Sequence record: OZ035850
From: Escherichia phage vB_Eco_TB37
Length of the DNA stretch: 64,000 nucleotides
Direction: 5' to 3' (one strand)
Shown: one piece after another, positions 1 to 64,000 of the stretch
Numbering within the stretch: position 1 is the first letter of the stretch
Layout: each line of letters starts with the position of its first letter
Made by a program: the position numbers and the translations under genes
The notes under the pieces: generated by a model
What the model was told of the DNA's origin: nothing
Databases searched by the model: none
What the model saw: only the letters and a program-made list of their open reading frames with translations

Positions 1-1893
1 GCCGGTAAATTCCAGTGGGGTCCTGCTTTTCAGATTAAACAGGTTACAAATGAAGTAGATTTAGTTAATACTTTTGGTCAACCAACCGCTGAAACTGCTG
101 ACTATTTTATGTCTGCGATGAATTTCTTGCAGTACGGAAATGACTTACGAGTAGTTCGTGCTGTTGATAGAGATACCGCTAAAAACTCATCGCCAATTGC
201 TGGTAATATTGAATACACAATTTCTACCCCAGGTAGTAACTACGCGGTTGGAGATAAAATCACGGTCAAATATGTTTCAGATGATATTGAAACTGAAGGT
301 AAAATTACTGAAGTAGACGCAGATGGAAAAATTAAGAAAATTAATATTCCTACTGCAAAAATTATCGCTAAAGCGAAAGAAGTTGGTGAATATCCAACAC
401 TAGGTTCTAACTGGACTGCGGAAATTTCTTCGTCTTCCTCTGGTTTAGCTGCAGTAATAACTCTTGGAAAAATTATTACTGATTCTGGTATTTTATTAGC
501 TGAAATTGAAAATGCTGAAGCTGCTATGACAGCGGTTGACTTTCAAACAAATCTTAAAAAATACGGAATTCCAGGAGTAGTAGCTCTTTATCCAGGCGAA
601 TTAGGCGATAAAATTGAAATTGAAATCGTATCTAAAGCTGACTACGCAAAAGGAGCTTCTGCATTACTCCCAATTTATCCAGGTGGTGGTACTCGTGCAT
701 CTACTGCTAAAGCAGTGTTTGGATATGGACCACAAACTGATTCACAGTATGCTATTATAGTTCGTCGTAATGATGCTATTGTTCAAAGCGTTGTTCTTTC
801 AACTAAGCGTGGTGAAAAAGATATTTACGATAGTAACATCTATATCGATGACTTTTTCGCAAAAGGTGGTTCAGAATATATTTTTGCAACTGCACAAAAC
901 TGGCCAGAAGGCTTCTCTGGAATTTTAACTCTGTCTGGTGGATTATCATCAAATGCTGAAGTAACAGCAGGAGATTTGATGGAAGCTTGGGACTTCTTTG
1001 CTGACCGTGAATCCGTTGATGTTCAACTGTTTATTGCGGGTTCTTGTGCCGGTGAATCTTTAGAAACAGCATCTACTGTCCAAAAACACGTCGTTTCAAT
1101 TGGGGATGCTCGCCAAGATTGCTTAGTATTATGCTCTCCTCCGCGTGAAACTGTAGTTGGAATTCCTGTAACTCGTGCTGTTGATAACTTAGTCAATTGG
1201 AGAACTGCAGCAGGTTCATACACTGATAATAATTTTAATATCAGTTCAACCTATGCAGCAATTGATGGTAACTATAAGTATCAGTATGACAAATATAATG
1301 ATGTGAATCGTTGGGTTCCATTAGCAGCTGATATTGCTGGTTTATGCGCGAGAACCGATAACGTTTCTCAGACTTGGATGTCTCCAGCTGGTTATAATCG
1401 TGGCCAAATTTTGAACGTTATTAAACTTGCTATTGAAACTCGCCAGGCTCAGCGTGACCGTTTATACCAAGAAGCTATCAACCCAGTAACTGGTACAGGT
1501 GGTGATGGTTACGTATTGTATGGTGATAAAACAGCTACTTCTGTTCCTTCTCCATTTGATCGTATTAACGTTCGTCGTCTGTTTAATATGTTGAAAACGA
1601 ATATCGGACGTAGTTCAAAATATCGTTTGTTCGAATTAAACAACGCGTTTACTCGTTCATCATTCCGCACAGAAACTGCCCAGTACTTACAGGGAATTAA
1701 AGCTCTCGGTGGAATTTATGAATATCGTGTAGTTTGCGATACAACAAATAACACTCCGTCAGTAATTGATAGAAATGAGTTTGTTGCAACATTCTACATC
1801 CAACCGGCCAGAAGCATTAACTACATTACCTTAAACTTCGTAGCAACTGCTACTGGTGCAGATTTCGATGAGTTAACTGGTCTTGCAGGTTAA
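1..1893 (+). CDS. 18: Tail sheath protein gp18, 5' partial (frame open from window position 1)
   Basis: 594-aa ORF plus in-frame open reading to window edge; sequence and position upstream of gp19 match T4 tail sheath. Confidence 0.93.
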   Translation, partial: AGKFQWGPAFQIKQVTNEVDLVNTFGQPTAETADYFMSAMNFLQYGNDLRVVRAVDRDTAKNSSPIAGNIEYTISTPGSNYAVGDKITVKYVSDDIETEGKITEVDADGKIKKINIPTAKIIAKAKEVGEYPTLGSNWTAEISSSSSGLAAVITLGKIITDSGILLAEIENAEAAMTAVDFQTNLKKYGIPGVVALYPGELGDKIEIEIVSKADYAKGASALLPIYPGGGTRASTAKAVFGYGPQTDSQYAIIVRRNDAIVQSVVLSTKRGEKDIYDSNIYIDDFFAKGGSEYIFATAQNWPEGFSGILTLSGGLSSNAEVTAGDLMEAWDFFADRESVDVQLFIAGSCAGESLETASTVQKHVVSIGDARQDCLVLCSPPRETVVGIPVTRAVDNLVNWRTAAGSYTDNNFNISSTYAAIDGNYKYQYDKYNDVNRWVPLAADIAGLCARTDNVSQTWMSPAGYNRGQILNVIKLAIETRQAQRDRLYQEAINPVTGTGGDGYVLYGDKTATSVPSPFDRINVRRLFNMLKTNIGRSSKYRLFELNNAFTRSSFRTETAQYLQGIKALGGIYEYRVVCDTTNNTPSVIDRNEFVATFYIQPARSINYITLNFVATATGADFDELTGLAG

Positions 1894-1928
1894 TACGGTG
1901 CATTCTAAAGGCCTGTTTCGACAGGCCA

Positions 1929-1936
1929 TATAAATA
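1929..1936 (+). promoter_or_regulatory. Late promoter motif TATAAATA upstream of gene 19
   Basis: Exact TATAAATA. Confidence 0.6.
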
Positions 1937-1987
1937 CACTATATCCTTAATTCTTTAATTCTATATGCCCTAGGTTAAACATAGGGA

Positions 1988-1995
1988 TATAAATA
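1988..1995 (+). promoter_or_regulatory. Late promoter motif TATAAATA, 15 nt upstream of gene 19 ATG
   Basis: Exact TATAAATA. Confidence 0.7.
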
Positions 1996-2009
1996 CTACA
2001 GAGGCTAAT

Positions 2010-2501
2010 ATGTTTGTAGATGATGTAACACGAGCGTTTGAATCTGGTGATTTTGCTCGACCTAACTTATTCCAAGTAGAAATTTCTTATCTTGGACAAA
2101 ATTTTACGTTTCAATGTAAAGCCACTGCTTTACCAGCTGGTATTGTAGAAAAAATTCCAGTCGGATTTATGAACCGTAAAATTAACGTAGCAGGTGATCG
2201 TACATTCGATGACTGGACTGTTACAGTAATGAACGATGAGGCACATGATGCTCGCCAGAAGTTCGTTGATTGGCAAAGCATTGCTGCTGGTCAAGGAAAC
2301 GAAATTACTGGTGGAAAACCTGCAGAGTATAAAAAGAGCGCTATCGTTCGTCAATATGCTCGTGACGCTAAAACAGTAACAAAAGAAATTGAAATTAAAG
2401 GTCTGTGGCCTACTAACGTGGGTGAACTTCAATTAGATTGGGATTCAAACAATGAAATCCAAACCTTTGAAGTAACTCTTGCTCTCGATTATTGGGAATA
2501 A
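2010..2501 (+). CDS. 19: Tail tube protein gp19
   Basis: 163 aa, ATG start, two TATAAATA late promoter motifs upstream, synteny after gp18. Confidence 0.93.
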   Translation: MFVDDVTRAFESGDFARPNLFQVEISYLGQNFTFQCKATALPAGIVEKIPVGFMNRKINVAGDRTFDDWTVTVMNDEAHDARQKFVDWQSIAAGQGNEITGGKPAEYKKSAIVRQYARDAKTVTKEIEIKGLWPTNVGELQLDWDSNNEIQTFEVTLALDYWE

Positions 2502-2533
2502 AATGAATGGGGAGAAATCCCCATCCTGCTTAA

Positions 2534-4158
<1,625 letters not shown>

Positions 4159-4159
<1 letters not shown>

Positions 4160-4407
4160 TGGAAGGTTTAATTGAAGCTATTAAATCAAACGACCTCGTA
4201 GCCGCTCGTAAATTATTTGCTGAAGCCATGGCTGCAAGAACGATTGATTTAATTAAAGAAGAAAAAATCGCTATCGCTCGTAATTTCTTAATCGAAGGTG
4301 AAGAACCTGATGACGAGGATGATGACGAAGACGAAGATAGTGATGATAAAGACGACAAAAAAGACAAAGACTCTGATGAAGATGACGAAGACGAGGATGA
4401 TGAATAA
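4159..4407 (+). CDS. 67: Prohead core protein gp67 with acidic Asp/Glu-rich C-terminus
   Basis: 82 aa, TAATG overlap with gp20 stop, acidic tail, synteny. Confidence 0.85.
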
Positions 4408-4832
4408 TGCTTCTGATCCCTGAAACTCATGAATTAGTTCTCGAGAATGTCGAAGCACTTATTCCTGAAGCACAGGGTCGCTTTGACGAATTGTCTTCTG
4501 CTTTAAATAAAGACGATATAAATACAATTGTCGAGAATATGCTTGATGATGAAACTGATTTAGCGGTTGCATTAGCTTCTATTAATGAAAATATGCCGCT
4601 AAATGAATTTATCGTTAAACATGTTTCCGCCCGTGGTGAAATTACACGTACTAAAGACCGCAAGACGCGTGAACGTAATGCATTTCAAACCACTGGGCTG
4701 TCTAAAGCAAAACGTAGACAAATTGCTCGTAAAGCTACCAAAACGAAGATTGCCAATCCAGCAGGTCAATCTCGTGCTCAGCGTAAGCGTAAAAAAGCTC
4801 TTAAACGCCGTAAAGCATTAGGATTAAGCTAA
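4407..4832 (+). CDS. 68: Prohead core protein gp68
   Basis: 141 aa, TAATG-coupled to gp67, basic C-terminus, synteny. Confidence 0.85.
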
Positions 4833-5470
4833 TGAATGAACCCCAATTACTAATTGAAACTTGGGGTCAACCTGGCGAAATTATTGATGGCGTGCCAATG
4901 CTTGAATCTCATGATGGAAAAGACCTAGGTTTAAAACCTGGTTTATACATCGAAGGAATATTCATGCAAGCGGAAGTCGTCAATAGAAATAAACGTCTTT
5001 ATCCAAAACGCATATTAGAAAAAGCGGTAAAAGACTATATCAATGAGCAAGTTTTAACTAAACAAGCTCTCGGAGAATTAAATCATCCTCCACGCGCTAA
5101 TGTTGACCCGATGCAAGCCGCTATCATTATAGAAGATATGTGGTGGAAAGGAAATGACGTATACGGACGAGCTCGTGTTATTGAAGGTGACCATGGTCCT
5201 GGAGATAAATTAGCAGCTAATATTCGTGCCGGATGGATTCCAGGAGTTTCTTCTCGTGGATTAGGTTCATTGACTGACACAAATAAAGGTTATCGTATCG
5301 TAAACGAAGGATTCAAATTAACTGTAGGTGTTGATGCAGTATGGGGTCCAAGTGCTCCAGATGCATGGGTAACTCCTAAGGAAATTACCGAATCACAGAC
5401 GGCGGAAGCCGATACAAGTGCCGATGACGCCTATATGGCTCTCGCAGAGGCCATGAAAAAAGCGTTATAA
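4832..5470 (+). CDS. 21: Prohead core protease gp21
   Basis: 212 aa, TAATG-coupled to gp68, synteny in head module. Confidence 0.9.
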   Translation: MNEPQLLIETWGQPGEIIDGVPMLESHDGKDLGLKPGLYIEGIFMQAEVVNRNKRLYPKRILEKAVKDYINEQVLTKQALGELNHPPRANVDPMQAAIIIEDMWWKGNDVYGRARVIEGDHGPGDKLAANIRAGWIPGVSSRGLGSLTDTNKGYRIVNEGFKLTVGVDAVWGPSAPDAWVTPKEITESQTAEADTSADDAYMALAEAMKKAL

Positions 5471-5473
5471 ATA
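5466..5473 (+). promoter_or_regulatory. Late promoter motif upstream of gene 22
   Basis: Exact TATAAATA overlapping gene 21 stop. Confidence 0.65.
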
Positions 5474-5500
5474 TTATTATCTAAACAACAGGACTACAAA

Positions 5501-6310
5501 ATGCTTAAAGAACAACTGATTGCCGAAGCGCAGAAAATTGATGCTTCCGTTGCTCTTGATAGTATTTTCGAATCAGTTAATATTTCTCCGGAAGCAAAAG
5601 AAACTTTCGGCACTGTATTCGAAGCTACCGTCAAGCAGCACGCCGTTAAATTAGCTGAATCTCATATCGCTAAAATTGCTGAAAAAGCAGAAGAAGAAGT
5701 AGAAAAAAATAAAGAAGAAGCCGAAGAAAAAGCTGAGAAGAAAATCGCTGAGCAAGCTTCTAAATTCATTGACCATCTTGCGAAAGAATGGCTCGCTGAA
5801 AATAAATTAGCAGTTGATAAAGGCATCAAAGCCGAACTGTTTGAATCCATGCTTGGTGGATTAAAAGAGCTCTTTGTTGAACACAACGTTGTTGTTCCAG
5901 AAGAATCGGTTGATGTTGTAGCTGAAATGGAAGAAGAGCTGCAAGAACATAAAGAAGAATCAGCTCGTCTGTTCGAAGAACTCAATAAGCGTGACGCATA
6001 TATCAATTATGTGCAGCGTGAAGTGGCATTGAGCGAAAGTACTAAAGATCTGACTGAGTCTCAAAAAGAAAAAGTCTCTGCTCTGGTCGAAGGTATGGAT
6101 TATTCAGATGCATTCTCAAGTAAATTGAGTGCAATCGTAGAAATGGTGAAGAAATCTAATAAAGATGAAAGCACTATTACTGAGAGTATAAATACTCCTG
6201 ATACTGAAGCAGCCGGACTGAATTTCGTCACTGAAGCTGTAGAAGATAAAGCTGCACAGGGTGCAGAAGATATTGTAAGTGTATATGCGAAAGTCGCATC
6301 TCGTTTCTAA
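5501..6310 (+). CDS. 22: Prohead core scaffold protein gp22
   Basis: 269 aa, highly charged coiled-coil-like protein, TATAAATA upstream, synteny. Confidence 0.9.
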   Translation: MLKEQLIAEAQKIDASVALDSIFESVNISPEAKETFGTVFEATVKQHAVKLAESHIAKIAEKAEEEVEKNKEEAEEKAEKKIAEQASKFIDHLAKEWLAENKLAVDKGIKAELFESMLGGLKELFVEHNVVVPEESVDVVAEMEEELQEHKEESARLFEELNKRDAYINYVQREVALSESTKDLTESQKEKVSALVEGMDYSDAFSSKLSAIVEMVKKSNKDESTITESINTPDTEAAGLNFVTEAVEDKAAQGAEDIVSVYAKVASRF

Positions 6311-6328
6311 TTTTAAAGGTTAACACAA

Positions 6329-7894
6329 ATGACTATCAAAACTAAAGCTGAACTTTTGAACAAATGGAAGCCATTACTGGAAGGTGAAGGTTTACCGGAA
6401 ATTGCTAATAGCAAACAAGCGATTATCGCTAAAATCTTTGAAAACCAGGAAAAAGATTTCCAGACAGCTCCAGAATATAAAGACGAAAAAATTGCTCAGG
6501 CATTTGGTTCTTTCTTAACAGAAGCTGAAATCGGTGGTGACCACGGTTACAATGCTACCAACATCGCTGCAGGTCAGACTTCTGGCGCAGTAACTCAGAT
6601 TGGCCCAGCTGTTATGGGTATGGTACGTCGTGCTATTCCTAACCTGATTGCTTTCGATATTTGTGGTGTTCAGCCGATGAACAGCCCAACCGGTCAGGTA
6701 TTCGCACTCCGCGCGGTATATGGTAAAGATCCGATCGCTGCCGGTGCTAAAGAAGCATTCCACCCAATGTATGGTCCAGATGCAATGTTCTCTGGTCAGG
6801 GTGCTGCTAAGAAATTCCCAGCTCTGGCTGCTAGCACAGAAACCACAGTAGGTGATATCTATACTCACTTCTTCCAGGACACTGGTACTGTGTATCTGCA
6901 AGCTTCTGCTCAAGTAACAATTAGTGCAAGCGCAACTGATGCAGATAAATTAGATGCTGAAATTAAGAAACAAATGGAAGCTGGTGCACTGGTAGAAATC
7001 GCTGAAGGTATGGCTACTTCTATCGCTGAACTCCAGGAAGGTTTCAACGGTTCTACCGATAACCCATGGAATGAAATGGGCTTCCGTATCGATAAACAAG
7101 TTATCGAAGCTAAATCTCGCCAGCTGAAAGCTGCTTACTCTATCGAATTAGCACAAGACCTCCGCGCTGTTCACGGTATGGATGCTGACGCTGAACTGTC
7201 TGGTATTCTGGCTACAGAAATTATGCTGGAAATCAACCGTGAAGTTGTTGATTGGATTAACTACTCCGCACAGGTTGGTAAATCTGGTATGACCCTGACT
7301 CCGGGTTCTAAAGCTGGTGTATTTGACTTCCAGGATCCGATTGATATTCGTGGTGCTCGCTGGGCGGGTGAATCCTTTAAAGCTCTGTTGTTCCAGATTG
7401 ACAAAGAAGCAGTTGAAATTGCTCGTCAAACCGGTCGCGGCGAAGGTAACTTCATTATCGCTTCTCGTAACGTAGTTAACGTACTGGCTTCTGTTGATAC
7501 TGGCATTTCTTATGCTGCTCAAGGTTTGGCAACCGGTTTTAATACTGATACTACTAAGTCAGTATTTGCAGGTGTTCTGGGTGGTAAATACCGTGTATAT
7601 ATCGACCAGTATGCTAAACAGGATTATTTCACTGTAGGTTATAAAGGTCCGAACGAAATGGATGCTGGTATTTACTATGCTCCATATGTAGCTCTGACTC
7701 CGCTGCGTGGTTCCGATCCGAAGAACTTCCAACCAGTAATGGGATTCAAAACTCGTTACGGTATCGGTATCAACCCATTTGCAGAATCCGCTGCTCAGGC
7801 TCCGGCTTCTCGCATTCAGAGTGGTATGCCTTCTATCCTGAACAGCCTTGGTAAGAACGCTTACTTCCGCCGTGTATATGTTAAAGGTATCTAA
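6329..7894 (+). CDS. 23: Major capsid protein gp23
   Basis: 521 aa, high-expression codon usage, followed by hairpin terminator, synteny. Confidence 0.95.
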   Translation: MTIKTKAELLNKWKPLLEGEGLPEIANSKQAIIAKIFENQEKDFQTAPEYKDEKIAQAFGSFLTEAEIGGDHGYNATNIAAGQTSGAVTQIGPAVMGMVRRAIPNLIAFDICGVQPMNSPTGQVFALRAVYGKDPIAAGAKEAFHPMYGPDAMFSGQGAAKKFPALAASTETTVGDIYTHFFQDTGTVYLQASAQVTISASATDADKLDAEIKKQMEAGALVEIAEGMATSIAELQEGFNGSTDNPWNEMGFRIDKQVIEAKSRQLKAAYSIELAQDLRAVHGMDADAELSGILATEIMLEINREVVDWINYSAQVGKSGMTLTPGSKAGVFDFQDPIDIRGARWAGESFKALLFQIDKEAVEIARQTGRGEGNFIIASRNVVNVLASVDTGISYAAQGLATGFNTDTTKSVFAGVLGGKYRVYIDQYAKQDYFTVGYKGPNEMDAGIYYAPYVALTPLRGSDPKNFQPVMGFKTRYGIGINPFAESAAQAPASRIQSGMPSILNSLGKNAYFRRVYVKGI

Positions 7895-7908
7895 TCTTTG
7901 ACGATTTA

Positions 7909-7938
7909 AGGGACCTTCGGGTCCCTTTAGTTGTTTTT
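7909..7938 (+). terminator. Intrinsic terminator after gene 23 (GGGACC-TTCG-GGTCCC then T-rich)
   Basis: Perfect 6-bp GC stem, UUCG tetraloop, T-tract. Confidence 0.7.
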
Positions 7939-7942
7939 ATGG

Positions 7943-7950
7943 TATAAATA
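7943..7950 (+). promoter_or_regulatory. Late promoter motif upstream of gene 24
   Basis: Exact TATAAATA. Confidence 0.7.
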
Positions 7951-7977
7951 AATCATATAAACCAAAAGGAAAGCGCA

Positions 7978-9261
7978 ATGGCTAAAATCAACGAACTTCT
8001 GCGCGAATCAACCACAACGAATAGCAACTCAATCGGTCGCCCAAATCTCGTTGCTTTGACTCGCGCTACCACTAAATTAATATATTCTGACATTGTAGCA
8101 ACGCAAAGAACTAATCAACCTGTTGCTGCTTTTTATGGTATCAAATACCTTAACCCAGACAATGAATTTACATTTAAAACTGGTGCTACTTATGCTGGCG
8201 AAGCTGGATATGTAGACCGAGAACAAATCACAGAATTAACAGAAGAGTCTAAATTAACTCTCAATAAAGGCGATTTATTCAAATATAATAATATCGTTTA
8301 TAAAGTATTAGAAGATACACCATTTGCTGATATTGAAGAAAGCGATTTAGAATTAGCTCTTCAGATTGCAATTGTTCTTTTAAAGGTTCGTTTATTTTCT
8401 GACGCAGCATCAACAAGCAAATTTGAAAGCTCTGATAGTGAAATTGCGGATGCTAGATTCCAGATTAATAAATGGCAAACCGCCGTTAAATCTCGTAAAC
8501 TTAAAACTGGCATCACAGTTGAATTAGCACAAGATTTAGAAGCAAATGGATTCGATGCTCCTAATTTCTTGGAAGATTTGCTTGCAACCGAAATGGCGGA
8601 TGAAATCAATAAAGATATTCTGCAGTCTTTGATTACAGTGTCAAAACGCTATAAAGTTACAGGAATTACTGATAGTGGATTCATCGATTTGAGTTATGCA
8701 TCTGCACCTGAAGCGGGTCGTTCATTATATCGAATGGTATGTGAAATGGTTTCACATATCCAAAAAGAATCAACTTATACAGCAACATTTTGTGTAGCTT
8801 CAGCTCGTGCTGCTGCGATTCTTGCTGCATCAGGTTGGTTAAAACATAAACCGGAAGATGATAAATATCTTTCACAAAATGCCTACGGGTTCTTAGCTAA
8901 TGGTTTACCGCTTTATTGCGATACTAACAGCCCATTAGATTATGTAATCGTTGGTGTAGTAGAAAATATCGGTGAAAAAGAAATTGTTGGATCAATTTTC
9001 TATGCTCCGTATACAGAAGGTCTCGACTTAGATGACCCTGAACATGTAGGTGCATTTAAAGTTGTTGTTGATCCAGAAAGCTTACAGCCGTCTATCGGTT
9101 TATTAGTTAGATATGCTTTATCAGCAAATCCTTATACCGTAGCAAAAGATGAAAAAGAAGCAAGAATAATTGACGGTGGAGACATGGATAAAATGGCTGG
9201 TCGTTCAGATTTGTCTGTTTTATTAGGTGTTAAATTACCAAAAATTATTATTGATGAATAA
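7978..9261 (+). CDS. 24: Capsid vertex protein gp24
   Basis: 427 aa, TATAAATA upstream, synteny after gp23. Confidence 0.92.
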   Translation: MAKINELLRESTTTNSNSIGRPNLVALTRATTKLIYSDIVATQRTNQPVAAFYGIKYLNPDNEFTFKTGATYAGEAGYVDREQITELTEESKLTLNKGDLFKYNNIVYKVLEDTPFADIEESDLELALQIAIVLLKVRLFSDAASTSKFESSDSEIADARFQINKWQTAVKSRKLKTGITVELAQDLEANGFDAPNFLEDLLATEMADEINKDILQSLITVSKRYKVTGITDSGFIDLSYASAPEAGRSLYRMVCEMVSHIQKESTYTATFCVASARAAAILAASGWLKHKPEDDKYLSQNAYGFLANGLPLYCDTNSPLDYVIVGVVENIGEKEIVGSIFYAPYTEGLDLDDPEHVGAFKVVVDPESLQPSIGLLVRYALSANPYTVAKDEKEARIIDGGDMDKMAGRSDLSVLLGVKLPKIIIDE

Positions 9262-9267
9262 AGCAAA

Positions 9268-9290
9268 GGGACCTTTCGGTCCCTTTTTAT
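9268..9290. terminator. Hairpin terminator between convergent gene 24 and rnlB
   Basis: GGGACC-TTTC-GGTCCC followed by TTTTTATTT. Confidence 0.65.
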
Positions 9291-10295
9291 TTAGCTCACC
9301 AACTCAATCCAAGCTGGACGAAGTACATCTTGTACCATTTTAACTAATTCCTTCTTAATCAAAGAAGGATTATCTGCTTGAGTTAGAGTAATACCTTCAC
9401 GAGAAGTTTCTTCCAAAATATCTTGAACAGTTAGCCCCATCACCTTTCCAAAATCCTTTGGACCAATTTCGCCAATTTTAGAAATAACGTTATTTACCCG
9501 GTTCAGTGTAACGTAACAAGCTAAAATTCCCACCAATTTGTTATCAGCTTCTGATAGTTCAACTTTAGCTTTAATAGGCTTATCAGACTTTTTCTTTTCA
9601 CTAAATTTGGAATTCTTGCATTTAATCGCTACACGATTGCGATTAGGCAGCCAAGAAGGATAACAAGGTTTCAATACATATCCTTCAGCGGTAAATACTT
9701 CGCCTTTTGCTTCGGCATTCCAAACGCATTTATTTGCATCAACTAATCCAGCATGGTCTACTGTAAAATTATAATCTTGGACGACAGAATCTAAATCATT
9801 TGGCAATTTAATAAGTTCTTCAAATTTACCGCGACCTAAAAGTGGAGCCATTTTAAATTTAAACGTATTACAGAATGATTCCATCATATAATCATCGACA
9901 TAAGTCACATCACCACTTTCTGTAGTAACAATAATGTCAAATACATAAAAATCTTTATCGCCATAATCAACATTCTTCTGAATGCCAGGTCCAGCGAATT
10001 CGCCAAAGACTTGATAAGATACAACCGCTGAGGTTTCCATAATATCTTGTACTGCTTTAATGGAATCAGCGTAATTCTTCAAAATAATTTCATACCCAAA
10101 GAAATCTTCAGCAGGAAGAATCGGTCCAGTACGTTTAGCACAAGTTACTTTATCACGCTCAATAATCAATGAAAAGTTTGTACCATGAATCTTTTCACGA
10201 GCTACCCATTCGCCGCCAGTCAATCCTAAACTGTAAAGTTTTTCAATAAATTTAGAGTTGTAATGATTTTCAAGACTGCTATACTTTTTAAACAT
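9291..10295 (-). CDS. rnlB: RNA ligase 2 (Rnl2)
   Basis: 334 aa, nucleotidyltransferase-type lysine motif (EKIHGTN), position after gene 24 as in T4. Confidence 0.88.
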
Positions 10296-10304
10296 AATTA
10301 ATCC

Positions 10305-10583
10305 TCAAAATGTAATTTCTAACCAATCACCATCACGCTGATCACTATTGACTTTAAAGCTAAATCCTTCTTTTCTCAGCCAATCACCAATTTCTTCAGT
10401 AATCAATTTATCGCGAGCAGTACAATAATAACTAAAATATGTTTTACCTTGTTCAGCTGCTTTATTAGCAAGTTCCGAAAAATCTTTAATAAAACACTCT
10501 AGTTTAAACTGTTTACTTTTAAGTGCTTTTTCGCGTAATTGATTAGCAAAAGATTCATTTTCATAAAGATCATACTGTTCCAT
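10305..10583 (-). CDS. Hypothetical protein (position of T4 24.2)
   Basis: 92-aa ORF, ATG start, tightly packed downstream of 24.3-like ORF. Confidence 0.6.
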   Translation of the reverse strand: MEQYDLYENESFANQLREKALKSKQFKLECFIKDFSELANKAAEQGKTYFSYYCTARDKLITEEIGDWLRKEGFSFKVNSDQRDGDWLEITF

Positions 10584-10785
10584 TTTTCACCTTTTTATTA
10601 ATATGTCTTTTTCTATAGACAACTTTTTCTCGAGTCTCAAATTTATTTTTAGCAGTCATAGCTCGAGCCCATAATACAGCCACTTCTTTTGCCTGTAAGT
10701 TCAATTCACGAGCAATTTCAATGAATGACTTTCCAGACTCATGAAGAGTAAACACCACAACCTCAGTTCTCATAATCAATCTCAT
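10570..10785 (-). CDS. Hypothetical protein (position of T4 24.3)
   Basis: 71-aa ORF; start codon uncertain (ATG at 10785 or 10773). Confidence 0.5.
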   Translation of the reverse strand: MRLIMRTEVVVFTLHESGKSFIEIARELNLQAKEVAVLWARAMTAKNKFETREKVVYRKRHINKKVKNGTV

Positions 10786-10854
10786 GTTATCGAGTGGGTG
10801 CCATTATATACATCATTTTCTGATTGTGTTTTGTGTGCTTTCAAAATGAAGAAA

Positions 10855-10868
10855 GGGGCCGAAGCCCC
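10855..10868 (-). terminator. Hairpin after hoc (minus strand)
   Basis: GGGGC-CGAA-GCCCC with U-rich tract on minus strand. Confidence 0.5.
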
Positions 10869-10873
10869 TAAGA

Positions 10874-12004
10874 TTATGGATAGGTATAGATGATACCAGT
10901 TTCTAAAGCAGTTTTATGAATGATGTATCCATTGCGCGATTCTTGAACATCAACTTCTGGGTAGTCTTTCATCATCTTCTGAAGAGTGTAACGATGCAAG
11001 TAGTACTTACTATCTGGGTCGTCAGTTTTCCAATCTTTACCTTCTTCAGTCATTTTTTGGATTTCATCCATAACCCACCAACCGCACCAGATATAAGCTG
11101 AAGTACGATGTGGAAGAGGATGAACATAAGGTAATTCACCTTCTGGTTCCGGAGCAACTTTATCAGTCACTTGAACTTGGCCTTCTGCTGTAATAGTTTT
11201 GCTATCATAATCAGCGGCGGTAACAGTTGCAGTAACTTCAATGGTTTGACTTCCAATAGATGATGTATCAACGGTGTATACATTAGTTGACCCTTCTACA
11301 GGAGAAGAATCTTTCTTCCATGAATATTCGATTTGTGCTTCTTCTGGAGCATCCGTAACATTAGCCGTAAATGTAGCCGAAGCATCTTGCTGGACGTTAA
11401 TAGAAGGAGGAGTCAATGTAACCTGTGGATTCATTGTTTTCTTATTAACTGTCAATGACACTTCATTAGAAGTAACTTCCTTTGCATCATAATCTGTCGC
11501 TGTTACTTGGGCTACGCATTTAATTCTTTTTACTCCACTTGTAGTTGGAGTATAGCTAAATGTAGCGGAAGTTGCTTCACTAACAGGAGAATCATCTACA
11601 TACCACTGATACGTAGCAGATACACTTGGTGGCTGTGAATCTAAAGCAGCGGTAAATTCAACAGCTGTTCCGATTACTCCAGCATCAGGGCTACCAGGAG
11701 TTACTGCCAAGGTAGTTGTTTGTGTCTTATTTTGAACTGTGATAGTTGTACTAATTTCAGCTGTTTCGGGACTACTATCGGCAACTTGATTGGTTGCAAC
11801 TACTTTAATAGTTTTTTGACCGGCAGGTCCTTTTAGTACATAACTAAAAGTTGCTGACGTTTCTTCCTGTGGTGCATCATCAACAGTCCAAGCATATGTA
11901 ATAGGTCCATCTCCAGTTTGACCACTGGGTGTAGCAGTAAACTGCTGAGTCTGATCTATAACTCCAGTAGGTGTTTTAGGAGTTATATCAACTGTAAAAG
12001 CCAT
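10874..12004 (-). CDS. hoc: Highly immunogenic outer capsid protein Hoc (Ig-like domain repeats)
   Basis: 376 aa, Thr/Val-rich repeated Ig-like segments, synteny with inh. Confidence 0.9.
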   Translation of the reverse strand: MAFTVDITPKTPTGVIDQTQQFTATPSGQTGDGPITYAWTVDDAPQEETSATFSYVLKGPAGQKTIKVVATNQVADSSPETAEISTTITVQNKTQTTTLAVTPGSPDAGVIGTAVEFTAALDSQPPSVSATYQWYVDDSPVSEATSATFSYTPTTSGVKRIKCVAQVTATDYDAKEVTSNEVSLTVNKKTMNPQVTLTPPSINVQQDASATFTANVTDAPEEAQIEYSWKKDSSPVEGSTNVYTVDTSSIGSQTIEVTATVTAADYDSKTITAEGQVQVTDKVAPEPEGELPYVHPLPHRTSAYIWCGWWVMDEIQKMTEEGKDWKTDDPDSKYYLHRYTLQKMMKDYPEVDVQESRNGYIIHKTALETGIIYTYP

Positions 12005-12013
12005 AAGTTATCC

Positions 12014-12694
12014 TTATTTTAATGTTACGAAAGAAGAATTGCGTGTTTCACGAATTAAAACTGATCCGTCACGGTTAATGTAATAAATTAAGCTAAATAA
12101 AGTTTGGTGTGCTGACGCGTGTTCAAAACTAGTTGGGTGAGATTTCCAATCAGGAGTTTCAGCAATCCATTGATAAATCCACCAAGGAACAGTGCAGAAT
12201 CCTGGATTTTTTCCAATCAGCTGAAGATTTGGGCTAAAGTTTTCTGGAAGAGTAAATACAGACGGCTTTTCAGATTCAATAATCTCAGCTACAGCCTGTT
12301 CGAATTTTTCTTCAACAAAAGGAGTATCTTCAATCAAAACATCGGTATTTTCAGGAATTTTATCCGTTTCTACTACTTCAATTTTAATGTCAGATTTAAC
12401 CGGAGAATCAATCAGAAGTGCTGCCTCTGGATTGACTTCTTCATCGTCATATTTTAATCCGTCTGCAGCATCAGCAGCATCAATTAAGTCTTTAATAGAT
12501 AACCCATCAGTCTCTGGCATAGGTTCACTAGCGAGCTTCTGGAGGGCTTCTTCAATATCATTAACGATATTATCAAAAGATTTATTCTTTTTGACCTTTA
12601 TACCAAACTGTTCAGCATATTCAGCTAATTTAGCTTTAGCTTCTTTATTATCATCAAGAGCCTTCAGCTCTGCAATATAATCTTTATCTATCAT
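12014..12694 (-). CDS. inh: Inhibitor of prohead protease Inh
   Basis: 226 aa, position between hoc and uvsW. Confidence 0.8.
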   Translation of the reverse strand: MIDKDYIAELKALDDNKEAKAKLAEYAEQFGIKVKKNKSFDNIVNDIEEALQKLASEPMPETDGLSIKDLIDAADAADGLKYDDEEVNPEAALLIDSPVKSDIKIEVVETDKIPENTDVLIEDTPFVEEKFEQAVAEIIESEKPSVFTLPENFSPNLQLIGKNPGFCTVPWWIYQWIAETPDWKSHPTSFEHASAHQTLFSLIYYINRDGSVLIRETRNSSFVTLK

Positions 12695-12707
12695 AATATT
12701 TCCTCAG

Positions 12708-12715
12708 TATAAATA
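12708..12715 (+). promoter_or_regulatory. Late promoter motif upstream of uvsW
   Basis: Exact TATAAATA 30 nt upstream of ATG. Confidence 0.65.
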
Positions 12716-12744
12716 TAGATATATTTATTACATGGTATTTAGAC

Positions 12745-14256
12745 ATGACTGACATTAAAGTACATTTTTATGATTTTAGTCACGTGAGAATTGATTGTGA
12801 AGAAAGTACATTTCATGAACTCCGTGATTTCTTTAGCTTTGAAGCTGATGGGTATCGTTTTAATCCGAAATACAAATATGGCCACTGGGATGGACGAATC
12901 CGTCTTTTAGATTATAATCGTCTTCTTCCATTCGGCTTAGTCGGGCAAATTAAAAAGTTCTGTGATAACTTTGGCTATAAAGCCTGGATTGACCCACAGA
13001 TTAACGAAAAAGAAGAATTATCAAGAAAAGATTTTGATGAATGGCTTTCTAAATTAGAAATCTATTCAGGAAATAAAAGAATTGAACCGCACTGGTATCA
13101 AAAAGATGCAGTGTTCGAAGGATTAGTTAATCGTCGTAGAATTCTTAATCTTCCAACATCTGCAGGTAAATCTTTAATTCAAGCTTTGCTTGCGCGATAT
13201 TATTTGGAAAATTATGAAGGTAAAATTCTTATCATTGTTCCAACAACTGCTCTGACAACTCAGATGGCTGATGACTTCGTTGACTATCGTTTATTCAGTC
13301 ATGCAATGATAAAGAAAATTGGTGGCGGAGCATCAAAAGATGATAAATATAAAAATGATGCACCAGTTGTTGTTGGTACATGGCAAACTGTAGTAAAACA
13401 ACCAAAAGAATGGTTCTCACAGTTTGGAATGATGATGAATGATGAATGCCATCTTGCTACAGGAAAAAGTATTTCATCTATCATATCAGGTTTAAATAAC
13501 TGCATGTTCAAATTCGGTTTGTCTGGTTCATTACGTGATGGTAAAGCCAATATCATGCAGTATGTTGGAATGTTTGGTGAAATATTTAAGCCAGTAACGA
13601 CTTCTAAGTTAATGGAAGATGGACAAGTAACTGAGCTAAAAATTAATAGTATTTTTCTTCGCTATCCCGATGAGTTCACTACTAAATTAAAGGGAAAAAC
13701 TTATCAAGAAGAAATAAAAATTATTACGGGGCTCAGTAAAAGAAATAAATGGATCGCTAAATTAGCTATTAAGCTTGCGCAAAAAGATGAAAACGCTTTT
13801 GTCATGTTTAAACATGTATCGCATGGTAAAGCTATTTTCGATTTAATTAAAAATGAATACGATAAAGTTTATTACGTATCAGGGGAAGTTGATACCGAAA
13901 CCCGCAATATAATGAAAACCTTAGCTGAAAATGGTAAAGGAATAATTATAGTAGCTAGTTATGGTGTATTTTCTACTGGTATTTCAGTTAAAAATCTGCA
14001 TCACGTTGTTTTAGCGCACGGTGTTAAATCAAAAATCATTGTATTACAAACAATCGGTCGTGTATTACGTAAGCATGGTTCTAAGACAATAGCAACCGTC
14101 TGGGACCTCATAGATGATTGTGGCGTTAAGCCAAAATCTGCTAATACGAAAAAGAAATATGTTCATTTGAACTATCTTTTAAAACACGGCATTGATCGTA
14201 TTCAGCGCTATGCAGATGAAAAATTTAATTACGTAATGAAAACAGTTAATTTATAA
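12745..14256 (+). CDS. uvsW: UvsW RNA-DNA and DNA helicase (SF2)
   Basis: 503 aa, Walker A-like PTSAGKS and DECH box motifs, late promoter upstream. Confidence 0.9.
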   Translation: MTDIKVHFYDFSHVRIDCEESTFHELRDFFSFEADGYRFNPKYKYGHWDGRIRLLDYNRLLPFGLVGQIKKFCDNFGYKAWIDPQINEKEELSRKDFDEWLSKLEIYSGNKRIEPHWYQKDAVFEGLVNRRRILNLPTSAGKSLIQALLARYYLENYEGKILIIVPTTALTTQMADDFVDYRLFSHAMIKKIGGGASKDDKYKNDAPVVVGTWQTVVKQPKEWFSQFGMMMNDECHLATGKSISSIISGLNNCMFKFGLSGSLRDGKANIMQYVGMFGEIFKPVTTSKLMEDGQVTELKINSIFLRYPDEFTTKLKGKTYQEEIKIITGLSKRNKWIAKLAIKLAQKDENAFVMFKHVSHGKAIFDLIKNEYDKVYYVSGEVDTETRNIMKTLAENGKGIIIVASYGVFSTGISVKNLHHVVLAHGVKSKIIVLQTIGRVLRKHGSKTIATVWDLIDDCGVKPKSANTKKKYVHLNYLLKHGIDRIQRYADEKFNYVMKTVNL

Positions 14257-14281
14257 GGGCTTCGGCCCTTTGGAGAAAAAG

Positions 14282-14512
14282 ATGTTACTAGAATTTAAAC
14301 AATTTCTTTATGAAGCTTCTATTGATGAATTTATGGGTAAAATTGCCTCTTGTCAAACATTAGAAGGTTTAGAAGAACTTGAAGCTTATTATAAGAAAAG
14401 AGTCAAAGAAACTGAATTAAAAGATACTGATGACATCTCTGTGAGAGATGCTTTGGCAGGAAAAAGAGCTGAATTAGAAGATTCAGACGATGAAGTAGAA
14501 GAAAGCTTTTAA
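14282..14512 (+). CDS. uvsW.1: UvsW.1 small acidic protein
   Basis: Track ORF starts at TTG 14270; ATG at 14282 with GGAG RBS gives 76 aa. Confidence 0.75.
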   Translation: MLLEFKQFLYEASIDEFMGKIASCQTLEGLEELEAYYKKRVKETELKDTDDISVRDALAGKRAELEDSDDEVEESF

Positions 14513-14567
14513 ATTAAAAAAGGCCCAACCAAAAAGGAAGGGCCAAAACTATAGACTAAAGGTCACA

Positions 14568-14735
14568 CTATAGCAAAAGTTGTGTTTCATTTAATTGTTC
14601 TTCCGAACTTTCTGAAACTGGTAGTTCTTTAATGTAATTATAGCAAGGCCCAGGATGTACAGGACCTTTGTCTGTTTCAACAACCAATGCAGAATCGATT
14701 GGAGTTTTACAGACAACACAAATCTTATCTGACAT
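14568..14735 (-). CDS. Small Cys-containing protein, 55 aa (position of T4 uvsY.-1), possible zinc ribbon
   Basis: Hand-translated ORF MSDKICVVCKTPIDS...PGPCY not in the 60-aa track; GGAG RBS and late promoter motif upstream. Confidence 0.55.
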   Translation of the reverse strand: MSDKICVVCKTPIDSALVVETDKGPVHPGPCYNYIKELPVSESSEEQLNETQLLL

Positions 14736-14761
14736 GATTGTCTCCTCTGAATTATATATCC

Positions 14762-14769
14762 TATTTATA
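14762..14769 (-). promoter_or_regulatory. Late promoter motif (minus strand) upstream of the 55-aa ORF
   Basis: Plus-strand TATTTATA. Confidence 0.5.
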
Positions 14770-14989
14770 CAACTCTCATATGCATATCAATGCCCATATC
14801 TTTAGAATAAAAATATTCATCAAGATATCCGGCAAATTTTCCTTTAATATAAAGGACATCTTCACCACACGGGTGGTCGGCCAGGATACGAATATCCTGA
14901 CGCTTAAGATTATACTTTTTCATTAAGAATTGAATCTCAGTTTCAAATTCTTCTTCATAATTAAAAGCATCATCAATGCTATATCTCAT
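14765..14989 (-). CDS. Hypothetical protein (position of T4 uvsY.-2)
   Basis: 74-aa ORF, start overlaps uvsY stop (ATGA). Confidence 0.65.
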   Translation of the reverse strand: MRYSIDDAFNYEEEFETEIQFLMKKYNLKRQDIRILADHPCGEDVLYIKGKFAGYLDEYFYSKDMGIDMHMRVV

Positions 14990-15402
14990 TATTTTCCAGC
15001 CTCAAATGCTCGCATGTCTTGAATATGCTTAATAGCAAATCCACGTGATTTAATAGCATCAAGAGCTCCGCTACAGAAATCTAATAAAATCCCCCAATAT
15101 TGTAACGAGGTATCAACCTTTAAAACATCCTTATCAGCTGATAGAACTGTCTTCATTTCTGATTTCTCGTAACGATCCATACTAAATTCATCACCATCTC
15201 CTCGTCCCGAGTAGTAGTCTAATTTAGCTTTAAGAGCAACTTTCTTTTGCGCGTCAATTCTAAGCATTTCCTTTTTAATACTTGAATGCTTATTAAGCCA
15301 TTTACTATATAACATCACATTATTAGCTGCTTCATACTGTAATTTAGTCGAATCTATAAACACATCTTTCTTCAATTCTTCTTGAAGATCTTCTAATTTC
15401 AT
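14989..15402 (-). CDS. uvsY: Recombination mediator UvsY
   Basis: 137 aa, sequence and length as T4 UvsY. Confidence 0.9.
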   Translation of the reverse strand: MKLEDLQEELKKDVFIDSTKLQYEAANNVMLYSKWLNKHSSIKKEMLRIDAQKKVALKAKLDYYSGRGDGDEFSMDRYEKSEMKTVLSADKDVLKVDTSLQYWGILLDFCSGALDAIKSRGFAIKHIQDMRAFEAGK

Positions 15403-15468
15403 ATTGTTCTCTATTCAATTGTTATTGGATGGACTTAGATTCATTATACCACGTTTATACGTGAAGCA

Positions 15469-15867
15469 TTATACTCTATTACTGGAAGCCAGTTGCAGTT
15501 TTATCTGCTCAATATCATCAGGATTATCGATGACTGAAAAGCGTATTTCTACTATCAGAGTATAATCATCATAAACCGGTATTACATTAACTGCTAATTT
15601 ATCAATACGTGGCTCGTAGTTTCTTACTGCGCTTTCAATGTTACGCTCAACAGTATCAGCAGTAAGAGGAGTCATATTCTCAAAAAGCTGATCAGATAAA
15701 TCGCATCCAAATTCTGGGTCAAATGGCCTTGACCCTTTCCTGGTTGTAATAATTCCTAAAAGGCTATTTTTAATTGACCTTAATCCAAGAGATCTTGAAA
15801 CATCTTTGTCCCAATCCATTTTCATTTCTGGGTCAATGTCAGAATAAAGCTTATTAATATTTGCCAT
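15469..15867 (-). CDS. 25: Baseplate wedge protein gp25
   Basis: 132 aa, synteny with gp26. Confidence 0.88.
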   Translation of the reverse strand: MANINKLYSDIDPEMKMDWDKDVSRSLGLRSIKNSLLGIITTRKGSRPFDPEFGCDLSDQLFENMTPLTADTVERNIESAVRNYEPRIDKLAVNVIPVYDDYTLIVEIRFSVIDNPDDIEQIKLQLASSNRV

Positions 15868-16493
15868 TACAATAGCTCAAAGAATTCTTTGAGTCCTCTT
15901 ATTACATGAGCGTGAGTTTTTCCACACTCTGGACACTTAATTGGAACAGCCAAATAAACAGTAGGCTTTAAAAGCATATCTTTTATAGCTACAATATCTG
16001 ACTCTGTGATGATAGAATATAAATCTTCCAATTCTTTTTCATTTAAGTCTTCAACTGGAATGCTTTCACCGTTAGCATGAATCGTTTCTATACATGATAC
16101 TATCATGTGGGCTATATTTTTATCATCAAAAATTTTAGGGTAATGGAACTTAATTTTAATGTCACCCAGTGTATACCAGAGGTCTTCTGGTGCATCTATT
16201 TGTGTATGTAATAGATTTATATGGGTTGATATTTCAGTTCCACAGGTGCACTTCCAGGAGTTTTCGTGATTAACTTCACCGAGAGAATGTGCCCATAAAT
16301 GAATCAACAATAGTTCTGATTCTTGGCGGTTTAAATCTTTTGCATTTGTGCAGTCTTTGATTAGCTTTTTAACAATTACTTCTACGGAACCATTATTTTT
16401 GGCAGTAATAAGTTCTAGATATTCTTTAAGCGTGAATGCGCGACAATTGATTATTTTAGAACCAACTCTCACATCAAATTTGTATTCATACAT
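15867..16493 (-). CDS. 26: Baseplate hub protein gp26
   Basis: 208 aa, divergent from gene 51 with shared late promoter region. Confidence 0.85.
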
Positions 16494-16515
16494 ATTTTAG
16501 CTCCTTTATTTATCA

Positions 16516-16527
16516 TATTTATAAATA
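16516..16527. promoter_or_regulatory. Overlapping divergent late promoter motifs for gene 26 (minus) and gene 51 (plus)
   Basis: TATTTATAAATA holds TATAAATA on both strands. Confidence 0.6.
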
Positions 16528-16544
16528 GAATAAAAGGAGCATCT

Positions 16545-17294
16545 ATGGCAAACATTATTCGTTGTAAATTACCAGATGGTGTTCATCGTTTTAAACCATT
16601 TACGGTAGAAGATTATCGAGATTTTTTGTTAGTTCGAAACGATATAGAACATCGGTCACCACAAGAACAAAAAGAAATAATTACTGATTTAATTGATGAT
16701 TATTTTGGAGACTATCCGAAGACTTGGCAACCATTTATATTTTTGCAGGTATTTGTAGGGTCAATAGGTAAAACAAAAGTACCAGTCACATTCGTATGTC
16801 CAAAATGTAAAAAAGAAAAGACAGTTCCATTTGAAATATACCAAAAAGAATTAAAGGAACCTGTTTTTGATGTAGCTAATGTTAAAATTAAATTAAAGTT
16901 TCCTTCTGAGTTTTATGAAAATAAAGCAAAGATGATTACTGAAAATATTCATTCTGTTCAAGTAGATGAAATTTGGTATGATTGGAAGGAAATTAGCGAG
17001 TCTAGTCAAATAGAACTCGTTGACGCCATCGAGATAGAAACATTAGAACAAATTCTCGATGCAATGAATCCTATTAATTTAACTCTACATATGTCATGCT
17101 GTAATAAGTACATTAAAAAATACACTGATATAGTAGACGTGTTTAAGCTATTAGTTAACCCAGATGAGATATTTACTTTTTATCAAATTAATCACACACT
17201 CGTAAAAAGTAATTATAGCTTAAATTCAATAATGAAAATGATTCCTGCTGAGCGCGGATTCGTATTAAAACTGATTGAGAAGGATAAACAATAA
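16545..17294 (+). CDS. 51: Baseplate hub assembly protein gp51
   Basis: 249 aa, synteny. Confidence 0.85.
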
Positions 17295-18469
17295 TGAGTA
17301 TGTTGCAACGCCCCGGATATCCAAATCTCAGCGTTAAATTATTTGATAGCTACGACGCTTGGAGTAATAATAGATTTGTTGAATTAGCTGCTACTATTAC
17401 TACATTAACTATGCGGGATTCTCTTTATGGCCGAAATGAAGGAATGCTGCAGTTTTATGATTCTAAAAACATCCATACAAAAATGGATGGAAATGAAATA
17501 ATTCAGATTTCTGTAGCTAATGCAAATGATATTAATAATGTTAAAACACGAATTTATGGATGTAAGCATTTTTCAGTGTCAGTAGATTCAAAAGGTGATA
17601 ACATCATTGCTATTGAATTGGGAACTATTCATTCTATAGAAAATCTTAAATTTGGTAGACCATTTTTCCCTGATGCAGGTGAATCTATAAAAGAAATGCT
17701 TGGTGTCATTTATCAGGATCGCACATTATTAACTCCAGCAATAAATGCTATAAATGCTTATGTTCCTGATATTCCATGGACTAGCACATTTGAAAACTAT
17801 TTGTCATATGTAAGAGAAGTTGCTCTAGCTGTAGGAAGCGACAAATTTGTATTTGTATGGCAAGACATCATGGGAGTTAACATGATGGACTATGATATGA
17901 TGATAAATCAAGAACCATATCCAATGATTGTCGGTGAGCCATCTTTAATAGGTCAATTTGTCCAAGAATTAAAATACCCATTAGCATATGATTTTGTTTG
18001 GTTGACTAAATCGAATCCTCACAAACGTGACCCAATGAAAAATGCTACTATCTATGCTCATTCATTTTTAGATTCTTCACTGCCAATGATTACTACAGGA
18101 AAGGGCGAAAACTCTATTGTAGTGTCAAGGTCAGGTGCTTATTCTGAAATGACTTATAGGAATGGATATGAAGAAGCTATTCGTCTTCAAACTATGGCAC
18201 AATATGACGGCTATGCTAAATGTTCTACTGTCGGTAATTTTAACTTGACTCCTGGTGTTAAAATTATTTTTAATGATAGTAAAAACCAATTTAAAACAGA
18301 ATTTTACGTTGATGAAGTTATCCATGAATTATCAAATAATAATTCAGTAACTCATCTTTATATGTTCACTAATGCAACGAAACTGGAAACAATAGACCCA
18401 GTTAAGGTTAAAAATGAATTTAAATCTGATACTACCACTGAAGAAAGTAGTTCTTCCAATAAGCAATAA
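17294..18469 (+). CDS. 27: Baseplate hub protein gp27
   Basis: 391 aa, TAATG-coupled to gene 51. Confidence 0.9.
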
Positions 18470-18947
18470 AGAAGTTTCTATTCCTAAAATGGGTCTTAAA
18501 CATTATAACATTTTAAAGGATGTTAAAGGTCCTGATGAAAATTTAAAACTTCTTATTGATTCTATTTGTCCGAATTTATCACCGGCAGAAGTTGATTTCG
18601 TTTCTATTCATTTATTGGAATTTAATGGAAAGATTAAATCTCGTAAAGAAATAGATGGCTATACTTATGACATTAATGATGTCTATGTATGCCAAAGATT
18701 GGAATTTCAATACCAAGGAAATACATTTTATTTTAGACCTCCTGGAAAATTTGAACAATTTTTAACGGTGAGCGATATGTTATCTAAATGCTTACTTAAG
18801 GTCAATGATGAAGTTAAAGAAATTAATTTTCTTGAGATGCCAGCATTCGTTTTAAAATGGGCAAATGATATTTTTACAACTTTAGCAATTCCTGGCCCTA
18901 ATGGTCCAATAACTGGAATTGGCAATATTATTGGATTATTTGAATGA
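18414..18947 (+). CDS. 28: Baseplate hub distal subunit gp28
   Basis: 177 aa, overlaps gp27 3' end, synteny. Confidence 0.85.
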
Positions 18948-20716
18948 AAAAGCCACAAGAAATGCAAACGATGCGTAGAAAAGTTATTTCAGATAATAAA
19001 CCAACACAGGAAGCGGCTAAATCTGCTTCTAACACTTTATCTGGACTTAATGATATATCTACGAAATTGGATGATACTCAAGCTGCTTCTGAATTAATAG
19101 CTCAAACTGTCGAAGAAAAATCGAATGAAATAGTTGGAGCAATTGGTAACGTAGAAAGCGCAGTGAGTGATACTACTGCCGGTTCTGAGTTAATTGCTGA
19201 AACTGTCGAAATTGGCAACAATATTAATAAAGAAATCGGTGAATCACTCGGAAGCAAATTAGATAAATTAACGAGTTTATTAGAACAAAAAATTCAGACA
19301 GCTGGAATTCAACAGACTGGGACTAGTTTAGCTACAGTTGAAAGCGCTATTCCTGTTAAAGTCGTTGAGGATGATACTGCTGAATCTGTGGGTCCTTTAT
19401 TACCGGCTCCCGAAGCAGTTAATAATGATCCTGACGCTGATTTTTTCCCTACCCCTCAGCCAGTTGAGCCAAAGCAAGAATCACCAGAAGAAAAACAGAA
19501 AAAAGAAGCATTTAACTTAAAATTATCTCAAGCTTTAGATAAATTAACAAAGACAGTTGATTTTGGATTTAAGAAATCCATTTCAATTAGTGATAAAATA
19601 TCAAGCATGTTATTTAAGTACACCATCAGTGCTGCTATTGAAGCTGCTAAAATGACTGCAATGATATTGGCTGTTGTTATTGGAATAGACTTGCTGATGG
19701 TTCATTTTAAATATTGGTCAGATAAATTTTCAAAAGCCTGGGATTTATTTAATACTGACTTTACTAAATTCTCTAGCGAAACCGGAACATGGGGTCCTTT
19801 ATTACAGAGCATCTTTGATTCTATTGATAAAATTAAACAACTTTGGGAAGCGGGAGATTGGGGTGGATTGACAGCAGCTATTGTTGAAGGACTCGGAAGT
19901 GTTCTTTTTAATTTAGGTGAACTTATTCAATTAGGTATGGCTAAATTATCTGCTGCAATTCTTCGAGTCATTCCTGGTATGAAGGATACTGCTGATGAAG
20001 TAGAAGGAAGAGCATTAGAAAATTTCCAAAATTCTACTGGAGCATCTCTCAATAAAGAAGACCAGGAAAAAGTTGCAAATTATCAAGATAAACGAATGAA
20101 TGGAGACCTTGGTCCGATAGCAAAAGGATTAGATAAAATTGCTAATTGGAAAACTCGTGCATCTAATTGGATTCGTGGGGTTGATAATAAAGAAGCACTA
20201 ACTACCGACGAAGAGCGTGCGGCAGAAGAAGAAAAATTAAAGCAACTTTCACCTGAAGAAAGAAAAAATGCTTTAATGAAGGCTAATGAAGCCCGTGCCG
20301 CAATGATTCGCTTTGAAAAATATGCTGATTCAGCTGATATGAGTAAAGACTCAACGGTTAAATCAGTTGAAGCTGCCTATGAAGACCTTAAAAAACGGAT
20401 GGATGACCCGGATTTAAATAATTCACCGGCAGTTAAAAAAGAACTTGCTGCTAGATTTTCTAAAATTGATGCTACTTATCAAGAGCTCAAGAAAAATCAG
20501 CCTAATGCCAAACCTGAAACTTCTGCTAAATCACCAGAAGCGAAACAAGTCCAGGTGATTGAAAAGAACAAAGCACAGCAAGCTCCTGTTCAACAAGCAT
20601 CTCCTTCAATCAATAATACTAATAATGTTATTAAGAAAAATACTGTCGTTCATAATATGACACCCGTAACGAGCACAACTGCTCCTGGTGTATTTGATGC
20701 GACTGGAGTTAATTAA
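18944..20716 (+). CDS. 29: Tail length tape measure / baseplate hub protein gp29
   Basis: 590 aa, extended helical central region, synteny. Confidence 0.9.
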   Translation: MKKPQEMQTMRRKVISDNKPTQEAAKSASNTLSGLNDISTKLDDTQAASELIAQTVEEKSNEIVGAIGNVESAVSDTTAGSELIAETVEIGNNINKEIGESLGSKLDKLTSLLEQKIQTAGIQQTGTSLATVESAIPVKVVEDDTAESVGPLLPAPEAVNNDPDADFFPTPQPVEPKQESPEEKQKKEAFNLKLSQALDKLTKTVDFGFKKSISISDKISSMLFKYTISAAIEAAKMTAMILAVVIGIDLLMVHFKYWSDKFSKAWDLFNTDFTKFSSETGTWGPLLQSIFDSIDKIKQLWEAGDWGGLTAAIVEGLGSVLFNLGELIQLGMAKLSAAILRVIPGMKDTADEVEGRALENFQNSTGASLNKEDQEKVANYQDKRMNGDLGPIAKGLDKIANWKTRASNWIRGVDNKEALTTDEERAAEEEKLKQLSPEERKNALMKANEARAAMIRFEKYADSADMSKDSTVKSVEAAYEDLKKRMDDPDLNNSPAVKKELAARFSKIDATYQELKKNQPNAKPETSAKSPEAKQVQVIEKNKAQQAPVQQASPSINNTNNVIKKNTVVHNMTPVTSTTAPGVFDATGVN

Positions 20717-20724
20717 GGAATAAT

Positions 20725-21819
20725 ATGGCAATTGTTAAAGAAATAACTGCTGATTTAATTAAAAAGTCCGGTGAGAAAATTTCAGCCGGACAGAGTACTA
20801 AATCAGAAGTAGGAACTAAAACATACACTGCCCAGTTTCCAACTGGGCGTGCTAGTGGTAATGACACTACAGGGGACTTCCAGGTAACAGATCTATATAA
20901 GAATGGATTATTATTTACTGCATACAATATGTCATCTAGGGATTCTGGAAGTCTTAGATCGATGAGATCTAATTACTCTTCTTCATCTTCGAGTATTTTA
21001 CGTACAGCTAGAAACACTATTAGTAGTACAGTATCAAAACTATCAAATGGATTAATATCAAATAATAATTCAGGAACAATAAGTAAAGCTCCTATCGCAA
21101 ACATTCTTTTACCGAGATCTAAATCTGATGTTGATACATCATCACATAGATTTAATGATGTTCAAGAAAGCCTTATCAGTAGAGGCGGAGGTACTGCTAC
21201 TGGTGTGCTAAGTAATATTGCTTCAACCGCAGTATTTGGGGCACTGGAAAGTATAACACAAGGTATAATGGCTGATAATAATGAACAGATTTATACGACA
21301 GCCAGAAGTATGTATGGTGGTGCTGAAAATAGAACTAAAGTGTTTACATGGGATTTGACTCCACGTTCAACAGAAGATTTAATGGCTATTATTAATATCT
21401 ATCAGTATTTTAACTATTTTTCTTATGGTGAAACGGGTAAATCTCAATATGCTGCTGAAATAAAGGGATATTTAGATGATTGGTATCGTTCTACGTTAAT
21501 TGAACCTTTATCTCCGGAAGACGCAGCTAAAAATAAAACACTATTTGAGAAAATGACATCGAGTTTAACTAACGTTCTAGTAGTTTCAAACCCGACAGTT
21601 TGGATGGTGAAAAACTTTGGTGCAACATCTAAGTTTGATGGAAAAACGGAAATATTCGGTCCATGTCAAATCCAGAGTATCAGATTTGATAAAACACCTA
21701 ATGGTAACTTTAACGGATTAGCTATTGCTCCAAACCTCCCTAGTACATTTACTCTTGAGATTACTATGAGAGAAATTATCACGTTAAACCGTGCTTCTTT
21801 ATATGCGGGGACTTTTTAA
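20725..21819 (+). CDS. 48: Baseplate tail tube cap gp48
   Basis: 364 aa, synteny. Confidence 0.88.
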   Translation: MAIVKEITADLIKKSGEKISAGQSTKSEVGTKTYTAQFPTGRASGNDTTGDFQVTDLYKNGLLFTAYNMSSRDSGSLRSMRSNYSSSSSSILRTARNTISSTVSKLSNGLISNNNSGTISKAPIANILLPRSKSDVDTSSHRFNDVQESLISRGGGTATGVLSNIASTAVFGALESITQGIMADNNEQIYTTARSMYGGAENRTKVFTWDLTPRSTEDLMAIINIYQYFNYFSYGETGKSQYAAEIKGYLDDWYRSTLIEPLSPEDAAKNKTLFEKMTSSLTNVLVVSNPTVWMVKNFGATSKFDGKTEIFGPCQIQSIRFDKTPNGNFNGLAIAPNLPSTFTLEITMREIITLNRASLYAGTF

Positions 21820-22784
21820 TGTATTCTTTAGAGGAATTTAATAATCAAGCAATAAACGCAGATTTCCAACGTAATAATATGTTTAGCTGCGTTTTTGCGA
21901 CAACTCCATCAACTAAAAGCTCTTCGTTGATAAGTTCAATTAGCAACTTTTCTTATAATAACTTGGGCCTAAATTCAGATTGGTTAGGATTGACTCAAGG
22001 TGATATTAATCAGGGAATTACCACGCTAATTACTGCTGGCACACAAAAACTGATAAGAAAATCAGGGGTTAGTAAATATCTTATTGGTGCCATGAGTCAA
22101 CGTACAGTTCAAAGTTTATTAGGCTCATTTACAGTTGGTACATATTTAATTGACTTCTTTAATATGGCATATAACTCATCTGGATTGATGATATATTCAG
22201 TAAAAATGCCAGAGAATAGATTATCCTATGAAACTGACTGGAACTATAATTCTCCTAATATTCGTATAACTGGGAGAGAATTAGACCCTTTGGTTATTTC
22301 ATTTAGAATGGATTCAGAAGCATGTAACTATCGTGCAATGCAAGACTGGGTTAACGCTGTTCAAGACCCAGTAACTGGATTACGCGCTTTGCCACAAGAT
22401 GTCGAGGCAGATATTCAGGTTAATCTTCATTCTCGCAATGGATTACCTCATACTGCGGTGATGTTCACAGGATGCATTCCAATATCAGTGAGCGCTCCTG
22501 AGTTATCATATGATGGAGATAACCAAATAACTACATTTGATGTTACTTTTGCGTACAGAGTGATGCAGGCTGGAGCAGTTGATAGGCAAGCTGCGCTTGA
22601 ATGGCTTGAATCTGCTGCTATAAATGGTATTCAAAGCGTTCTCGGAAATAGTGGAGGTGTTACTGGACTATCTAATTCGCTTTCACGACTTAGTAGATTA
22701 GGAGGGACTGCTGGAAGCATTTCAAACATTAATACTATGACAGGAATTGTTAATTCGCAGAGTAAAATATTAGGAGCAATATAA
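21819..22784 (+). CDS. 54: Baseplate tail tube initiator gp54
   Basis: 321 aa, TAATG-coupled to 48, followed by terminator hairpin. Confidence 0.88.
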   Translation: MYSLEEFNNQAINADFQRNNMFSCVFATTPSTKSSSLISSISNFSYNNLGLNSDWLGLTQGDINQGITTLITAGTQKLIRKSGVSKYLIGAMSQRTVQSLLGSFTVGTYLIDFFNMAYNSSGLMIYSVKMPENRLSYETDWNYNSPNIRITGRELDPLVISFRMDSEACNYRAMQDWVNAVQDPVTGLRALPQDVEADIQVNLHSRNGLPHTAVMFTGCIPISVSAPELSYDGDNQITTFDVTFAYRVMQAGAVDRQAALEWLESAAINGIQSVLGNSGGVTGLSNSLSRLSRLGGTAGSISNINTMTGIVNSQSKILGAI

Positions 22785-22788
22785 CAAT

Positions 22789-22818
22789 GGGGACCGAAAG
22801 GTCCCCATATTTTTATTT
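22789..22818. terminator. Hairpin terminator after gene 54, shared with convergent minus-strand ORF
   Basis: GGGGACC-GAAA-GGTCCCC then T-tract. Confidence 0.7.
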
Positions 22819-23103
22819 ACGGAATGAAATGAAAGCAGAAACTGAAGCAACTAAACTGTCTTCAATATAAACTTCAATTTTTACCGGAGCTTCTGACTCG
22901 AATTTACCTGTTACTACACCTTGGAAAATACTTTCAGTTTGTTCTGGCTTTGAAAAATTTTCAGAAGGAAAAATTCCGAACTTTTTATCTGTTCCAAAAA
23001 TTTTGATAAATTCATCATAAACTGCTTCATTAAAAGCATTATCAGCAGGAATAACGCCTTCAACTACAAGTTCTTGACCTAAAAAGCGCAAAGAAGATTT
23101 CAT
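22813..23103 (-). CDS. Hypothetical early protein, 96 aa
   Basis: ATG with GAGGA RBS directly downstream of an early-type promoter. Confidence 0.65.
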   Translation of the reverse strand: MKSSLRFLGQELVVEGVIPADNAFNEAVYDEFIKIFGTDKKFGIFPSENFSKPEQTESIFQGVVTGKFESEAPVKIEVYIEDSLVASVSAFISFRK

Positions 23104-23134
23104 TTTGTGTTCCTCATGTTATGTCAGTAAGACT

Positions 23135-23164
23135 ACTATAACACAACACGAGGGACTTGTAAAC
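23135..23164 (-). promoter_or_regulatory. Early sigma70-type promoter (-35 GTTTAC, 18-bp spacer, -10 TATAGT) for the 96-aa ORF
   Basis: Hexamers read on minus strand; part of a 53-bp repeat shared with the alc promoter. Confidence 0.65.
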
Positions 23165-25221
23165 TACATCTTGAACTTTTTAGACATTCCGTTGATGTTA
23201 ACCAAAGAAGCCAAGATTTGAGAAACTTCGTTTTCCTCTTCTTTTGATTCTTCTACAAGGAATTGATTAAATCCAGCCATTGGACGAACTTCACCAGTTT
23301 CCATTAAATGGTCGCCATCATATACTGATTCTTCTAATTGTTCAGAAGGAGGAACGATTGTACCTTCGATTAGATACTTGTTATAAGCAGTTTCTTTCAT
23401 AAAGTACGTACTTACTTTATTAATCTTCAGTAAAATTCCACGCGGTAGAATAACTTCAGCTTCTGATGGAAATCCTGATAAATGACCTGGAACGATAACT
23501 TTGATTCGCTCAGCTCCTTTAATTACCATACCCACGCTAGTTTCAGCATCTTCAATGGCATATGTAGAATGACTACCCATATGCATTAAATCTTCTGCAT
23601 CAACGGAACCTTCTCCTTCGCCAGAAAATACTGCGCCGGAATCATCTAGAGCCATATAGTTTTTACCATGCTCACCGAAGATATTTGGTTTAAGTGATGT
23701 CGATACGAAGTTCTTGAAATAGAACATTTTGTTTTCAATGTTATGACGCAAAGTTTTAAAGGTAACTTCTTGTCCACGGTAAAGTGTAGTTCCTGGAGGA
23801 AGAACTGATCCTTTGGCAAAGGCAGAATCCAACGTCTCGATGTGCTTAATAGCTCGTTCCATATATTCTTCACGGGTAGAATCTGGTTTACCCAAAAGGA
23901 ACGAGTTCATTTCAACATATGAATCTGCACAATAATCTTCAATTACATCAGATTCAGCTTGGGTTAATCCTTTTGGAGTTACTTCGGTGCTTGCGTATTC
24001 ATATGCCTGGGCAGCAGATTCATTAATCAATTTATAAATGCCATTCATGACAAATTGAATAATAGCTGTCTTTTCATCTGGCGTAGCTTTAGAACCTTTA
24101 ACTAAATCATTAATAATTTTCTTAATAACATCAAAGCTATTAGAAATATTAATGTCAGCAAGATCGCTTAAAATTTTATCAGTTTTATAATCAAAGAATT
24201 CTTTATTCTTTAAATATTCTTGAGAACCTTGATATGTTATATCGCTCTGCAACTTGATAGATGGATCACGTAAACGTGCATGGGCTAATGCAATATGATT
24301 TCGGAAGTTTTCTAGTTCATAATCGTTAGATTTAAAACGAGAAGCACTTCTCATACCACCGATAGCTCCTTTGCTAAAGTTTGAACCAATCTGGATAACC
24401 CCGGAGTTCATCGGACCTTCTGCTTTATATACCGGAACTTTAGATTCAAACTCTTGATATTTCTTGGCAGCGAAGCTATCACCCTGGAGTGAAGCATCAA
24501 CAGTAGAATATTGAGCTTGTGCTGCTAATCGACGACTAATTTTAGTTTTCTGAATAACAGCTTGATCCGTGCGCTTATCATTTTCTAAAGCAATAGAAGC
24601 AGCAACAGCAACAGCTTTAGGAACAGCATTACCTGTTTTAACGTCTACATAAACATCACCAACCTTTGATTCAACTTTTGTGAATAACTCAGTTGAAATA
24701 GGAGGTACACCTGGAATGTCTTCTAAATTGGCATTTTTACGGTAAACCATAATATATGCATATTTCTTATCATAGTCCCAGATTTCCTTTAAGAGAACAT
24801 ATCGACCTGCTCCTTTAGTACGTACTAAACGGTCAGCAATAACTTGCATTTGACGAGCTGCGCCATTTGTTTTACTCTTTAGTACGCGGAATAGGCATGC
24901 GTCGATTTTATACTGTTTCATTGTTTGAAGAGCAGTATCAAAAACAGCATTAATGACGCCAATTGGATTTCCACCCAAGTTTCTAAGCTTAACCAGCGAT
25001 AATTTCTCGTTGACACCTATCATTACGATATGCATCATTTTATCGCCCGGCTTAACGTTTTTATTTGTATCACCGCCAGAGGTGTATGTACAAAATCTAA
25101 ATCCAGGAAGCACGCTTTCTTCACCGGCTTGAATAGCAAAAATTTGAGGTATTTTATGCTTAGGATTTAAGTTAACAACCGGCGCCGAAGCGCCGTCAAA
25201 TAATTCTGTAATAAGTTCCAT
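23164..25221 (-). CDS. Alt-like ADP-ribosyltransferase paralog, 685 aa
   Basis: N-terminus MELITELFD and C-terminal R-S-E motifs (YRGQ, FVSTSL, EAEVILPRG) shared with adjacent alt; AAGGA RBS, 3 nt after alt stop. Confidence 0.8.
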   Translation of the reverse strand: MELITELFDGASAPVVNLNPKHKIPQIFAIQAGEESVLPGFRFCTYTSGGDTNKNVKPGDKMMHIVMIGVNEKLSLVKLRNLGGNPIGVINAVFDTALQTMKQYKIDACLFRVLKSKTNGAARQMQVIADRLVRTKGAGRYVLLKEIWDYDKKYAYIMVYRKNANLEDIPGVPPISTELFTKVESKVGDVYVDVKTGNAVPKAVAVAASIALENDKRTDQAVIQKTKISRRLAAQAQYSTVDASLQGDSFAAKKYQEFESKVPVYKAEGPMNSGVIQIGSNFSKGAIGGMRSASRFKSNDYELENFRNHIALAHARLRDPSIKLQSDITYQGSQEYLKNKEFFDYKTDKILSDLADINISNSFDVIKKIINDLVKGSKATPDEKTAIIQFVMNGIYKLINESAAQAYEYASTEVTPKGLTQAESDVIEDYCADSYVEMNSFLLGKPDSTREEYMERAIKHIETLDSAFAKGSVLPPGTTLYRGQEVTFKTLRHNIENKMFYFKNFVSTSLKPNIFGEHGKNYMALDDSGAVFSGEGEGSVDAEDLMHMGSHSTYAIEDAETSVGMVIKGAERIKVIVPGHLSGFPSEAEVILPRGILLKINKVSTYFMKETAYNKYLIEGTIVPPSEQLEESVYDGDHLMETGEVRPMAGFNQFLVEESKEEENEVSQILASLVNINGMSKKFKM

Positions 25222-25224
25222 GAT

Positions 25225-27321
25225 TTATCCTTGAACGAACTTGTAAGGCATGTTTGTAATATCTATGCAAGACGCAATAATTCCAAGAGATGATTCTACT
25301 TTCTGTTTAATATTTGATGAAACAAATGATGCAAAGTCAACTCTGTCTTCTATTTCAATATCACCTGTCATTGCAACTACTTCGCCGGTTTCCATTAAAC
25401 GGTCTCCGTCATAGATTACCGATTCGGTGAGTTCTTCCGTGGTCATAACTTCAGCTTGAATGAGTTTTGTATTATTAGATGTTGTTCCGTCATTATTAGA
25501 AGCATCGGTTATTTTATTAACTTTGACCATCAATCCGCGCGGTAGAATAACTTCAGCTTCTGTTGCTATTCCGAGACTTCCTGGATATACAACATTAACT
25601 TTATGAGCTCCATCAATTGCCCATCCTATTTGAACTTTAACGTATTCAGGATTTTCTTTATACGCTCTTATTTCGTTTGGATTAATAGTTATTCCTTCTT
25701 CATTTTTATCAACTGTTAATTCATTACGAGCTTCTGGTTCTAAAAGACCAATACCAGCATGTGTAATTCCAAAACGTCCAAAAATGATAGGAGTTAAAGA
25801 AGTAGATACAAAATTTCTGAAATAGAACACTTTATTTTTAACTAGTGCTTCGTATATAGGAGCAGTCATACTTTGAGCACGATAAACTGTAATGCCTTCC
25901 GGTATGCGGTCACCATTTTCAAAAGCTGAATCTAAATTATTTATAGCAGATTCAATTTCTTTTTCACTCATTACATCATATCGTTCTGGATTGTAACGAC
26001 CTAAAAGAAGATTATTAATGTCTGTATATCCTGAACCGCAATATTCTCTAATGCCACGCTTTTGTGATGGAGTATATTTAGAACCATCACGGGCAATAGT
26101 AATATCAATCATTGGACCAGCACCAATTCCAGAAAAGCTATAAATCATTCGTTTGAGGAATTTAGTTTTTGCTGCATTCCAGGCATTTTTAGTTATTTCT
26201 CCCCAGACTTCATCTGGCTGCCCTTTACGAGTTTTATTATGTTTATCAAGCCAATTATCTTTATATTCTTCAAAGAGTTGATTAACAGCTGCTGCGTATT
26301 TCTCTAAACATTTTATTGAAGTAGTTGGTTCATTTTTAATCGCATTAAGAATTACATCTTTAATTTTTTCAGAAACTTCATTAACCTCACTTTTTGAAAA
26401 GAATTTATAGTCATAATGAAGTTCATTCGCAGTTCCTTCGGCAATAATTTTTGCTGCCTTAGTTTTAGAAGCTAATGAATTAATTCCAAGCTTCATTTCT
26501 TCTGCTTCGGGAATTAAAGGAGCGGTAGCAGGTTTATTGAAATTAGCTGCGGTAGATTCATACTTCTGGAATAATTCACTTTCAAATCTAGAAGATTCCA
26601 ATGATTGACTTTGCGCAATTGCTCTACGGGAAATTTTAACTTTAACGATTACAGCTTGGTCAGAACGTTTATCATTTTCTTGTGCAATAGATGCTGCAAT
26701 TGCCTCATTTTTAGTTACTTGAGCTCCAGTATCTTTATTGATATAAACATCGCCGACTTTCGATTCAACTTTAGTAAAGAGCTCGGTACTAATTTCCGGA
26801 ACTCCTGGAATGTCTTCTAGTGATACATTTTTGCGATGTATAAGAATATATGCATACTTTTTATCATAATCCCAGAGTTCCTTAAGAAGGACGTATCTGC
26901 CACCTGAACGACTACGGATAAGTCTATCAGCAATAACTTGAATTTGTCGAGCTTGACCAGCGGTTTTAGACTTAAGAATACGAAGCATACAAGCATCAAT
27001 TTTATACTGACGCATTGTTTGCATTGCAACAGTAAAAACTGAATTGATATAATTAATTGGGCTTGGACCGAGACCTTTTAATTTAGCAATTGAACCTTTG
27101 GCAGTTAATGTAAAAGGAACAATATGCATCATTTTATCGCCCATCTTTAAATCGCGATTAGTATCACCTCCAGATGTATAGGTACATAAACGAAATCCTG
27201 GTTGTTCAATTGCATCATCAACGTGAACTGAAAAAATTTGTGGTATTTTCTTCTTTGGATTTAAGTTTGTAATCGGAAGAGTAGTATCTTCGTCAAATAA
27301 TTCTGTAATGAGTTCCATCAT
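25225..27321 (-). CDS. alt: Alt ADP-ribosyltransferase (head-packaged), 697-698 aa
   Basis: N-terminal MELITELFDEDTTLP, ART catalytic motifs YRAQ / FVSTSL / EAEVILPRG, position next to gene 30, late promoter motif upstream. Confidence 0.88.
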   Translation of the reverse strand: MMELITELFDEDTTLPITNLNPKKKIPQIFSVHVDDAIEQPGFRLCTYTSGGDTNRDLKMGDKMMHIVPFTLTAKGSIAKLKGLGPSPINYINSVFTVAMQTMRQYKIDACMLRILKSKTAGQARQIQVIADRLIRSRSGGRYVLLKELWDYDKKYAYILIHRKNVSLEDIPGVPEISTELFTKVESKVGDVYINKDTGAQVTKNEAIAASIAQENDKRSDQAVIVKVKISRRAIAQSQSLESSRFESELFQKYESTAANFNKPATAPLIPEAEEMKLGINSLASKTKAAKIIAEGTANELHYDYKFFSKSEVNEVSEKIKDVILNAIKNEPTTSIKCLEKYAAAVNQLFEEYKDNWLDKHNKTRKGQPDEVWGEITKNAWNAAKTKFLKRMIYSFSGIGAGPMIDITIARDGSKYTPSQKRGIREYCGSGYTDINNLLLGRYNPERYDVMSEKEIESAINNLDSAFENGDRIPEGITVYRAQSMTAPIYEALVKNKVFYFRNFVSTSLTPIIFGRFGITHAGIGLLEPEARNELTVDKNEEGITINPNEIRAYKENPEYVKVQIGWAIDGAHKVNVVYPGSLGIATEAEVILPRGLMVKVNKITDASNNDGTTSNNTKLIQAEVMTTEELTESVIYDGDRLMETGEVVAMTGDIEIEDRVDFASFVSSNIKQKVESSLGIIASCIDITNMPYKFVQG

Positions 27322-27341
27322 ATCCTCTCTAGTGTTTATTC

Positions 27342-27349
27342 TATTTATA
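27342..27349 (-). promoter_or_regulatory. Late promoter motif (minus strand) upstream of alt
   Basis: Plus-strand TATTTATA about 20 nt upstream of alt ATG. Confidence 0.6.
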
Positions 27350-27370
27350 AAATTAAAGGCCCGAAGGCCT

Positions 27371-27559
27371 TTAATAATCTATTGGTAAGAGAGTACGATA
27401 TATTTCAAACTTTGGACCTTTTTCATAAGCATCAAAAGTTTCTGTGAATTTATTATAAGCATATGCATCTATAAATTCAATCATGATTTGTGATACAGAA
27501 GTAGAAACATCTCCACCTTCTTTTTGAGCCACGACAATTGTTTCTAAGTAAGCTTTCAT
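27371..27559 (-). CDS. Hypothetical protein, 62 aa
   Basis: ATG overlapping ligase stop (ATGA), followed by hairpin. Confidence 0.55.
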   Translation of the reverse strand: MKAYLETIVVAQKEGGDVSTSVSQIMIEFIDAYAYNKFTETFDAYEKGPKFEIYRTLLPIDY

Positions 27560-29019
27560 AGACCAGTTACCTCATGAAAATCACCAAATACATCTTCGAA
27601 TGTATTAGCTTTAGTTTTATCTTCACGTAAACGAATCGCAATCGGAAGAAATAATTTAACGTAATCAGTGCGGCCATCAGATTTTAACCAACCGTTGCAT
27701 TCGCACTCTAGAATTTTTCCAATATAATAATTTTGATTTTCCATAATGCGAGTACGGTCAAGTTCATGTGATTTTACGCCGGCTTTATCTTTTAAGCCTG
27801 AACCCGCATTTACCTTAATTTTTCCACACTCTGACTCAAGAATAAATCCACCTGCTTTAGTAGGGTCTTTACGGTGAGGATAAATTCCTACAATTTTTAA
27901 ATCAACATCAATTACTTCTTTAAATTTATAGAGATTTTTTGAACGAGCATTTTCCCATAATCCATCGATATTTTTGAGAATAATACCTTCAAGACCTTGG
28001 TCAATATACTTTTTATAAATTACCTTAGCTTCATCTAGGTTATTTACTACTTGGTTTTCAATTAAAATTACTTTATCATAGCCTGATGTCATTTGTTCTA
28101 GTTTAGAAAAACGTACATCATATTTCAAACGAAATGCTGGAAGACCGTATATTTCTACCAACGGAACATAATCCCAGACCTGAAACTTCATGCATTGTGC
28201 TTCTTTTTCTGAAATAGTTCCCTTTAAAGATTTATTAGCGATTCCATTAGAAGTAGTACGTGATTCAGCTACTTCAGCAAACTCTTTAGCTTTACTAATT
28301 TCAGGATAAGCATCAAAAAGAAAATCTAGGCCTTCTGGCTCCTTTTTAACTTGCTCATGGTATACCAATTCGCCATCAATTAACACACCTTCTGGATGAA
28401 TCTGGCGGGCTTCAGCGGTCATTTTGATTAACTCTTCCTTAAGAAGATCTAATCCTAGATATTCATTACCAGCTCGTGATAAAAGACGGACATCATCTAA
28501 TTCATCACCTCTAACTTCAGCAAAACACCGAGCTCCATCTGCTTTTAATTGTGCAAAGGCTGGAAATTTGATATTCTTACTAATGCCTTTTTCATCATAA
28601 GAACTTGCGAGCATTTGAGGTTGTTCAGGAATTAAACCTGGCCAAACTTTGTTTGCAATAGATACTGAAGCACCACATTCAAGGTCTCGCATCATCACTC
28701 GACGCAAAACTTCAACATCATCTTTTTTACCGTCAGTAATATAACCTACTAATTCCTCAATTGCCGCATTTCCAGTCAATTTCCGAGTAGCTAATGTAAA
28801 TTCAATGAAGTCAAGCATATCGGTAAGAGTCAACATTCCAAAACTCTGGGTAGCAATACCAGGTTTAGGCCATTTCTTGATATAATACTGCAACCCACGA
28901 GAATAAGTCAGACGATATACTCGTTTAAGCAATTCATTATCTTTATTCTTTTCAAGAATTGCTTGCTTCTGCTTAGTTGAACCAATAGATGCTATTTCGT
29001 TCAGAATTTTAAGAATCAT
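27556..29019 (-). CDS. 30: ATP-dependent DNA ligase gp30
   Basis: 487 aa, adenylation lysine motif (KADGAR), T4 ligase N-terminus MILKILNEIASIGSTKQKQ. Confidence 0.93.
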   Translation of the reverse strand: MILKILNEIASIGSTKQKQAILEKNKDNELLKRVYRLTYSRGLQYYIKKWPKPGIATQSFGMLTLTDMLDFIEFTLATRKLTGNAAIEELVGYITDGKKDDVEVLRRVMMRDLECGASVSIANKVWPGLIPEQPQMLASSYDEKGISKNIKFPAFAQLKADGARCFAEVRGDELDDVRLLSRAGNEYLGLDLLKEELIKMTAEARQIHPEGVLIDGELVYHEQVKKEPEGLDFLFDAYPEISKAKEFAEVAESRTTSNGIANKSLKGTISEKEAQCMKFQVWDYVPLVEIYGLPAFRLKYDVRFSKLEQMTSGYDKVILIENQVVNNLDEAKVIYKKYIDQGLEGIILKNIDGLWENARSKNLYKFKEVIDVDLKIVGIYPHRKDPTKAGGFILESECGKIKVNAGSGLKDKAGVKSHELDRTRIMENQNYYIGKILECECNGWLKSDGRTDYVKLFLPIAIRLREDKTKANTFEDVFGDFHEVTGL

Positions 29020-29285
29020 TGTTCATCCTTTAGAGTTTGGTTTACAGCTCTATTATAAATCAATTCATCATTAAGCTCAGTCAAAGACCTATGATATGTG
29101 GTTCTAACTTTATTTCCTTGCATCCAGTGCTTGACGTAAATGAAACCTTGCTCTACACATTTTTTAAAAATTCGTTCGTCTTTTTGAGCTCGGAATTCTG
29201 GATTGCATCTAAAAAATTGATTTACGTGACCATAATCACGTGTAGTATTACCTTCATTTTCATAAATAGTGTGAACAACAAACAT
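29016..29285 (-). CDS. Hypothetical protein (position of T4 30.1)
   Basis: 89-aa ORF coupled to neighbours. Confidence 0.6.
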   Translation of the reverse strand: MFVVHTIYENEGNTTRDYGHVNQFFRCNPEFRAQKDERIFKKCVEQGFIYVKHWMQGNKVRTTYHRSLTELNDELIYNRAVNQTLKDEQ

Positions 29286-30121
29286 TAGAATGCTCCTTGG
29301 AAAATATTATCACCACAAGTAGGTCTATTATACAAATACTCTATACCACCGGGTTTAATATAGTTCCATGTCTGAAACGGATGCGTCTGATATGGATGAT
29401 ATGGATTATAAGGATTAAATCCAGGAGTTCTCCAGGTAGTGTTCCAACGAAAAGAATCATTTTTAATCATCTTCTCGATTGTATCTTTTATAGCTTTTTC
29501 ACGATCAAAACTTTCTTTATTTTCCTTCAATGGAAAAAGCTTATTCTCTACATCATTCCATGTATAAACTCGCTGTGCAGTTTTTGGAATACTGTCACGC
29601 TCTCCTCGAGCCATCCAATACACAGGAACACGTAATATTTCACTCGCATGATCGCAGTGGTGAGCGAGATCGTCAATATAACAAATTACGTTATATTTCT
29701 CTTTTGCCTTTTTGAACAACTCTTCTTTTGAAGAATCATGACCACACATCATTACTTCTGAGAAGGCACCAGGAAAAAGAGCATTCAAATTAAATTGACG
29801 ATTCAACAGAGCGTCAATAGAATCACCCAATGCTGTAACAGCTACAAAATTATAATCTTCTTTTAATTTGTTAATTACACACAGAGCATCTTTATATGGA
29901 GACAAGTAACGAATAAAATCTGATCGATTGTATTTTTCAATTAGCTTAACGCCAAGTTCTTCATCACAGTTAAAGAGTTTACCAGGAGAAATAAATTTCT
30001 CATCTTGGATCATTTTTAAAATATGTTCTAACGGAAGATTATATTTCTGAGCAAAATAAGGAAGGCCTGATTGCCAGCTTAAACATACTCCATCAATATC
30101 AGTTAAAATAGTAGGCTTCAT
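29285..30121 (-). CDS. HAD-superfamily hydrolase-like protein (position of T4 30.2)
   Basis: 278 aa; N-terminal ILTDIDGV matches HAD motif I (DxDGx). Confidence 0.6.
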   Translation of the reverse strand: MKPTILTDIDGVCLSWQSGLPYFAQKYNLPLEHILKMIQDEKFISPGKLFNCDEELGVKLIEKYNRSDFIRYLSPYKDALCVINKLKEDYNFVAVTALGDSIDALLNRQFNLNALFPGAFSEVMMCGHDSSKEELFKKAKEKYNVICYIDDLAHHCDHASEILRVPVYWMARGERDSIPKTAQRVYTWNDVENKLFPLKENKESFDREKAIKDTIEKMIKNDSFRWNTTWRTPGFNPYNPYHPYQTHPFQTWNYIKPGGIEYLYNRPTCGDNIFQGAF

Positions 30122-30582
30122 AGAGAGTCTCTTAATAGGTTTAACACATCAATAAATTCAGCTTCGGTTAGTATTGTATCATCTTTTGTTAGACCACTAG
30201 CCATGCTGTGCTTCAAAACTTTTCCTTTCGAGGCTTGTAATGCATCACGAAAGCCCTTGTTTTGGATCGCTGCTTCAAAATATGCATTTGTGTATAATTC
30301 TTTCCACGCCGGGGAGTATCTTGAAAATGGAACTCCAAGCCAGAAGAGGGTCCCATGGTCCTGAGCTCTAGCATAAGACCTTCCAGCTTGTTGGGCGGCA
30401 AGCCCGGATAATCCAAATATACGACGTTGTTGTTCAACGTTTTTCACCTTACATCCTTGGAGGAATCCTTCGAGACCTCCGAATTGAATACCATCCATGA
30501 CGAAAGGCCATTGGGCAAAATTACTTAATGCGCATGATGGCCATCTAAAATTACTTCTAATCTCTAACTCAGACATTTTCAA
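30118..30582 (-). CDS. NADAR-like (YbiA/DUF1768-type) putative ADP-ribose processing protein (position of T4 30.3)
   Basis: 154 aa; SNFAQWP...DG motif and overall size resemble the NADAR family; from memory, not a search. Confidence 0.5.
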   Translation of the reverse strand: MKMSELEIRSNFRWPSCALSNFAQWPFVMDGIQFGGLEGFLQGCKVKNVEQQRRIFGLSGLAAQQAGRSYARAQDHGTLFWLGVPFSRYSPAWKELYTNAYFEAAIQNKGFRDALQASKGKVLKHSMASGLTKDDTILTEAEFIDVLNLLRDSL

Positions 30583-30775
30583 TGCTTATAATTTCAACAT
30601 CAGCCCAATGACCATAGCAAGGAAGACGAAATTCAACTGGCCAGTTAGGGTCCTTTTCTAATATAATAGACTTAACTTGTGGTTCTTCGTGTTCATCAGT
30701 ATACGGATTTTTATCTGTTACTTTATATGTGACCTTAATGTACTGAATTCCAAAAATCTTATTAATTATATTCAT
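30569..30775 (-). CDS. Hypothetical small protein, 68 aa
   Basis: ORF in tightly coupled early gene string. Confidence 0.5.
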   Translation of the reverse strand: MNIINKIFGIQYIKVTYKVTDKNPYTDEHEEPQVKSIILEKDPNWPVEFRLPCYGHWADVEIISIENV

Positions 30776-30969
30776 ACTAATTCCTTTAATCCGTAGATAG
30801 GAGATAATTCATCACCCATACGAAGGTCTTCATTTCCATCTACCCAGGAAACAATATAAGCCTCTTTTATTTGAATACCACTCCATTTAAATGGAGGTAG
30901 AACCTTAGAAATTAATCCAGGTATACCAACTCCCTTTAATTCAACAGTTTGACCTAAAAAGAATTTCAT
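30772..30969 (-). CDS. Hypothetical small protein, 65 aa
   Basis: ORF in tightly coupled early gene string. Confidence 0.5.
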   Translation of the reverse strand: MKFFLGQTVELKGVGIPGLISKVLPPFKWSGIQIKEAYIVSWVDGNEDLRMGDELSPIYGLKELV

Positions 30970-31256
30970 TAGAACCTCATCTGAAAACCGTGCGATTTAA
31001 CATTACCGCCGCCAATATCAGAAATGTTAATTTCACGCGCAATTGAAGGGTCAATGTCAATTTCGCGATTGAGTTTAGTGATAGCTAAAGTATCACGCCC
31101 ATTTACTGTACGGAATTCTAAAGGACAAACCACATCAACGTAGTTTTTAATCGATTCGCTAGTAGGTTGCAAATGTGCAGGAAGGTCTTTAGGTGCCTTT
31201 GAGAAAACAACTTCACAGAAATTTTTGCGGGTATCAAAATAAGTAGTCATAAACAT
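30969..31256 (-). CDS. Hypothetical protein, 95 aa
   Basis: ORF in tightly coupled early gene string. Confidence 0.55.
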   Translation of the reverse strand: MFMTTYFDTRKNFCEVVFSKAPKDLPAHLQPTSESIKNYVDVVCPLEFRTVNGRDTLAITKLNREIDIDPSIAREINISDIGGGNVKSHGFQMRF

Positions 31257-31296
31257 AATATTTTCCTCAATAGGGACCGAAGCCCTTTATTTTATT

Positions 31297-31674
31297 TTAA
31301 ATATCAAATTCGTTAAGAACTACATCAAAGATTGCTTCAAGATGCTCAGGTTTAGCTCTGTTACTCAGAATATGACGAATCCAAGTTTTAACTAAGAGTT
31401 TACGATTAGCACCATTCCAGCAAGGATGAGTCCCTAAATCGCGTTGACGGAAATCATCATCCAGAGCGATTTTGAAGTTGGAACCTTCCATCGTGATTGA
31501 AACCGTGATACCGTTTTCAAATCGCATATAAACGTAGTTAGGAGTCATATACTGTTCAATTTCGCATACTGATCCGTTTTGATGTTTCCAGAGGCAAATA
31601 GTATCAATAGAACCTGCAATACCATTAGAAACATATTTACGTTCAAAGTTGATGTAGTTCATTTTATTCTCCAA
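31297..31674 (-). CDS. Hypothetical protein, 125 aa
   Basis: ORF. Confidence 0.55.
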   Translation of the reverse strand: MENKMNYINFERKYVSNGIAGSIDTICLWKHQNGSVCEIEQYMTPNYVYMRFENGITVSITMEGSNFKIALDDDFRQRDLGTHPCWNGANRKLLVKTWIRHILSNRAKPEHLEAIFDVVLNEFDI

Positions 31675-31729
31675 GATGTTTAATTGCGGTACAGGTATAT
31701 AATATCATATCCTGTACCAAAGTAAACAA

Positions 31730-32062
31730 TTATTTTACTACTTTCCAATGCTGCATGTCAAGTTTACCAACTTTTTTCATCTTCTCAATTAAGCGTTCTG
31801 CACGTTGGCGAGCTGTAACATAATGCCATTCGCCTAATTCATTTTGTTCAATTTTTCCAACGATTACTGTATTCAATTCATAAATCCAACCAGTAAAGAA
31901 ATTATGAACTTGAATTGTAAAGGTGAAATCTGTTCCCATACCTTCTGTTGTTTCTACTTCAATAATATCACCTTCAACTGCCATTAAGAACCACATAGTT
32001 TCATTATATTTACCATTGAAGCATTTAGTTTTAACTGCAGCGTTCAGATTAATCGTTTTCAT
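31730..32062 (-). CDS. Hypothetical protein, 110 aa
   Basis: ATG with AAGGAG RBS downstream of early-type promoter. Confidence 0.6.
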   Translation of the reverse strand: MKTINLNAAVKTKCFNGKYNETMWFLMAVEGDIIEVETTEGMGTDFTFTIQVHNFFTGWIYELNTVIVGKIEQNELGEWHYVTARQRAERLIEKMKKVGKLDMQHWKVVK

Positions 32063-32089
32063 TTTATTCTCCTTTGTTTGTGTAAGATA

Positions 32090-32119
32090 ATACTATCACA
32101 AAGGAACTATACTGTAAAC
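32090..32119 (-). promoter_or_regulatory. Early sigma70-type promoter (GTTTAC, 18 bp, TAGTAT)
   Basis: Hexamers on minus strand just downstream of strong terminator; precedes ORF 31730..32062. Confidence 0.55.
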
Positions 32120-32138
32120 AACTTTATGCAATCTTTGG

Positions 32139-32168
32139 AAAATAAAAAAGGACTCCCGAAGGAGTCCT
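32139..32168 (-). terminator. Strong intrinsic terminator (minus strand)
   Basis: 8-bp stem AGGACTCC-CGAA-GGAGTCCT followed on minus strand by a U-tract. Confidence 0.7.
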
Positions 32169-32172
32169 CAAC

Positions 32173-32349
32173 TTATGCTTTCTGCTTACCAAAACGAGAA
32201 GCATCATCTCGAAGAACCGCACGTGCTCGGCGCATGATCTTCTCAACAGTTTGATTGATACGAGAGTTCGACCCACGCTTGTAACCAGCGCGTTTAGAAT
32301 CACCAACTTTCTTTTCAACTGCTTTCTTTGCTTTAACTTGTTTTGCCAT
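32173..32349 (-). CDS. Small Lys/Arg-rich basic protein, about 58 aa
   Basis: Track ORF 32173..32391; in-frame ATG at 32349 (MAKQVKAKKAVEKK) avoids overlap with upstream ORF; strong terminator follows. Confidence 0.45.
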   Translation of the reverse strand: MAKQVKAKKAVEKKVGDSKRAGYKRGSNSRINQTVEKIMRRARAVLRDDASRFGKQKA

Positions 32350-32381
32350 TATAAATTCTCTTTTAAATGAAAATGCAGGAC

Positions 32382-32570
32382 TTATTGGCATTGCCTGCGC
32401 AAGCCCTCAAAGGGGTACTTAGGTTTTGAATATTTACCGACAGGATAACCATAAACCTCGTCATCATACCACCAAGACTTACACAGATAACACTTTTCTG
32501 ACGCATGATAGTAACATTCAAGAGGTACACCATAAAACTGCCGGGGTCTTAAAACTATAATGATTCGCAA
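32382..32570 (-). CDS. Hypothetical Cys-rich small protein, 62 aa
   Basis: ORF only. Confidence 0.4.
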   Translation of the reverse strand: MRIIIVLRPRQFYGVPLECYYHASEKCYLCKSWWYDDEVYGYPVGKYSKPKYPFEGLRRQCQ

Positions 32571-32638
32571 ATCATTAATCAGACAGTTCGATGGCTCCTC
32601 GATTTTAGCTCACACTAAGGCAGTGAATCTCCAATAAA

Positions 32639-32887
32639 TTACTTCAATGTTACCACAAAGTGACGAACTGCTTTTCGTGCAGCAGAAGCCAGAGGCTTAG
32701 CATACTTAAGTTCATCTTTTTCCTGAAGCTCAGCAGCTAATGCAGTTTGAGCAGGATTCAGATGTTTGAAATAACGCAGGATTTCAAGAGCTTCGGCTTC
32801 AACATCAATAGATGCGCCATAGTTTTCGTGACCATTATTCCATGCGTTTCGTTGCAGTTCAAGAGCGTGTTGTAATTGTTTAATCAT
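32639..32887 (-). CDS. rIII: rIII lysis inhibition accessory protein
   Basis: 82 aa, position upstream of gene 31 as in T4. Confidence 0.8.
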   Translation of the reverse strand: MIKQLQHALELQRNAWNNGHENYGASIDVEAEALEILRYFKHLNPAQTALAAELQEKDELKYAKPLASAARKAVRHFVVTLK

Positions 32888-33026
32888 TTAAAAATTCTCG
32901 TTAGAGATTAAAACTCGGTAGTCACGTTCTTCTGAATTTCATCTTCTTTCGACAGATCTCTCAGTTGTAGACTACCACATAGAATTGTTCGGTTAACTTA
33001 TTATTCCGACACCCAATTCATATTAT

Positions 33027-33034
33027 TATTTATA
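33027..33034 (-). promoter_or_regulatory. Possible late promoter motif (minus strand) between gene 31 and rIII
   Basis: Plus-strand TATTTATA; overlaps last codons of gene 31. Confidence 0.3.
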
Positions 33035-33370
33035 TCACTTATAAAGACACGGAATAGCTTTATAGTGACAAGTAACGAATTTTTGTTTAATTTCTTTTGG
33101 CTGCTTAAGACCCAGAGCTACAAAAGGATGCGGAACATTTCGAATTTGACCAACTGGAAGAGAAGTCAAATCACCAACTTCGCAGAAACCTTCAGGAACA
33201 TCAGGACCAACAGAGTGAACTACACACAATTCAGGAACTTCACCTTGAACACGTTTACCAATAATAAGCCCTGATTCTGTGACTTCTTCATCGCCAGCTT
33301 GTGCAGGTTCAGAAACTAAAATAACATATTCACCGACAGCACGAATTGGTAGCTGTTGTACTTCAGACAT
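33035..33370 (-). CDS. 31: Co-chaperonin gp31 (GroES analogue)
   Basis: 111 aa, sequence as T4 gp31. Confidence 0.9.
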
Positions 33371-33426
33371 CGTTTTTCCTTTTTGTTAACAGATGAATTA
33401 ATAATAACAAATAATTCTTAAAGCAT

Positions 33427-33735
33427 TTATTTACCAATAAATTGAAGCAAATGCTCAACTTTCATACCATTAACGGAAATCAATTTGTCAATAGAAAAAC
33501 CTCGCCACGCACCAAGCTCAACATCAAATACTGGAATCATATCAGTAGATTCTTTCCGAGTAGATTCAGTCAATTTACCAGTTTGCATGGTTGGCATAAA
33601 GTCAGCATCACGAGTGCCTTTCATAGTACGAATAGTACCATCAGACTTTTCAAAAACTACGTTTGAAACCCCCATGGACAATTTAGTTTTCAAAATTTCA
33701 CGAATTGCTACTTTTTGTTCAGTCGTTAGTTTCAT
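33427..33735 (-). CDS. Hypothetical protein (position of T4 31.1)
   Basis: 102-aa ORF. Confidence 0.6.
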   Translation of the reverse strand: MKLTTEQKVAIREILKTKLSMGVSNVVFEKSDGTIRTMKGTRDADFMPTMQTGKLTESTRKESTDMIPVFDVELGAWRGFSIDKLISVNGMKVEHLLQFIGK

Positions 33736-33972
33736 TTATTTACCTATTACAGTTTTAATATGGGTTGTTCCACGTTCTTTAAGAGTGGAAAGCAATTTTT
33801 GGCATTTTTCTAAATCAGATTTCCAACTATACGGCCTATCAATACAAACCCATTCTGACTTATAATACTGCTTCCATTTAGAGAAAAAATATTTCTTATA
33901 CTCTACAGCAAATGAAATATTCTCGTTAGAATAAGAACTAATTGCTGTGAGCTGTACCAAGCGAAATTTCAT
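33736..33972 (-). CDS. Hypothetical protein (position of T4 31.2)
   Basis: 78-aa ORF. Confidence 0.55.
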   Translation of the reverse strand: MKFRLVQLTAISSYSNENISFAVEYKKYFFSKWKQYYKSEWVCIDRPYSWKSDLEKCQKLLSTLKERGTTHIKTVIGK

Positions 33973-34553
33973 TATTCACCACAGAATTCGTTGATATTTT
34001 CCCAGTTTAACTTATTCAAGTTTTTCTTAGGAACATTAAACACTTCAATACCCGCATTTCGCAGAATATCATCCCAGCCAGGTTTATTTTTATCATATGT
34101 TTCACAATAAACCAGCTTTTTAATACCAGATTGAGCTATCGCTTTTGCACAATCTGGGCATGGAGAAAGTGTTACATACATAGTAGCACCTTCAATTGAA
34201 GAACCGTTTCGTGCAGCAAACAAAATCGCATTTAGTTCAGCATGAATTTCATTTTTAGACGACCATTCAGAGTGAGCGCTACGGTGTTCTTTCGCCAAGA
34301 CAAAACGATCAGTTGAACCAAACGATACGCATTCGGGCTTATGACCTTGAATGATAGTATGTTTAGGCTTATTCAGCAACCAACCTTGCTCAGCAGCATA
34401 ATCACAACAGTTCACACCCCCGGCAGGTGAACCATTATATCCGGTAGAAATAATACGTCCATTCTTTTCAATTACTGCTCCTACCTTCCAGGAGCAACAT
34501 TTTGATTCTTGTGATACTAAATATGCAATTTGAAGTACTGTACTCGCTTTCAT
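33972..34553 (-). CDS. cd: dCMP deaminase
   Basis: 193 aa; zinc-binding HAELNAI and PCPDCAK deaminase motifs. Confidence 0.92.
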   Translation of the reverse strand: MKASTVLQIAYLVSQESKCCSWKVGAVIEKNGRIISTGYNGSPAGGVNCCDYAAEQGWLLNKPKHTIIQGHKPECVSFGSTDRFVLAKEHRSAHSEWSSKNEIHAELNAILFAARNGSSIEGATMYVTLSPCPDCAKAIAQSGIKKLVYCETYDKNKPGWDDILRNAGIEVFNVPKKNLNKLNWENINEFCGE

Positions 34554-34888
34554 TTCATAATCACCAGATAAGCAGATTTAGCAGTTTCAACACGATAAAT
34601 TTCGTGACGAAGTTTAGTTATACTTTTAATAACAGAACTAATTATATTCTGCCCATCTTTAAAGCGGTTTTTCTTATCAATAAAAATTGCGCCAACCATC
34701 TTTTTGTGAAGCTCAACTGGATACTTCGTCACAATAATAGCATCATACACAGAAGGATGAATACTATTCACTAGAGTGTCATTCATTAAAGTTATTCTAA
34801 TGAACTGTGCTGTTTCAGAGTCAAGCGCTCTATGATCGCCAGTATCATTTTCAAGACAATTATCAATTATATCAGTTAAATTCATCAT
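34550..34888 (-). CDS. Hypothetical protein (position of T4 cd.1)
   Basis: 112-aa ORF coupled to cd. Confidence 0.6.
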   Translation of the reverse strand: MMNLTDIIDNCLENDTGDHRALDSETAQFIRITLMNDTLVNSIHPSVYDAIIVTKYPVELHKKMVGAIFIDKKNRFKDGQNIISSVIKSITKLRHEIYRVETAKSAYLVIMK

Positions 34889-35121
34889 AGTACGCCATAC
34901 ACCCTTTGTGCTTCAACTAATCCATCAAAATCCAATTTGAGATGTGTTATTTGATCACCATCACCTGGATTCACAATTACTAATACTGAACGAGGAGTTT
35001 CGGTAATAACGCGAACCGATGTTTCTGGAAATCGTTCAGAAACCTTATTTACCAATTCCTGAGCAAATAGTTTAACTTTTTCTTGGAATTCTTTAACAGT
35101 AATTGGTTTTTCACTTAGCAT
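34885..35121 (-). CDS. Hypothetical protein (position of T4 cd.2)
   Basis: 78 aa, GAGGA RBS, early-type promoter upstream. Confidence 0.6.
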   Translation of the reverse strand: MLSEKPITVKEFQEKVKLFAQELVNKVSERFPETSVRVITETPRSVLVIVNPGDGDQITHLKLDFDGLVEAQRVYGVL

Positions 35122-35151
35122 TTTGTTTTCCTCATTTGTTTCGGTAGAGCT

Positions 35152-35181
35152 ATAATATCACAACTCTACCACAAAGTAAAC
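35152..35181 (-). promoter_or_regulatory. Early sigma70-type promoter (GTTTAC, 18 bp, TATTAT) upstream of the cd.2-position ORF
   Basis: Hexamers on minus strand. Confidence 0.55.
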
Positions 35182-35185
35182 TATA

Positions 35186-35461
35186 TTAAATTGCTTTGAA
35201 TTCTGATGTCTGCGATTCAAAACGAATATCACCTTTGATGACTAACTCAGCGTCAAGACCGAATACGACAATGATATGCGCGGAACCTGGATACAGCGTA
35301 ATGGCAATAGAATCCACCTGGTCTGGAAGCAAAGTGTTCAATACATGAGTCACTTGAGCATGAATTCGAAGCTCGGCTGCGTTATCAAGCTTTTCAAACA
35401 TATTATTAGCAATAATTTGGCTAAACACTACTTCTACGATTTTAGAATAAGTCGGAAACAT
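35186..35461 (-). CDS. Hypothetical protein (position of T4 cd.3)
   Basis: 91-aa ORF. Confidence 0.55.
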   Translation of the reverse strand: MFPTYSKIVEVVFSQIIANNMFEKLDNAAELRIHAQVTHVLNTLLPDQVDSIAITLYPGSAHIIVVFGLDAELVIKGDIRFESQTSEFKAI

Positions 35462-35463
35462 AT

Positions 35464-35656
35464 TTACCTCACATAATTTTCTTCAAGCCAATCAATAACA
35501 TCTAACGCATTATCAAAAGTTGAACCATCTACTTTGTCTTCTGTTTCATAATCAAGAACATCTAAGCCTACTCTTCCATTAACAATAGGCCATAAACAAA
35601 ATAAATATTTCTTTTCTTTTTCAATTTTATCACAAAGTTGATAAATCTTTTCTATG

Positions 35657-35664
<8 letters not shown>
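35464..35664 (-). CDS. Hypothetical protein (position of T4 cd.4)
   Basis: 66-aa ORF. Confidence 0.55.
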
Positions 35665-37079
<1,415 letters not shown>

Positions 37080-37082
37080 TTA

Positions 37083-37307
37083 TTATTTCTCAACCAATGA
37101 TTGAATATAATCATGCAGGTCTTTAGATGCTTTACCCCACTTATTTTGGTATTCATTTTTAAGATTAGCACGTGATTGAGCTAATAAAACATCATTAGTT
37201 GGAGGTAAAGATTCTAACCGCTGAATCTGGCGTCCATAAATCATTGCAGCCATCTCGGATTCATAAATCAATCCTTTGAGATGTTCAAATTGATGCCATG
37301 AAATCAT
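37083..37307 (-). CDS. Hypothetical protein, 74 aa (position of T4 pseT.1)
   Basis: ORF. Confidence 0.5.
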   Translation of the reverse strand: MISWHQFEHLKGLIYESEMAAMIYGRQIQRLESLPPTNDVLLAQSRANLKNEYQNKWGKASKDLHDYIQSLVEK

Positions 37308-37603
37308 TTACATTTATCCTCTTTTAACTCTTGACGATAATAACATATCATAGTTTTCTGGTCATGTACATATCGTTTTACATCATTAAGCCAAATACGA
37401 AATTCCTGGGAATCTTCAAATGGCATACCGACCCAAGCTTTACCATCGATAACTTTAACTTGCCAAGATAGTTTAGCTTCATCATATGACTTTATTTGTA
37501 CAGGCCAATTAGGATGAACTGTTTCTTTCTTTACTTCTAGAGGCTTTGTCGAACAACCAACTAGAAGACCAATAGATAATATTACTGCTGATAGTTTAAT
37601 CAT
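37304..37603 (-). CDS. Putative outer-membrane spanin lipoprotein (position of T4 pseT.2)
   Basis: 99 aa, signal peptide with lipobox LVGC, coupled to upstream membrane protein. Confidence 0.6.
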   Translation of the reverse strand: MIKLSAVILSIGLLVGCSTKPLEVKKETVHPNWPVQIKSYDEAKLSWQVKVIDGKAWVGMPFEDSQEFRIWLNDVKRYVHDQKTMICYYRQELKEDKCK

Positions 37604-37953
37604 TTAGAAAGGTCCTGGATGTCTTCTGCGAACTTGTTGAAGGAGTTGTTGATTTGTTTTTCAACCAATCCTGGCTTACGAGCCACCACATCCGCCTTCT
37701 TTGCATCTTTGCGCAGTTTTTCATTTTCACGCTCAATAGCAGCAATTGCCTCACGATTTTTATTATTCATCGCATCAATATAATTATACTGAATTCGCAA
37801 ATTATTTAATGCTAAGGCGTTTTCATTGGCCGTTTTTGTAATTTCAGTAACTGATGTTTCTAATCTTTCTACCTTATTTTTTAAAATAATAGATGTTCCA
37901 CCAAATACTATTACAAGTAATAGCAAACCTGCTGTCGTATTACTTAATTGCAT
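37600..37953 (-). CDS. Putative inner-membrane spanin (position of T4 pseT.3)
   Basis: 117 aa, N-terminal TM helix (LLLLVIVFGGTSIIL) followed by coiled-coil-like region. Confidence 0.6.
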   Translation of the reverse strand: MQLSNTTAGLLLLVIVFGGTSIILKNKVERLETSVTEITKTANENALALNNLRIQYNYIDAMNNKNREAIAAIERENEKLRKDAKKADVVARKPGLVEKQINNSFNKFAEDIQDLSK

Positions 37954-38450
37954 AAAGTTTTAATAACCTCTATAATATCGTCTTGAGAAAGACCGTTAAT
38001 TAAAATATGATGTTCCGCCGGAGATTTAGAAATTTTAAAGCATGCCGCAACATCTTCTGCCATATCCGATGCGCTACGATTTGGATTACTAATTCCAAGA
38101 CGATGTTTTCCCGTTAAAGGATTAACGATAATATAGCATTTACAGCTATTGATATGAACATTAGGTTGAGTCTGATTAATGAACACTTCACAATCATACT
38201 TAGCGAGTTGATTTTCTAAAAAGACTTTCATCTCCTCAACTGCATCAGGAAGCATATCACGGGCTTGCTCAAGACGACGATTTCGATATTCTTTAATGGT
38301 CGTTTTCCGCTTGACTTGCTTAGCTAAATCTTTCTTAAGATCGGTGATATATCCAACTCGCCGATTTCCTTTAAATACAGAAATCCCATCTGTAGTATCA
38401 CCGTATGCTTCAACGACCATTTCAGTAGTAATAAGCTGCAAATCCATCAT
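37944..38450 (-). CDS. alc: Alc, inhibitor of host transcription on cytosine DNA
   Basis: 167-168 aa, position between pseT region and rnlA, early promoter upstream. Confidence 0.75.
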   Translation of the reverse strand: MMDLQLITTEMVVEAYGDTTDGISVFKGNRRVGYITDLKKDLAKQVKRKTTIKEYRNRRLEQARDMLPDAVEEMKVFLENQLAKYDCEVFINQTQPNVHINSCKCYIIVNPLTGKHRLGISNPNRSASDMAEDVAACFKISKSPAEHHILINGLSQDDIIEVIKTLCN

Positions 38451-38478
38451 AAAGTCCTCATGTTATGTTAGTAAGACT

Positions 38479-38508
38479 ACTATAACACAACACGAGGGAC
38501 TTGTAAAC
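38479..38508 (-). promoter_or_regulatory. Early sigma70-type promoter (GTTTAC, 18 bp, TATAGT) upstream of alc
   Basis: Near-identical copy of the 23135..23164 promoter plus leader. Confidence 0.65.
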
Positions 38509-38511
38509 AAC

Positions 38512-40099
<1,588 letters not shown>

Positions 40100-40126
40100 A
40101 ATAAAATGGGCCTTGCGGCCCACTCC

Positions 40127-41305
40127 TTAAAAGTATTTTTTAAAACTCATCATAACTTTATCATCAACATCATTATCAATCTGTGCAACAAGGTAAGATG
40201 ACAGTTCTACTTCTTGTGGCGCGGATTGAACATTATCAGAATTAAGATATTCACGAATCCAAGGATATGGATGTTTAACCGGAGCATCGGTAATCGGGCA
40301 TGGAAGACCACACTGTTTCATACGAGATACAGTTAAGTAATCAATAAAGCTCCACATGCTATTTGTATTTAATCCAGGAACATCGCCATCTTTAAATAAA
40401 TGAACTGCCCAATCTTTTTCTTGGCGGTTAACTTCCATGAAAATATCAACTGCTTCTTGTTCACACTCTTGAGCAATTTTAACCCATTCATCGCCATCAG
40501 TGCCAAGTTGAAGTTGACGAATAATATATTGAGTGCCTTTAAGGTGAAGCTGCTCATCACGTGCAATGAACTTCATAATCTTGGCATTACCTTCCATGAT
40601 TTCCATGTTCTTATGGAAGTTAAAGGTACATGCGAAAGATACATAAAAACGAATAGCTTCCAATGCGTTGATTACATGCAAACAGAGGTAAAGAGATTTC
40701 ATTAGCTCATGCTTCCAATACGTCTCATGCTCAATAGCATCTTCAATAACGTCTTCGTCTGCATTAATTTCTTTTTGGTATTCGATATCAGCTTTAGCGT
40801 TTTCCCAATAACGAGTTTTAATCAGAACATCATCATAATAACGTCCAATGGATTCAGCACGTTTCATAATAGCTTCATCTAATACAATTTCATCAAATAC
40901 CTTCGATGGATCAGTATAAAGATTTCGCATGATATGTGTATATGAACGGCTGTGAATAGTTTCACTAAAAGTCCACGTAGCAACCCATGTATCAAGGCTT
41001 GGGTCTGAAATTAATGACATAAGTACAGCAGACGGCGCACGACCCTGAATGCTATCCAAAAGTGATTGATACTTCAGGTTATTAGTAAAAATATTCTGCT
41101 GATACTGAGGAAGTTTATTAAATTGTGCAGCATCCATCATCAAGTTTACTTCTTCAGGACGCCAGAAAAATGATAATTGCTTTTCAGTCAAATCTTCAAA
41201 AACTTTATGGCGTTGAATATCATAACGCGCAATACCAAGACCTGAACCGAAGAACATAGGTTCTTTTAAAACATCAACTGGATTTGTATTAAAAACTGTG
41301 CTCAT
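40127..41305 (-). CDS. nrdB: Ribonucleotide reductase small subunit, uninterrupted
   Basis: 392 aa, di-iron ligand motifs, synteny with nrdA. Confidence 0.9.
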   Translation of the reverse strand: MSTVFNTNPVDVLKEPMFFGSGLGIARYDIQRHKVFEDLTEKQLSFFWRPEEVNLMMDAAQFNKLPQYQQNIFTNNLKYQSLLDSIQGRAPSAVLMSLISDPSLDTWVATWTFSETIHSRSYTHIMRNLYTDPSKVFDEIVLDEAIMKRAESIGRYYDDVLIKTRYWENAKADIEYQKEINADEDVIEDAIEHETYWKHELMKSLYLCLHVINALEAIRFYVSFACTFNFHKNMEIMEGNAKIMKFIARDEQLHLKGTQYIIRQLQLGTDGDEWVKIAQECEQEAVDIFMEVNRQEKDWAVHLFKDGDVPGLNTNSMWSFIDYLTVSRMKQCGLPCPITDAPVKHPYPWIREYLNSDNVQSAPQEVELSSYLVAQIDNDVDDKVMMSFKKYF

Positions 41306-41356
41306 AAATTTTCCGCTTAGTTAATAGTTGGTGACTCGTCCGTGAGTCAAATTATA

Positions 41357-43621
41357 TCATAATTTACAGGATGAACAATCTTCAGCTTTTGGAGTTTCTA
41401 TTTCATAATCATCAGTACCAGAACCATCGCGGGTATTATGATAATAGAAATTTTTTCCGCCAAAATACCAAAAATACAAAAGGTCATCAATCATTATTGA
41501 CATTGGAACCTTGCCTTTAGGGAAGATTTGGGGGTCATAGTATGTATTCGCCGAAGCTGATTGACAAACCCATTTCAGCATAATAGCTACCTGCGTAAGA
41601 TAAGGTTTATTACCTTTCTTAGCTAATTTCCATGTATAGTCGTAAAGGTCTATGTTATGCTCAATATTGGGCACGACTTGATTAAAGGAGCCCTCTTTTG
41701 ATTCTTTAACAGAGACTGGTCCACGTGGAGGCTCGATACCGTTTGTACTGTTAGAAACTTGGGAAGATGACTCACATGGCATAAGTGCTGATAATGTGCT
41801 ATTACGGATGCCAAAGAGCTTAAGGTCTTCCCGCAGCGACGACCAGTCACAAACGTATTTTGGAGCTGCGATTTGGTCAATCTTTTTATTGTACCAGTCG
41901 ATAGGTAATTCGCCTCGAGACCAACGAGTGTCTGAATAATATTCGCAAGGTCCTTTTTCTTTGGCGAGCTTAATGGATGCTTTAATGAGTCCATACTGTA
42001 ATCTCTCAAATAGTTCATGTGTTAAATCGTTAGCATCTTCATAAGAAGCAAAGTTACTTGCCAGCCAAGCTGCATAGTTAGTAACACCTACACCAAGGTT
42101 TCGACGCTTTTTAGCTTTTTCTGCTTCAGGAACTGGATATCCTTGGTAATCCAAAAGATTATCAAGAGCACGAACTTGAACTTCTGCCAATTCATTAATT
42201 TTATCTTGGTCTTGCCAATCAAAGTTATCCAGCACAAATGCAGATAATGTACACAATCCAATTTCAGCATCAGGACTATTCACATCATTTGTTGGAATAG
42301 CAATTTCACAGCACAAGTTGCTCTGACGAATAGGTGCCTTTTCACGAATAAATGGCGTATAGTTATTCGTATTATCAATGAACTGCACATAAATCCTTGC
42401 TGTTCCTGAGCGTTCAGTCATGAGCAATTCAAATAGTTCACGGGCTTTAATGCGCTTTTTACGAATATTAGGGTCTTTTTCTGCTGCTTCGTATAATTCA
42501 CGGAAACGGTCTTGGTCTTTAAAATAAGAATAATAAAGCTCGCCACCCATTTCATGCGGACTGAACAAAGTAATGTAATCATTCTTTCCAAAACGTTCCA
42601 TCATTAGATCATTCAGTTGAACACCATAATCCATATGACGGATACGGTTTTCTTCTACACCTTTGTTATTTTTCAAAACGAGAAGATTTTCAACTTCCAA
42701 ATGCCAAATAGGATAATAAGCAGTAGCAGCGCCGCCACGAATTCCACCCTGTGAGCATGATTTAACAGCAGTCTGAAAATGTTTCCAAAAAGGAATAACA
42801 CCAGTATGGCGTACTTCACCCATGCCAATCTTAGAACCTTCGGCACGAATCATACCAACGTTAATACCAATTCCAGCGCGTTTGGAGATATATTCAACAA
42901 TTGAAGCAGAAGCCTTATTGATAGACTTTAATGAATCACCTGCCTCAATAACAACGCATGAACTAAACTGCCGAGTTGGAGTACGGCAACCAGCCATAAT
43001 AGGAGTTGGTAATGAAATCTGTCGAGTAGATACTGCTTCATAAAAACGAATAACGTGTTTTAATCTATCAACAGGTTCATCTTGATGCAATGCCATTCCA
43101 ATAGTCATAAATGCAAACTGTGGAGTTTCATAAATTTGACCAGTGGTTTTATCTTTAACTAGATATTTTTCTTTTAATTGCATCGCCCCGGAATAAGTAA
43201 ATTCCATATCCCGCTCATGCTTAATTTTTGATTCTAAAAATGTAATTTCTTCGGCAGAATATTTTGACAACAGTTCAGGGTCATATTTACCTTCATTTAC
43301 ACAGTAAGAAATATGGTCAATAAATGAACGTGGTTCATACTGCCCGTAAACATGCTTACGAAGAGCGAACATTAAACAGCGTGCAGCTACATATTGGTAA
43401 TCAGGCTCTTCAACTGAAATAGAATTCGCAGCAGCCTTAATTACAATGGTTTGAATGTCATCAGTGGTCATTCCATCACGGAGATATGATTTAATATTTT
43501 CATATAATTCATAAGGATCTACAGATGTTCCTTCAGCTGCCCAAGATAAAACTTTAATAATTTTTTGTGGGTCAAAGCTCTGAGAAACACCACTACTTTT
43601 GATAACATTAATTAATTGCAT
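41357..43621 (-). CDS. nrdA: Ribonucleotide reductase large subunit
   Basis: 754 aa, ATP-cone N-terminus, catalytic Cys motifs, C-terminal CSSC-type tail. Confidence 0.93.
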   Translation of the reverse strand: MQLINVIKSSGVSQSFDPQKIIKVLSWAAEGTSVDPYELYENIKSYLRDGMTTDDIQTIVIKAAANSISVEEPDYQYVAARCLMFALRKHVYGQYEPRSFIDHISYCVNEGKYDPELLSKYSAEEITFLESKIKHERDMEFTYSGAMQLKEKYLVKDKTTGQIYETPQFAFMTIGMALHQDEPVDRLKHVIRFYEAVSTRQISLPTPIMAGCRTPTRQFSSCVVIEAGDSLKSINKASASIVEYISKRAGIGINVGMIRAEGSKIGMGEVRHTGVIPFWKHFQTAVKSCSQGGIRGGAATAYYPIWHLEVENLLVLKNNKGVEENRIRHMDYGVQLNDLMMERFGKNDYITLFSPHEMGGELYYSYFKDQDRFRELYEAAEKDPNIRKKRIKARELFELLMTERSGTARIYVQFIDNTNNYTPFIREKAPIRQSNLCCEIAIPTNDVNSPDAEIGLCTLSAFVLDNFDWQDQDKINELAEVQVRALDNLLDYQGYPVPEAEKAKKRRNLGVGVTNYAAWLASNFASYEDANDLTHELFERLQYGLIKASIKLAKEKGPCEYYSDTRWSRGELPIDWYNKKIDQIAAPKYVCDWSSLREDLKLFGIRNSTLSALMPCESSSQVSNSTNGIEPPRGPVSVKESKEGSFNQVVPNIEHNIDLYDYTWKLAKKGNKPYLTQVAIMLKWVCQSASANTYYDPQIFPKGKVPMSIMIDDLLYFWYFGGKNFYYHNTRDGSGTDDYEIETPKAEDCSSCKL

Positions 43622-43737
43622 AAGTCCTCAACTTGAAAATCGTCTTTAAACAATCGGTCTGAGAAACACCACTACTTTTGATAACATTAATTAATTGCAT
43701 AAGTCCTCAACTTGAAAATCGTCTTTAAACAATCGGT
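43579..43737. repeat. Perfect tandem duplication of a 79-bp unit spanning the nrdA RBS and first 14 codons
   Basis: Unit at 43580..43658 is identical base for base to 43659..43737. Confidence 0.85.
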
Positions 43738-44017
43738 TAACTATATGAGCTATTATATCACCATGACACGGCTTTGGTTTACATGTGCATCCTAGCCTCA
43801 TTCCACGTAAAGGCTCTAAATGTGCTTTAGTTATTTCTCCGGATTTAATTCGACGTATAAAATCTTTTTTGAATAATTCAATGGCAGCCTCCCGGCTGCC
43901 AGCATCTTTACCGACGTAATTTCCCCAAAATGTACCGCGGTGAATATTAACATCAAAGTCGGATTTGTATTTATTCACTACCCGGCATAGACGGCCCACG
44001 CTGGAATAATTCGTCAT
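43691..44017 (-). CDS. Hypothetical protein with conserved WGNY and CxC...CHGD motifs (position of T4 nrdA.1)
   Basis: 108-aa ORF, ATG start; 3' end lies in the duplicated 79-bp unit. Confidence 0.6.
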
Positions 44018-44234
44018 ATTGTTTTTCCGTTAATACAGTAATATCATAGTAACAATCGGAAGAAGTTTTAACTGTGGAAATTTTATTATCAAAATACTCA
44101 CGAGTCATTTTATGAGTATAGTATTTTTTACCATAAATGGTAATAGGCTGTTCTGGTCCTGGAACTTCTAACTCGCTTGGGTTAGGAAGTGTAAAAAGAA
44201 CAACGCCAGAAGTATCTTTAAATCGTAAAATCAT
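43971..44234 (-). CDS. Hypothetical protein, 87 aa (position of T4 nrdA.2)
   Basis: ORF, ATGA overlap with td stop. Confidence 0.55.
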
Positions 44235-45091
44235 ATTGCCATTTTCCCTTTAATTGCTGGATGCGATTCATAATTTTCAAGGATAAAATCTTTCGGTTTC
44301 ATGTATTCAGTTAACCAGTAAAGCTGTGTTTCGGTGTCACAATTTCCAAACTCTATAGGCCAATCAATTTTAAGTTCACACAGTTCTTTAGGCTCACGAC
44401 GTAAAATTTCTTTACATTGCGCAGTATGATTCATATAGATGTGAGTATTACCACCAGAAAATATCAAATCTCCTGGGATAAGATTACACATCTTAGCCAC
44501 AATATGCGTCAAGGCAGCGTACGAGGCAATGTTGAATGGCAAGCCCAAGAAAACATCTACACTTCTTTGGTACCATTGTAAATCAAGATAACCATTACGC
44601 ACATTAAACTGATAGAACATATGACAGGGCGGTAATGCCATTTGATTGATTTCAGCTGGATTCCATGCTGAAACGATTTGACGTCGATCAGTTGGTAATT
44701 TTTTAATACGATCAATAGTTTCAACTAATTGATCCACACCACCGAAATCACGCCATTGTTTACCGTATATAGGACCAAGTTCACCACTATGATATCCTAG
44801 GTCTTTAGCCTGGTTTTCATAGTTATCGTCCCAAATAGTTTTACCTTGAATAAGACTGCCATGAGTGCGAAGACGTAAATCATTAACATTGGTAGAACCG
44901 GAAATAAACCATAGAAGCTCAGCAATGCATGCATTCCAGGCGAGCTTTTTAGTTGTTATTGCAGGAAAACCTTTTGTTAAATCCCAACGCAATTTAGTAC
45001 CGAACAAAGCAATTGTTCCTGTGCCTGTTCGGTCATCGGTTTCATAGCCATTTTCAAAAATGTCTTTAATTAAATCTTGGTATTGTTTCAT
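44231..45091 (-). CDS. td: Thymidylate synthase, uninterrupted (no intron)
   Basis: 286 aa, active-site PPCH motif, continuous ORF. Confidence 0.93.
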
Positions 45092-45135
45092 TTAGTACCT
45101 TATATAAATTATAATACATTTTATGAAGCTAATAA

Positions 45136-45483
45136 TTAATACGGTTTAGCATCAAATTTTCTCTCAATTTCAGGCGTGAAATATAATTCTTTACCGCGTT
45201 TGGAAAAGCGACCAATAATATGATAATTATTCTCATCAAACGTAATATTACCAATATCCATAGCTTTCAACCAAATATCGATATTTCTATCCAGCTTTAT
45301 GTCAAAATTCCAATATGGAGAACTATTACCGAAAATACTGCAAGCGGATTCAGTGAAACAACTGCTATAAATCTTGTCTTTAGGAACTACTAATTGATAG
45401 ACACCTTTAATAAACTGAGGACCTTGCCATTTTGGCTGTTTCGTGTCTTTTTCTAATAGAATAGGGTAATAATTAAAATTCAT
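45136..45483 (-). CDS. Hypothetical protein, about 115 aa, in the frd-td intergenic position
   Basis: Track ORF 45136..45495 starts at GTG; ATG at 45483; fills a 410-bp gap between frd and td. Confidence 0.5.
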   Translation of the reverse strand: MNFNYYPILLEKDTKQPKWQGPQFIKGVYQLVVPKDKIYSSCFTESACSIFGNSSPYWNFDIKLDRNIDIWLKAMDIGNITFDENNYHIIGRFSKRGKELYFTPEIERKFDAKPY

Positions 45484-45503
45484 ATTTTCCGCCACGCGTT
45501 ATT

Positions 45504-46330
<827 letters not shown>

Positions 46331-46340
46331 ATTATTTTCC

Positions 46341-46583
46341 TTAAACAGACTTTTTCACAATTTTCCAATCAGCTTTAAACTGCTCGACGTCAGAATGGTA
46401 AATCCAAAATCCTGCGCTTTCTCCGTCTTCATAAAGAGGACATCCATCACATTCATCTTCCCACCCCATATCACGTAAAAGGTGTTCAGCTTTTTCAACA
46501 AGCTCAGAATCTTTACCGATGATATTAAAATACCATTTACCTCTAACTTCTGAATCTTTAATGCTCTGACGTTGTAATCTCAT
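46341..46583 (-). CDS. Hypothetical protein, about 80 aa
   Basis: Track ORF starts at TTG 46676; ATG at 46583 with GAGGAG RBS, early-type promoter upstream. Confidence 0.6.
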   Translation of the reverse strand: MRLQRQSIKDSEVRGKWYFNIIGKDSELVEKAEHLLRDMGWEDECDGCPLYEDGESAGFWIYHSDVEQFKADWKIVKKSV

Positions 46584-46612
46584 TTTATTCTCCTCATGTA
46601 GTTGATAGGGTA

Positions 46613-46642
46613 ATAGTATCACACTACTACCCTGTTGTAAAC
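46613..46642 (-). promoter_or_regulatory. Early sigma70-type promoter (GTTTAC, 18 bp, TACTAT)
   Basis: Hexamers on minus strand upstream of ORF 46341..46583. Confidence 0.5.
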
Positions 46643-46650
46643 AATTATTT

Positions 46651-46905
46651 TTAAATTTTATCGAGCCACTTACCAAGCTTAATCATTTCTTTAGTAGCCT
46701 TTTCCATACTTCTGAACTTAACCAATAGAGGATAGGTATCGACACCCATAACTAAACTGGTTACAAGACTGTGTTCACCCACAAGCCATAACGAATACGT
46801 TTGAATATCGAGCCCGTAATTTCTGTCTTTATGGACCCGTACACCCATCACTTCAAATTTCTCACTAGCTTTTTCTACCGCATCCAGGAAATCATCTTTA
46901 GTCAT
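46651..46905 (-). CDS. Hypothetical protein, about 84 aa
   Basis: Track ORF 46651..46947; ATG at 46905 lies 1 nt after upstream stop. Confidence 0.5.
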   Translation of the reverse strand: MTKDDFLDAVEKASEKFEVMGVRVHKDRNYGLDIQTYSLWLVGEHSLVTSLVMGVDTYPLLVKFRSMEKATKEMIKLGKWLDKI

Positions 46906-46906
46906 A

Positions 46907-47272
46907 TTAGGCCTTAAAAGTTTTTCGCAAAAGTTCAATGATTTCATCTACATTGTTTTCGTCAACAATGCAGTGAATTTTTGTTACGCCATAAACCTCG
47001 TCTTTGACTTCATCTTCTTCAGAAGTCGGTTCTTCATACTCACGAAAACAATGAAATTCGTCTTCACAAACGTTAAAGTAAAAATGCTTTCCATTTGCGC
47101 ATTCAATGTGTTTTATTACTCTAAATCCATCAACAAAGAAAGCTTCTTTAACTTCAAACCATCCTCCATTTTCTTGAATAATTTTAACTATTGATGAATT
47201 AGAACGTGGGCGATAATTAATAAATGTATCAATAAGTCTTGGAACAAGTTCATACTTTTTGCCGATATACAT
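46907..47272 (-). CDS. Hypothetical protein, 121 aa
   Basis: ORF with ATG start. Confidence 0.55.
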   Translation of the reverse strand: MYIGKKYELVPRLIDTFINYRPRSNSSIVKIIQENGGWFEVKEAFFVDGFRVIKHIECANGKHFYFNVCEDEFHCFREYEEPTSEEDEVKDEVYGVTKIHCIVDENNVDEIIELLRKTFKA

Positions 47273-47316
47273 TACGTTTTCCTCATTTTAACGGGGCTGT
47301 AATAGCCCCTTGATAA

Positions 47317-47547
47317 TTATTGTTCAATCAATCCCATGTAAAATTCTGCGTCTTCAGAATCCATGCCATCACAATATTCATTAGCCATAAAGCGGGTGAG
47401 GTCTTCAAGAGGACCTTCAATGACAATAGAAAAATTGCAATAATTGGGATCATCATGAATACTTGTGATACTAAGTTCAGGATAACGATTACGAATAATT
47501 TCTTCGATATATTCAAAATCAACGATGTCAATATCAACTTTAGCCAT
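47317..47547 (-). CDS. Hypothetical acidic protein, about 76 aa
   Basis: Track ORF starts at TTG 47673 inside the gene 32 terminator; ATG at 47547 with AAGAGGA RBS and early-type promoter upstream. Confidence 0.6.
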
Positions 47548-47590
47548 ATTATTTTCCTCTTTAATCATCAGCAGTATTGCCGATAGTTGT

Positions 47591-47620
47591 ATAGTACCAT
47601 GGAAGGACAAGGATGTAAAC
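47591..47620 (-). promoter_or_regulatory. Early sigma70-type promoter (GTTTAC, 18 bp, TACTAT)
   Basis: Hexamers on minus strand just downstream of gene 32 terminator. Confidence 0.5.
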
Positions 47621-47640
47621 CATTTTGTGAAAAAAATTTT

Positions 47641-47671
47641 TGAAATAAAAAAGGGGACCCTAGAGGTCCCC
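47641..47671 (-). terminator. Intrinsic terminator after gene 32 (minus strand)
   Basis: GGGGACC-loop-GGTCCCC followed on minus strand by a U-tract. Confidence 0.7.
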
Positions 47672-47693
47672 AATTAATTAGTAATATAATCTA

Positions 47694-48602
47694 TTAAAGG
47701 TCATTCAAAAGGTCATCCAGGTCCGTGTCATCAGCACTAGATGAACTGCCAGAGCTTGAGCTCATAAAATCATCTTCAGTTTTTGTATTGAAGTCATCAA
47801 CATTGAATGCATCCAAATCATCAGCAACTTTATCAGCTTTCTTAGCAGCAGTTGCAGCAGCACCGCCCATCACAGCAGTTCCCATAACTTGACCAAATTT
47901 AGTGCTCAGTTCTTCAAACGATTTGAATTTATCTTTAGAAGTCATTTCAGAAAGGTCAACCATTTGTTCGAACAGTTCTTTCTGGAAAGATTCATCATCA
48001 ATGTTTGGAATCGCAGATTGATTCAGGAATTTAGATTCGTCGTAGTTACTAAATCCAGAAACTTGTTTAACTTTCAGTACAAAGTTAGCACCTTCCCACG
48101 GACAAGTTACATCAACTGGAGTTTCACCCATTTCAACATCAACCGCAATCATTGCATTGATTTTATCCCAGATTTTCTTACCGAAACGGTATTTAAATAC
48201 TTTACCTTCGTTTTCTGGAGCAGCTGGGTCTTTTACTACAAGAATGTTAGCCCAGTAAGAAGTTTTACGTTTAACAAGACTGTACTCTTTATTGTCAGTG
48301 TTGTACAGATCATTTTTACTAATGTATTGACATACTGGGCAAGAATCGTAATCACCGTGGGTAGATGAACAGTTTTCAATATACCATTTACCATTTTTCT
48401 TGAAACCGTGATTTACAAGAATTGCGAATGGTGCTTGTTCATCATTTTTAGACGGAAGAAAACGAATTACTGCTTGACCATTACCCGCATTGTCGAGTTT
48501 CAGTTTCCACTCGCCTTTATCTTCAGAAGAAAAACCACCTTTATTTCCAGCCAGTTTAGCCATTTGTGCAGCGAGTTCAGCAGTAGATTTACGTTTAAAC
48601 AT
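47694..48602 (-). CDS. 32: Single-stranded DNA-binding protein gp32
   Basis: 302 aa, Ser/Asp-rich acidic C-terminus, terminator hairpin downstream. Confidence 0.95.
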
Positions 48603-48685
48603 TTTTATTTCCTTTTTAATTTAATTAACAGTTGGTGCTATGACGATGTATGACCTCATAGCTGGTCAGTGAGATAATTATAATC

Positions 48686-48693
48686 TATTTATA
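48686..48693 (-). promoter_or_regulatory. Possible late promoter motif (minus strand) upstream of gene 32
   Basis: Plus-strand TATTTATA about 85 nt upstream of gene 32 ATG. Confidence 0.4.
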
Positions 48694-48701
48694 ATAAGCA
48701 A

Positions 48702-49355
48702 TTAATACTTACAAGATTTCACAGTTTCAATAAAAACTTTTTTAGCTTCCTGTGAATCAATATTTAAAATTTTTCTATAAGCCTTTAACTTTATAGAATA
48801 ATTATTCCAAACTAAATTATCAGTCTGTTCATCATGTTTATCGATTATATTTAAAAACGAATCAAGCAAGATAAACGTCTCAAACGAAATTATATTCGAT
48901 TGAAGTAGTTTAAAAATATAACTTGACTGAACTTTTGGATTATACTCAAAGATTTCTTTAAAAGCAGAAACTTCAACTTTTTTACTAAAATAATAAATGT
49001 TGCGAATATCTTCTTCAAACTTAAATTTAATTTGCTTTAAGCGTCCGATATATTCACGATAAAACACAAGTGCATCAGCGTCAGAGATGTCACCAATCCA
49101 AGCATCTTGGTTAGCAACCAAATTGCTTATAAAGATTAAAGCAAGTTCCTTTAATTTATATTTTTCTGATAACTTCTGGAAAAAATACTTATCCCTTCGC
49201 TTTTGATAAGCAGCATCAGACACCCGCATGCACCAATTATACTTAATAACATCATACTTTCCATTCATATGCTGTTTTATCATTAAGTATAATTTATAAA
49301 CTGATTTACCATCAATGTATCTTTCACCACCAGCAGGCATGCGGAGTTTAATCAT
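48702..49355 (-). CDS. 59: Helicase loader gp59
   Basis: 217 aa, sequence as T4 gp59. Confidence 0.9.
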   Translation of the reverse strand: MIKLRMPAGGERYIDGKSVYKLYLMIKQHMNGKYDVIKYNWCMRVSDAAYQKRRDKYFFQKLSEKYKLKELALIFISNLVANQDAWIGDISDADALVFYREYIGRLKQIKFKFEEDIRNIYYFSKKVEVSAFKEIFEYNPKVQSSYIFKLLQSNIISFETFILLDSFLNIIDKHDEQTDNLVWNNYSIKLKAYRKILNIDSQEAKKVFIETVKSCKY

Positions 49356-49690
49356 AGCAGAAAATCTAATGTATTAGTTTTTTCACAACGAACAACAGAA
49401 GGACGTAAAAGATTTTCGTCAATAGCTTCCGACTGAATTTTTTCAATTATACCAGAAGGAATAAATTTAGCAAATTGAGTTTCAGGAATAGAGTTTTCTT
49501 CCAAGAATGCTGTCGTAGCTTCAAGATAACTCATTCCAAATTCTTCTACCATTTTTTCAATAATAAATCCATTTTCTTGACGATCAAGAAGCTTTGCTAT
49601 TTCATCCTTTTCTTTCTTGATTGAAAGTTCTTTTTCTGAAAGACCGGTCTCATCGACCGGGCGAATATCATTTAGAGAAAACTGTGTCAT
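49352..49690 (-). CDS. 33: Late transcription co-activator gp33
   Basis: Track ORF 115 aa; start at MTQFSLND gives 112 aa as in T4. Confidence 0.85.
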   Translation of the reverse strand: MTQFSLNDIRPVDETGLSEKELSIKKEKDEIAKLLDRQENGFIIEKMVEEFGMSYLEATTAFLEENSIPETQFAKFIPSGIIEKIQSEAIDENLLRPSVVRCEKTNTLDFLL

Positions 49691-49937
49691 AAAGTTCAAC
49701 TACCTCTTCGGTTTCAGCTTCAAACACATCACGGTTATCTTTATGATATAGAGCCAAAAGACGATTAAACATCTTGCCATCAACACCAAGTTCATCTTTA
49801 GCACGAATTCGAATATCTTTAATCAATTCATTATAACCAGAAATTTTCAGTTTATGATCAGATGCTTCTTTAATAAATTTAGCCAAATCTTCGCCATGGA
49901 TAGCTTCATCAAATTCAACCATTTCTTTTTTAGCCAT
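49668..49937 (-). CDS. dsbA: dsDNA-binding protein DsbA
   Basis: 89 aa, position between rnh and 33. Confidence 0.8.
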   Translation of the reverse strand: MAKKEMVEFDEAIHGEDLAKFIKEASDHKLKISGYNELIKDIRIRAKDELGVDGKMFNRLLALYHKDNRDVFEAETEEVVELYDTVFSK

Positions 49938-49945
49938 TATTCACC

Positions 49946-50863
49946 TCAAAATTCATTAATGCTATTAGTTAATTTAGAAAGACCCGCTTTTACAAAATAT
50001 GAATAAATTTTGCCACGCGGTGGTAATTTATATGAATTATAGTAATTCACAATGTTTGAAGCAATATTATCAGGAATATAATCAAAATCAATTAGAACTA
50101 AATTTTCTTTATAACGATTATATTCAGATTCTGTAAGAAGCACCTTAGCTTGCTCACGGTCATTAGCAATAGCTTCAACGATTGAAGTTTTCATTGAAGG
50201 AGTTCGTTCACCTTCAACTCTGGTAAACCAAAAGTCAGATCGTACTTTAACTGAAGCAACGTTGTCCTTTTTGTCGCCTTTAAGGATTTTAGTCATACAG
50301 TCAATTTCAGCAGAACCGCTTTTAATTTTAACCCATTTCTTGTGCATCGGTGACCATTGCTTAACATTTGGGTATTTGTGAAGCTGTGTAAAGTCACCAT
50401 CCGACGAAATGATTAAAATCTTATGTCCTTCTAAAGAGAACTTTTTAACAAGAACAGCAATGTGGTCATCTGCTTCATACTTATCAATATCCATAACAAT
50501 GTATGGCATATAAGCTTTCAATTCATCTATAACTTTATGACTGGATTCAAAATAACCTTCCCAGTCCCAAGTCGATTCTTCTCGTGCTTTTCCACGGTTT
50601 TTCTTATAATAATAAGCAAAATCACGGCGCCAGTATCCAGATTTCGCGTTATCAATACACAGTACAATTTTAGTGTATCCAAGCGTTTTTGCTTTTTTGA
50701 CATTAAACTTAATTGAGTTCAATATCAAATGACGAACCATTGATAAATTAATTTTTTCTTTATCTGGGAAGTTTACTAAAGCAGTTGAAAGCGCAATTTG
50801 ACTAAAGTCAATAAAGCAAATTCCTTCTTTGTAATCTTCATCCAGCATCATTTCTAAATCCAT
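49946..50863 (-). CDS. rnh: RNase H (5'-3' exonuclease / flap endonuclease)
   Basis: Track ORF starts at TTG 50878; ATG at 50863 (MDLEMMLDED) gives 305 aa. Confidence 0.88.
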   Translation of the reverse strand: MDLEMMLDEDYKEGICFIDFSQIALSTALVNFPDKEKINLSMVRHLILNSIKFNVKKAKTLGYTKIVLCIDNAKSGYWRRDFAYYYKKNRGKAREESTWDWEGYFESSHKVIDELKAYMPYIVMDIDKYEADDHIAVLVKKFSLEGHKILIISSDGDFTQLHKYPNVKQWSPMHKKWVKIKSGSAEIDCMTKILKGDKKDNVASVKVRSDFWFTRVEGERTPSMKTSIVEAIANDREQAKVLLTESEYNRYKENLVLIDFDYIPDNIASNIVNYYNSYKLPPRGKIYSYFVKAGLSKLTNSINEF

Positions 50864-50925
50864 ATGAACCTCGTTCAATTAGTGAGATTTCTATTATATA
50901 CCATCCAAATCTTAAAGTAAACAAG

Positions 50926-50933
50926 TATAAATA
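50926..50933 (+). promoter_or_regulatory. Late promoter motif upstream of gene 34
   Basis: Exact TATAAATA. Confidence 0.7.
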
Positions 50934-50967
50934 CTTATTATTGAAAACACAATAGGAGCCCGGGAGA

Positions 50968-53900
50968 ATGGCCGAGATTAAAAGAAAGTTCAGAGCAGAA
51001 GACGGTCTGGACGCAGGTGGTGATAAAATAATCAACGTAGCTTTAGCTGATCGTACCGTAGGAACTGACGGTGTTAACGTTGATTACTTAATTCAAGAAA
51101 ACACAGTTCAACAATACGATCCAACTCGTGGATATTTAAAAGATTTTGTAATCATTTATGATAACCGCTTTTGGGCTGCTATAAATGATATTCCAAAACC
51201 GGCAGGAGCTTTTAATAGCGGACGCTGGAGAGCATTACGTACCGATGCTAACTGGATTACGGTTTCATCTGGTTCATATCAATTAAAATCTGGTGAAGCT
51301 ATTTCGGTTAACACCGCAGCTGGTAATGATATTACATTTACTTTACCATCTACCCCAATTGATGGTGATACTATCGTTCTCCAAGATATTGGAGGAAAAC
51401 CTGGAGTTAACCAAGTTTTAATTGTAGCTCCGGTGCAAAGTATTGTAAACTTCAGAGGTCAACAAGTACGTTCAGTACTAATGACTCATCCAAAGTCACA
51501 GCTAGTTTTAATTTTTAGTAATCGTCTGTGGCAAATGTATGTTGCTGATTATAGTAGAGAAGCTGTAGTTGTAACACCAGCGAATACTTATCAAGCGCAA
51601 TCAAATGATTTTATCGTACGTAGATTTACTTCTGCTGCACCAATTAATGTTAAACTTCCAAGATTTGCTAATCATGGCGATATTATTAATTTCGTTGATT
51701 TAGATAAACTGAATCCACTTTATCATACAATTGTTACTACATATGATGAAACGACTTCAGTACAAGAAGTTGGAACTCATTCCATTGAAGGCCGTACATC
51801 GATTGACGGTTTCTTGATGTTTGATGATAATGAGAAATTGTGGAGATTGTTTGACGGGGATAGTAAAGCACGTTTACGCATTATAACGACTAATTCTAAT
51901 ATTCGTCCAAACGAAGAAGTTATGGTATTTGGTGCGAATAACGGAACAACTCAGACAATTGAACTTCAGCTTCCTACTGATATTTCTGTTGGTGATACTG
52001 TTAAAATTTCCATGAATTACATGAGAAAAGGACAAACAGTTAAAATCAAAGCTGCAGGCGAAGATAAAATTGCTTCTTCAGTTCAATTGCTGCAATTCCC
52101 AAAACGCTCAGAATATCCACCTGAAGCTGAATGGGTTACAGTTCAAGAATTAGTTTTTAACGGTGAAACTAATTATGTTCCAGTTTTACAACTTGCTTAT
52201 ATAGAAGATTCTGATGGAAAATACTGGGTTGTACAGCAAAACGTTCCAACTGTAGAAAGAGTTGATTCTTTAAATGATTCTACTAGAGCAAGATTAGGCG
52301 TAATTGCTTTAGCTACACAAGCTCAAGCTAATGTCGATTTAGAAAATTCTCCACAAAAAGAATTAGCAATTACTCCAGAAACATTAGCTAACCGTACTGC
52401 TACAGAAACTCGCAGAGGTATCGCAAGAATAGCAACTACTGCTCAAGTGAATCAGAACACCACATTCTCTTTTGCTGATGATATTATCATCACTCCTAAA
52501 AAGCTGAATGAAAGAACTGCTACAGAAACTCGCAGAGGTGTCGCAGAAATTGCTACGCAGCAAGAAACTAATACAGGAACCGATGATACTACAATCATTA
52601 CTCCTAAAAAGCTTCAAGCTCGTCAAGGTTCTGAATCATTATCTGGTATTGTAACTTTTGTATCTACTGCAGGTGCTACTCCAGCTTCTAGCCGTGAATT
52701 AAATGGTACGAATGTTTATAATAAAAACACTAATAATTTAGTTGTTTCACCTAAAGCTTTGGATCAGTATAAAGCTACTCCAACGCAGCAAGGTGCAGTA
52801 ATTTTAGCAGTTGAAAGTGAAGTAATTGCTGGACAAAGCCAAGAAGGATGGGCAAATGCTGTTGTAACGCCAGAAACGTTACATAAAAAGACATCAACCG
52901 ATGGAAGAATTGGTTTAATTGAAATTGCTACGCAAAGTGAAGTTAATACAGGAACTGATTATACTCGTGCAGTCACTCCTAAAACTTTAAATGACCGTAG
53001 AGCAACTGAAAGTTTAAGTGGTATAGCTGAAATTGCTACGCAAGTTGAATTCGACGCAGGCGTCGACGATACTCGTATCTCTACACCATTAAAAATTAAA
53101 ACCAGATTTAATAATACTGATCGTACTTCTGTTGTTGCTCTATCTGGATTAGTTGAATCAGGAACTCTCTGGGACCATTATACCCTTAATATTCTTGAAG
53201 CAAATGAGACACAGCGTGGTACACTTCGTGTAGCTACACAGGTTGAAGCTGCTGCAGGAACATTAGATAATGTTTTAATAACTCCTAAAAAGCTTTTAGG
53301 TACTAAATCTACCGAATCGCAAGAAGGTGTTATTAAAGTTGCAACTCAGTCTGAAACTGTGACTGGAACGTCAGCAAATACTGCTGTATCTCCAAAAAAT
53401 TTAAAATGGATTGTGCAGAGTGAACCTACTTGGGCAGCTACTACTGCGATAAGGGGCTTTGTTAAAACTTCATCTGGTTCAATTACATTCGTTGGTAATG
53501 ATACAGTCGGTTCTACCCAAGATTTAGAACTGTATGAGAAAAATAGTTATGCGGTATCACCATATGAATTAAACCGTGTATTAGCAAATTATTTGCCATT
53601 AAAAGCAAAAGCTGTAGATAGTAATTTATTGGATGGTCTAGATTCATCTCAGTTCATTCGTAGGGATATTGCACAGACGGTTAATGGTTCACTAACCTTA
53701 ACCCAACAAACGAATCTGAGTGCCCCTCTTGTATCATCTAGTACTGCTACGTTTGGTGGATCAGTTTCGGCAAATAGTACATTAACTATTTCTAATACTG
53801 GAACGGCAACTCGTCTGATTTTTGAGAAAGGACCTCAAACTGGAACTAACCCAGCACAGACGATGACTATCAGAGTTTGGGGAAATCAGTTTGGTGGCGG

Positions 53901-54837
53901 ATCAGATACAACACGTTCTACTGTATTTGAAGTTGGTGATGAAACATCTAATCACTTTTATTCTCAACGTAATAAAGCTGGTAATATTACGTTTAGCATT
54001 AATGGTACTGTGATGCCAATAAATGTTAACGCTTCCGGTTCATTGAATGCGAATGGCGTAGCAACATTTGGTAGTTCAGTTACAGCCAATGGTGAATTCA
54101 TTAGCAAGTCTGCAAATGCTTTCAGAGCAATAAACGGTGATTATGGATTCTTTATCAGGAATGATGGCGGCAGCACATATTTTATGCTTACTGCATCTGG
54201 TGATCAGACCGGTGGATTTAATGGATTACGTCCATTATCAATTAATAATCAATCCGGTCAAGTCACAATTGGTGAAAGCTTAATCATTGCCAAAGGTGCT
54301 ACTATAAATTCAGGCGGTTTAACTGTTAACTCGAGAATTCGTTCTCAGGGCACTAAAACATCTGACTTATATACCCGCGCACCAACATCTGATACTGTAG
54401 GATTCTGGTCAATTGATATTAACGATTCAGCCACTTATAACCAGTTCCCGGGTTATTTTAAAATGGTTGAAAAAACTAATGAAGTGACTGGGCTTCCATA
54501 CTTAGAACGTGGCGAAGAAGTTAAATCTCCTGGTACACTGACTCAGTTTGGTAACACACTTGATTCGCTTTACCAAGATTGGATTACTTATCCAACGACG
54601 CCAGAAGCGCGTACCACTCGCTGGACACGTACATGGCAGAAAACCAAAAACTCTTGGTCAAGTTTTGTTCAGGTATTTGACGGAGGTAACCCTCCTCAAC
54701 CATCTGATATTGGTGCTTTACCATCTGATAATGCTACAATGGGGAATCTTACTATTCGTGATTTCTTGCGAATTGGTAATGTTCGCATTATTCCTGACCC
54801 AGTGAATAAAACTGTTAAATTTGAATGGGTTGAATAA
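50968..54837 (+). CDS. 34: Long tail fibre proximal subunit gp34
   Basis: 1289 aa, internal repeats, TATAAATA upstream. Confidence 0.93.
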   Translation: MAEIKRKFRAEDGLDAGGDKIINVALADRTVGTDGVNVDYLIQENTVQQYDPTRGYLKDFVIIYDNRFWAAINDIPKPAGAFNSGRWRALRTDANWITVSSGSYQLKSGEAISVNTAAGNDITFTLPSTPIDGDTIVLQDIGGKPGVNQVLIVAPVQSIVNFRGQQVRSVLMTHPKSQLVLIFSNRLWQMYVADYSREAVVVTPANTYQAQSNDFIVRRFTSAAPINVKLPRFANHGDIINFVDLDKLNPLYHTIVTTYDETTSVQEVGTHSIEGRTSIDGFLMFDDNEKLWRLFDGDSKARLRIITTNSNIRPNEEVMVFGANNGTTQTIELQLPTDISVGDTVKISMNYMRKGQTVKIKAAGEDKIASSVQLLQFPKRSEYPPEAEWVTVQELVFNGETNYVPVLQLAYIEDSDGKYWVVQQNVPTVERVDSLNDSTRARLGVIALATQAQANVDLENSPQKELAITPETLANRTATETRRGIARIATTAQVNQNTTFSFADDIIITPKKLNERTATETRRGVAEIATQQETNTGTDDTTIITPKKLQARQGSESLSGIVTFVSTAGATPASSRELNGTNVYNKNTNNLVVSPKALDQYKATPTQQGAVILAVESEVIAGQSQEGWANAVVTPETLHKKTSTDGRIGLIEIATQSEVNTGTDYTRAVTPKTLNDRRATESLSGIAEIATQVEFDAGVDDTRISTPLKIKTRFNNTDRTSVVALSGLVESGTLWDHYTLNILEANETQRGTLRVATQVEAAAGTLDNVLITPKKLLGTKSTESQEGVIKVATQSETVTGTSANTAVSPKNLKWIVQSEPTWAATTAIRGFVKTSSGSITFVGNDTVGSTQDLELYEKNSYAVSPYELNRVLANYLPLKAKAVDSNLLDGLDSSQFIRRDIAQTVNGSLTLTQQTNLSAPLVSSSTATFGGSVSANSTLTISNTGTATRLIFEKGPQTGTNPAQTMTIRVWGNQFGGGSDTTRSTVFEVGDETSNHFYSQRNKAGNITFSINGTVMPINVNASGSLNANGVATFGSSVTANGEFISKSANAFRAINGDYGFFIRNDGGSTYFMLTASGDQTGGFNGLRPLSINNQSGQVTIGESLIIAKGATINSGGLTVNSRIRSQGTKTSDLYTRAPTSDTVGFWSIDINDSATYNQFPGYFKMVEKTNEVTGLPYLERGEEVKSPGTLTQFGNTLDSLYQDWITYPTTPEARTTRWTRTWQKTKNSWSSFVQVFDGGNPPQPSDIGALPSDNATMGNLTIRDFLRIGNVRIIPDPVNKTVKFEWVE
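52370..53420 (+). repeat. Internal repeat array within gene 34 (roughly nine units of about 40 codons)
   Basis: Recurring ITPKKL / TETRRG / EIATQ peptide motifs with matching DNA segments. Confidence 0.6.
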
Positions 54838-54845
54838 GAGGTATT

Positions 54846-55961
54846 ATGGAAAAATTTATGGCAGAGTTTGGACAAGGATATGTCCAAACGCCATTTTTAT
54901 CGGAAAGCAATTCAGTAAGATACAAAATAAGTATAGCGGGTTCTTGCCCGCTTTCTACAGCAGGACCATACGTTAAATTTCAGGATAATCCTGTCGGAAG
55001 TCAAACATTTAGCGCAGGCCTTCATTTAAGAGTTTTTGACCCTTCCACCGGAGCATTAGTTGATAGTAAGTCATATGCTTTTTCGACTTCAAATGATACT
55101 ACATCAGCTGCTTTTGTTAGTTTTATGAATTCTTTGACGAATAATAGAATTGTTGCTATATTGACTAGCGGAAAGGTTAATTTTCCTCCTGAAGTAGTAT
55201 CTTGGTTAAGAACCGCCGGAACGTCTGCTTTTCCATCTGATTCTATATTGTCAAGATTCGACGTATCATATGCTGCTTTTTATACTTCTTCTAAAAGAGC
55301 TATCGCATTAGAGCATGTTAAACTGAGTAATAGAAAAAGCACAGATGATTATCAAACTATTTTAGATGTTGTATTTGACAGTTTAGAAGATGTAGGAGCT
55401 ACCGGGTTTCCAAGAAGAACGTATGAAAGCGTTGAGCAATTCATGTCAGCGGTTGGTGGAACTAATAACGAAATTGCGCGTCTACCAACTTCAGCTGCTA
55501 TAAGTAAATTATCTGATTATAATTTAATTCCTGGTGATGTTCTTTATCTTAAAGCCCAGTTATATGCTGATGCTGATTTACTTGCTCTTGGAACTACAAA
55601 TATATCTATCCGTTTTTATAATGCATCTAACGGATATATTTCTTCAACACAGGCTGAATTTACTGGGCAAGCTGGGTCATGGGAATTAAAGGAAGATTAT
55701 GTAGTTGTTCCAGAAAACGCAGTAGGATTTACGATATATGCACAGAGAACTGCACAAGCTGGCCAAGGCGGCATGAGAAATTTAAGCTTTTCTGAAGTAT
55801 CAAGAAACGGCGGCATTTCAAAACCTGCTGAATTTGGCGTCAACGGTATTCGTGTTAATTATATCTGTGAATCTGCTTCACCTCCGGATATAATGGTACT
55901 TCCTACGCAAACATCATCTAAAACTGGTAAAGTGTTTGGGCAAGAATTTAGAGAAGTATAA
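54846..55961 (+). CDS. 35: Long tail fibre hinge protein gp35
   Basis: 371 aa, synteny. Confidence 0.88.
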   Translation: MEKFMAEFGQGYVQTPFLSESNSVRYKISIAGSCPLSTAGPYVKFQDNPVGSQTFSAGLHLRVFDPSTGALVDSKSYAFSTSNDTTSAAFVSFMNSLTNNRIVAILTSGKVNFPPEVVSWLRTAGTSAFPSDSILSRFDVSYAAFYTSSKRAIALEHVKLSNRKSTDDYQTILDVVFDSLEDVGATGFPRRTYESVEQFMSAVGGTNNEIARLPTSAAISKLSDYNLIPGDVLYLKAQLYADADLLALGTTNISIRFYNASNGYISSTQAEFTGQAGSWELKEDYVVVPENAVGFTIYAQRTAQAGQGGMRNLSFSEVSRNGGISKPAEFGVNGIRVNYICESASPPDIMVLPTQTSSKTGKVFGQEFREV

Positions 55962-55966
55962 ATTGA

Positions 55967-55990
55967 GGGAGCCTTCGGGTTCCCTTTTTC
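55967..55990 (+). terminator. Terminator hairpin after gene 35
   Basis: GGGAGCC-TTCG-GGTTCCC then TTTTTCTTT. Confidence 0.65.
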
Positions 55991-55992
55991 TT

Positions 55993-56000
55993 TATAAATA
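55993..56000 (+). promoter_or_regulatory. Late promoter motif upstream of gene 36
   Basis: Exact TATAAATA after gene 35 terminator. Confidence 0.7.
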
Positions 56001-56023
56001 CTATTAAAATAAAGGGGCATACA

Positions 56024-56686
56024 ATGGCTGATTTAAAAGTAGGTTCAACAACCGGAGGCTCTGTCATTTGGCATCAAGGAAATTTTCCATTGAATCCAGC
56101 CGGTGACGATGTACTCTATAAATCATTTAAACTATATTCAGAATATAATAAACCACAAGCTGCTGATAACGATTTCGTTTCTAAAGCTAATGGTGGTACT
56201 TACGCCGCGACTGTTCGATTTAATGGAGGAGTACATGTTCCTACTATAGGTAGTAGTCAACAGTGCGGTGTTTATCCAGGTAACGGTGATGCAGCTACTT
56301 TTGCTATGGCAAATATTGACATCGTTTCGTGGAATGGTATTGGTTTTAAATCATCACAAGGTTCAGCAGACCGAACTGTTGTAATTAATGCACGTAATGG
56401 TGATATTAGTACAAAAGGCGTTGTGACAGCAGTAGGTCAAATAAGAAGTAATGCAGTTGCTCCTATAGCAGTGAATGACCTTACTAGAAAGGACTATGTT
56501 GATGGAGCAATAAATACTGTTACAGCAAATGCGAACTCTAGAGTGTTACGATCTGGCGACACTATGACGGGTAACTTAACCGCACCAAACTTTTTCTCGC
56601 AGAATCCCGCATCTCAACCTTCACATGTTCCACGATTTGACCAAATCGTAATTAAGGATTCTGTTCAAGATTTCGGCTATTATTAA
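56024..56686 (+). CDS. 36: Long tail fibre connector gp36
   Basis: 220 aa, TATAAATA upstream. Confidence 0.88.
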
Positions 56687-56694
56687 GAGGACTT

Positions 56695-59600
56695 ATGGCT
56701 ACTTTAAAACAAATACAATTTAAAAGAAGCAAAACCGCAGGTGCACGTCCTGCTGCTTCAGTATTAGCCGAAGGTGAATTGGCTATAAACTTAAAAGATA
56801 GAACAATTTTTACTAAAGATGATTCAGGAAATATCATCGATCTAGGTATTGCTAAAGGCGGTCAAATTGATGGAAATGTAACTATCAATGGTCTTTTGAG
56901 GTTAAACGGTGATTATGTACAAACAGGTGGAATGACCGTAAATGGACCTATTGGTTCTACTAATGGCGTAACTGCAAAAGTTTTCAGATCTACACAGGGT
57001 TCATTTTATGCAAGAGCAACAAACGATACTGCAAATGCCCATCTTTGGTTTGAAAATACAAATGGCTCAGAACGTGGCGTTTTATATTCAAAACCGCAGT
57101 CTGAAAATGAAGGCGTAATTACAATGCGTGTTCGTCAAGGAACCGCTGCGGGAGCTCAAAATTCAGAATTTCATTTCATTTCTACTGATGGTGGTATCTT
57201 CCAGGCACGCAAATTAACTGCTTTAACTTCTATTAGTACACCAACTATTAGTGTTAATTTAATTAATCATGATTCTAAAGCCTTTGGACAATACGATTCA
57301 CAATCATTGGTTCAGTATGTTTATCCTGGAACTGGTGAAACAAATGGTGTAAACTATCTTCGTAAAGTTCGATCTAAGTCAGGCGGAACTATTTACCATG
57401 AAATTTGTACAGCTCAGACTGGACTGGCAGATGAAATGTCATGGTGGACTGGTAATACACCGTTATTTAAACTATATGGTATTCGTAACGACGGTAGAAT
57501 GATTATTCGCAATAGCTTGGCCATTGGTACTGTGACGCAAGGGTTTCCGTCAAGCGATTATGGAAATGCTGGGGCACTAGGAAATATATTTCTTGCTTTA
57601 GGCGATAATGGAACTGGTCTAGTTTATAGAAAAACTGGTGTATTTGATTTCGTTGGTTCTGGTTTATCTTTGGCATCTATCACACCTGATAGTTTCCGTA
57701 GTACTCGTAAAGCAATATTTGGACGCTCAGAAGACCAAGGTACAACATGGATTATGCCTGGAACGAACGCTGCATTTTTGTCAGTTCAAACCCAAGCTGA
57801 TGAAAACACTGCTGGAGACGGTCAGACACATATTGGCTATAACTCAGGCGGAAAAATGAACCACTATTTCCGTGGTAAAGGCAAAACCAATATTAATACC
57901 CAAGAAGGCATGGAAGTTAACCCTGGTATTTTGAAATTGGTAACTGGCTCTAATAACGTACAGTTTTATGCTGACGGAACAGTATCTTCAATACAAAGAA
58001 TTAAATTTGATAACGGATTAGTTCTTACTGGTGCTAGACCCGACGGTATTCAACTTGACGCTCCTACAACAACAGATGGCACTAAAACTATATTGTGGGC
58101 CGGCGGTACTCGCCCAGGTCAGAATAAAAGTTATCTATCTATCAAAGCATGGGGTAATGCCTTTAATGCATCTGGCGATCGTGCTCGTGAAACAGTTTTT
58201 GAAGTATCAGATGGACAAGGTTACCATTTTTATTCTCAACGAGTTGCTCCCGGATCAGGTTCTACCGTCGGACCTATTCAATTTCGAGTTAATGGTGGTT
58301 TATTAACTTCTGGTGGTATTACATCATCTGGTTCTATTGTTACTGAATCAAGTTTAGTTGCAAATAATGGATTATCTGTAAATGGTCAGGCTAAATTCGG
58401 TGGAACGGCAGATGCATTAAGAATTTGGAATGCCGAATACGGTGCTATTTTCCGTCGCTCAGAAACAGCATTGCATATTATCCCGACTCCTAAAGATGCT
58501 GGTGAAAGTGGTGGAATAAGTAATCTCCGCCCGTTAAGTATTAGTCTTAATAATGGTATGGTACAAATGCGCCATTCTGTTACGTTAGGCGATGATGGCG
58601 CTGGCGGTAATATGATTACTGTGGACAACGATAACAAACATGTTGTTGTTGCTAGTAATAGTCGTATTGCTCCTAATTTCAGAATGCAATTAGGACAATC
58701 ATCTTATATTGATGTAGAATGTACTGATAGAGTTCGCCCGGCTGGAACAGGTTCATTTGCTTCTCAGAATAATGAAAATGTCCGGGCGCCGTTGTATATG
58801 AATATAGAGCGTACTGCTACTTCTGAATACATTCCTATTATTAAACAACGTTATGTTCAAGGTAACGGTTGCTATTCATTGGGGACTTTAATTAATAATG
58901 GTAATTTCCGAGTTCATTATCATGAAGGCGGAGATAACGGTTCTTCAGGTCCACAGACTGCTGATTTTGGATGGGAATTTATTAAAAACGGTGATTTTAT
59001 TTCCCCTGGTAAATTAGGTGCTGGTGCGGTTCGTATTGGTACTGACGGTAATATCACGGGCGGTTCATTACCTAACTTTGCTAACTTGAACTTGACATTA
59101 GACCGTAAAGTCAATACCCGAATGGTTTCTTATTCAGGTACTGGTGGTTGGTATAAATTAGCCACTGTAACAATGCCACAATCCACTTCAACCGTCACAT
59201 TCGAAATTGCTGGTGGTAATGGCTATAATGTCAACACCCCACACCAATGCGTTACTTCGAAAATTGTTTTAAGAACTTCGAACAATAACCCGAAAGGTAT
59301 TAACGCTGTTGTTTGGTCGATGGATACCGGTCAGGGTATTAAGAATGTTGCAACGGTTAATACATCAGGCGATGTTTATGACATCTATGTAAACGTTGGT
59401 ACTTATGCTCAGGCGCTAGCAGTTTCTTATTATGCTACTCCTAATGCTACCATTAACCAGGTATTTGCAACGGACCAACCGGGTGCAACAGAAACTGCGG
59501 TTGAACTTCCTGAGACGGCTATTCAAGGACAGGTTGCTAGTGTTCTGAACAACTTGGCTCCTACCCCTAACGGTGTGAAGCGTTATGAAGCCGATTCTGA

Positions 59601-60555
59601 AATAGCTATTAATAGCCAAACCGGTATTCGTATCAGAAGCAATGGCGATAAAACTGGTTCTGTGGCTACAATGTTACGAAATGACGGCGGCAGTTTTTAT
59701 ATTCTGTTTACAGATAAAAATGCCACCGATGGCGCAGCAACTGTTAATGGTGATTGGAATAGTAAACGTCCTTTCGCAATTAACTTAACAACCGGCGAAG
59801 TGATGATGAATAATGGCATAGCTGTTCGCAGCGCTGCTTTATTCTATAATAGCATAAACGTCAAAGATAATGGTTCTATTAACTTTGATAAATCAGGCGC
59901 TAACCCGAGAAATATGAGAATATTTCATGCTGGTGATGCTTCTCGCGGTAACCGTATTGAAATTGCTGATGAAACTAACTATATTGCTTACTTTGAAAAA
60001 ACTCCAGGTGGAGCTAACCGCTTTGTAGTAAATAATGCTACTGTGGCTGGTGTTAATCAAATGAATTCATTTGGTATTAACATCAATAACGCACTTGGTG
60101 GAAACAGTATAGCATTTGGTGATAATGACACTGGCATTAAACAATCCGGTGACGGACTTCTTGATATCATTACTAACGCCGCACGACGAATGAGATTCCA
60201 GACGGGTGACACTTATTCTGACATGAATATAAATGCTCCAAACGTTTATATTCGTTCTGATATTCGTTTGAAATCTAATTTCAGACCTATTGAAAATGCT
60301 CTTGAAAAGGTTGAGCAGCTTGATGGTTTAATCTATGATAAATCTGACTATATAGGTGGTGAAATTGTTCAGACTGAAGCAGGTGTTATTGCTCAGAAAT
60401 TGAACGAAGTATTACCTGAAGCAGTTCGTGAAGTTGAAGATATTAAGGGTAATAAAATACTCACTATTTCTTCTCAATCCCAGATTGCTCTTCTAATTGA
60501 AGCTGTGAAAACACTTTCTGCTCGTGTAAAAGAACTTGAATCTAAACTTATGTAA
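56695..60555 (+). CDS. 37: Long tail fibre distal subunit gp37 with C-terminal intramolecular-chaperone-like domain
   Basis: 1286 aa; C-terminal about 100 aa with SDIRLK motif and coiled-coil tail. Confidence 0.9.
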
Positions 60556-60556
60556 A

Positions 60557-60574
60557 AGAGGGCTTCGGCCCTCT
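60557..60574 (+). other. Stable stem-loop (UUCG tetraloop) between genes 37 and 38
   Basis: AGAGGGC-TTCG-GCCCTCT, no T-tract. Confidence 0.5.
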
Positions 60575-60585
60575 AAGGATTTTTA

Positions 60586-61377
60586 ATGGCAATTGTAGGT
60601 GTTCCTGGCTGGATTGGCGAATCTGCCGTGAATGAAACTGGACAACGCTGGATGGATGCTGCGATGAAAGCTGTTCGTGTTTCAGTTCCCGGTTGGATGA
60701 GTTCAATGGCTGGACAATCTAAAGAAGTATATTATAGCGTTGGTGCTAGCAATTCTTACAATAAAGACACACTAATAAATTGGATAAAAGCCCAAGGCAG
60801 TACTCCTGTTGTTATTACTATTACAGGAAATATTGTTTCTCAATCTACTGGTGTTCCATGCTTAGATTTTCCTAGCTCATTAACTAATGCATATGTTACC
60901 TTAAATATTAATAGTGGGGTTCATGTATTAGGTCGGGGAGGAAATGGCGGAAGTAACTCTGCTGGCGGAGCAGGAGGAACTGCAATAAATAACGGAATTG
61001 GAACTCGTTTAAGAATAAACAATAATGGTATTATTGGTGGCGGCGGAGGTGGCGGCGCTGGTGCTAGATACCATCCTTTCCCTCAAATGGATATGATATT
61101 TGGTGGCGGCGGAGGTCGTCCATTTGGCGCAGCTGGCGCAGCAGGAGGTGGCGCAGCGGCAGCATCCGCTGGTACAATTTCTGCTCCTGGTAAAGGTACT
61201 GTTTCTGGGGTTCACTATGGAGGAAATGGTGGAGATTTGGGAGCTGCTGGCAAATCTTCATATATTCAAGGTGGTACTGGAGGAACTGTTCACTCGGGCG
61301 GTGCGGCTGGTAAAGCTGTTACCGGTAATGCTCCAACTTGGACTAAAGTTGGTACAATATATGGTTCAAGAGTATAA
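60586..61377 (+). CDS. 38: Receptor-recognizing adhesin gp38 (T2/T6 type, glycine-rich motifs)
   Basis: 263 aa, conserved N-terminus MAIVGVPGWIG, poly-Gly motifs separating variable segments, conserved C-terminus. Confidence 0.85.
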   Translation: MAIVGVPGWIGESAVNETGQRWMDAAMKAVRVSVPGWMSSMAGQSKEVYYSVGASNSYNKDTLINWIKAQGSTPVVITITGNIVSQSTGVPCLDFPSSLTNAYVTLNINSGVHVLGRGGNGGSNSAGGAGGTAINNGIGTRLRINNNGIIGGGGGGGAGARYHPFPQMDMIFGGGGGRPFGAAGAAGGGAAAASAGTISAPGKGTVSGVHYGGNGGDLGAAGKSSYIQGGTGGTVHSGGAAGKAVTGNAPTWTKVGTIYGSRV

Positions 61378-61409
61378 TTTTTGAATAAATATCCTTAAAA
61401 GGAGGGTCT

Positions 61410-62066
61410 ATGGCAGCACCTAGAATATCATTTTCGCCCTCTGATATTCTATTTGGTGTTCTAGATCGCTTGTTCAAAGATAACGCTACCGGGAAGGTTC
61501 TTGCCTCCCGGGTAGCTGTCGTAATTCTTTTATTTATGATGGCGATTGTTTGGTATAGGGGAGATAGTTTCTTTGAGTACTATAAGCAATCAAAGTATGA
61601 AACATACAGTGAAATTATTGAAAAGGAAAGAAATGCACGCTTTGAATCTGTCGCCCTGGAACAACTCCAGATAGTTCATATATCATCTGAGGCAGACTTT
61701 AGTGCGGTGTATTCTTTCCGCCCTAAAAACTTAAACTATTTTGTTGATATTATAGCATACGAAGGAAGATTACCTTCAACAATAACTGAAAAATCACTTG
61801 GAGGATATCCTGTTGATAAAACTATGGATGAATATACAGTTCATTTAAATGGACGTCATTATTATTCTGACTCAAAATTTGCTTTTTTACCAACTAAAAA
61901 GCCTACTCCCGAAATAAACTACATGTACAGTTGTCCATATTTTAATTTGGATAATATCTATGCTGGAACGATAACCATGTACTGGTATAGAAATGATCAT
62001 ATAAGTAATGACCGCCTTGAATCAATATGTGCTCAGGCGGCCAGAATATTAGGAAGGGCTAAATAA
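61410..62066 (+). CDS. t: Holin T
   Basis: 218 aa, single N-terminal TM segment with large periplasmic domain. Confidence 0.9.
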   Translation: MAAPRISFSPSDILFGVLDRLFKDNATGKVLASRVAVVILLFMMAIVWYRGDSFFEYYKQSKYETYSEIIEKERNARFESVALEQLQIVHISSEADFSAVYSFRPKNLNYFVDIIAYEGRLPSTITEKSLGGYPVDKTMDEYTVHLNGRHYYSDSKFAFLPTKKPTPEINYMYSCPYFNLDNIYAGTITMYWYRNDHISNDRLESICAQAARILGRAK

Positions 62067-62339
62067 TTATTTGTTCGTATACATCTCTAGATATCGATAT
62101 ACACCCTCAAAACCCTCGTTGAATTCGTCGATGAGGGTTTTCTTATCTTCTTGAGTTAATTCAGAAACAATTTTACGGAATGAATTCTGATTTAATTTTC
62201 TACCTTCATGCGTTACTCCAATCTCATTCAGAAATGCAATAAAATTAGCACGATTTTCAACAATATCTTCTCTGGAAAATTTAATCAAAATAGACGCAAC
62301 AGTAATAATTTCACGAACTGTATCAATGTTTTTATTCAT
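62067..62339 (-). CDS. asiA: Anti-sigma70 factor AsiA
   Basis: 90 aa, sequence as T4 AsiA, early promoter upstream. Confidence 0.9.
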   Translation of the reverse strand: MNKNIDTVREIITVASILIKFSREDIVENRANFIAFLNEIGVTHEGRKLNQNSFRKIVSELTQEDKKTLIDEFNEGFEGVYRYLEMYTNK

Positions 62340-62351
62340 TAACTATACCAC

Positions 62352-62504
62352 TCAATTAGTTGACTTTGTTATAATATCATCAGACGCTTGATTTGTAAAC
62401 TGGTCTGTGTTATTTTCTTCAAAAATTTTTTCTACGAATTCCTTGAACGACTTACGTTCCTGAGCTACATTATGCTCGATTACTTTTTCAAGATTATGAC
62501 TCAT
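62352..62504 (-). CDS. Small acidic ORF, 50 aa
   Basis: Hand-translated ORF MSHNLEKVIEHNV..., ATGA overlap with arn stop; spans the asiA promoter. Confidence 0.35.
   Translation of the reverse strand: MSHNLEKVIEHNVAQERKSFKEFVEKIFEENNTDQFTNQASDDIITKSTN
62371..62400 (-). promoter_or_regulatory. Early sigma70-type promoter (GTTTAC, 18 bp, TATTAT) upstream of asiA
   Basis: Hexamers on minus strand about 30 nt upstream of asiA ATG. Confidence 0.6.
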
Positions 62505-62779
62505 TCGAAATAATCTTCAATTTCATAATCATGGACGTAAATCATTATAGTTTTTAATACATCATCAATACTTTTTCCTGGAGCTGGAATTACGTAGAAA
62601 TATCCTGCTTTTGAGAGGTCTTTATAAGTTCCAATCAAGAAATCATTATTCTCAAGATGTAGTTCTTCAACTAATTCATTGACAATTGAGTGGTATAAAT
62701 TTGGTAGAAACTTATATAGCTTTTCTAGAATATCAATTTTGATTGTATATTGAACCACAGACTGAGAATCAATAATCAT
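62501..62779 (-). CDS. arn: Putative Arn anti-restriction (McrBC inhibitor) protein
   Basis: 92 aa, acidic, positioned beside asiA. Confidence 0.6.
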   Translation of the reverse strand: MIIDSQSVVQYTIKIDILEKLYKFLPNLYHSIVNELVEELHLENNDFLIGTYKDLSKAGYFYVIPAPGKSIDDVLKTIMIYVHDYEIEDYFE

Positions 62780-62862
62780 AGACCTTCCCCTTATGTTTCT
62801 GTTTGCGATTAGATTCTTTAAATGCTTTCTTCTTATCTTTATGAACAGAAGCTTTATTAAAA

Positions 62863-63081
62863 TTATGCTTTGCGACTAAATTGTTCATAGTGCTGAATTA
62901 CCTCTCTTAAACATTTGCATGTGAATGAAAACTTTTTAGCTACACCACATTCAAATATATGTTCTCTTAAATCGCGTGTATCGGTATATCCCATCTCAAC
63001 AATAAAATGCCGTATTAGATTTTTATCTTTATCATTGAGAGAATTAAAATAATCAGATTTTGAATTAATTTCCCTGGCCAA
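62863..63081 (-). CDS. Hypothetical protein, 72 aa
   Basis: ORF. Confidence 0.5.
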   Translation of the reverse strand: MAREINSKSDYFNSLNDKDKNLIRHFIVEMGYTDTRDLREHIFECGVAKKFSFTCKCLREVIQHYEQFSRKA

Positions 63082-63361
63082 ATTGAATCACCTTCAGTTG
63101 ACGTTTTAATTCTTTTATCATTTCTTCGTTCATCGCAATATAAAGATCACGTAAAGCGGGTTTTAACATTCCATTTACTGGAGAACTAAATGGACATACA
63201 TAATCTTTTCCTACGAGCTTTTTGGTGAATTCCATATTACAGAACTGAAATGCCGGTTCATTAGCATAAATTCCCCATTTAGTTGACATCATTTTATTGG
63301 CATATTCCAATGCATTAATTTGATTCGTAATTCCATCAATTTGAAACTTTTTAATATTCAT
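63065..63361 (-). CDS. Hypothetical protein, 98 aa
   Basis: ORF. Confidence 0.5.
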   Translation of the reverse strand: MNIKKFQIDGITNQINALEYANKMMSTKWGIYANEPAFQFCNMEFTKKLVGKDYVCPFSSPVNGMLKPALRDLYIAMNEEMIKELKRQLKVIQFGQGN

Positions 63362-63822
63362 TAGTAAAGGTCCTCAGAGTAAAGTTCTTTTTCATTACCA
63401 CCACGTTCAATACGTACTTGTCCAGCGTAAGTTGCAATAATCATTGCTTCTTCACGTGTCCAATAATTACTATATTGGTCAATAAACCCTTGGTCATCAT
63501 CACAAACTTGTTGAGTAACTAATTGAGGTTTAACTACATCTAAAACTTCTGCCATATCTTTAGAATAATGACGAGCACCTGGAATAATAAGAGTTCGTCC
63601 ATCTTTTAATTTAAAACGATTAGCTGCGCAGACAATTCGTCGTTGATACTTTTGGTTTTCATCCCAATACGCAGTCTGCCAACAAATTTCAGGAACTTCT
63701 TTCAGAATATCTTCTTCTGTGCATTTATAACCATGCGCTTTAAATTTTTCAACAAGACTTTCTGGAGTTTCACGAGATAAAGGAACATTCAGCATTTTTA
63801 AACGATTAATAAATGGGTTCAT
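63361..63822 (-). CDS. Hypothetical protein, 153 aa
   Basis: ORF with ATG start, ATGA overlap with upstream gene. Confidence 0.55.
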
Positions 63823-64000
63823 TTAAACCATCCTTTAATACGTTGCCACAAAGTTTTCTGTTGAGCTTTGTTAACACCAATTGAACGAATAACCGGTTGA
63901 GATTCCTGGAATTCTTTATAATCAGCAAGGTAAATTTCGTAAGCTGCATCCGTAAATGAACTTATCGCTGCCATAAAATTATTGCGAATACCTACTGGAG
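63819..64000 (-). CDS. Partial ORF, 3' end only; gene continues beyond window
   Basis: Hand-translated open frame of 60 codons to window edge ending in TGA that overlaps the next ATG. Confidence 0.4.

Follow-up and report, generated by a model that had tools for sequence, protein, structure and literature searches.

A second, intact alt gene of Escherichia phage vB_Eco_TB37: a known Tequatrovirus paralogue that probably encodes another injected ADP-ribosyltransferase

T4 Alt (gpAlt, NP_049811) is a head-packaged mono-ADP-ribosyltransferase that is injected into the host and modifies the RNA polymerase alpha subunit and other host proteins. It is a component of the head core, is present in about 40 copies and is ejected into the host. 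The gp21 prohead protease cleaves it at ITE-6 and LTE-619, and the E577A mutant, altered at the equivalent of the second catalytic glutamate, is inactive. Paralogous alt duplications in T4, RB49 and 44RR were found in a comparison of five T4-like genomes (Nolan et al., 2006), and the T4 record explains alt.-1 and alt.-2 as a decayed duplication. A second alt gene is annotated in the RB32 record (DQ904452) as alt.-2, with the remark 'apparent insertion in alt.-2; similar to alt'. In T2, RB27, Sf22 and others the RefSeq name is Alt-like RNA polymerase ADP-ribosyltransferase.

The window analysed here is a stretch of 64,000 nucleotides from phage vB_Eco_TB37 (OZ035850). It has two adjacent minus-strand open reading frames, at 25225..27321 (698 amino acids) and 23164..25221 (685 amino acids), termed copy 1 and copy 2. 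The original prediction, made from the sequence, described them as two tandem Alt-type ADP-ribosyltransferase genes. This is borne out: the proteins are paralogues by BLASTP (41% identity, E = 1e-157, far beyond chance), and the R-S-ExE residues are intact in both. The features of the locus are as follows.

27355..27372, minus strand: GC-rich hairpin AAAGGCC-TTCG-GGCCTTT followed by AATTTTAT, at the end of alt.1, read from the sequence
27342..27349, minus strand: T4-type late promoter motif TATAAATA, 21-24 nt upstream of the copy 1 start codons
25225..27318, minus strand: alt copy 1, orthologue of T4 alt, RB32/T2-type allele, 697 amino acids
26074..26610, minus strand: copy 1 central helical region, residues ~237-415, several distinct alleles, predicted helices at 248-408
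25228..25232, minus strand: AAGGA ribosome-binding site of copy 2, within the final copy 1 codons, 6 nt upstream of the ATG
23164..25221, minus strand: alt copy 2 (alt.-2-type gene), 685 amino acids, intact
22787..22808, no strand assigned: bidirectional terminator-like hairpin between alt.-3 and gene 54

The 5′ end of copy 1 reads ATGATG. RB32, T6 and T4 are annotated from the second ATG (27318), which is better spaced from the GAGG and gives 697 rather than 698 residues. Copy 2 lies between DNA ligase/alt.1 and alt.-3/gene 54, downstream of the late promoter motif, and the order ligase, alt.1, alt, second alt, alt.-3, gene 54 is shared by RB32, T2 and T6. At the junction the copy 1 stop and the copy 2 start read TAA-ATC-ATG. 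The 3 nt gap and the separate AAGGA site of copy 2, both part of the original prediction, can thus be read directly, and the junction TTCGTTCAAGGATAAATCATG is the same in eight genomes (the window, RB32, WL-3, EH2, YwIITB1, T6, BF15 and T4).

The 685-amino-acid open reading frame is already known: it corresponds to alt.-2 of RB32 and is the second Alt paralogue of Tequatrovirus phages in intact form. A gene at least 90% identical is found at the same position in about 400 phage genomes, T2, T6 and RB32 included; coverage of 22800-27600 reaches at least 80% in 338 phage records. At the protein level 396 records show at least 95% identity (194 at 99% or more, 202 at 95-99%), and the window protein is 100% identical to that of phage vB_EcoM_R5505. 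The second alt of RB32, T2, T6, RB27, RB33, Sf22 and teqdroes is the same gene, 95-100% identical; in the RB32/T2/T6 group it has 685 amino acids and lies between alt and alt.-3 as in the window, with no meaningful difference. The original prediction named, as a finding that would refute it, that the 685-amino-acid frame is a known alt.-2-type gene of T-even phages. This is the case, since the gene occurs in so many genomes and T4 keeps its remains.

Contrary to the original prediction, T4 does not simply have a single alt. It carries alt plus alt.-1 and alt.-2, which are the decayed 5′ end of copy 2 and match residues 1-117 almost identically. The upstream junction and ribosome-binding site are as in the window; the gene is broken in T4 and intact here. 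The T4 gene has lost 1 nt in an A-run and 1,699 bp between the short direct repeats CTAAAGAGT and CTAAAAAGT. With most of its second copy deleted, T4 is an exception among the T2/T6/RB32-like phages: the T4-type deletion junction is found in 91 records, as against about 401 with the intact gene. Copy 2 is thus dispensable, being absent from T4 and 90 other records.

This loss by frameshift and deletion might suggest that copy 2 is a duplicate in decay that is going to be lost, as in T4. Such a reading is exceedingly improbable, and the dN/dS result in effect refutes it. Purifying selection on both copies is strong, with dN/dS about 0.05 (0.051 for copy 2). The 685-codon frame is intact in all seven diverged genomes compared, with 1,496 synonymous and 312 non-synonymous pairwise differences, and copies at least 90% identical are present in about 401 records. 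A pseudogene status for copy 2 is ruled out on the same grounds.

The likeness between the two proteins is distributed unevenly. Copy 2 is 68% identical to copy 1 in the N-terminal domain (1-235), 14% in the centre (240-415), 33% in the ADP-ribosyltransferase (ART) domain (416-625) and 46% in the tail. The predicted common N-terminus is confirmed as a module of 235 residues with an hhalign probability of 100%. For the centres this probability is 0.3%, and no similarity is detectable over residues ~236-415. Similarity restarts at a Y-x(4)-Y-x-x-(I/M)-N helix near residue 426-430. The middle sections had been called unrelated over residues ~235-440; this stands for the sequence, and the extent is to be corrected to ~236-415. 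The further idea of a swapped centre likewise agrees with the sequence comparison. A common fold for the two centres is nevertheless possible, as both are predicted to be all-helical with parallel helix patterns, and from these predictions the centres might share a fold and a role.

The centre of copy 1 is itself variable. By tblastn, 201 records match it at 95% or more, 103 at 90-95%, 38 at 60-80% and 437 below 60%; the T4 type, at 29%, falls in the last class. Relative to a T4-type allele, dS is 1.04 in the centre and 0.16 in the N-terminal domain. T4 Alt is the orthologue of copy 1, and the two proteins are 99.6% identical over residues 1-245 and more than 90% over the last ~110 residues (93-100% for the two ends taken together), but only about 30% in the centre and about 65-70% in the ART domain. 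Copy 2 shares with T4 Alt the N-terminal module (67%), the R-S-ExE ART domain and the locus, and has putative gp21-site motifs at both aligned positions. It differs in the centre, where residues 236-415 have no detectable similarity, and in an ART domain that is about 36% identical.

The following parts are distinguished in copy 2.

24517..25221, minus strand: N-terminal module, residues 1-235, MELITE propeptide (ITE at 4-6) and predicted alpha/beta domain
23977..24516, minus strand: central region, residues 236-415, predicted all-helical, pLDDT means of 73-90 for 10-residue blocks
23338..23976, minus strand: ADP-ribosyltransferase domain, residues 416-628, with a variable insert at about 515-562
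23776..23778, 23695..23703 and 23455..23463, minus strand: catalytic residues R482, S507-T-S509 and E587-A-E589, respectively
23329..23337, minus strand: LEE, residues 629-631, aligned with T4 Alt LTE-619, predicted C-terminal processing site

The catalytic set is found in both proteins, as had been predicted. The arginine motif is VYR-A-Q (R480) in copy 1 and LYR-G-Q (R482) in copy 2, the S-T-S motif is at 505-507 and 507-509, respectively, and EAEVILPRG (E587, E589) is present in each. The arginine, the first serine and both glutamates are invariant among 121 aligned homologues. An ExE motif is typical of arginine-specific ADP-ribosylating enzymes. Profile comparison places both copies in PF03496 (ADPrib_exo_Tox), with 129.2 bits for copy 1 and 71.8 for copy 2 against a curated threshold of 23.4, and in PHROG 802, which copy 1 matches at full length and copy 2 over positions 1-685 (E = 7e-256). 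A PDB sequence search with copy 2 gave no match, and NCBIfam has no family for either Alt, alt.-3 or alt.1. The structure model of copy 2 has a C3/VIP2/Vis-like ART fold; a shallow, mixed alignment of 17 sequences underlies the models, whose confidence is only moderate (pLDDT about 74).

Precomputed annotations, the source used for this family, show Pfam PF26846 (Tevenvirinae_ADPRT) matching the whole protein in homologues, and the match appears to belong to the N-terminal part of Alt proteins. PF03496 is annotated in homologues there as well. The N-terminal module of copy 2 is presumed to be the part that targets the protein to the head core, and is the most constrained part of the protein, with dN/dS of 0.016. 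The centre of copy 2 is related to that of the JS98 group (hhalign probability 97.8%); tblastn gave 401 records at 90% or more and 44 at about 47%. A phmmer search of 1.8e9 representative proteins with this centre found only a repeat protein sharing a motif of ~25 residues, a result that says little because the Alt2 and JS98-type clusters were also missed.

The late promoter motif TATAAATA upstream of copy 1 is at an identical position in all ten related genomes checked, T4 included. By itself it is a weak signal in AT-rich DNA, since 18 matches are observed in the window where 9 are expected. A terminator scan found no terminator-like site between the two genes. Conservation of the motif and the uninterrupted junction agree with the original prediction that both genes probably use the late promoter at 27342..27349; they would be co-transcribed from it, and copy 2 would be translated from its own AAGGA site. 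An internal late promoter for copy 2 was also considered. The candidate, TATAAATA at 25938..25945 within copy 1, is absent in BF15 and YwIITB1 and is treated as incidental because it is not conserved. The hairpin at 27355..27372, the sequence of which is also in T4, was missed by the simple terminator scan; it probably acts as an intrinsic terminator and lies immediately upstream of the late promoter of alt. The hairpin at 22787..22808 is likely to be the end of the alt transcription unit.

Taken together, copy 2, the second Tequatrovirus Alt paralogue, is probably co-transcribed with copy 1, packaged, trimmed by gp21 and injected, with targets that probably differ in part. At the aligned gp21 positions it has ITE at 4-6 and LEE, not LTE, at 629-631. 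Its model is disordered at residues 1-11 and 629-685, the latter stretch starting exactly at residue 629. The protein would enter the prohead core by way of the shared N-terminal module. The gp21 protease would then cut after ITE-6 and LEE-631, removing residues 632-685 and leaving a mature protein of ~625 amino acids. Injected with the DNA, this would mono-ADP-ribosylate arginines of host proteins using NAD+. Judged from the sequence, copy 2 is most likely an active enzyme that is packaged in the head and injected. Its target set is possibly in part different from that of copy 1, since its helical centre and ART insert are unrelated to those of copy 1.

Copy 2 might instead be a late protein that is not in the virion and acts in the producing cell, or a structural core protein with an irrelevant activity. 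Searchable literature yielded no published proteomic or biochemical work on the second Alt, be it packaging, cleavage or activity, and descriptions of Alt present it both as an enzyme and as a protein of the core. A place outside the virion is nevertheless hard to reconcile with the strong constraint on the N-terminal module, the retention of putative ITE-6 and L-x-E cleavage motifs next to disordered ends, and natural hybrids in which this module is swapped for that of copy 1. The invariant catalytic residues argue against a purely structural role. Both forms of this explanation are very unlikely. A somewhat better case, though still an improbable one, is made by redundancy: copy 2 would be packaged and active on the same targets as copy 1, RNA polymerase alpha Arg265 and other Alt substrates, and would serve for dose or as a back-up. 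The catalytic motifs, the arginine-type ExE signature, the overall layout and the predicted helix patterns of the centres are alike in both copies. Some phages have only the copy 1 body (T4) and others only the copy 2 body (ECML-134, PST), so that either copy would suffice. On the other hand, about 400 genomes have retained both copies under strong purifying selection, and each copy has its own counterpart in Dhakavirus QL01, which suggests long-term upkeep of two distinct functions. In addition, no relationship between the centres is detectable, and the ART domains, with different inserts, reach only 33% identity.

The alt locus is built of modules, with one to three copies in an array, and the effector 'bodies' have been exchanged through recombination, between genera too. 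The ART domain of copy 1 is 95% identical to that of Dhakavirus QL01, while the N-terminal module is only 46% identical; QL01 has a separate counterpart of each copy. Hybrids with a copy 1 N-terminus and a copy 2 body form the sole alt gene in ECML-134, SCS4 and PST. Hybrids P0003-P0006 come from short-read assemblies, and assembly chimeras were considered. This reading is rejected because the longest exact match between the two copies does not exceed 25 nt and the isolated phages ECML-134, SCS4 and PST carry such genes. The locus as a whole probably acts as an array of one to three injected ARTs, each with a lineage-specific N-terminal packaging module and an exchangeable effector body. A bolder and decidedly tentative extension is a recombining Tevenvirinae array with interchangeable bodies that recognise different host proteins, possibly components of defence systems. 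If this is true, copy 2 has its own targets, its loss would contribute to the ways in which T4 and T2/T6 differ in phenotype, such as how sensitive they are to particular host defences, and Alt would represent an equivalent of polymorphic toxin systems in phages.

Public annotation has included the second alt gene from the time RB32 was deposited, and as a discovery the gene carries little weight. Knowledge of Alt has been gained almost entirely from T4, and T4 represents the minority state. The majority of T-even relatives probably deliver two different ADP-ribosyltransferases into the host, and Dhakaviruses probably three. That the second enzyme hits host targets other than those of copy 1 is a reasonable hypothesis. 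The constrained N-terminal module and the centres unrelated at the sequence level are handles for swap experiments and target mapping, as are the exchange of ART domains between genera and the natural hybrids with only a copy 2 body.

The ART fold with R, S-T-S and ExE residues is common to Alt, the toxins Vis, C3bot, CDTa, iota Ia, VIP2 and Certhrax, and T4 ModA/ModB. The C3-like, VIP2 and iota-like toxins are secreted, whereas Alt is delivered from the phage head and has an N-terminal extension of ~400 residues, consisting of the packaging module and the helical centre. ModA and ModB are small and, unlike Alt, are expressed after infection. Polymorphic toxins and polyvalent effectors combine a conserved delivery module with a variable effector (Iyer et al., 2017, PMC5512222). 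Alt resembles polymorphic toxins in its conserved, lineage-specific N-terminal delivery module, its exchanged bodies and its natural hybrids of N-terminus and body, but differs in that the bodies all belong to one enzyme class, the R-S-E ARTs.

The tandem alt pair lies between DNA ligase/alt.1 upstream and alt.-3 and baseplate genes 54 and 48 downstream. Copy 1 is the orthologue of T4 alt and copy 2 is the second alt gene. The layout is as follows:

27342..27349, minus strand: match to the late promoter motif TATAAATA, directly after the GC-rich hairpin that ends alt.1
25225..27321, minus strand: copy 1 open reading frame, 698 aa
23164..25221, minus strand: copy 2 open reading frame, 685 aa
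23104..23163, minus strand: RNA hairpin from the copy 2 stop to the alt.-3 start
23163..23135, minus strand: T4-early-like promoter (TTTACA, 17 nt, TG-extended TATAGT)
22813..23103, minus strand: alt.-3, a 96-aa open reading frame
22787..22808: bidirectional terminator-like site after alt.-3 (terminator scan)

Copy 1 opens with ATGATG, and the second ATG, which is the annotated alt start in RB32, T6 and T4, gives a protein of 697 aa. The copy 1 stop and the copy 2 start are 3 nt apart (TAA-ATC-ATG), with an AAGGA 6 nt 5′ of the copy 2 start, and this junction is unchanged across eight related genomes. The terminator scan found no terminator-like site between the copies. The TATAAATA motif at 27342..27349 is kept in all 10 genomes inspected. 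A further TATAAATA is present inside copy 1 (25938..25945, minus strand), ∼717 nt before copy 2 starts. This one is found in RB32-type alleles and is probably incidental, as it is missing from BF15 and YwIITB1. In T4 (L001 9504..9532), 5 nt are duplicated in tandem (AATAGAATAG) in the stretch from the late promoter to the ribosome binding site (RBS); this duplication is missing from the window (27318..27341) and from the other nine genomes.

The hairpin preceding alt.-3 has a predicted energy of -23 kcal/mol (z = -4.3). Within it the alt.-3 Shine-Dalgarno sequence, GAGG, pairs with upstream sequence, and the early-like promoter overlaps its 5′ arm; this hairpin/promoter sequence is also kept in T4. 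Early transcripts would begin inside the hairpin and leave the alt.-3 RBS free, and late read-through transcripts would carry it masked. In T4, mutants with a C-terminal extension of Alt.-3 evade the CmdTAC defence by blocking CmdA degradation (PMC11618068).

The original prediction described two tandem Alt-type ADP-ribosyltransferase (ART) genes with a swapped central region, and this observation is confirmed by the open reading frames, the motifs and BLASTP of copy 1 against copy 2 (full-length match with 41% identity, E = 1e-157). Pfam PF03496 (ADP-ribosyltransferase exoenzyme) matches both copies well over threshold, and PHROG 802 ('Alt-like RNA polymerase ADP-ribosyltransferase') spans the whole length of both.

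Domains of copy 2, with identity to copy 1, and catalytic residues of the two copies
N-domain: copy 2 aa 1-235, 68%
Centre: copy 2 aa 240-415, 14%
ART domain: copy 2 aa 416-625, 33%
Tail: copy 2 aa 626-685, 46%
Catalytic Arg: R480 in copy 1, R482 in copy 2
Ser-Thr-Ser: 505-507 in copy 1, 507-509 in copy 2
Glu-x-Glu: E587 and E589 in both copies

The Arg, the first Ser and both Glu residues are invariant in an alignment of 121 family members. The second Glu of the Glu-x-Glu motif is E577 of T4 Alt, numbered from the upstream ATG, and the E577A mutant of T4 Alt was inactive by experiment (PMC11404850). In profile-profile comparison, the N-domains and ART domains of the two copies match with 100% probability, and the centres with 0.3% probability (E = 0.22). 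Since, in addition, each centre matches only one place per genome by tblastn, the proposal that the centres are unrelated holds at the sequence level.

The AlphaFold2 model of copy 2 (mean pLDDT 74.5) displays a disordered segment (aa 1-11), an alpha/beta N-domain (aa ∼12-225), an all-helical centre (aa ∼250-414), the ART domain (aa ∼421-622) and a disordered tail (aa 629-685). The centre in the copy 1 model (pLDDT 74.6) is likewise all-helical, with helices at positions closely matching those of copy 2, and the two centres may share one fold. Copy 2 aa 280-306 (window ∼24304..24384; GGMRSASRFKSNDYELENF) display a short motif common to the repeats of P0121, a 1,147-aa unannotated repeat protein that is the sole match for the copy 2 centre among 1.8 billion representative proteins. 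The shared motif, G-x-x-x-A/S-x-RF-x-x-x-DY-x-L-x-NF, is too short for interpretation.

The centre also varies between alleles of copy 1. In a nucleotide comparison of copy 1 (25225..27318) with T4 alt (L001 7455..9503), alt.1 and the gene's first ∼750 nt are 94-100% identical; identity then drops sharply to 45-62% and recovers to 92-100% at the 3′ end. The left breakpoint is sharp and lies near codon 250; protein identity is about 30% in the centre, about 65-70% in the ART domain and >90% in the last ∼110 codons. As dS between copy 1 and a T4-type allele is 1.04 in the centre versus 0.16 in the N-domain, the comparison points to an old cassette acquired by recombination and not to fast local evolution. 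At least four identity classes of the copy 1 centre are found among phage genomes; the copy 2 centre is nearly uniform.

Dhakavirus QL01 (L008 864..7124) carries three tandem alt paralogues of 694, 681 and 707 aa in the same slot. Its first alt is 95% identical to copy 1 in the ART domain (82-93% in nucleotides) but only 46% in the N-domain, against a genomic background and flanking genes of about 60-66% identity; on these values, the effector domain has been passed from genus to genus. The third QL01 alt is the counterpart of copy 2 (44% identity in the centre, 56% in the ART domain), and for this reason the alt duplication is probably older than the split of the two genera. A later exchange between genera may also be behind this likeness.

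Recombination within the array is suggested by natural hybrids that join a copy 1 N-terminus to a copy 2 body (centre plus ART domain), with crossovers at varied points of the shared N-module (aa 1-235). Four metagenomic Alt proteins (P0003-P0006) change from copy 1 to copy 2 sequence at about residues 60, 100, 180 and 215. In the isolated phages ECML-134, SCS4 and PST, a hybrid is the sole alt gene, between alt.1 and alt.-3. Hybrid genes of 686 aa are located at:

2501..4561 of L010 (ECML-134)
2501..4561 of L011 (Yersinia phage PST)
5001..7061 of L003

Exact matches common to copy 1 and copy 2 measure only 25, 21, 19 and 16 nt, some of them near crossover points. The hybrids imply an origin by unequal recombination between the tandem copies. 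They also show that N-modules can be exchanged, and those of ECML-134, SCS4 and PST that a copy 2 body can serve as a phage's only Alt effector.

Ratios of dN/dS, estimated across seven genomes (dS about 0.12-0.18), are 0.047 for copy 1 and 0.051 for copy 2 over the whole gene, 0.005 and 0.016 in the N-domain, and 0.089 and 0.073 in the centre. These ratios mark copy 2 as a working gene that is being maintained. In T4, Alt belongs to the head core, is present in about 40 copies and is ejected into the host (PMC9026906), and the gp21 prohead protease cuts it after ITE-6 and LTE-619 (PMC5694885). In copy 2, ITE is retained at 4-6, and the position aligned with LTE-619 has LEE at 629-631, which still fits L-x-E and is exactly where predicted disorder begins. 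On the favoured reading, copy 2 is transcribed late together with copy 1, and would then be packaged via the N-module common to both, trimmed at both ends and injected, to act as an arginine mono-ADP-ribosyltransferase. A target range different from that of copy 1 is plausible, as the centres are unrelated and the stretch inserted between S-T-S and ExE has diverged. MazF is one target of Alt. Literature searches turned up no experimental work on the second alt copy.

The original interpretation is partly supported. Copy 2 is already known at the gene level as an alt.-2-type gene of T-even phages, which is the finding that the original prediction named as its refutation. By megablast, at least 80% of 22800..27600 is covered in 338 phage records, including T2, RB32, RB27, RB33 and Sf22, many of them annotated with two Alt-like ADP-ribosyltransferases. 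In 396 records the encoded protein has 95% or more identity to copy 2, and that of phage R5505 matches it at 100%; T6 also carries the gene. The RB32 annotation reads alt.-2, 'apparent insertion in alt.-2; similar to alt'. In T4, alignment with the window identifies alt.-1 and alt.-2 as the first 358 nt of the copy 2 gene; their frame is broken by one A missing from an A-run, followed by a 1,699-bp deletion with both ends in an imperfect direct repeat (CTAAAGAGT / CTAAAAAGT). A 93-nt probe for the deletion junction matches in one continuous piece in 91 records, versus about 401 with an intact copy 2 centre, so that in Tequatrovirus the pair is the usual arrangement and T4 the exception. The T4 record states that alt.-1 and alt.-2 'reflect an old duplication of the first part of gene alt', and Nolan et al. 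2006 (PMC1524935) list them alongside paralogous duplications of alt of a similar kind in RB49 and 44RR. A modular, recombining alt array is a tidy extension of the known facts rather than a surprise.

What the first reader, a model, noticed from the sequence alone, without database searches (positions are those of the whole stretch)
27556..30582. DNA ligase followed by HAD-like and NADAR-like genes, next to the ADP-ribosyltransferases
Immediately downstream of ligase are a 278-aa protein opening with a HAD motif I (ILTDIDGV) and a 154-aa protein whose SNFAQWP...DG motif and size resemble the NADAR (YbiA/DUF1768) family, which is linked to ADP-ribose processing. Together with the two Alt-type ARTs a few hundred bp away, this looks like a locus able to both write and process ADP-ribose marks, possibly against host ADP-ribosylating defence toxins such as DarT. 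The family assignments are motif recall, not a search.
Basis: inference. Interest (0 to 1): 0.6.

Follow-up and report, generated by a model that had tools for sequence, protein, structure and literature searches.

The report
T4 genes 30–30.3: ligase, HAD, AdfN
This is the well-known DNA ligase gene block of a T4-type phage; its small NADAR-like gene is the already characterised anti-DarT enzyme AdfN, its neighbour is a real but uncharacterised nucleotidase-like HAD phosphatase, and neither forms a unit with the nearby ADP-ribosyltransferases.

Summary
The window is a Tequatrovirus, 99.7% identical to Escherichia phage slur07 and 97% to T4 over this region. The finding covers T4 genes 30 (ligase), 30.1, 30.2 and 30.3, all on the minus strand.

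gp30.3 is 150/152 identical to T4 gp30.3. That protein is AdfN, a NADAR-superfamily DNA ADP-ribosyl-guanine glycohydrolase that published work shows is necessary and sufficient for T4 to resist DarTG1. E36, K43, the phage-type H123 and the C-terminal helix are all intact here, and the model matches only the three solved NADARs.

gp30.2 is a HAD phosphohydrolase with all four motifs (D8/D10, T96, K132, D150-D151) and a C1 cap. Its closest relatives are the NT5C 5'(3')-deoxyribonucleotidases. I found no paper on its function.

The "write and erase ADP-ribose" locus idea is not supported. A hairpin and a late-promoter consensus separate alt from the ligase block. Only 14 of 80 viral NADAR loci have an Alt within 8 kb and only 19 have the HAD. 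Published substrates also differ: Alt modifies proteins, AdfN acts on guanine in DNA.

The HAD's constant partner is the ligase (72 of 77 loci).

Verdict: already known, low interest. The one open point is what gp30.2 does.

The parts
30118..30576 (-). Gene 30.3 = adfN, a NADAR-superfamily DNA ADP-ribosyl-guanine glycohydrolase of 152 aa from the ATG.
   Evidence: It is 150/152 identical to T4 gp30.3 and hits Pfam PF08010 at E 5e-70. The AF2 model has pLDDT 93. Foldseek's top three PDB hits are YbiA 2b3w, PnNADAR 8bau and G. lovleyi NADAR 8bat. E36 and H123 are invariant and K43 nearly so in 35 homologues. The function of the T4 protein was shown experimentally.
29285..30121 (-). Gene 30.2, a HAD-superfamily phosphohydrolase of 278 aa. 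Residues 1-195 form an NT5C-like core with a C1 cap. A long helix (197-220) and a disordered Pro/Tyr/Asn-rich tail follow.
29016..29285 (-). Gene 30.1, a DUF3045 protein of 89 aa with unknown function.
   Evidence: It hits Pfam PF11243 at E 2.9e-64 and is 99% identical to T4 gp30.1. It is present in only 24 of 77 HAD loci.
27556..29019 (-). Gene 30, the ATP-dependent DNA ligase of 487 aa.
   Evidence: It hits Pfam DNA_ligase_A_M at E 2.4e-32 and is 482/487 identical to T4 ligase.
27371..27559 (-). Gene alt.1, 62 aa, Pfam 'Phage_blade', function unknown. It is the last gene of the ligase block.
   Evidence: It hits PF24647 at E 7.5e-29. T4 annotates the equivalent gene as Alt.1.
27347..27382 (-). 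Terminator-like hairpin (UUAAAGGCC-UUCG-GGCCUUUAA followed by a U-rich run) that overlaps the alt.1 stop codon.
   Evidence: The sequence is. The fold has an energy of -14.5 kcal/mol and z -3.0 against shuffles. The consensus terminator scan did not list it.
27342..27349 (-). T4 late-promoter consensus TATAAATA, about 20 nt upstream of the alt start codon.
   Evidence: Its role as a late promoter is inferred from established T4 biology, not tested here.
25225..27321 (-). alt, an Alt-type ADP-ribosyltransferase (698 aa as listed; it probably starts at the second ATG). It is context, not part of the same unit.
   Evidence: It hits PF03496 at E 1.5e-37 and is 70% identical to T4 Alt, with a diverged centre.
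23164..25221 (-). A second, full-length Alt-like ADP-ribosyltransferase (685 aa). It is context only.
   Evidence: It hits PF03496 at E 6.1e-20 and is 41% identical to both T4 Alt and its neighbour. T4 carries only the remnants alt.-1/alt.-2 at this position.

Best explanation
The region is the gene 30 block of a T4-type phage: 30.3 > 30.2 > 30.1 > 30 > alt.1 on the minus strand. It ends at a hairpin just before a separately promoted late alt unit.

gp30.3 is AdfN, a free-standing NADAR enzyme. It cuts the N-glycosidic bond between ADP-ribose and guanine in phage DNA, which reverses the replication block imposed by the host DarT1 toxin. This was shown for T4 and is inferred here from 99% identity and intact catalytic residues.

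gp30.2 is a Mg2+-dependent HAD phosphomonoesterase of the NT5C (5'(3')-deoxyribonucleotidase)-like clade. Its enclosed C1 cap and conserved aromatic residues point to a small nucleotide substrate, most likely a (deoxy)nucleoside monophosphate. The fold and motifs are shown here; the substrate is inferred.

gp30.2 travels with the ligase rather than with the NADAR. The neighbouring Alt ARTs sit there through T4 gene order and are not functional partners.
For: Identity of the block:
- 99.7% to slur07 and 97% to T4, with gene-by-gene identities of 97-99% and matching annotations.

AdfN:
- Genetic and biochemical proof in T4: deletion costs about 4 logs of plaquing on DarTG1, E36A and K43A are inactive, and the purified protein removes ADP-ribose from DNA.
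- In vitro guanosine-ADPr hydrolysis by T4 gp30.3.
- Transposon insertions in 30.3 are lost under DarTG1.
- In this window E36, K43 and H123 are present and the C-terminal helix 138-151 is intact. The fold matches the NADARs.

HAD:
- Motifs I-IV are conserved.
- AF2 gives pLDDT above 90 over residues 1-195, with a helical cap at roughly 16-86.
- Family members reach Pfam NT5C above its threshold.
- W16, F43 and Y64 align with mouse cdN F20, F46 and Y67.

No shared module:
- Searches give the neighbour counts.
- Seven T4-like genomes keep HAD-ligase together while the NADAR lies 55-65 kb away.
- Hairpin plus TATAAATA precede alt.
Against: - No experiment was done on this exact phage. Its AdfN differs from T4's by R74H and I124M; the second lies next to H123, although Met is the family consensus there.
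- T4-like genomes are strongly syntenic, so the HAD-ligase adjacency may reflect ancestry rather than function.
- The 80 and 77 loci are the best-scoring hits, not an unbiased sample.
- Transcript boundaries are inferred from sequence motifs only.
Confidence: 0.85

Rival explanations
1. One reading: the HAD, the NADAR and the two Alt ARTs form one ADP-ribose write-and-process module. The HAD would work downstream of the NADAR, for example by dephosphorylating released ADP-ribose or ribose-5-phosphate.
For: The genes lie within 7.5 kb on one strand. In 38 of 77 HAD loci a NADAR sits directly upstream. One non-syntenic contig (L111) has a distant HAD 680 bp upstream of a NADAR with no ligase nearby.
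Against: Only 19 of 80 NADAR loci have the HAD and only 14 have an Alt. Seven T4-like genomes keep HAD-ligase together but carry the NADAR 55-65 kb away. In T4, AdfN alone supplied from a plasmid rescues RB69. The published DarTG1 transposon screen reports only 30.3/adfN, and 30.2 is not mentioned anywhere in that text. A hairpin and a late-promoter consensus set alt apart. NADARs did not reverse thymidine-linked ADP-ribose, and no protein substrate is reported in the passages read.
Confidence: 0.05
2. gp30.2 is a nucleic-acid end-healing phosphatase, for example a DNA 3'-phosphatase, that prepares nicks for the adjacent DNA ligase. This would parallel the T4 Pnkp plus RNA ligase repair pair.
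Against: The model has a roughly 70-residue helical C1 cap over the active site. From general knowledge of HAD enzymes, such caps usually admit small molecules, whereas the Pnkp phosphatase is capless. The best sequence and structure matches are mononucleotidases. The phage already encodes Pnkp.
Confidence: 0.1
3. gp30.2 is a counter-defence or pool-sanitising enzyme that acts on a non-canonical small phosphoester, such as a defence-made signalling or chain-terminating nucleotide, NMN, or a sugar phosphate, rather than on ordinary dNMPs.
Against: No direct evidence was found. The family is kept even in distant T4-like phages next to a core replication gene, which suits a housekeeping role better. 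No paper reports a defence phenotype.
Confidence: 0.25

Closest known systems
T4 AdfN (gp30.3), the phage clade of the NADAR superfamily (Pfam PF08010)
   Same: 150/152 residues are identical, the length is the same, E36, K43 and H123 are present, and the gene position is the same.
   Different: Two substitutions, R74H and I124M. This allele has not been tested.
DarG1 / DarT1-associated NADAR antitoxins (G. lovleyi 8bat, E. coli C7) and E. coli YbiA (2b3w)
   Same: They share the YbiA fold (Foldseek TM 0.56-0.68), the SNF...E..FQ..K motif, and guanine-ADP-ribose hydrolysis.
   Different: AdfN has no adjacent toxin and lacks the N-terminal extension. It has His where DarG1-type NADARs have Asp and YbiA-type have Glu. 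It does not rescue uninfected cells from DarT1.
NT5C-family 5'(3')-deoxyribonucleotidases (cdN 2jao/2i7d, mdN 1mh9, S. epidermidis 3bwv)
   Same: HAD core, four-helix C1 cap, DxDGV motif I with an aromatic residue 8 positions after the nucleophile, and motifs II-IV.
   Different: Identity is only 16-20%. gp30.2 itself falls below the Pfam NT5C threshold. It carries an extra roughly 80-residue C-terminal helix and disordered tail that is absent from cellular enzymes and from many phage homologues. Its substrate is unknown.
DarTG-type ART plus hydrolase operons
   Same: An ADP-ribosyltransferase and an ADP-ribose hydrolase are encoded within a few kb of each other.
   Different: Here the two are separate transcription units by sequence signals, their adjacency is not conserved, and their published substrates differ (protein versus DNA guanine).

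Membership tests
NADAR superfamily (gp30.3) | [quoted passage not shown] | tested here: met
   AF2 pLDDT is 93.2. The only Foldseek PDB hits with probability of at least 0.96 are YbiA, PnNADAR and G. lovleyi NADAR.
NADAR superfamily (gp30.3) | Profile match to a NADAR-family model | tested here: met
   PF08010 Phage_30_3 at E 5e-70. The family profile hits YbiA at E 0.0058. 3 of 35 homologues also hit PF08719 NADAR, best 1.5e-7. The query itself does not hit PF08719.
NADAR superfamily (gp30.3) | [quoted passage not shown] | tested here: met
   E36 and H123 are invariant and K43 nearly invariant in 35 homologues, and all three are present in the window protein.
NADAR superfamily (gp30.3) | Intact C-terminal helix (the RB69 frameshift variant lacking it is inactive) | tested here: met
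   The protein is full length at 152 aa, with helix 138-151 in the model. The RB69 defect is described.
NADAR superfamily (gp30.3) | Hydrolysis of guanine-linked ADP-ribose on DNA; protection from DarTG1 | not testable with these tools
   This was shown for the 99%-identical T4 protein.
HAD superfamily (gp30.2) | Motif I DxDx(T/V), with a second Asp typical of phosphatases | tested here: met
   D8-I-D10-G-V12. D8, D10 and G11 are invariant in 35 homologues, and D8 and D10 remain invariant in the 43-member broader set.
HAD superfamily (gp30.2) | Motif II Ser/Thr, motif III Lys, motif IV acidic pair | tested here: met
   T96 is nearly invariant (Ser in a few), K132 is invariant, and D150-D151 are nearly invariant to invariant.
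HAD superfamily (gp30.2) | Rossmann-like core with a cap inserted after motif I (C1) | tested here: met
HAD superfamily (gp30.2) | Direct hit of the protein to a curated HAD model | tested here: not met
   No Pfam or NCBIfam family was hit at E <= 1 apart from noise. Homologues hit Hydrolase, HAD_2 and NT5C.
NT5C 5'(3')-deoxyribonucleotidase family (gp30.2) | Match to Pfam PF06941 above its gathering score | tested here: inconclusive
   The query gives no hit. 16 of 43 distant family members hit it, best 4.7e-9; P0300 scores 36.4 bits against a cut-off of 24.8. The link is transitive only.
NT5C 5'(3')-deoxyribonucleotidase family (gp30.2) | Aromatic base-binding residues in motif I and the cap (human cdN F18, F44, Y65; recalled from the literature, not checked here) | tested here: met
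   W16, F43 and Y64 align with mouse cdN F20, F46 and Y67 in the profile alignment. W16 is invariant in the T4-like set and nearly invariant in the broad set; Y64 is invariant and F43 nearly invariant in the T4-like set.
NT5C 5'(3')-deoxyribonucleotidase family (gp30.2) | dNMP phosphatase activity | not testable with these tools
   No publication on gp30.2 was found.
ART plus hydrolase module (DarTG-like write/erase pair) | Conserved adjacency of the transferase and the hydrolase | tested here: not met
   An Alt lies within 8 kb of the NADAR in 14 of 80 viral loci.
ART plus hydrolase module (DarTG-like write/erase pair) | Co-transcription | tested here: not met
   A hairpin (-14.5 kcal/mol, z -3.0) and a TATAAATA late-promoter consensus lie between alt.1 and alt. 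This rests on sequence signals only; there are no transcript data.
ART plus hydrolase module (DarTG-like write/erase pair) | Hydrolase reverses the mark made by the transferase | not testable with these tools
   In the literature, Alt modifies RNA polymerase alpha and other proteins (note), whereas NADARs act on guanine bases.

The most novel reading that the evidence does not exclude
gp30.2 is not a generic dNMP nucleotidase. It would be a ligase-coupled or counter-defence phosphatase with a specific, so far unrecognised substrate, for example a nucleotide that poisons ligation or replication, or a host defence signal. That would explain why it stays beside the DNA ligase across very distant T4-like phages while every other gene in the 30.x block comes and goes.
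Probability: 0.15. Interest if true: 0.5.

Novelty: already known. Interest (0 to 1): 0.15.

Why it matters
The central idea of the finding, a phage NADAR that undoes a host ADP-ribosylating defence, is correct. It was, however, predicted in 2012 and shown experimentally in 2024-2025 for the near-identical T4 protein, so the window adds nothing new on that point. Two things are useful. First, it corrects the record: the HAD, the NADAR and Alt are not one module. Second, gp30.2 is an uncharacterised NT5C-like phosphatase with all catalytic residues conserved and a tight link to the DNA ligase. It is one of the roughly 100 T4 genes still without a function and is easy to test biochemically.

Tried and rejected
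- Direct Pfam, NCBIfam and PDB sequence searches with gp30.2 gave nothing usable. The assignment needed family profiles, structure prediction and transitive hits.
- The afdb50 fold library was not available.
- Literature searches for gp30.2 or for a T4 HAD nucleotidase found nothing specific.
- The sigma-70 promoter scan was uninformative: 42 sites against 35.8 expected. The terminator scan missed the alt.1 hairpin.
- I considered the HAD a partner of the NADAR and rejected this on the neighbour counts.
- I considered a Pnkp-like DNA-end phosphatase and rated it low because of the C1 cap and better matches to mononucleotidases.
- The neighbourhoods of distant HAD homologues without a ligase (L082: clamp-loader-like AAA protein and a Pol III fragment; L111: a NADAR but nothing else recognisable) gave no functional clue.
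- Longer proteins that carry the HAD domain (P0206, P0253, P0308) have extensions with no Pfam match.
Full report
**What is there**

The window is a Tequatrovirus genome segment. Bases 27300-30800 are 99.7% identical to Escherichia phage slur07 and 97.3% to T4. 672 phage records match the region, and 496 of them cover at least 80% of it.

All genes lie on the minus strand. Against the T4 and slur07 annotations the order of transcription is:
- 30.3 (30118-30576)
- 30.2 (29285-30121)
- 30.1 (29016-29285)
- 30, the DNA ligase (27556-29019)
- alt.1 (27371-27559)
- alt (25225-27321)
- a second full-length Alt-like gene (23164-25221)

Identities to the T4 proteins are 99% for the ligase, 99% for gp30.1, 97% for gp30.2 and 99% for gp30.3.

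Four corrections apply. 30.2 and 30.3 are upstream of the ligase, not downstream. Gene 30.1 lies between the ligase and 30.2. The 154-aa length depends on a TTG two codons before the annotated ATG; the ATG overlaps the end of 30.4. Gene alt.1 fills most of the gap between the ligase and alt.

**gp30.3**

The protein hits Pfam Phage_30_3 at E 5e-70. A profile of 35 homologues hits E. coli YbiA over the SNF...EGFLQ..K motif, and three homologues also hit Pfam NADAR. The AlphaFold model is confident (pLDDT 93). Its only meaningful PDB matches are the three solved NADARs: YbiA, Phytophthora NADAR and Geobacter lovleyi NADAR.

The function is already published.
- Johannesman, Carlson and LeRoux mapped T-even resistance to DarTG1 to gene 30.3 and renamed it adfN. 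Deleting it costs T2 and T4 about four logs of plaquing on DarTG1. Supplying it in trans rescues RB69. E36A and K43A are inactive. The purified protein removes ADP-ribose from DNA. RB69 is sensitive because a frameshift removes the last helix (PMC11257639).
- Cihlova et al. showed guanosine-specific hydrolysis by T4 gp30.3 in vitro. They also describe the His that replaces the Glu or Asp of other NADARs (PMC11125620; see also PMC11543638).
- A transposon screen found 30.3/adfN to be conditionally essential under DarTG1.

In the window protein E36, K43 and H123 are present and the C-terminal helix is intact. The two differences from T4 are R74H, in a variable loop, and I124M, which is the family consensus residue. 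I infer that it does the same job.

**gp30.2**

The protein gives no direct Pfam, NCBIfam or PDB sequence hit, and PHROGs files it as unknown. The HAD assignment still holds, on four lines of evidence.
- In 35 homologues D8, D10, G11 and K132 are invariant, and T96, D150 and D151 nearly so. These are HAD motifs I to IV, and the second Asp is typical of phosphatases.
- The model is confident over residues 1-195. It shows a Rossmann-like core with a helical cap inserted after motif I.
- A profile search of 1.84 billion representatives finds 1443 relatives at E <= 1e-3. Among 43 distant ones, 16 hit Pfam NT5C, some above its threshold. Their joint profile hits only deoxyribonucleotidases at the top of the PDB list.

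W16, F43 and Y64 align with mouse cdN F20, F46 and Y67. As I recall the literature, these correspond to base-contacting residues of human cdN.

Residues 196-278 form a long helix and a disordered Pro/Tyr/Asn-rich tail. About 200-aa homologues lack this extension.

**Is it one ADP-ribose locus?**

Three lines of evidence say it is not.

1. Transcription signals. The alt.1 stop codon sits in a UUCG-loop hairpin followed by a U-rich run (-14.5 kcal/mol, z -3.0). The T4 late-promoter consensus TATAAATA follows, about 20 nt before the alt start. The T4 record notes that Alt is carried in the particle. That fits a late gene set apart from the early ligase block.

2. Gene neighbourhoods.
   - In 77 viral contigs with a gp30.2 homologue, a ligase lies within about 1.5 kb in 72. 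A gp30.3 homologue lies within 8 kb in 38, an Alt in 56 and gp30.1 in 24.
   - Three further metagenomic loci show the same HAD-ligase pairing, one with the gene order reversed.
   - In 80 viral contigs with a gp30.3 homologue, only 19 have the HAD, 19 a ligase and 14 an Alt within 8 kb.
   - Seven T4-like genomes keep HAD-ligase together while the NADAR lies 55-65 kb away.

3. Published substrates differ. Alt modifies RNA polymerase and other proteins. AdfN acts on guanine in DNA, is sufficient on its own, and was the gene reported in the DarTG1 screen.

**Verdict**

However, the NADAR is the already characterised AdfN, and the module idea fails. What remains open is the substrate and role of gp30.2 and why it stays next to the ligase. 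Strong T4 synteny could explain the adjacency by itself. Novelty: already known. Interest: low.

Noticed in passing
window 25225-27321 (-): The Alt orthologue is a mosaic relative to T4 Alt. Residues 1-246 and the last ~100 are about 99% identical, while the middle, including the ART domain, is far more diverged (about 70% overall). A recent preprint reports that Alt variants of T4 and Bas37 are not interchangeable against Mokosh type I.
   Followed up: partly
window 23164-25221 (-): A second, full-length Alt-like ART (41% identical to both T4 Alt and its neighbour; the R, STS and ExE motifs are present by eye). It sits where T4 has only the decayed duplicates alt.-1/alt.-2. It has no late-promoter consensus of its own directly upstream.
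   Followed up: partly
window 27342-27382 (-): A UUCG-loop hairpin overlaps the alt.1 stop codon and is followed immediately by TATAAATA and the alt ribosome-binding site. The consensus terminator scan missed it.
   Followed up: yes
window 29285-29700 (-), gp30.2 residues ~196-278: A C-terminal extension: a long helix and then a disordered Pro/Tyr/Asn-rich tail. It is absent from ~200-aa homologues. Many tails end in a shared G-x-G-IEY-L-x-x-QPT motif, which could be a docking peptide.
   Followed up: no
window 30213-30437 (-): A 74-aa ORF nested in another frame inside 30.3. T4 annotates it as 30.3'. I did not test whether it is conserved as a coding sequence.
   Followed up: no
L024/L108, L072/L110, L041/L116, L078/L136, L040/L144, L027/L150, L032/L153: In seven T4-like genomes the gp30.3-type NADAR is not beside the HAD-ligase pair but 55-65 kb away. 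The NADAR gene has therefore moved or been acquired more than once.
   Followed up: partly
L111 6736-8456: A 166-kb viral contig has a distant gp30.2-like HAD (E 3e-19) 680 bp upstream of a gp30.3-type NADAR, with no ligase or Alt nearby. It is the only such case among the non-syntenic NADAR loci.
   Followed up: partly
proteins P0253 (591 aa), P0308 (660 aa), P0206 (430 aa): These are longer proteins that carry the gp30.2-like HAD domain fused to regions with no Pfam match. The partners might hint at function.
   Followed up: partly
window 1900-8000 (+) and whole window: TATAAATA occurs 18 times against 9 expected. The sites cluster on the plus strand at 1929-7950, consistent with late promoters of a structural-gene block.
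   Followed up: no
window 27371-27559 (-): alt.1 hits the recent Pfam family 'Phage_blade' (PF24647, E 7.5e-29). I do not know what that name refers to.
   Followed up: no

Follow-up and report, generated by a model that had tools for sequence, protein, structure and literature searches.

A perfect 79-bp tandem repeat across the nrdA start in the deposited genome of Escherichia phage vB_Eco_TB37 is probably an untrimmed assembly overlap

The deposited sequence of Escherichia phage vB_Eco_TB37 (record OZ035850) carries, across the start of nrdA, a 79-bp unit that is present twice, side by side and without a mismatch. We consider this duplication to be probably an untrimmed assembly overlap, most likely absent from the phage itself. 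We infer how the record was made, i.e. with an overlap of length k left in place, from the structure of the repeat, its uniqueness, the T4-convention position of the record and the fact that 79 is a real final k. The sequence analysed, referred to here as the window, is a stretch of 64,000 nt (64 kb) from a T4-like phage (Tequatrovirus), with best matches at 98–99% identity; no record identical to the window was found among the phage matches.

Both a repeat search and direct string comparison bear out the original prediction of a perfect 79-bp tandem duplication across the nrdA start. Positions 43579–43657 of the + strand are identical to 43658–43736 at 79/79 positions, strictly head-to-tail and in two copies, and Tandem Repeats Finder returns a period of 79, 2.0 copies, 100% matches and a score of 318. 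A perfect match of this length cannot be chance. A scan of the whole 64-kb window gave no other repeat of at least 28 nt with 100% identity, the remaining repeat families being 62–96% identical. The unit is made up of 36 nt 5' of the ATG, 14 codons and one base, and the two-copy state creates the joint-spanning sequence …GTTTCTCAGACCGATTGTTT…. Past the 79 nt a single extra base matches (43737, A on the - strand), no more than chance would give; the break points of the duplication thus have 1 nt (A) in common, as expected by chance, and a comparison of sequence and alignments revealed no microhomology or slippage-type signature at the break points beyond this 1 nt. A junction homology of 1 nt does not exclude duplication events that are independent of homology.

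The gene coordinates of the original prediction were all correct on the - strand, and its description of a second SD and ATG followed by a 30-codon out-of-frame ORF, with a stop 11 nt past the true nrdA ATG, was confirmed (Table 1). The first 14 residues of the decoy product are those of NrdA and the other 16 come from the 3' end of nrdA.1 read out of frame; as 79 is not divisible by three, the decoy ORF leaves the nrdA frame after 14 codons. Its stop lies at +12 to +14 relative to the true nrdA ATG, giving a 14-nt overlap with nrdA, and the sequence AUGCAAUUAAUUAA at the nrdA start contains stops in both alternative frames. At its other end the decoy ATG is overlapped by the nrdA.1 stop by 10 nt, an exact match to the nrdA.1/nrdA overlap in the single-copy relatives. 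The decoy product has no Pfam match, and an exact-protein look-up in a large assembly collection found no recorded gene that encodes it. A tandem duplication across a gene boundary always leaves both genes whole and makes a chimeric ORF; here copy 1 completes the upstream gene and copy 2 starts the downstream one, and therefore the intactness of nrdA.1 and nrdA is uninformative either way.

Table 1. Features at the nrdA.1–nrdA boundary (SD, Shine-Dalgarno sequence; positions are those of the window)
Feature	Position	Strand	Basis or remark
nrdA.2 (DUF5496)	44234..43971	-	Pfam
nrdA.1 (DUF4326, 108 aa), intact	44017..43691	-	Pfam; stop TAA 43693-43691
nrdA (754 aa, class Ia ribonucleotide reductase large subunit), intact	41357..43621	-	ATP-cone, Ribonuc_red_lgN, Ribonuc_red_lgC
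Upstream copy of 79-nt unit	43658..43736	-	Last 46 nt of nrdA.1 including stop, SD GAGG, decoy ATG, 14 nrdA codons
Upstream SD GAGG	43708-43705	-	In upstream copy of 79-nt unit
Decoy ATG	43700-43698	-	In upstream copy of 79-nt unit
Decoy ORF, 30 codons + stop	43608..43700	-	Stop 43610-43608
Novel junction, …GTTTCTCAGA joined to CCGATTGTTT…	43632..43684	-	Joint between 43658 and 43657; source of junction-only probe
Downstream copy of 79-nt unit	43579..43657	-	SD GAGG, true nrdA ATG, first 14 nrdA codons
Downstream SD GAGG	43629-43626	-	In downstream copy of 79-nt unit
True nrdA ATG	43621-43619	-	In downstream copy of 79-nt unit

Comparison with related phage genomes, which the original prediction had proposed as a check, leaves the duplication unique to this record. 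The single-copy state is seen in approximately 500 Tequatrovirus records, whose matches to the 701-nt region cover only 622 nt and fall into two pieces. The alignments of relatives to the window break precisely at the duplication, with 80 nt of the subject used twice. Single-copy phage JK38 is 99.6% identical, over 2.9 kb of nrdA–nrdA.1, to the window minus one copy. Proteins identical to NrdA.1 and NrdA occur widely (574 and 221 blocks, respectively), and the 20 loci returned from look-ups of one or the other are 95–97% relatives with one copy each; together with T4 and JK38 these make up 22 fetched relatives, 22/22 of which hold the unit exactly once and the joint never. In the multiple alignment the relatives run on from …CTCAGA into GCTTTGACCC, and the window instead restarts at CCGATTG.

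The joint itself was searched for with a 53-nt junction-only probe, designed such that any exact 28-mer has to cross the joint, and this gave 0 matches in 50,697 phage records, 20,395 E. coli records and 72,556 plasmids. The negative result is meaningful because the same program readily reports 40-nt halves of the unit. A longer query of 80 nt spanning the joint proved uninformative, being a circular permutation of the unit that matches single-copy genomes in two pieces, and the 53-nt probe was used in its place. For an exact 36-nt junction string, IMG/VR, JGI metagenomes and GTDB genomes gave no match. Two 40-mers specific to the window had no match in IMG/VR either, and the same was true of one of them in JGI metagenomes and GTDB genomes. 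Given that the relatives are single-copy and that the junction is absent from these collections, the duplication is therefore private to record OZ035850.

The overlap of stop and start codons that had been foreseen for the single-copy state is seen in T4 (10 nt, with nrdA.1 at 142671–142997 and the end of nrdA at 142680), and the same co-oriented arrangement is found in the 22 fetched relatives; in the window the overlap is kept between nrdA.1 and the decoy. Judged by its sequence, the native junction (ATGCAATTAA, 10-nt overlap) would be a typical overlapping, potentially coupled gene pair, of the spatially coupled kind discussed in a review of translational coupling (PMC12548453). By the same comparison the decoy ORF of the two-copy state would act as a relay with a 14-nt overlap; nrdA has a good SD of its own, so that coupling may be minor.

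The 79-nt unit holds 1 variable site among the 22 relatives, and 7.7% of nearby 79-nt windows are at least as invariant. We rejected the idea of an ultra-conserved element on the basis of these equally invariant neighbours and of a longer run inside nrdA.1. This run, 126 nt at 43761–43886 without a variable site among the 22 relatives, is the longest invariant stretch of the nrdA–nrdA.2 region and exceeds the run that holds the duplicated unit; otherwise the 22 relatives differ from the window by ~0.4–4% across that region.

T4-like (Tequatrovirus) genomes are circularly permuted and terminally redundant, and because of this they assemble as an apparent circle. A short-read de Bruijn assembler would then yield one contig, broken at random, with the same k bases at both ends. 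Were such a contig re-opened to the T4 convention, or two k-overlapping contigs pasted together, with the overlap left untrimmed, the old contig ends would become an internal, perfect, two-copy head-to-tail repeat of period k, where k would here be 79, and the decoy start and 30-codon ORF would be by-products without biology. Position 1 of the window maps to ~95.4–98.6 kb, on the + strand, of T4-convention genomes. From this placement, which is taken from relatives and could be a coincidence, the source record seems to have been rotated or re-opened to the T4 convention. SPAdes, the commonest phage assembler, uses k values of 21/33/55/77/99/127 by default, and 79 is to our knowledge not among them; the k match therefore depends on MEGAHIT or on a k chosen by the user. 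At default parameters MEGAHIT gives final contigs named k79_… (PMC6905037), and a T4-like MEGAHIT contig (k119_21604) is present among the fetched relatives.

Repeats of this sort have been described at the ends of contigs. According to the CheckV paper, repeats at contig ends are in many cases as long as assembler k-mers (PMC8116208), and the Phage Annotation Guide lists internal repeats and apparent circularisation as common problems of deposited sequences (PMC8785237). The repeat in the window is like the k-mer-length overlaps that arise on circular or permuted templates (PMC8116208) in being perfect, in two copies and of an odd assembler-k length, and in coming from a type of genome that assembles as a pseudo-circle; it differs from them in that those overlaps lie at sequence ends, whereas the copies here are adjacent and internal and would need the rotation or joining without trimming that we propose. 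What we found is what an overlap of this kind calls for, namely two adjacent 100% identical copies, a length equal to a known final k, and absence from independent, near-identical assemblies. The practical bearing is mainly on quality control: an untrimmed overlap would mean that the record exceeds the true length by 79 bp, that its 30-codon ORF is spurious and that the nrdA start could be annotated at the wrong ATG by gene callers. Such errors could be screened for in rotated phage genomes, where they would show as perfect tandem repeats that are internal, in two copies and of assembler-k length.

The original prediction had named a very recent event or an assembly artefact as the alternatives, and these prove to be the right pair. 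As far as can be read from it, the sequence has nothing that forbids a real duplication, and T4 classically forms tandem duplications, e.g. rII-region duplications and gene 17/18 amplifications. A spontaneous, very recent tandem duplication by illegitimate recombination or by template switching in replication, neutral or nearly so, is a possible but less probable origin of the repeat. The structure is compatible with such an event, both flanking genes being whole and the SD and ATG copied unchanged, and a recent origin agrees with the absence of divergence between the copies; that 79 is not known to be a SPAdes default k also speaks in its favour. Were the duplication real, nrdA.1 would end normally in the first copy, and ribosomes there or at the first SD would make a 30-residue junk peptide; with the decoy ORF ending 11 nt past the true ATG, some of these ribosomes could re-initiate backwards, and the second intact SD and ATG would drive NrdA synthesis independently. 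The stops in both alternative frames at AUGCAAUUAAUUAA and the sizes of the two overlaps (10 nt, native; 14 nt, decoy) are also in keeping with a real duplication, as both overlaps lie inside the range of -4 to -25 nt over which translational coupling is progressively weakened and yet not abolished (review PMC12548453). Overall, nrdA expression should be barely affected by a real duplication, because the native SD and spacing of nrdA are retained and the frames that enter from upstream all stop at most 14 nt from the true ATG, and the locus would then offer a small example of a coupled-junction duplication buffered by stops in all frames and by a duplicated ribosome-binding site.

Set against a genuine duplication is its absence from every other genome and contig searched, including JK38 with 99.6% identity at the locus, together with a decoy product that no recorded gene encodes, break points without microhomology beyond 1 nt, and a period that coincides with an assembler k. 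The classical T4 duplications are likewise head-to-tail in a T4-type genome, and instability is expected of both; those, however, are of kilobase scale, genetically selected and often formed between short homologies, whereas the present one is 79 bp long, with no known selective regime and 1 nt of junction homology. A search of open libraries for short T4 duplications found nothing specific. Persistence is a further difficulty, since in T4-type recombination homology of <50 bp is enough, according to Singer et al. (1982) as cited in PMC2839356, and a real 79-bp direct repeat would therefore be prone to loss. One copy would be lost by homologous recombination unless fixed by a plaque-purification bottleneck; as 79 bp exceeds the homology needed, the repeat could persist only with a recent bottleneck or selection. 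We conclude that the artefact is more likely than a real duplication.

The decoy start and upstream ORF of the original prediction thus stand as anatomy, and find no support as a biological device, being absent from relatives, without an RNA family, promoter or terminator, of a period equal to an assembler k and in an apparently rotated record. A regulatory change that is real and under selection, in which the decoy SD and ATG and the upstream ORF would re-tune NrdA output through ribosome capture or mRNA folding at the true start, and could shift the balance of NrdA to NrdB or the time at which dNTPs are made, is in our judgement very improbable. In its favour, a duplication of such size, if real, needs selection or recency to persist, and in a fold of the isolated RNA the mean unpaired probability of the true SD is 0.03 in the two-copy state versus 0.23 in the one-copy state; the model, however, treats the RNA as naked in a region through which ribosomes translate, and we give the difference little weight. 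The arrangement is known from a single record and shows neither recurrence nor variants in the ~500 relatives, where the number of decoy upstream ORFs before nrdA is 0 (and 0/22 in the fetched loci). The copies are identical and give no sign of upkeep over time, and the unit is, by the 7.7% figure above, not unusually conserved. No Rfam family matches the region of the unit at E<=1, which removes a known RNA element from consideration, and a duplicated promoter or terminator was discarded as well, there being no promoter- or terminator-like site inside the 79-nt unit and counts of such sites being no higher than in shuffled sequences. Leader peptides and upstream ORFs of the attenuation or erm type resemble the decoy ORF in being short and in lying just upstream of, and overlapping, the start of the regulated gene; the decoy ORF differs from them in having no conservation, alternative-structure logic, stalling motif or recurrence, and its peptide is a chimera of two gene fragments. 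That the duplication is maintained, the extra SD and ATG and the relay ORF forming a natural 'switch', reversible by recombination, for the dosage of ribonucleotide reductase in this T4-like phage, we find still harder to credit.

Insertion-related origins were also considered. A target-site duplication was set aside, no element lying between the copies, and the footprint of a homing endonuclease or intron is not supported, since neither td nor nrdB has an intron in this window and the two copies directly adjoin each other.

Several other features of the window were recorded. A 57-nt dispersed repeat occurs on the - strand in two intergenic gaps 15.3 kb apart (23111–23167 and 38455–38511; 96% identical). 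The copy at 23111–23167 follows a 685-aa ORF (stop at 23164), and that at 38455–38511 follows a 386-aa ORF (38512–39672), which ends just upstream of a 168-aa ORF (37944–38450). Each copy contains an early-promoter-like TTTACA-17 nt-TATAGT with TG upstream, and a strong - strand hairpin (-23 and -24.5 kcal/mol; z -3.6 and -3.9). These repeats resemble the mobile promoter-stem-loop (PeSL) cassettes of T4-type phages (PMC2839356). Between 23412 and 27321 there are three collinear repeat pairs (23412/25509, 25025/27119 and 25194/27291), 73–94% identical and spaced by ~2.09–2.10 kb. This indicates two tandem paralogous genes, probably the Alt-like ADP-ribosyltransferase genes that annotations of relatives show as a pair.

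Around the ribonucleotide reductase genes, a 119-aa ORF without a Pfam match (45136–45495, - strand) lies between frd (DHFR) and td; relatives have an ORF of 115–119 aa without a domain match at this position, and T4 has no such ORF. Both nrdB (40127–41305, 392 aa) and td (44231–45091, 286 aa) are intron-less, unlike in T4, and the nrdA–nrdB gap (41306–41356) is 51 nt long and, again unlike in T4, holds no mobE-like endonuclease gene. The relatives vary at td, at nrdB and in the nrdA–nrdB gap, some having I-TevI in td, an HNH_3 (PF13392) ORF that splits nrdB, or a NUMOD-domain ORF after nrdA.

Follow-up and report, generated by a model that had tools for sequence, protein, structure and literature searches.

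A C-terminal peptidase S74 intramolecular chaperone domain with a predicted self-cleavage site in the long tail fibre protein gp37 of Escherichia phage vB_Eco_TB37

The g37-g38 locus

The window, a stretch of 64,000 nucleotides from Escherichia phage vB_Eco_TB37 (sequence record OZ035850), is ordinary Tequatrovirus backbone, with ~97% identity to many isolates over 25 kb, and its tail fibre genes lie in the order g34-g35-g36-g37-g38-t. The following features are considered first:

56695..60555, + strand, stop codon included: gene 37, long tail fibre distal subunit precursor (open reading frame and translation; phrog_1699; annotations of homologous phages)
56695..60255, + strand: predicted mature gp37, residues 1-1187, 126.4 kDa, with the end ...NAPNVYIR (from the position of the cut in S16 and fPS phages, PMC7917993, and the identical T2 junction)
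60040..60255, + strand: conserved beta-strand stalk segment, residues 1116-1187, ending NVYIR (strands in the model; motif common to E. coli prophage tail-fibre proteins)
60256..60552, + strand: intramolecular chaperone (IMC) domain, residues 1188-1286, 99 aa, 11.0 kDa (Pfam S74; model; Foldseek; identity to T2 and QOTSP)
60586..61377, + strand: gene 38, T2-type adhesin of 263 aa, which probably caps the cleaved gp37 trimer (PF05268; PF21721; phrog_2056)

The open reading frame of gene 37 starts with ATG and runs uninterrupted, giving a protein of 1286 aa and 137.4 kDa. This protein matched phrog_1699, 'long tail fiber protein distal subunit', over its full length (E = 0), and the homologous gene in other phage records is likewise annotated as the long tail fibre distal subunit. 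Residue 1188, encoded by TCT (nt 60256-60258), is the first of the motif SDIRLK, and from this Ser to the C-terminal Met1286 there are 99 residues. The stalk segment lies immediately 5' of the predicted cut, and its motif was also found in E. coli prophage tail-fibre proteins.

Family membership of the C-terminal domain

An earlier note, made from the sequence alone, had likened the last 100 or so residues of gp37 to the self-cleaving chaperone domains of phage fibres and endosialidases, with the Ser of SDIRLK (codon 1188, nt 60256..60258) as the likely nucleophile. The resemblance was borne out and these coordinates proved exact: the Pfam family Peptidase_S74 (PF13884, "Chaperone of endosialidase") matched residues 1188-1245 along the whole of its profile (positions 1-58 of 58, E = 2.2e-14), and position 1 of the profile fell on Ser1188. 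The score of 53.9 bits exceeds the gathering threshold of the family, 22 bits, and the match lies well outside what chance would produce, so the profile similarity to S74 chaperones that could be looked for was indeed present.

Other searches gave the same assignment. The last 139 aa of gp37 matched the C-termini of many PHROG tail-fibre families (best E = 1.9e-51), and residues 1100-1286, used as a query, gave 468 proteins, PF13884 being present in nearly all among the matches listed. Sequence comparison with the PDB gave the tip of S16 gp37 (6F45, E = 8.5e-4) and the ICA domain of MYRF (7DC3, E = 4.7e-3). The IMC shares 98.6% identity with that of phage vB_Eco_QOTSP, and in a Pfam scan the S74 domain of QOTSP gp37 also began at the equivalent Ser. 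NCBIfam gave no match for either gp37 or gp38, which carries no information, as these phage families are outside that library. The S74 domain occupies the last 99 of the 1286 residues, with beta-strands directly upstream in the structural model, and these residues are confirmed as a peptidase S74 intramolecular chaperone domain. Release of this domain after folding of the trimer is predicted.

Predicted fold

A model of residues 1100-1286 was generated with AlphaFold2, using an alignment of 101 sequences as input; it is a monomer model, and the trimer-dependent active site is outside what a single chain can represent. The mean pLDDT was 81, rising to 92-98 in the IMC part, where short helices and strands precede a terminal helix of 26 residues:

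60472..60549, + strand: C-terminal helix, residues 1260-1285, predicted trimeric coiled coil of the IMC (model helix H161-186; heptad pattern)

The C-terminus of gp37 is therefore modelled with a mixed alpha/beta IMC fold that ends in a long helix. For this helix pLDDT was ~95-98, and the residues assigned to heptad positions a and d (I1264, L1267, V1271, L1274, V1278, L1281 and L1285) follow a clean 3-4 spacing. Both the helix and its hydrophobic spacing agree with the earlier description of this part of gp37 as a coiled-coil end, and a coiled coil of this kind has been described in the IMC of T5 pb1 (PMC4690869) and in MYRF (PMC8326128). Residues 1116-1187 were modelled as beta-strands at pLDDT values of 54-78, which are to be expected when a trimeric beta-helix is modelled as a single chain.

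When the model was compared with the PDB using Foldseek, the top 11 matches were all IMC or ICA domains, from MYRF (7DC3), endoNF (3GW6) and GA-1 (3GUD), and no other structure appeared at E < 0.5. The best match was the MYRF ICA domain (E = 1.5e-5, TM 0.45-0.60).

Catalytic dyad and scissile bond

A Ser-Lys catalytic dyad has been defined in endoNF and MYRF, and in MYRF both S587A and K592A abolish cleavage (PMC8326128). The residues of gp37 that align with it are:

60256..60258, + strand: codon (TCT) of Ser1188, predicted nucleophile and P1' residue (position 1 of PF13884; aligned with endoNF Ser911 and S16 Ser638; invariant)
60271..60273, + strand: codon of Lys1193, predicted general base of the Ser-Lys dyad, S-x4-K (aligned with endoNF Lys916; invariant)

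In the K1F genome record, residues 911 and 916 of the endosialidase are Ser and Lys, and these align with Ser1188 and Lys1193 of gp37. Conservation was assessed in the alignment of 101 sequences, with 30-93% identity to the query, in which only five columns are invariant: Ser1188, Asp1189, Lys1193, Gly1230 and Pro1241 (S89, D90, K94, G131 and P142 in the numbering of the query). Ser and Lys are both kept in all 100 homologues that cover the site. The alignment with the catalytic Ser911 of endoNF, together with this invariance, agrees with the choice of the SDIRLK serine as the likely nucleophile.

The first raw alignment had seemed to contain 14 exceptions to the Ser/Lys pattern. Eleven of these ('NK') were prophage tail proteins without S74, in which NDTGIK had been misaligned onto SDIRLK; the other three have no recognisable S-x4-K at this position, and one of them, P0032, carries the unrelated PF01594.

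The P1 position, in comparison with the dyad, varies freely among the homologues (F, Y, R, S, A, T and others). In T5 pb1 the bond cut is Thr1263-Ser1264, and S1264A blocks autoproteolysis (PMC4690869); the cut is therefore N-terminal to the Ser. The cut in S16 gp37 is given in PMC7917993 as DLNVS^SDRRIKK. By analogy, the scissile bond in gp37 is expected to be Arg1187-Ser1188, in which case Ser1188 would serve as the nucleophile and occupy P1' as well.

A different possibility is that the C-terminus is cut in trans by a host or phage protease, the S74-like region acting only as a trimerisation coiled coil. This would be compatible with the title of the 1986 paper on T2, which speaks only of 'proteolytic processing' and names no protease. 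However, the Ser-x4-Lys pattern is strictly kept in 100 diverse homologues while P1 varies, a combination that agrees with autocatalysis but not with a site that an external protease would recognise, and replacement of Ser by Ala blocks cleavage in both T5 pb1 (PMC4690869) and MYRF (PMC8326128). Cleavage in trans is, therefore, considered highly improbable.

In endoNF and T5 the active site is completed by an Arg/Asp 'folding sensor' from the neighbouring subunit (Arg1250/Asp1239 in T5). Upstream of the predicted cut in gp37, Arg1164, Arg1165, Arg1167, Asp1172 and Asp1176 are possible candidates for such a role, but the sequence singles out none of them.

The gp38 adhesin and the type of fibre tip

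The product of the gene downstream of g37 matched the Pfam family GP38 (PF05268, E = 8.1e-69) and phrog_2056, 'tail fiber protein; host specificity' (E = 2e-101), and poly-Gly runs are visible in its translation. Its N-terminal region matched a second family:

60586..60711, + strand: gp38 N-terminal attachment domain, residues 1-42, with Trp9, Trp22 and Trp37 (PF21721 Gp38_N, E = 7.3e-18)

The three Trp residues are at positions equivalent to those in S16 and T2. According to PMC6851490, three conserved Trp residues plug S16 gp38 into the base formed by gp37.

The phage T4 proteins were analysed with Pfam as a control. T4 gp37 contains Collar (PF07484) and Phage_fiber (PF03335) and has no PF13884, and T4 gp38, a chaperone of 183 aa, matched no family, whether adhesin or other. 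The pattern is the opposite in the present phage, where S74 is present in gp37 and neither Collar nor Phage_fiber was found.

These results bear on whether gp37 could itself be the receptor-binding tip, as in a T4-type fibre, with gp38 acting merely as an assembly chaperone. The gene order g36-g37-g38-t is indeed the same as in T4. However, gp38 of the present phage belongs to PF05268 and PF21721 and T4 gp38 to neither, and the reversed domain content of the two gp37 proteins in the Pfam control refutes a T4-type arrangement, which we regard as scarcely credible. As gp37 carries S74 and gp38 falls in the adhesin families, and T4 has neither, the sequences support a long tail fibre tip that is T2-type rather than T4-type. 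The preference of the earlier note for a T2-type fibre thus stands, both through the downstream PF05268/PF21721 protein and through S74, which occurs in T2 and S16 gp37 and not in that of T4.

A rule has been described by which each subtype of gp37 C-terminus is paired with the matching subtype of gp38 N-terminus, as lock and key (PMC3157838). The pair studied here follows it, since the gp37 junction and IMC and the gp38 N-terminus are all of the T2 subtype.

Proposed maturation pathway

The S74 domain might assist folding but stay on the virion fibre, with gp38 attaching elsewhere or only transiently. In its favour, what becomes of the serine in phi29 is less clear (PMC4690869). Against this, the catalytic Ser and Lys and all the other invariant positions are intact in gp37, and processing has been reported for T2, whose junction is identical: a passage in PMC3157838, citing Drexler et al. 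1986, describes cleavage of the T2/T6 gp37 C-terminus followed by capping by gp38. In S16, according to PMC7917993, autocleavage of the IMC exposes the gp38 docking tip, and it is only through removal of the IMC that this docking surface becomes exposed. Retention of the domain is, therefore, very unlikely.

The reading preferred here, to which a probability of roughly 0.93 is given, is that gp37 is made as a precursor whose IMC guides folding of the trimer, that the precursor then cleaves itself at Arg1187-Ser1188, and that gp38 docks on the new end and recognises the host. The present analysis establishes the identity of the domain, its catalytic residues, its fold, the partner gene and the orthology to T2; cleavage, its dependence on the trimer and the order of events are what we infer from the related systems. 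Three copies of the IMC would join via the coiled coil 1260-1285 and nucleate or template the trimeric beta-helical fibre tip. Correct folding of the trimer would allow Lys1193 to activate the hydroxyl of Ser1188, and the Arg1187-Ser1188 bond would then be cut in each chain. The 11-kDa IMC fragments would leave as a trimer, and the remaining 126.4-kDa gp37 would end in NVYIR. The new C-terminus, ...NAPNVYIR, would form a flat tip and is proposed as the docking platform on which one copy of gp38 would dock by its N-terminal three-tryptophan helical bundle. Recognition of the receptor on the host would then be a function of gp38 and not of gp37.

A variation on this pathway is also conceivable, in which the T2-subtype junction (Arg at P1, tip strand NVYIR) forms a docking platform structurally other than that of S16, or in which the 11-kDa IMC trimer acts again once it has been released, for example in timing or proof-reading the loading of gp38. 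P1 is occupied by Arg in this phage and by Ser in S16, and the docking surface is therefore not identical to that in the only solved gp37-gp38 complex. None of the results points to either possibility, and such a variation is judged very unlikely.

Significance

A self-cleaving chaperone on T2-type gp37 is already known, from T2 (1986), S16 (2018) and the fPS phages (2021). No new biological question is raised by the present case, as it is already firmly established both that T2-type gp37 is processed and how S74 domains act. Two recent papers, on PP01 and on Straboviridae gp38, were consulted for direct evidence of cleavage in a T2-type gp37, and neither of them mentions it.

The assignment has several practical consequences. 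Annotations should give residues 1-1187 as the mature gp37 of the virion. As P1 is Arg, the C-terminal peptide of the mature protein is the same as a tryptic peptide of the uncleaved precursor, so tryptic MS cannot locate the C-terminus of mature gp37 and another protease or an intact mass is required. For expression of recombinant fibre tips the IMC must be retained. Host specificity would be carried by gp38, and swaps of gp38 would need a matching T2-type N-terminal domain.

Comparison with known systems

The endosialidase of K1F, the MEROPS type example of S74 (3GW6), has the same dyad as gp37 and matches it in Pfam family and in fold. It differs in being a tailspike enzyme of a podovirus, with an IMC of ~154 aa that contains large insertions, and its cleaved end bears no adhesin cap.

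Autoproteolysis by Ser-Lys in T5 pb1 and in the MYRF ICA domain, the latter being the best structural match to the gp37 model (7DC3), needs trimerisation, which is driven by a C-terminal coiled coil (PMC4690869, PMC8326128). The outcomes are different from that proposed for gp37, in that T5 pb1 binds its receptor directly after cleavage and the cut in MYRF frees a transcription factor without any maturation of a fibre.

In the gp37-gp38 pair of S16 (6F45), gp37 likewise ends in an S74 IMC that starts from Ser followed by D-x-R-x-K, and S16 gp38 has three conserved N-terminal Trp residues, as does gp38 here. S16 belongs to another genus (Gelderlandvirus), however, and the sequence similarity to the present gp37 is weak (E = 8.5e-4); S16 gp37 has 749 aa, an IMC of 112 aa and Ser at P1, compared with 1286 aa, 99 aa and Arg in the present protein.

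In the fPS phages, which are also Tequatroviruses, the published junction DVYIR^SDGRLKI is nearly the same as NVYIR^SDIRLKS in the present gp37, and both cleavage after Arg and docking of gp38 on the resulting tip had already been predicted (PMC7917993). The gp37 sequences upstream of the junction and the receptor specificities differ.

The T2 proteins are orthologous to those described here. Beyond the C-terminal region, the present gp37 is only ~61% identical to that of T2 and is 55 aa shorter, and in the BLASTP alignment nothing in T2 is paired with its residues 1050-1121. Similarly, only the first 147 residues of the present gp38 align with T2 gp38 (74% identity), the C-terminal part being unaligned in BLASTP. 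Around the proposed site of cleavage and docking, on the other hand, the two phages are very much alike. The last 139 aa of gp37 share 77% identity, 45 of the first 47 residues of gp38 are identical, and the S74 domain of T2 gp37 begins at the equivalent Ser. The gene order is the same, the g37-g38 intergenic hairpin is identical, and in both phages the junction reads NAPNVYIR^SDIRLKSNF and is followed by an IMC of 99 aa.

The whole of gp37, the distal subunit of the long tail fibre, is a new mosaic allele (56695..60555, + strand). Only one of the 686 matching phage records, that of PaulHMueller, covers at least 80% of gene 37, and does so at 85% nucleotide identity. At the protein level, T2 is about 61% identical across residues 1-1049 and QOTSP (phage vB_Eco_QOTSP) 80% identical across residues 767-1286, while residues 805-922 are matched by PHROGs of unknown function. 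Two modules were located within the protein:

58168..58542, Gp34_trimer domain (PF21446), gp37 residues 492-616, Pfam, E = 3.6e-10
60040..60255, stalk motif [24 protein letters not shown], gp37 residues 1116-1187, immediately before the intramolecular chaperone (S74) domain

Gp34_trimer is a module common to the proximal and distal fibre subunits. It was likewise found in gp37 of T2 and QOTSP, whereas in T4 gp37 the match is sub-threshold.

The stalk motif shares 56-63% identity with E. coli prophage sequences annotated 'phage tail protein' that have no S74 domain (e.g. the homologues P0038, P0042 and P0047). One stalk module is therefore coupled to differing tip or chaperone solutions.

Upstream of gene 37, the hinge protein gave a Pfam match to ILEI (interleukin-like EMT inducer, PF15711; E = 1e-8, 36 bits, cut-off 27 bits), a family whose name is surprising in the hinge protein of a phage fibre:

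54846..55961, gp35 (hinge protein), ILEI match at residues 58-126

Between gene 37 and the adhesin gene g38 lies a further feature, with the sequence GAGGGC-UUCG-GCCCUC:

60557..60574, g37-g38 intergenic hairpin, 7-bp GC-rich stem, UUCG tetraloop

Its minimum free energy is -13.4 kcal/mol, but the z-score is only -1.7. It looks like a conserved, stable intercistronic hairpin of a type that has long been known from T4, possibly acting as an mRNA stabiliser or a weak terminator. An identical hairpin is present in T2 and a C(UUCG)G loop occupies this position in T4, whereas in S16 the stem differs in sequence and the loop is UACG.
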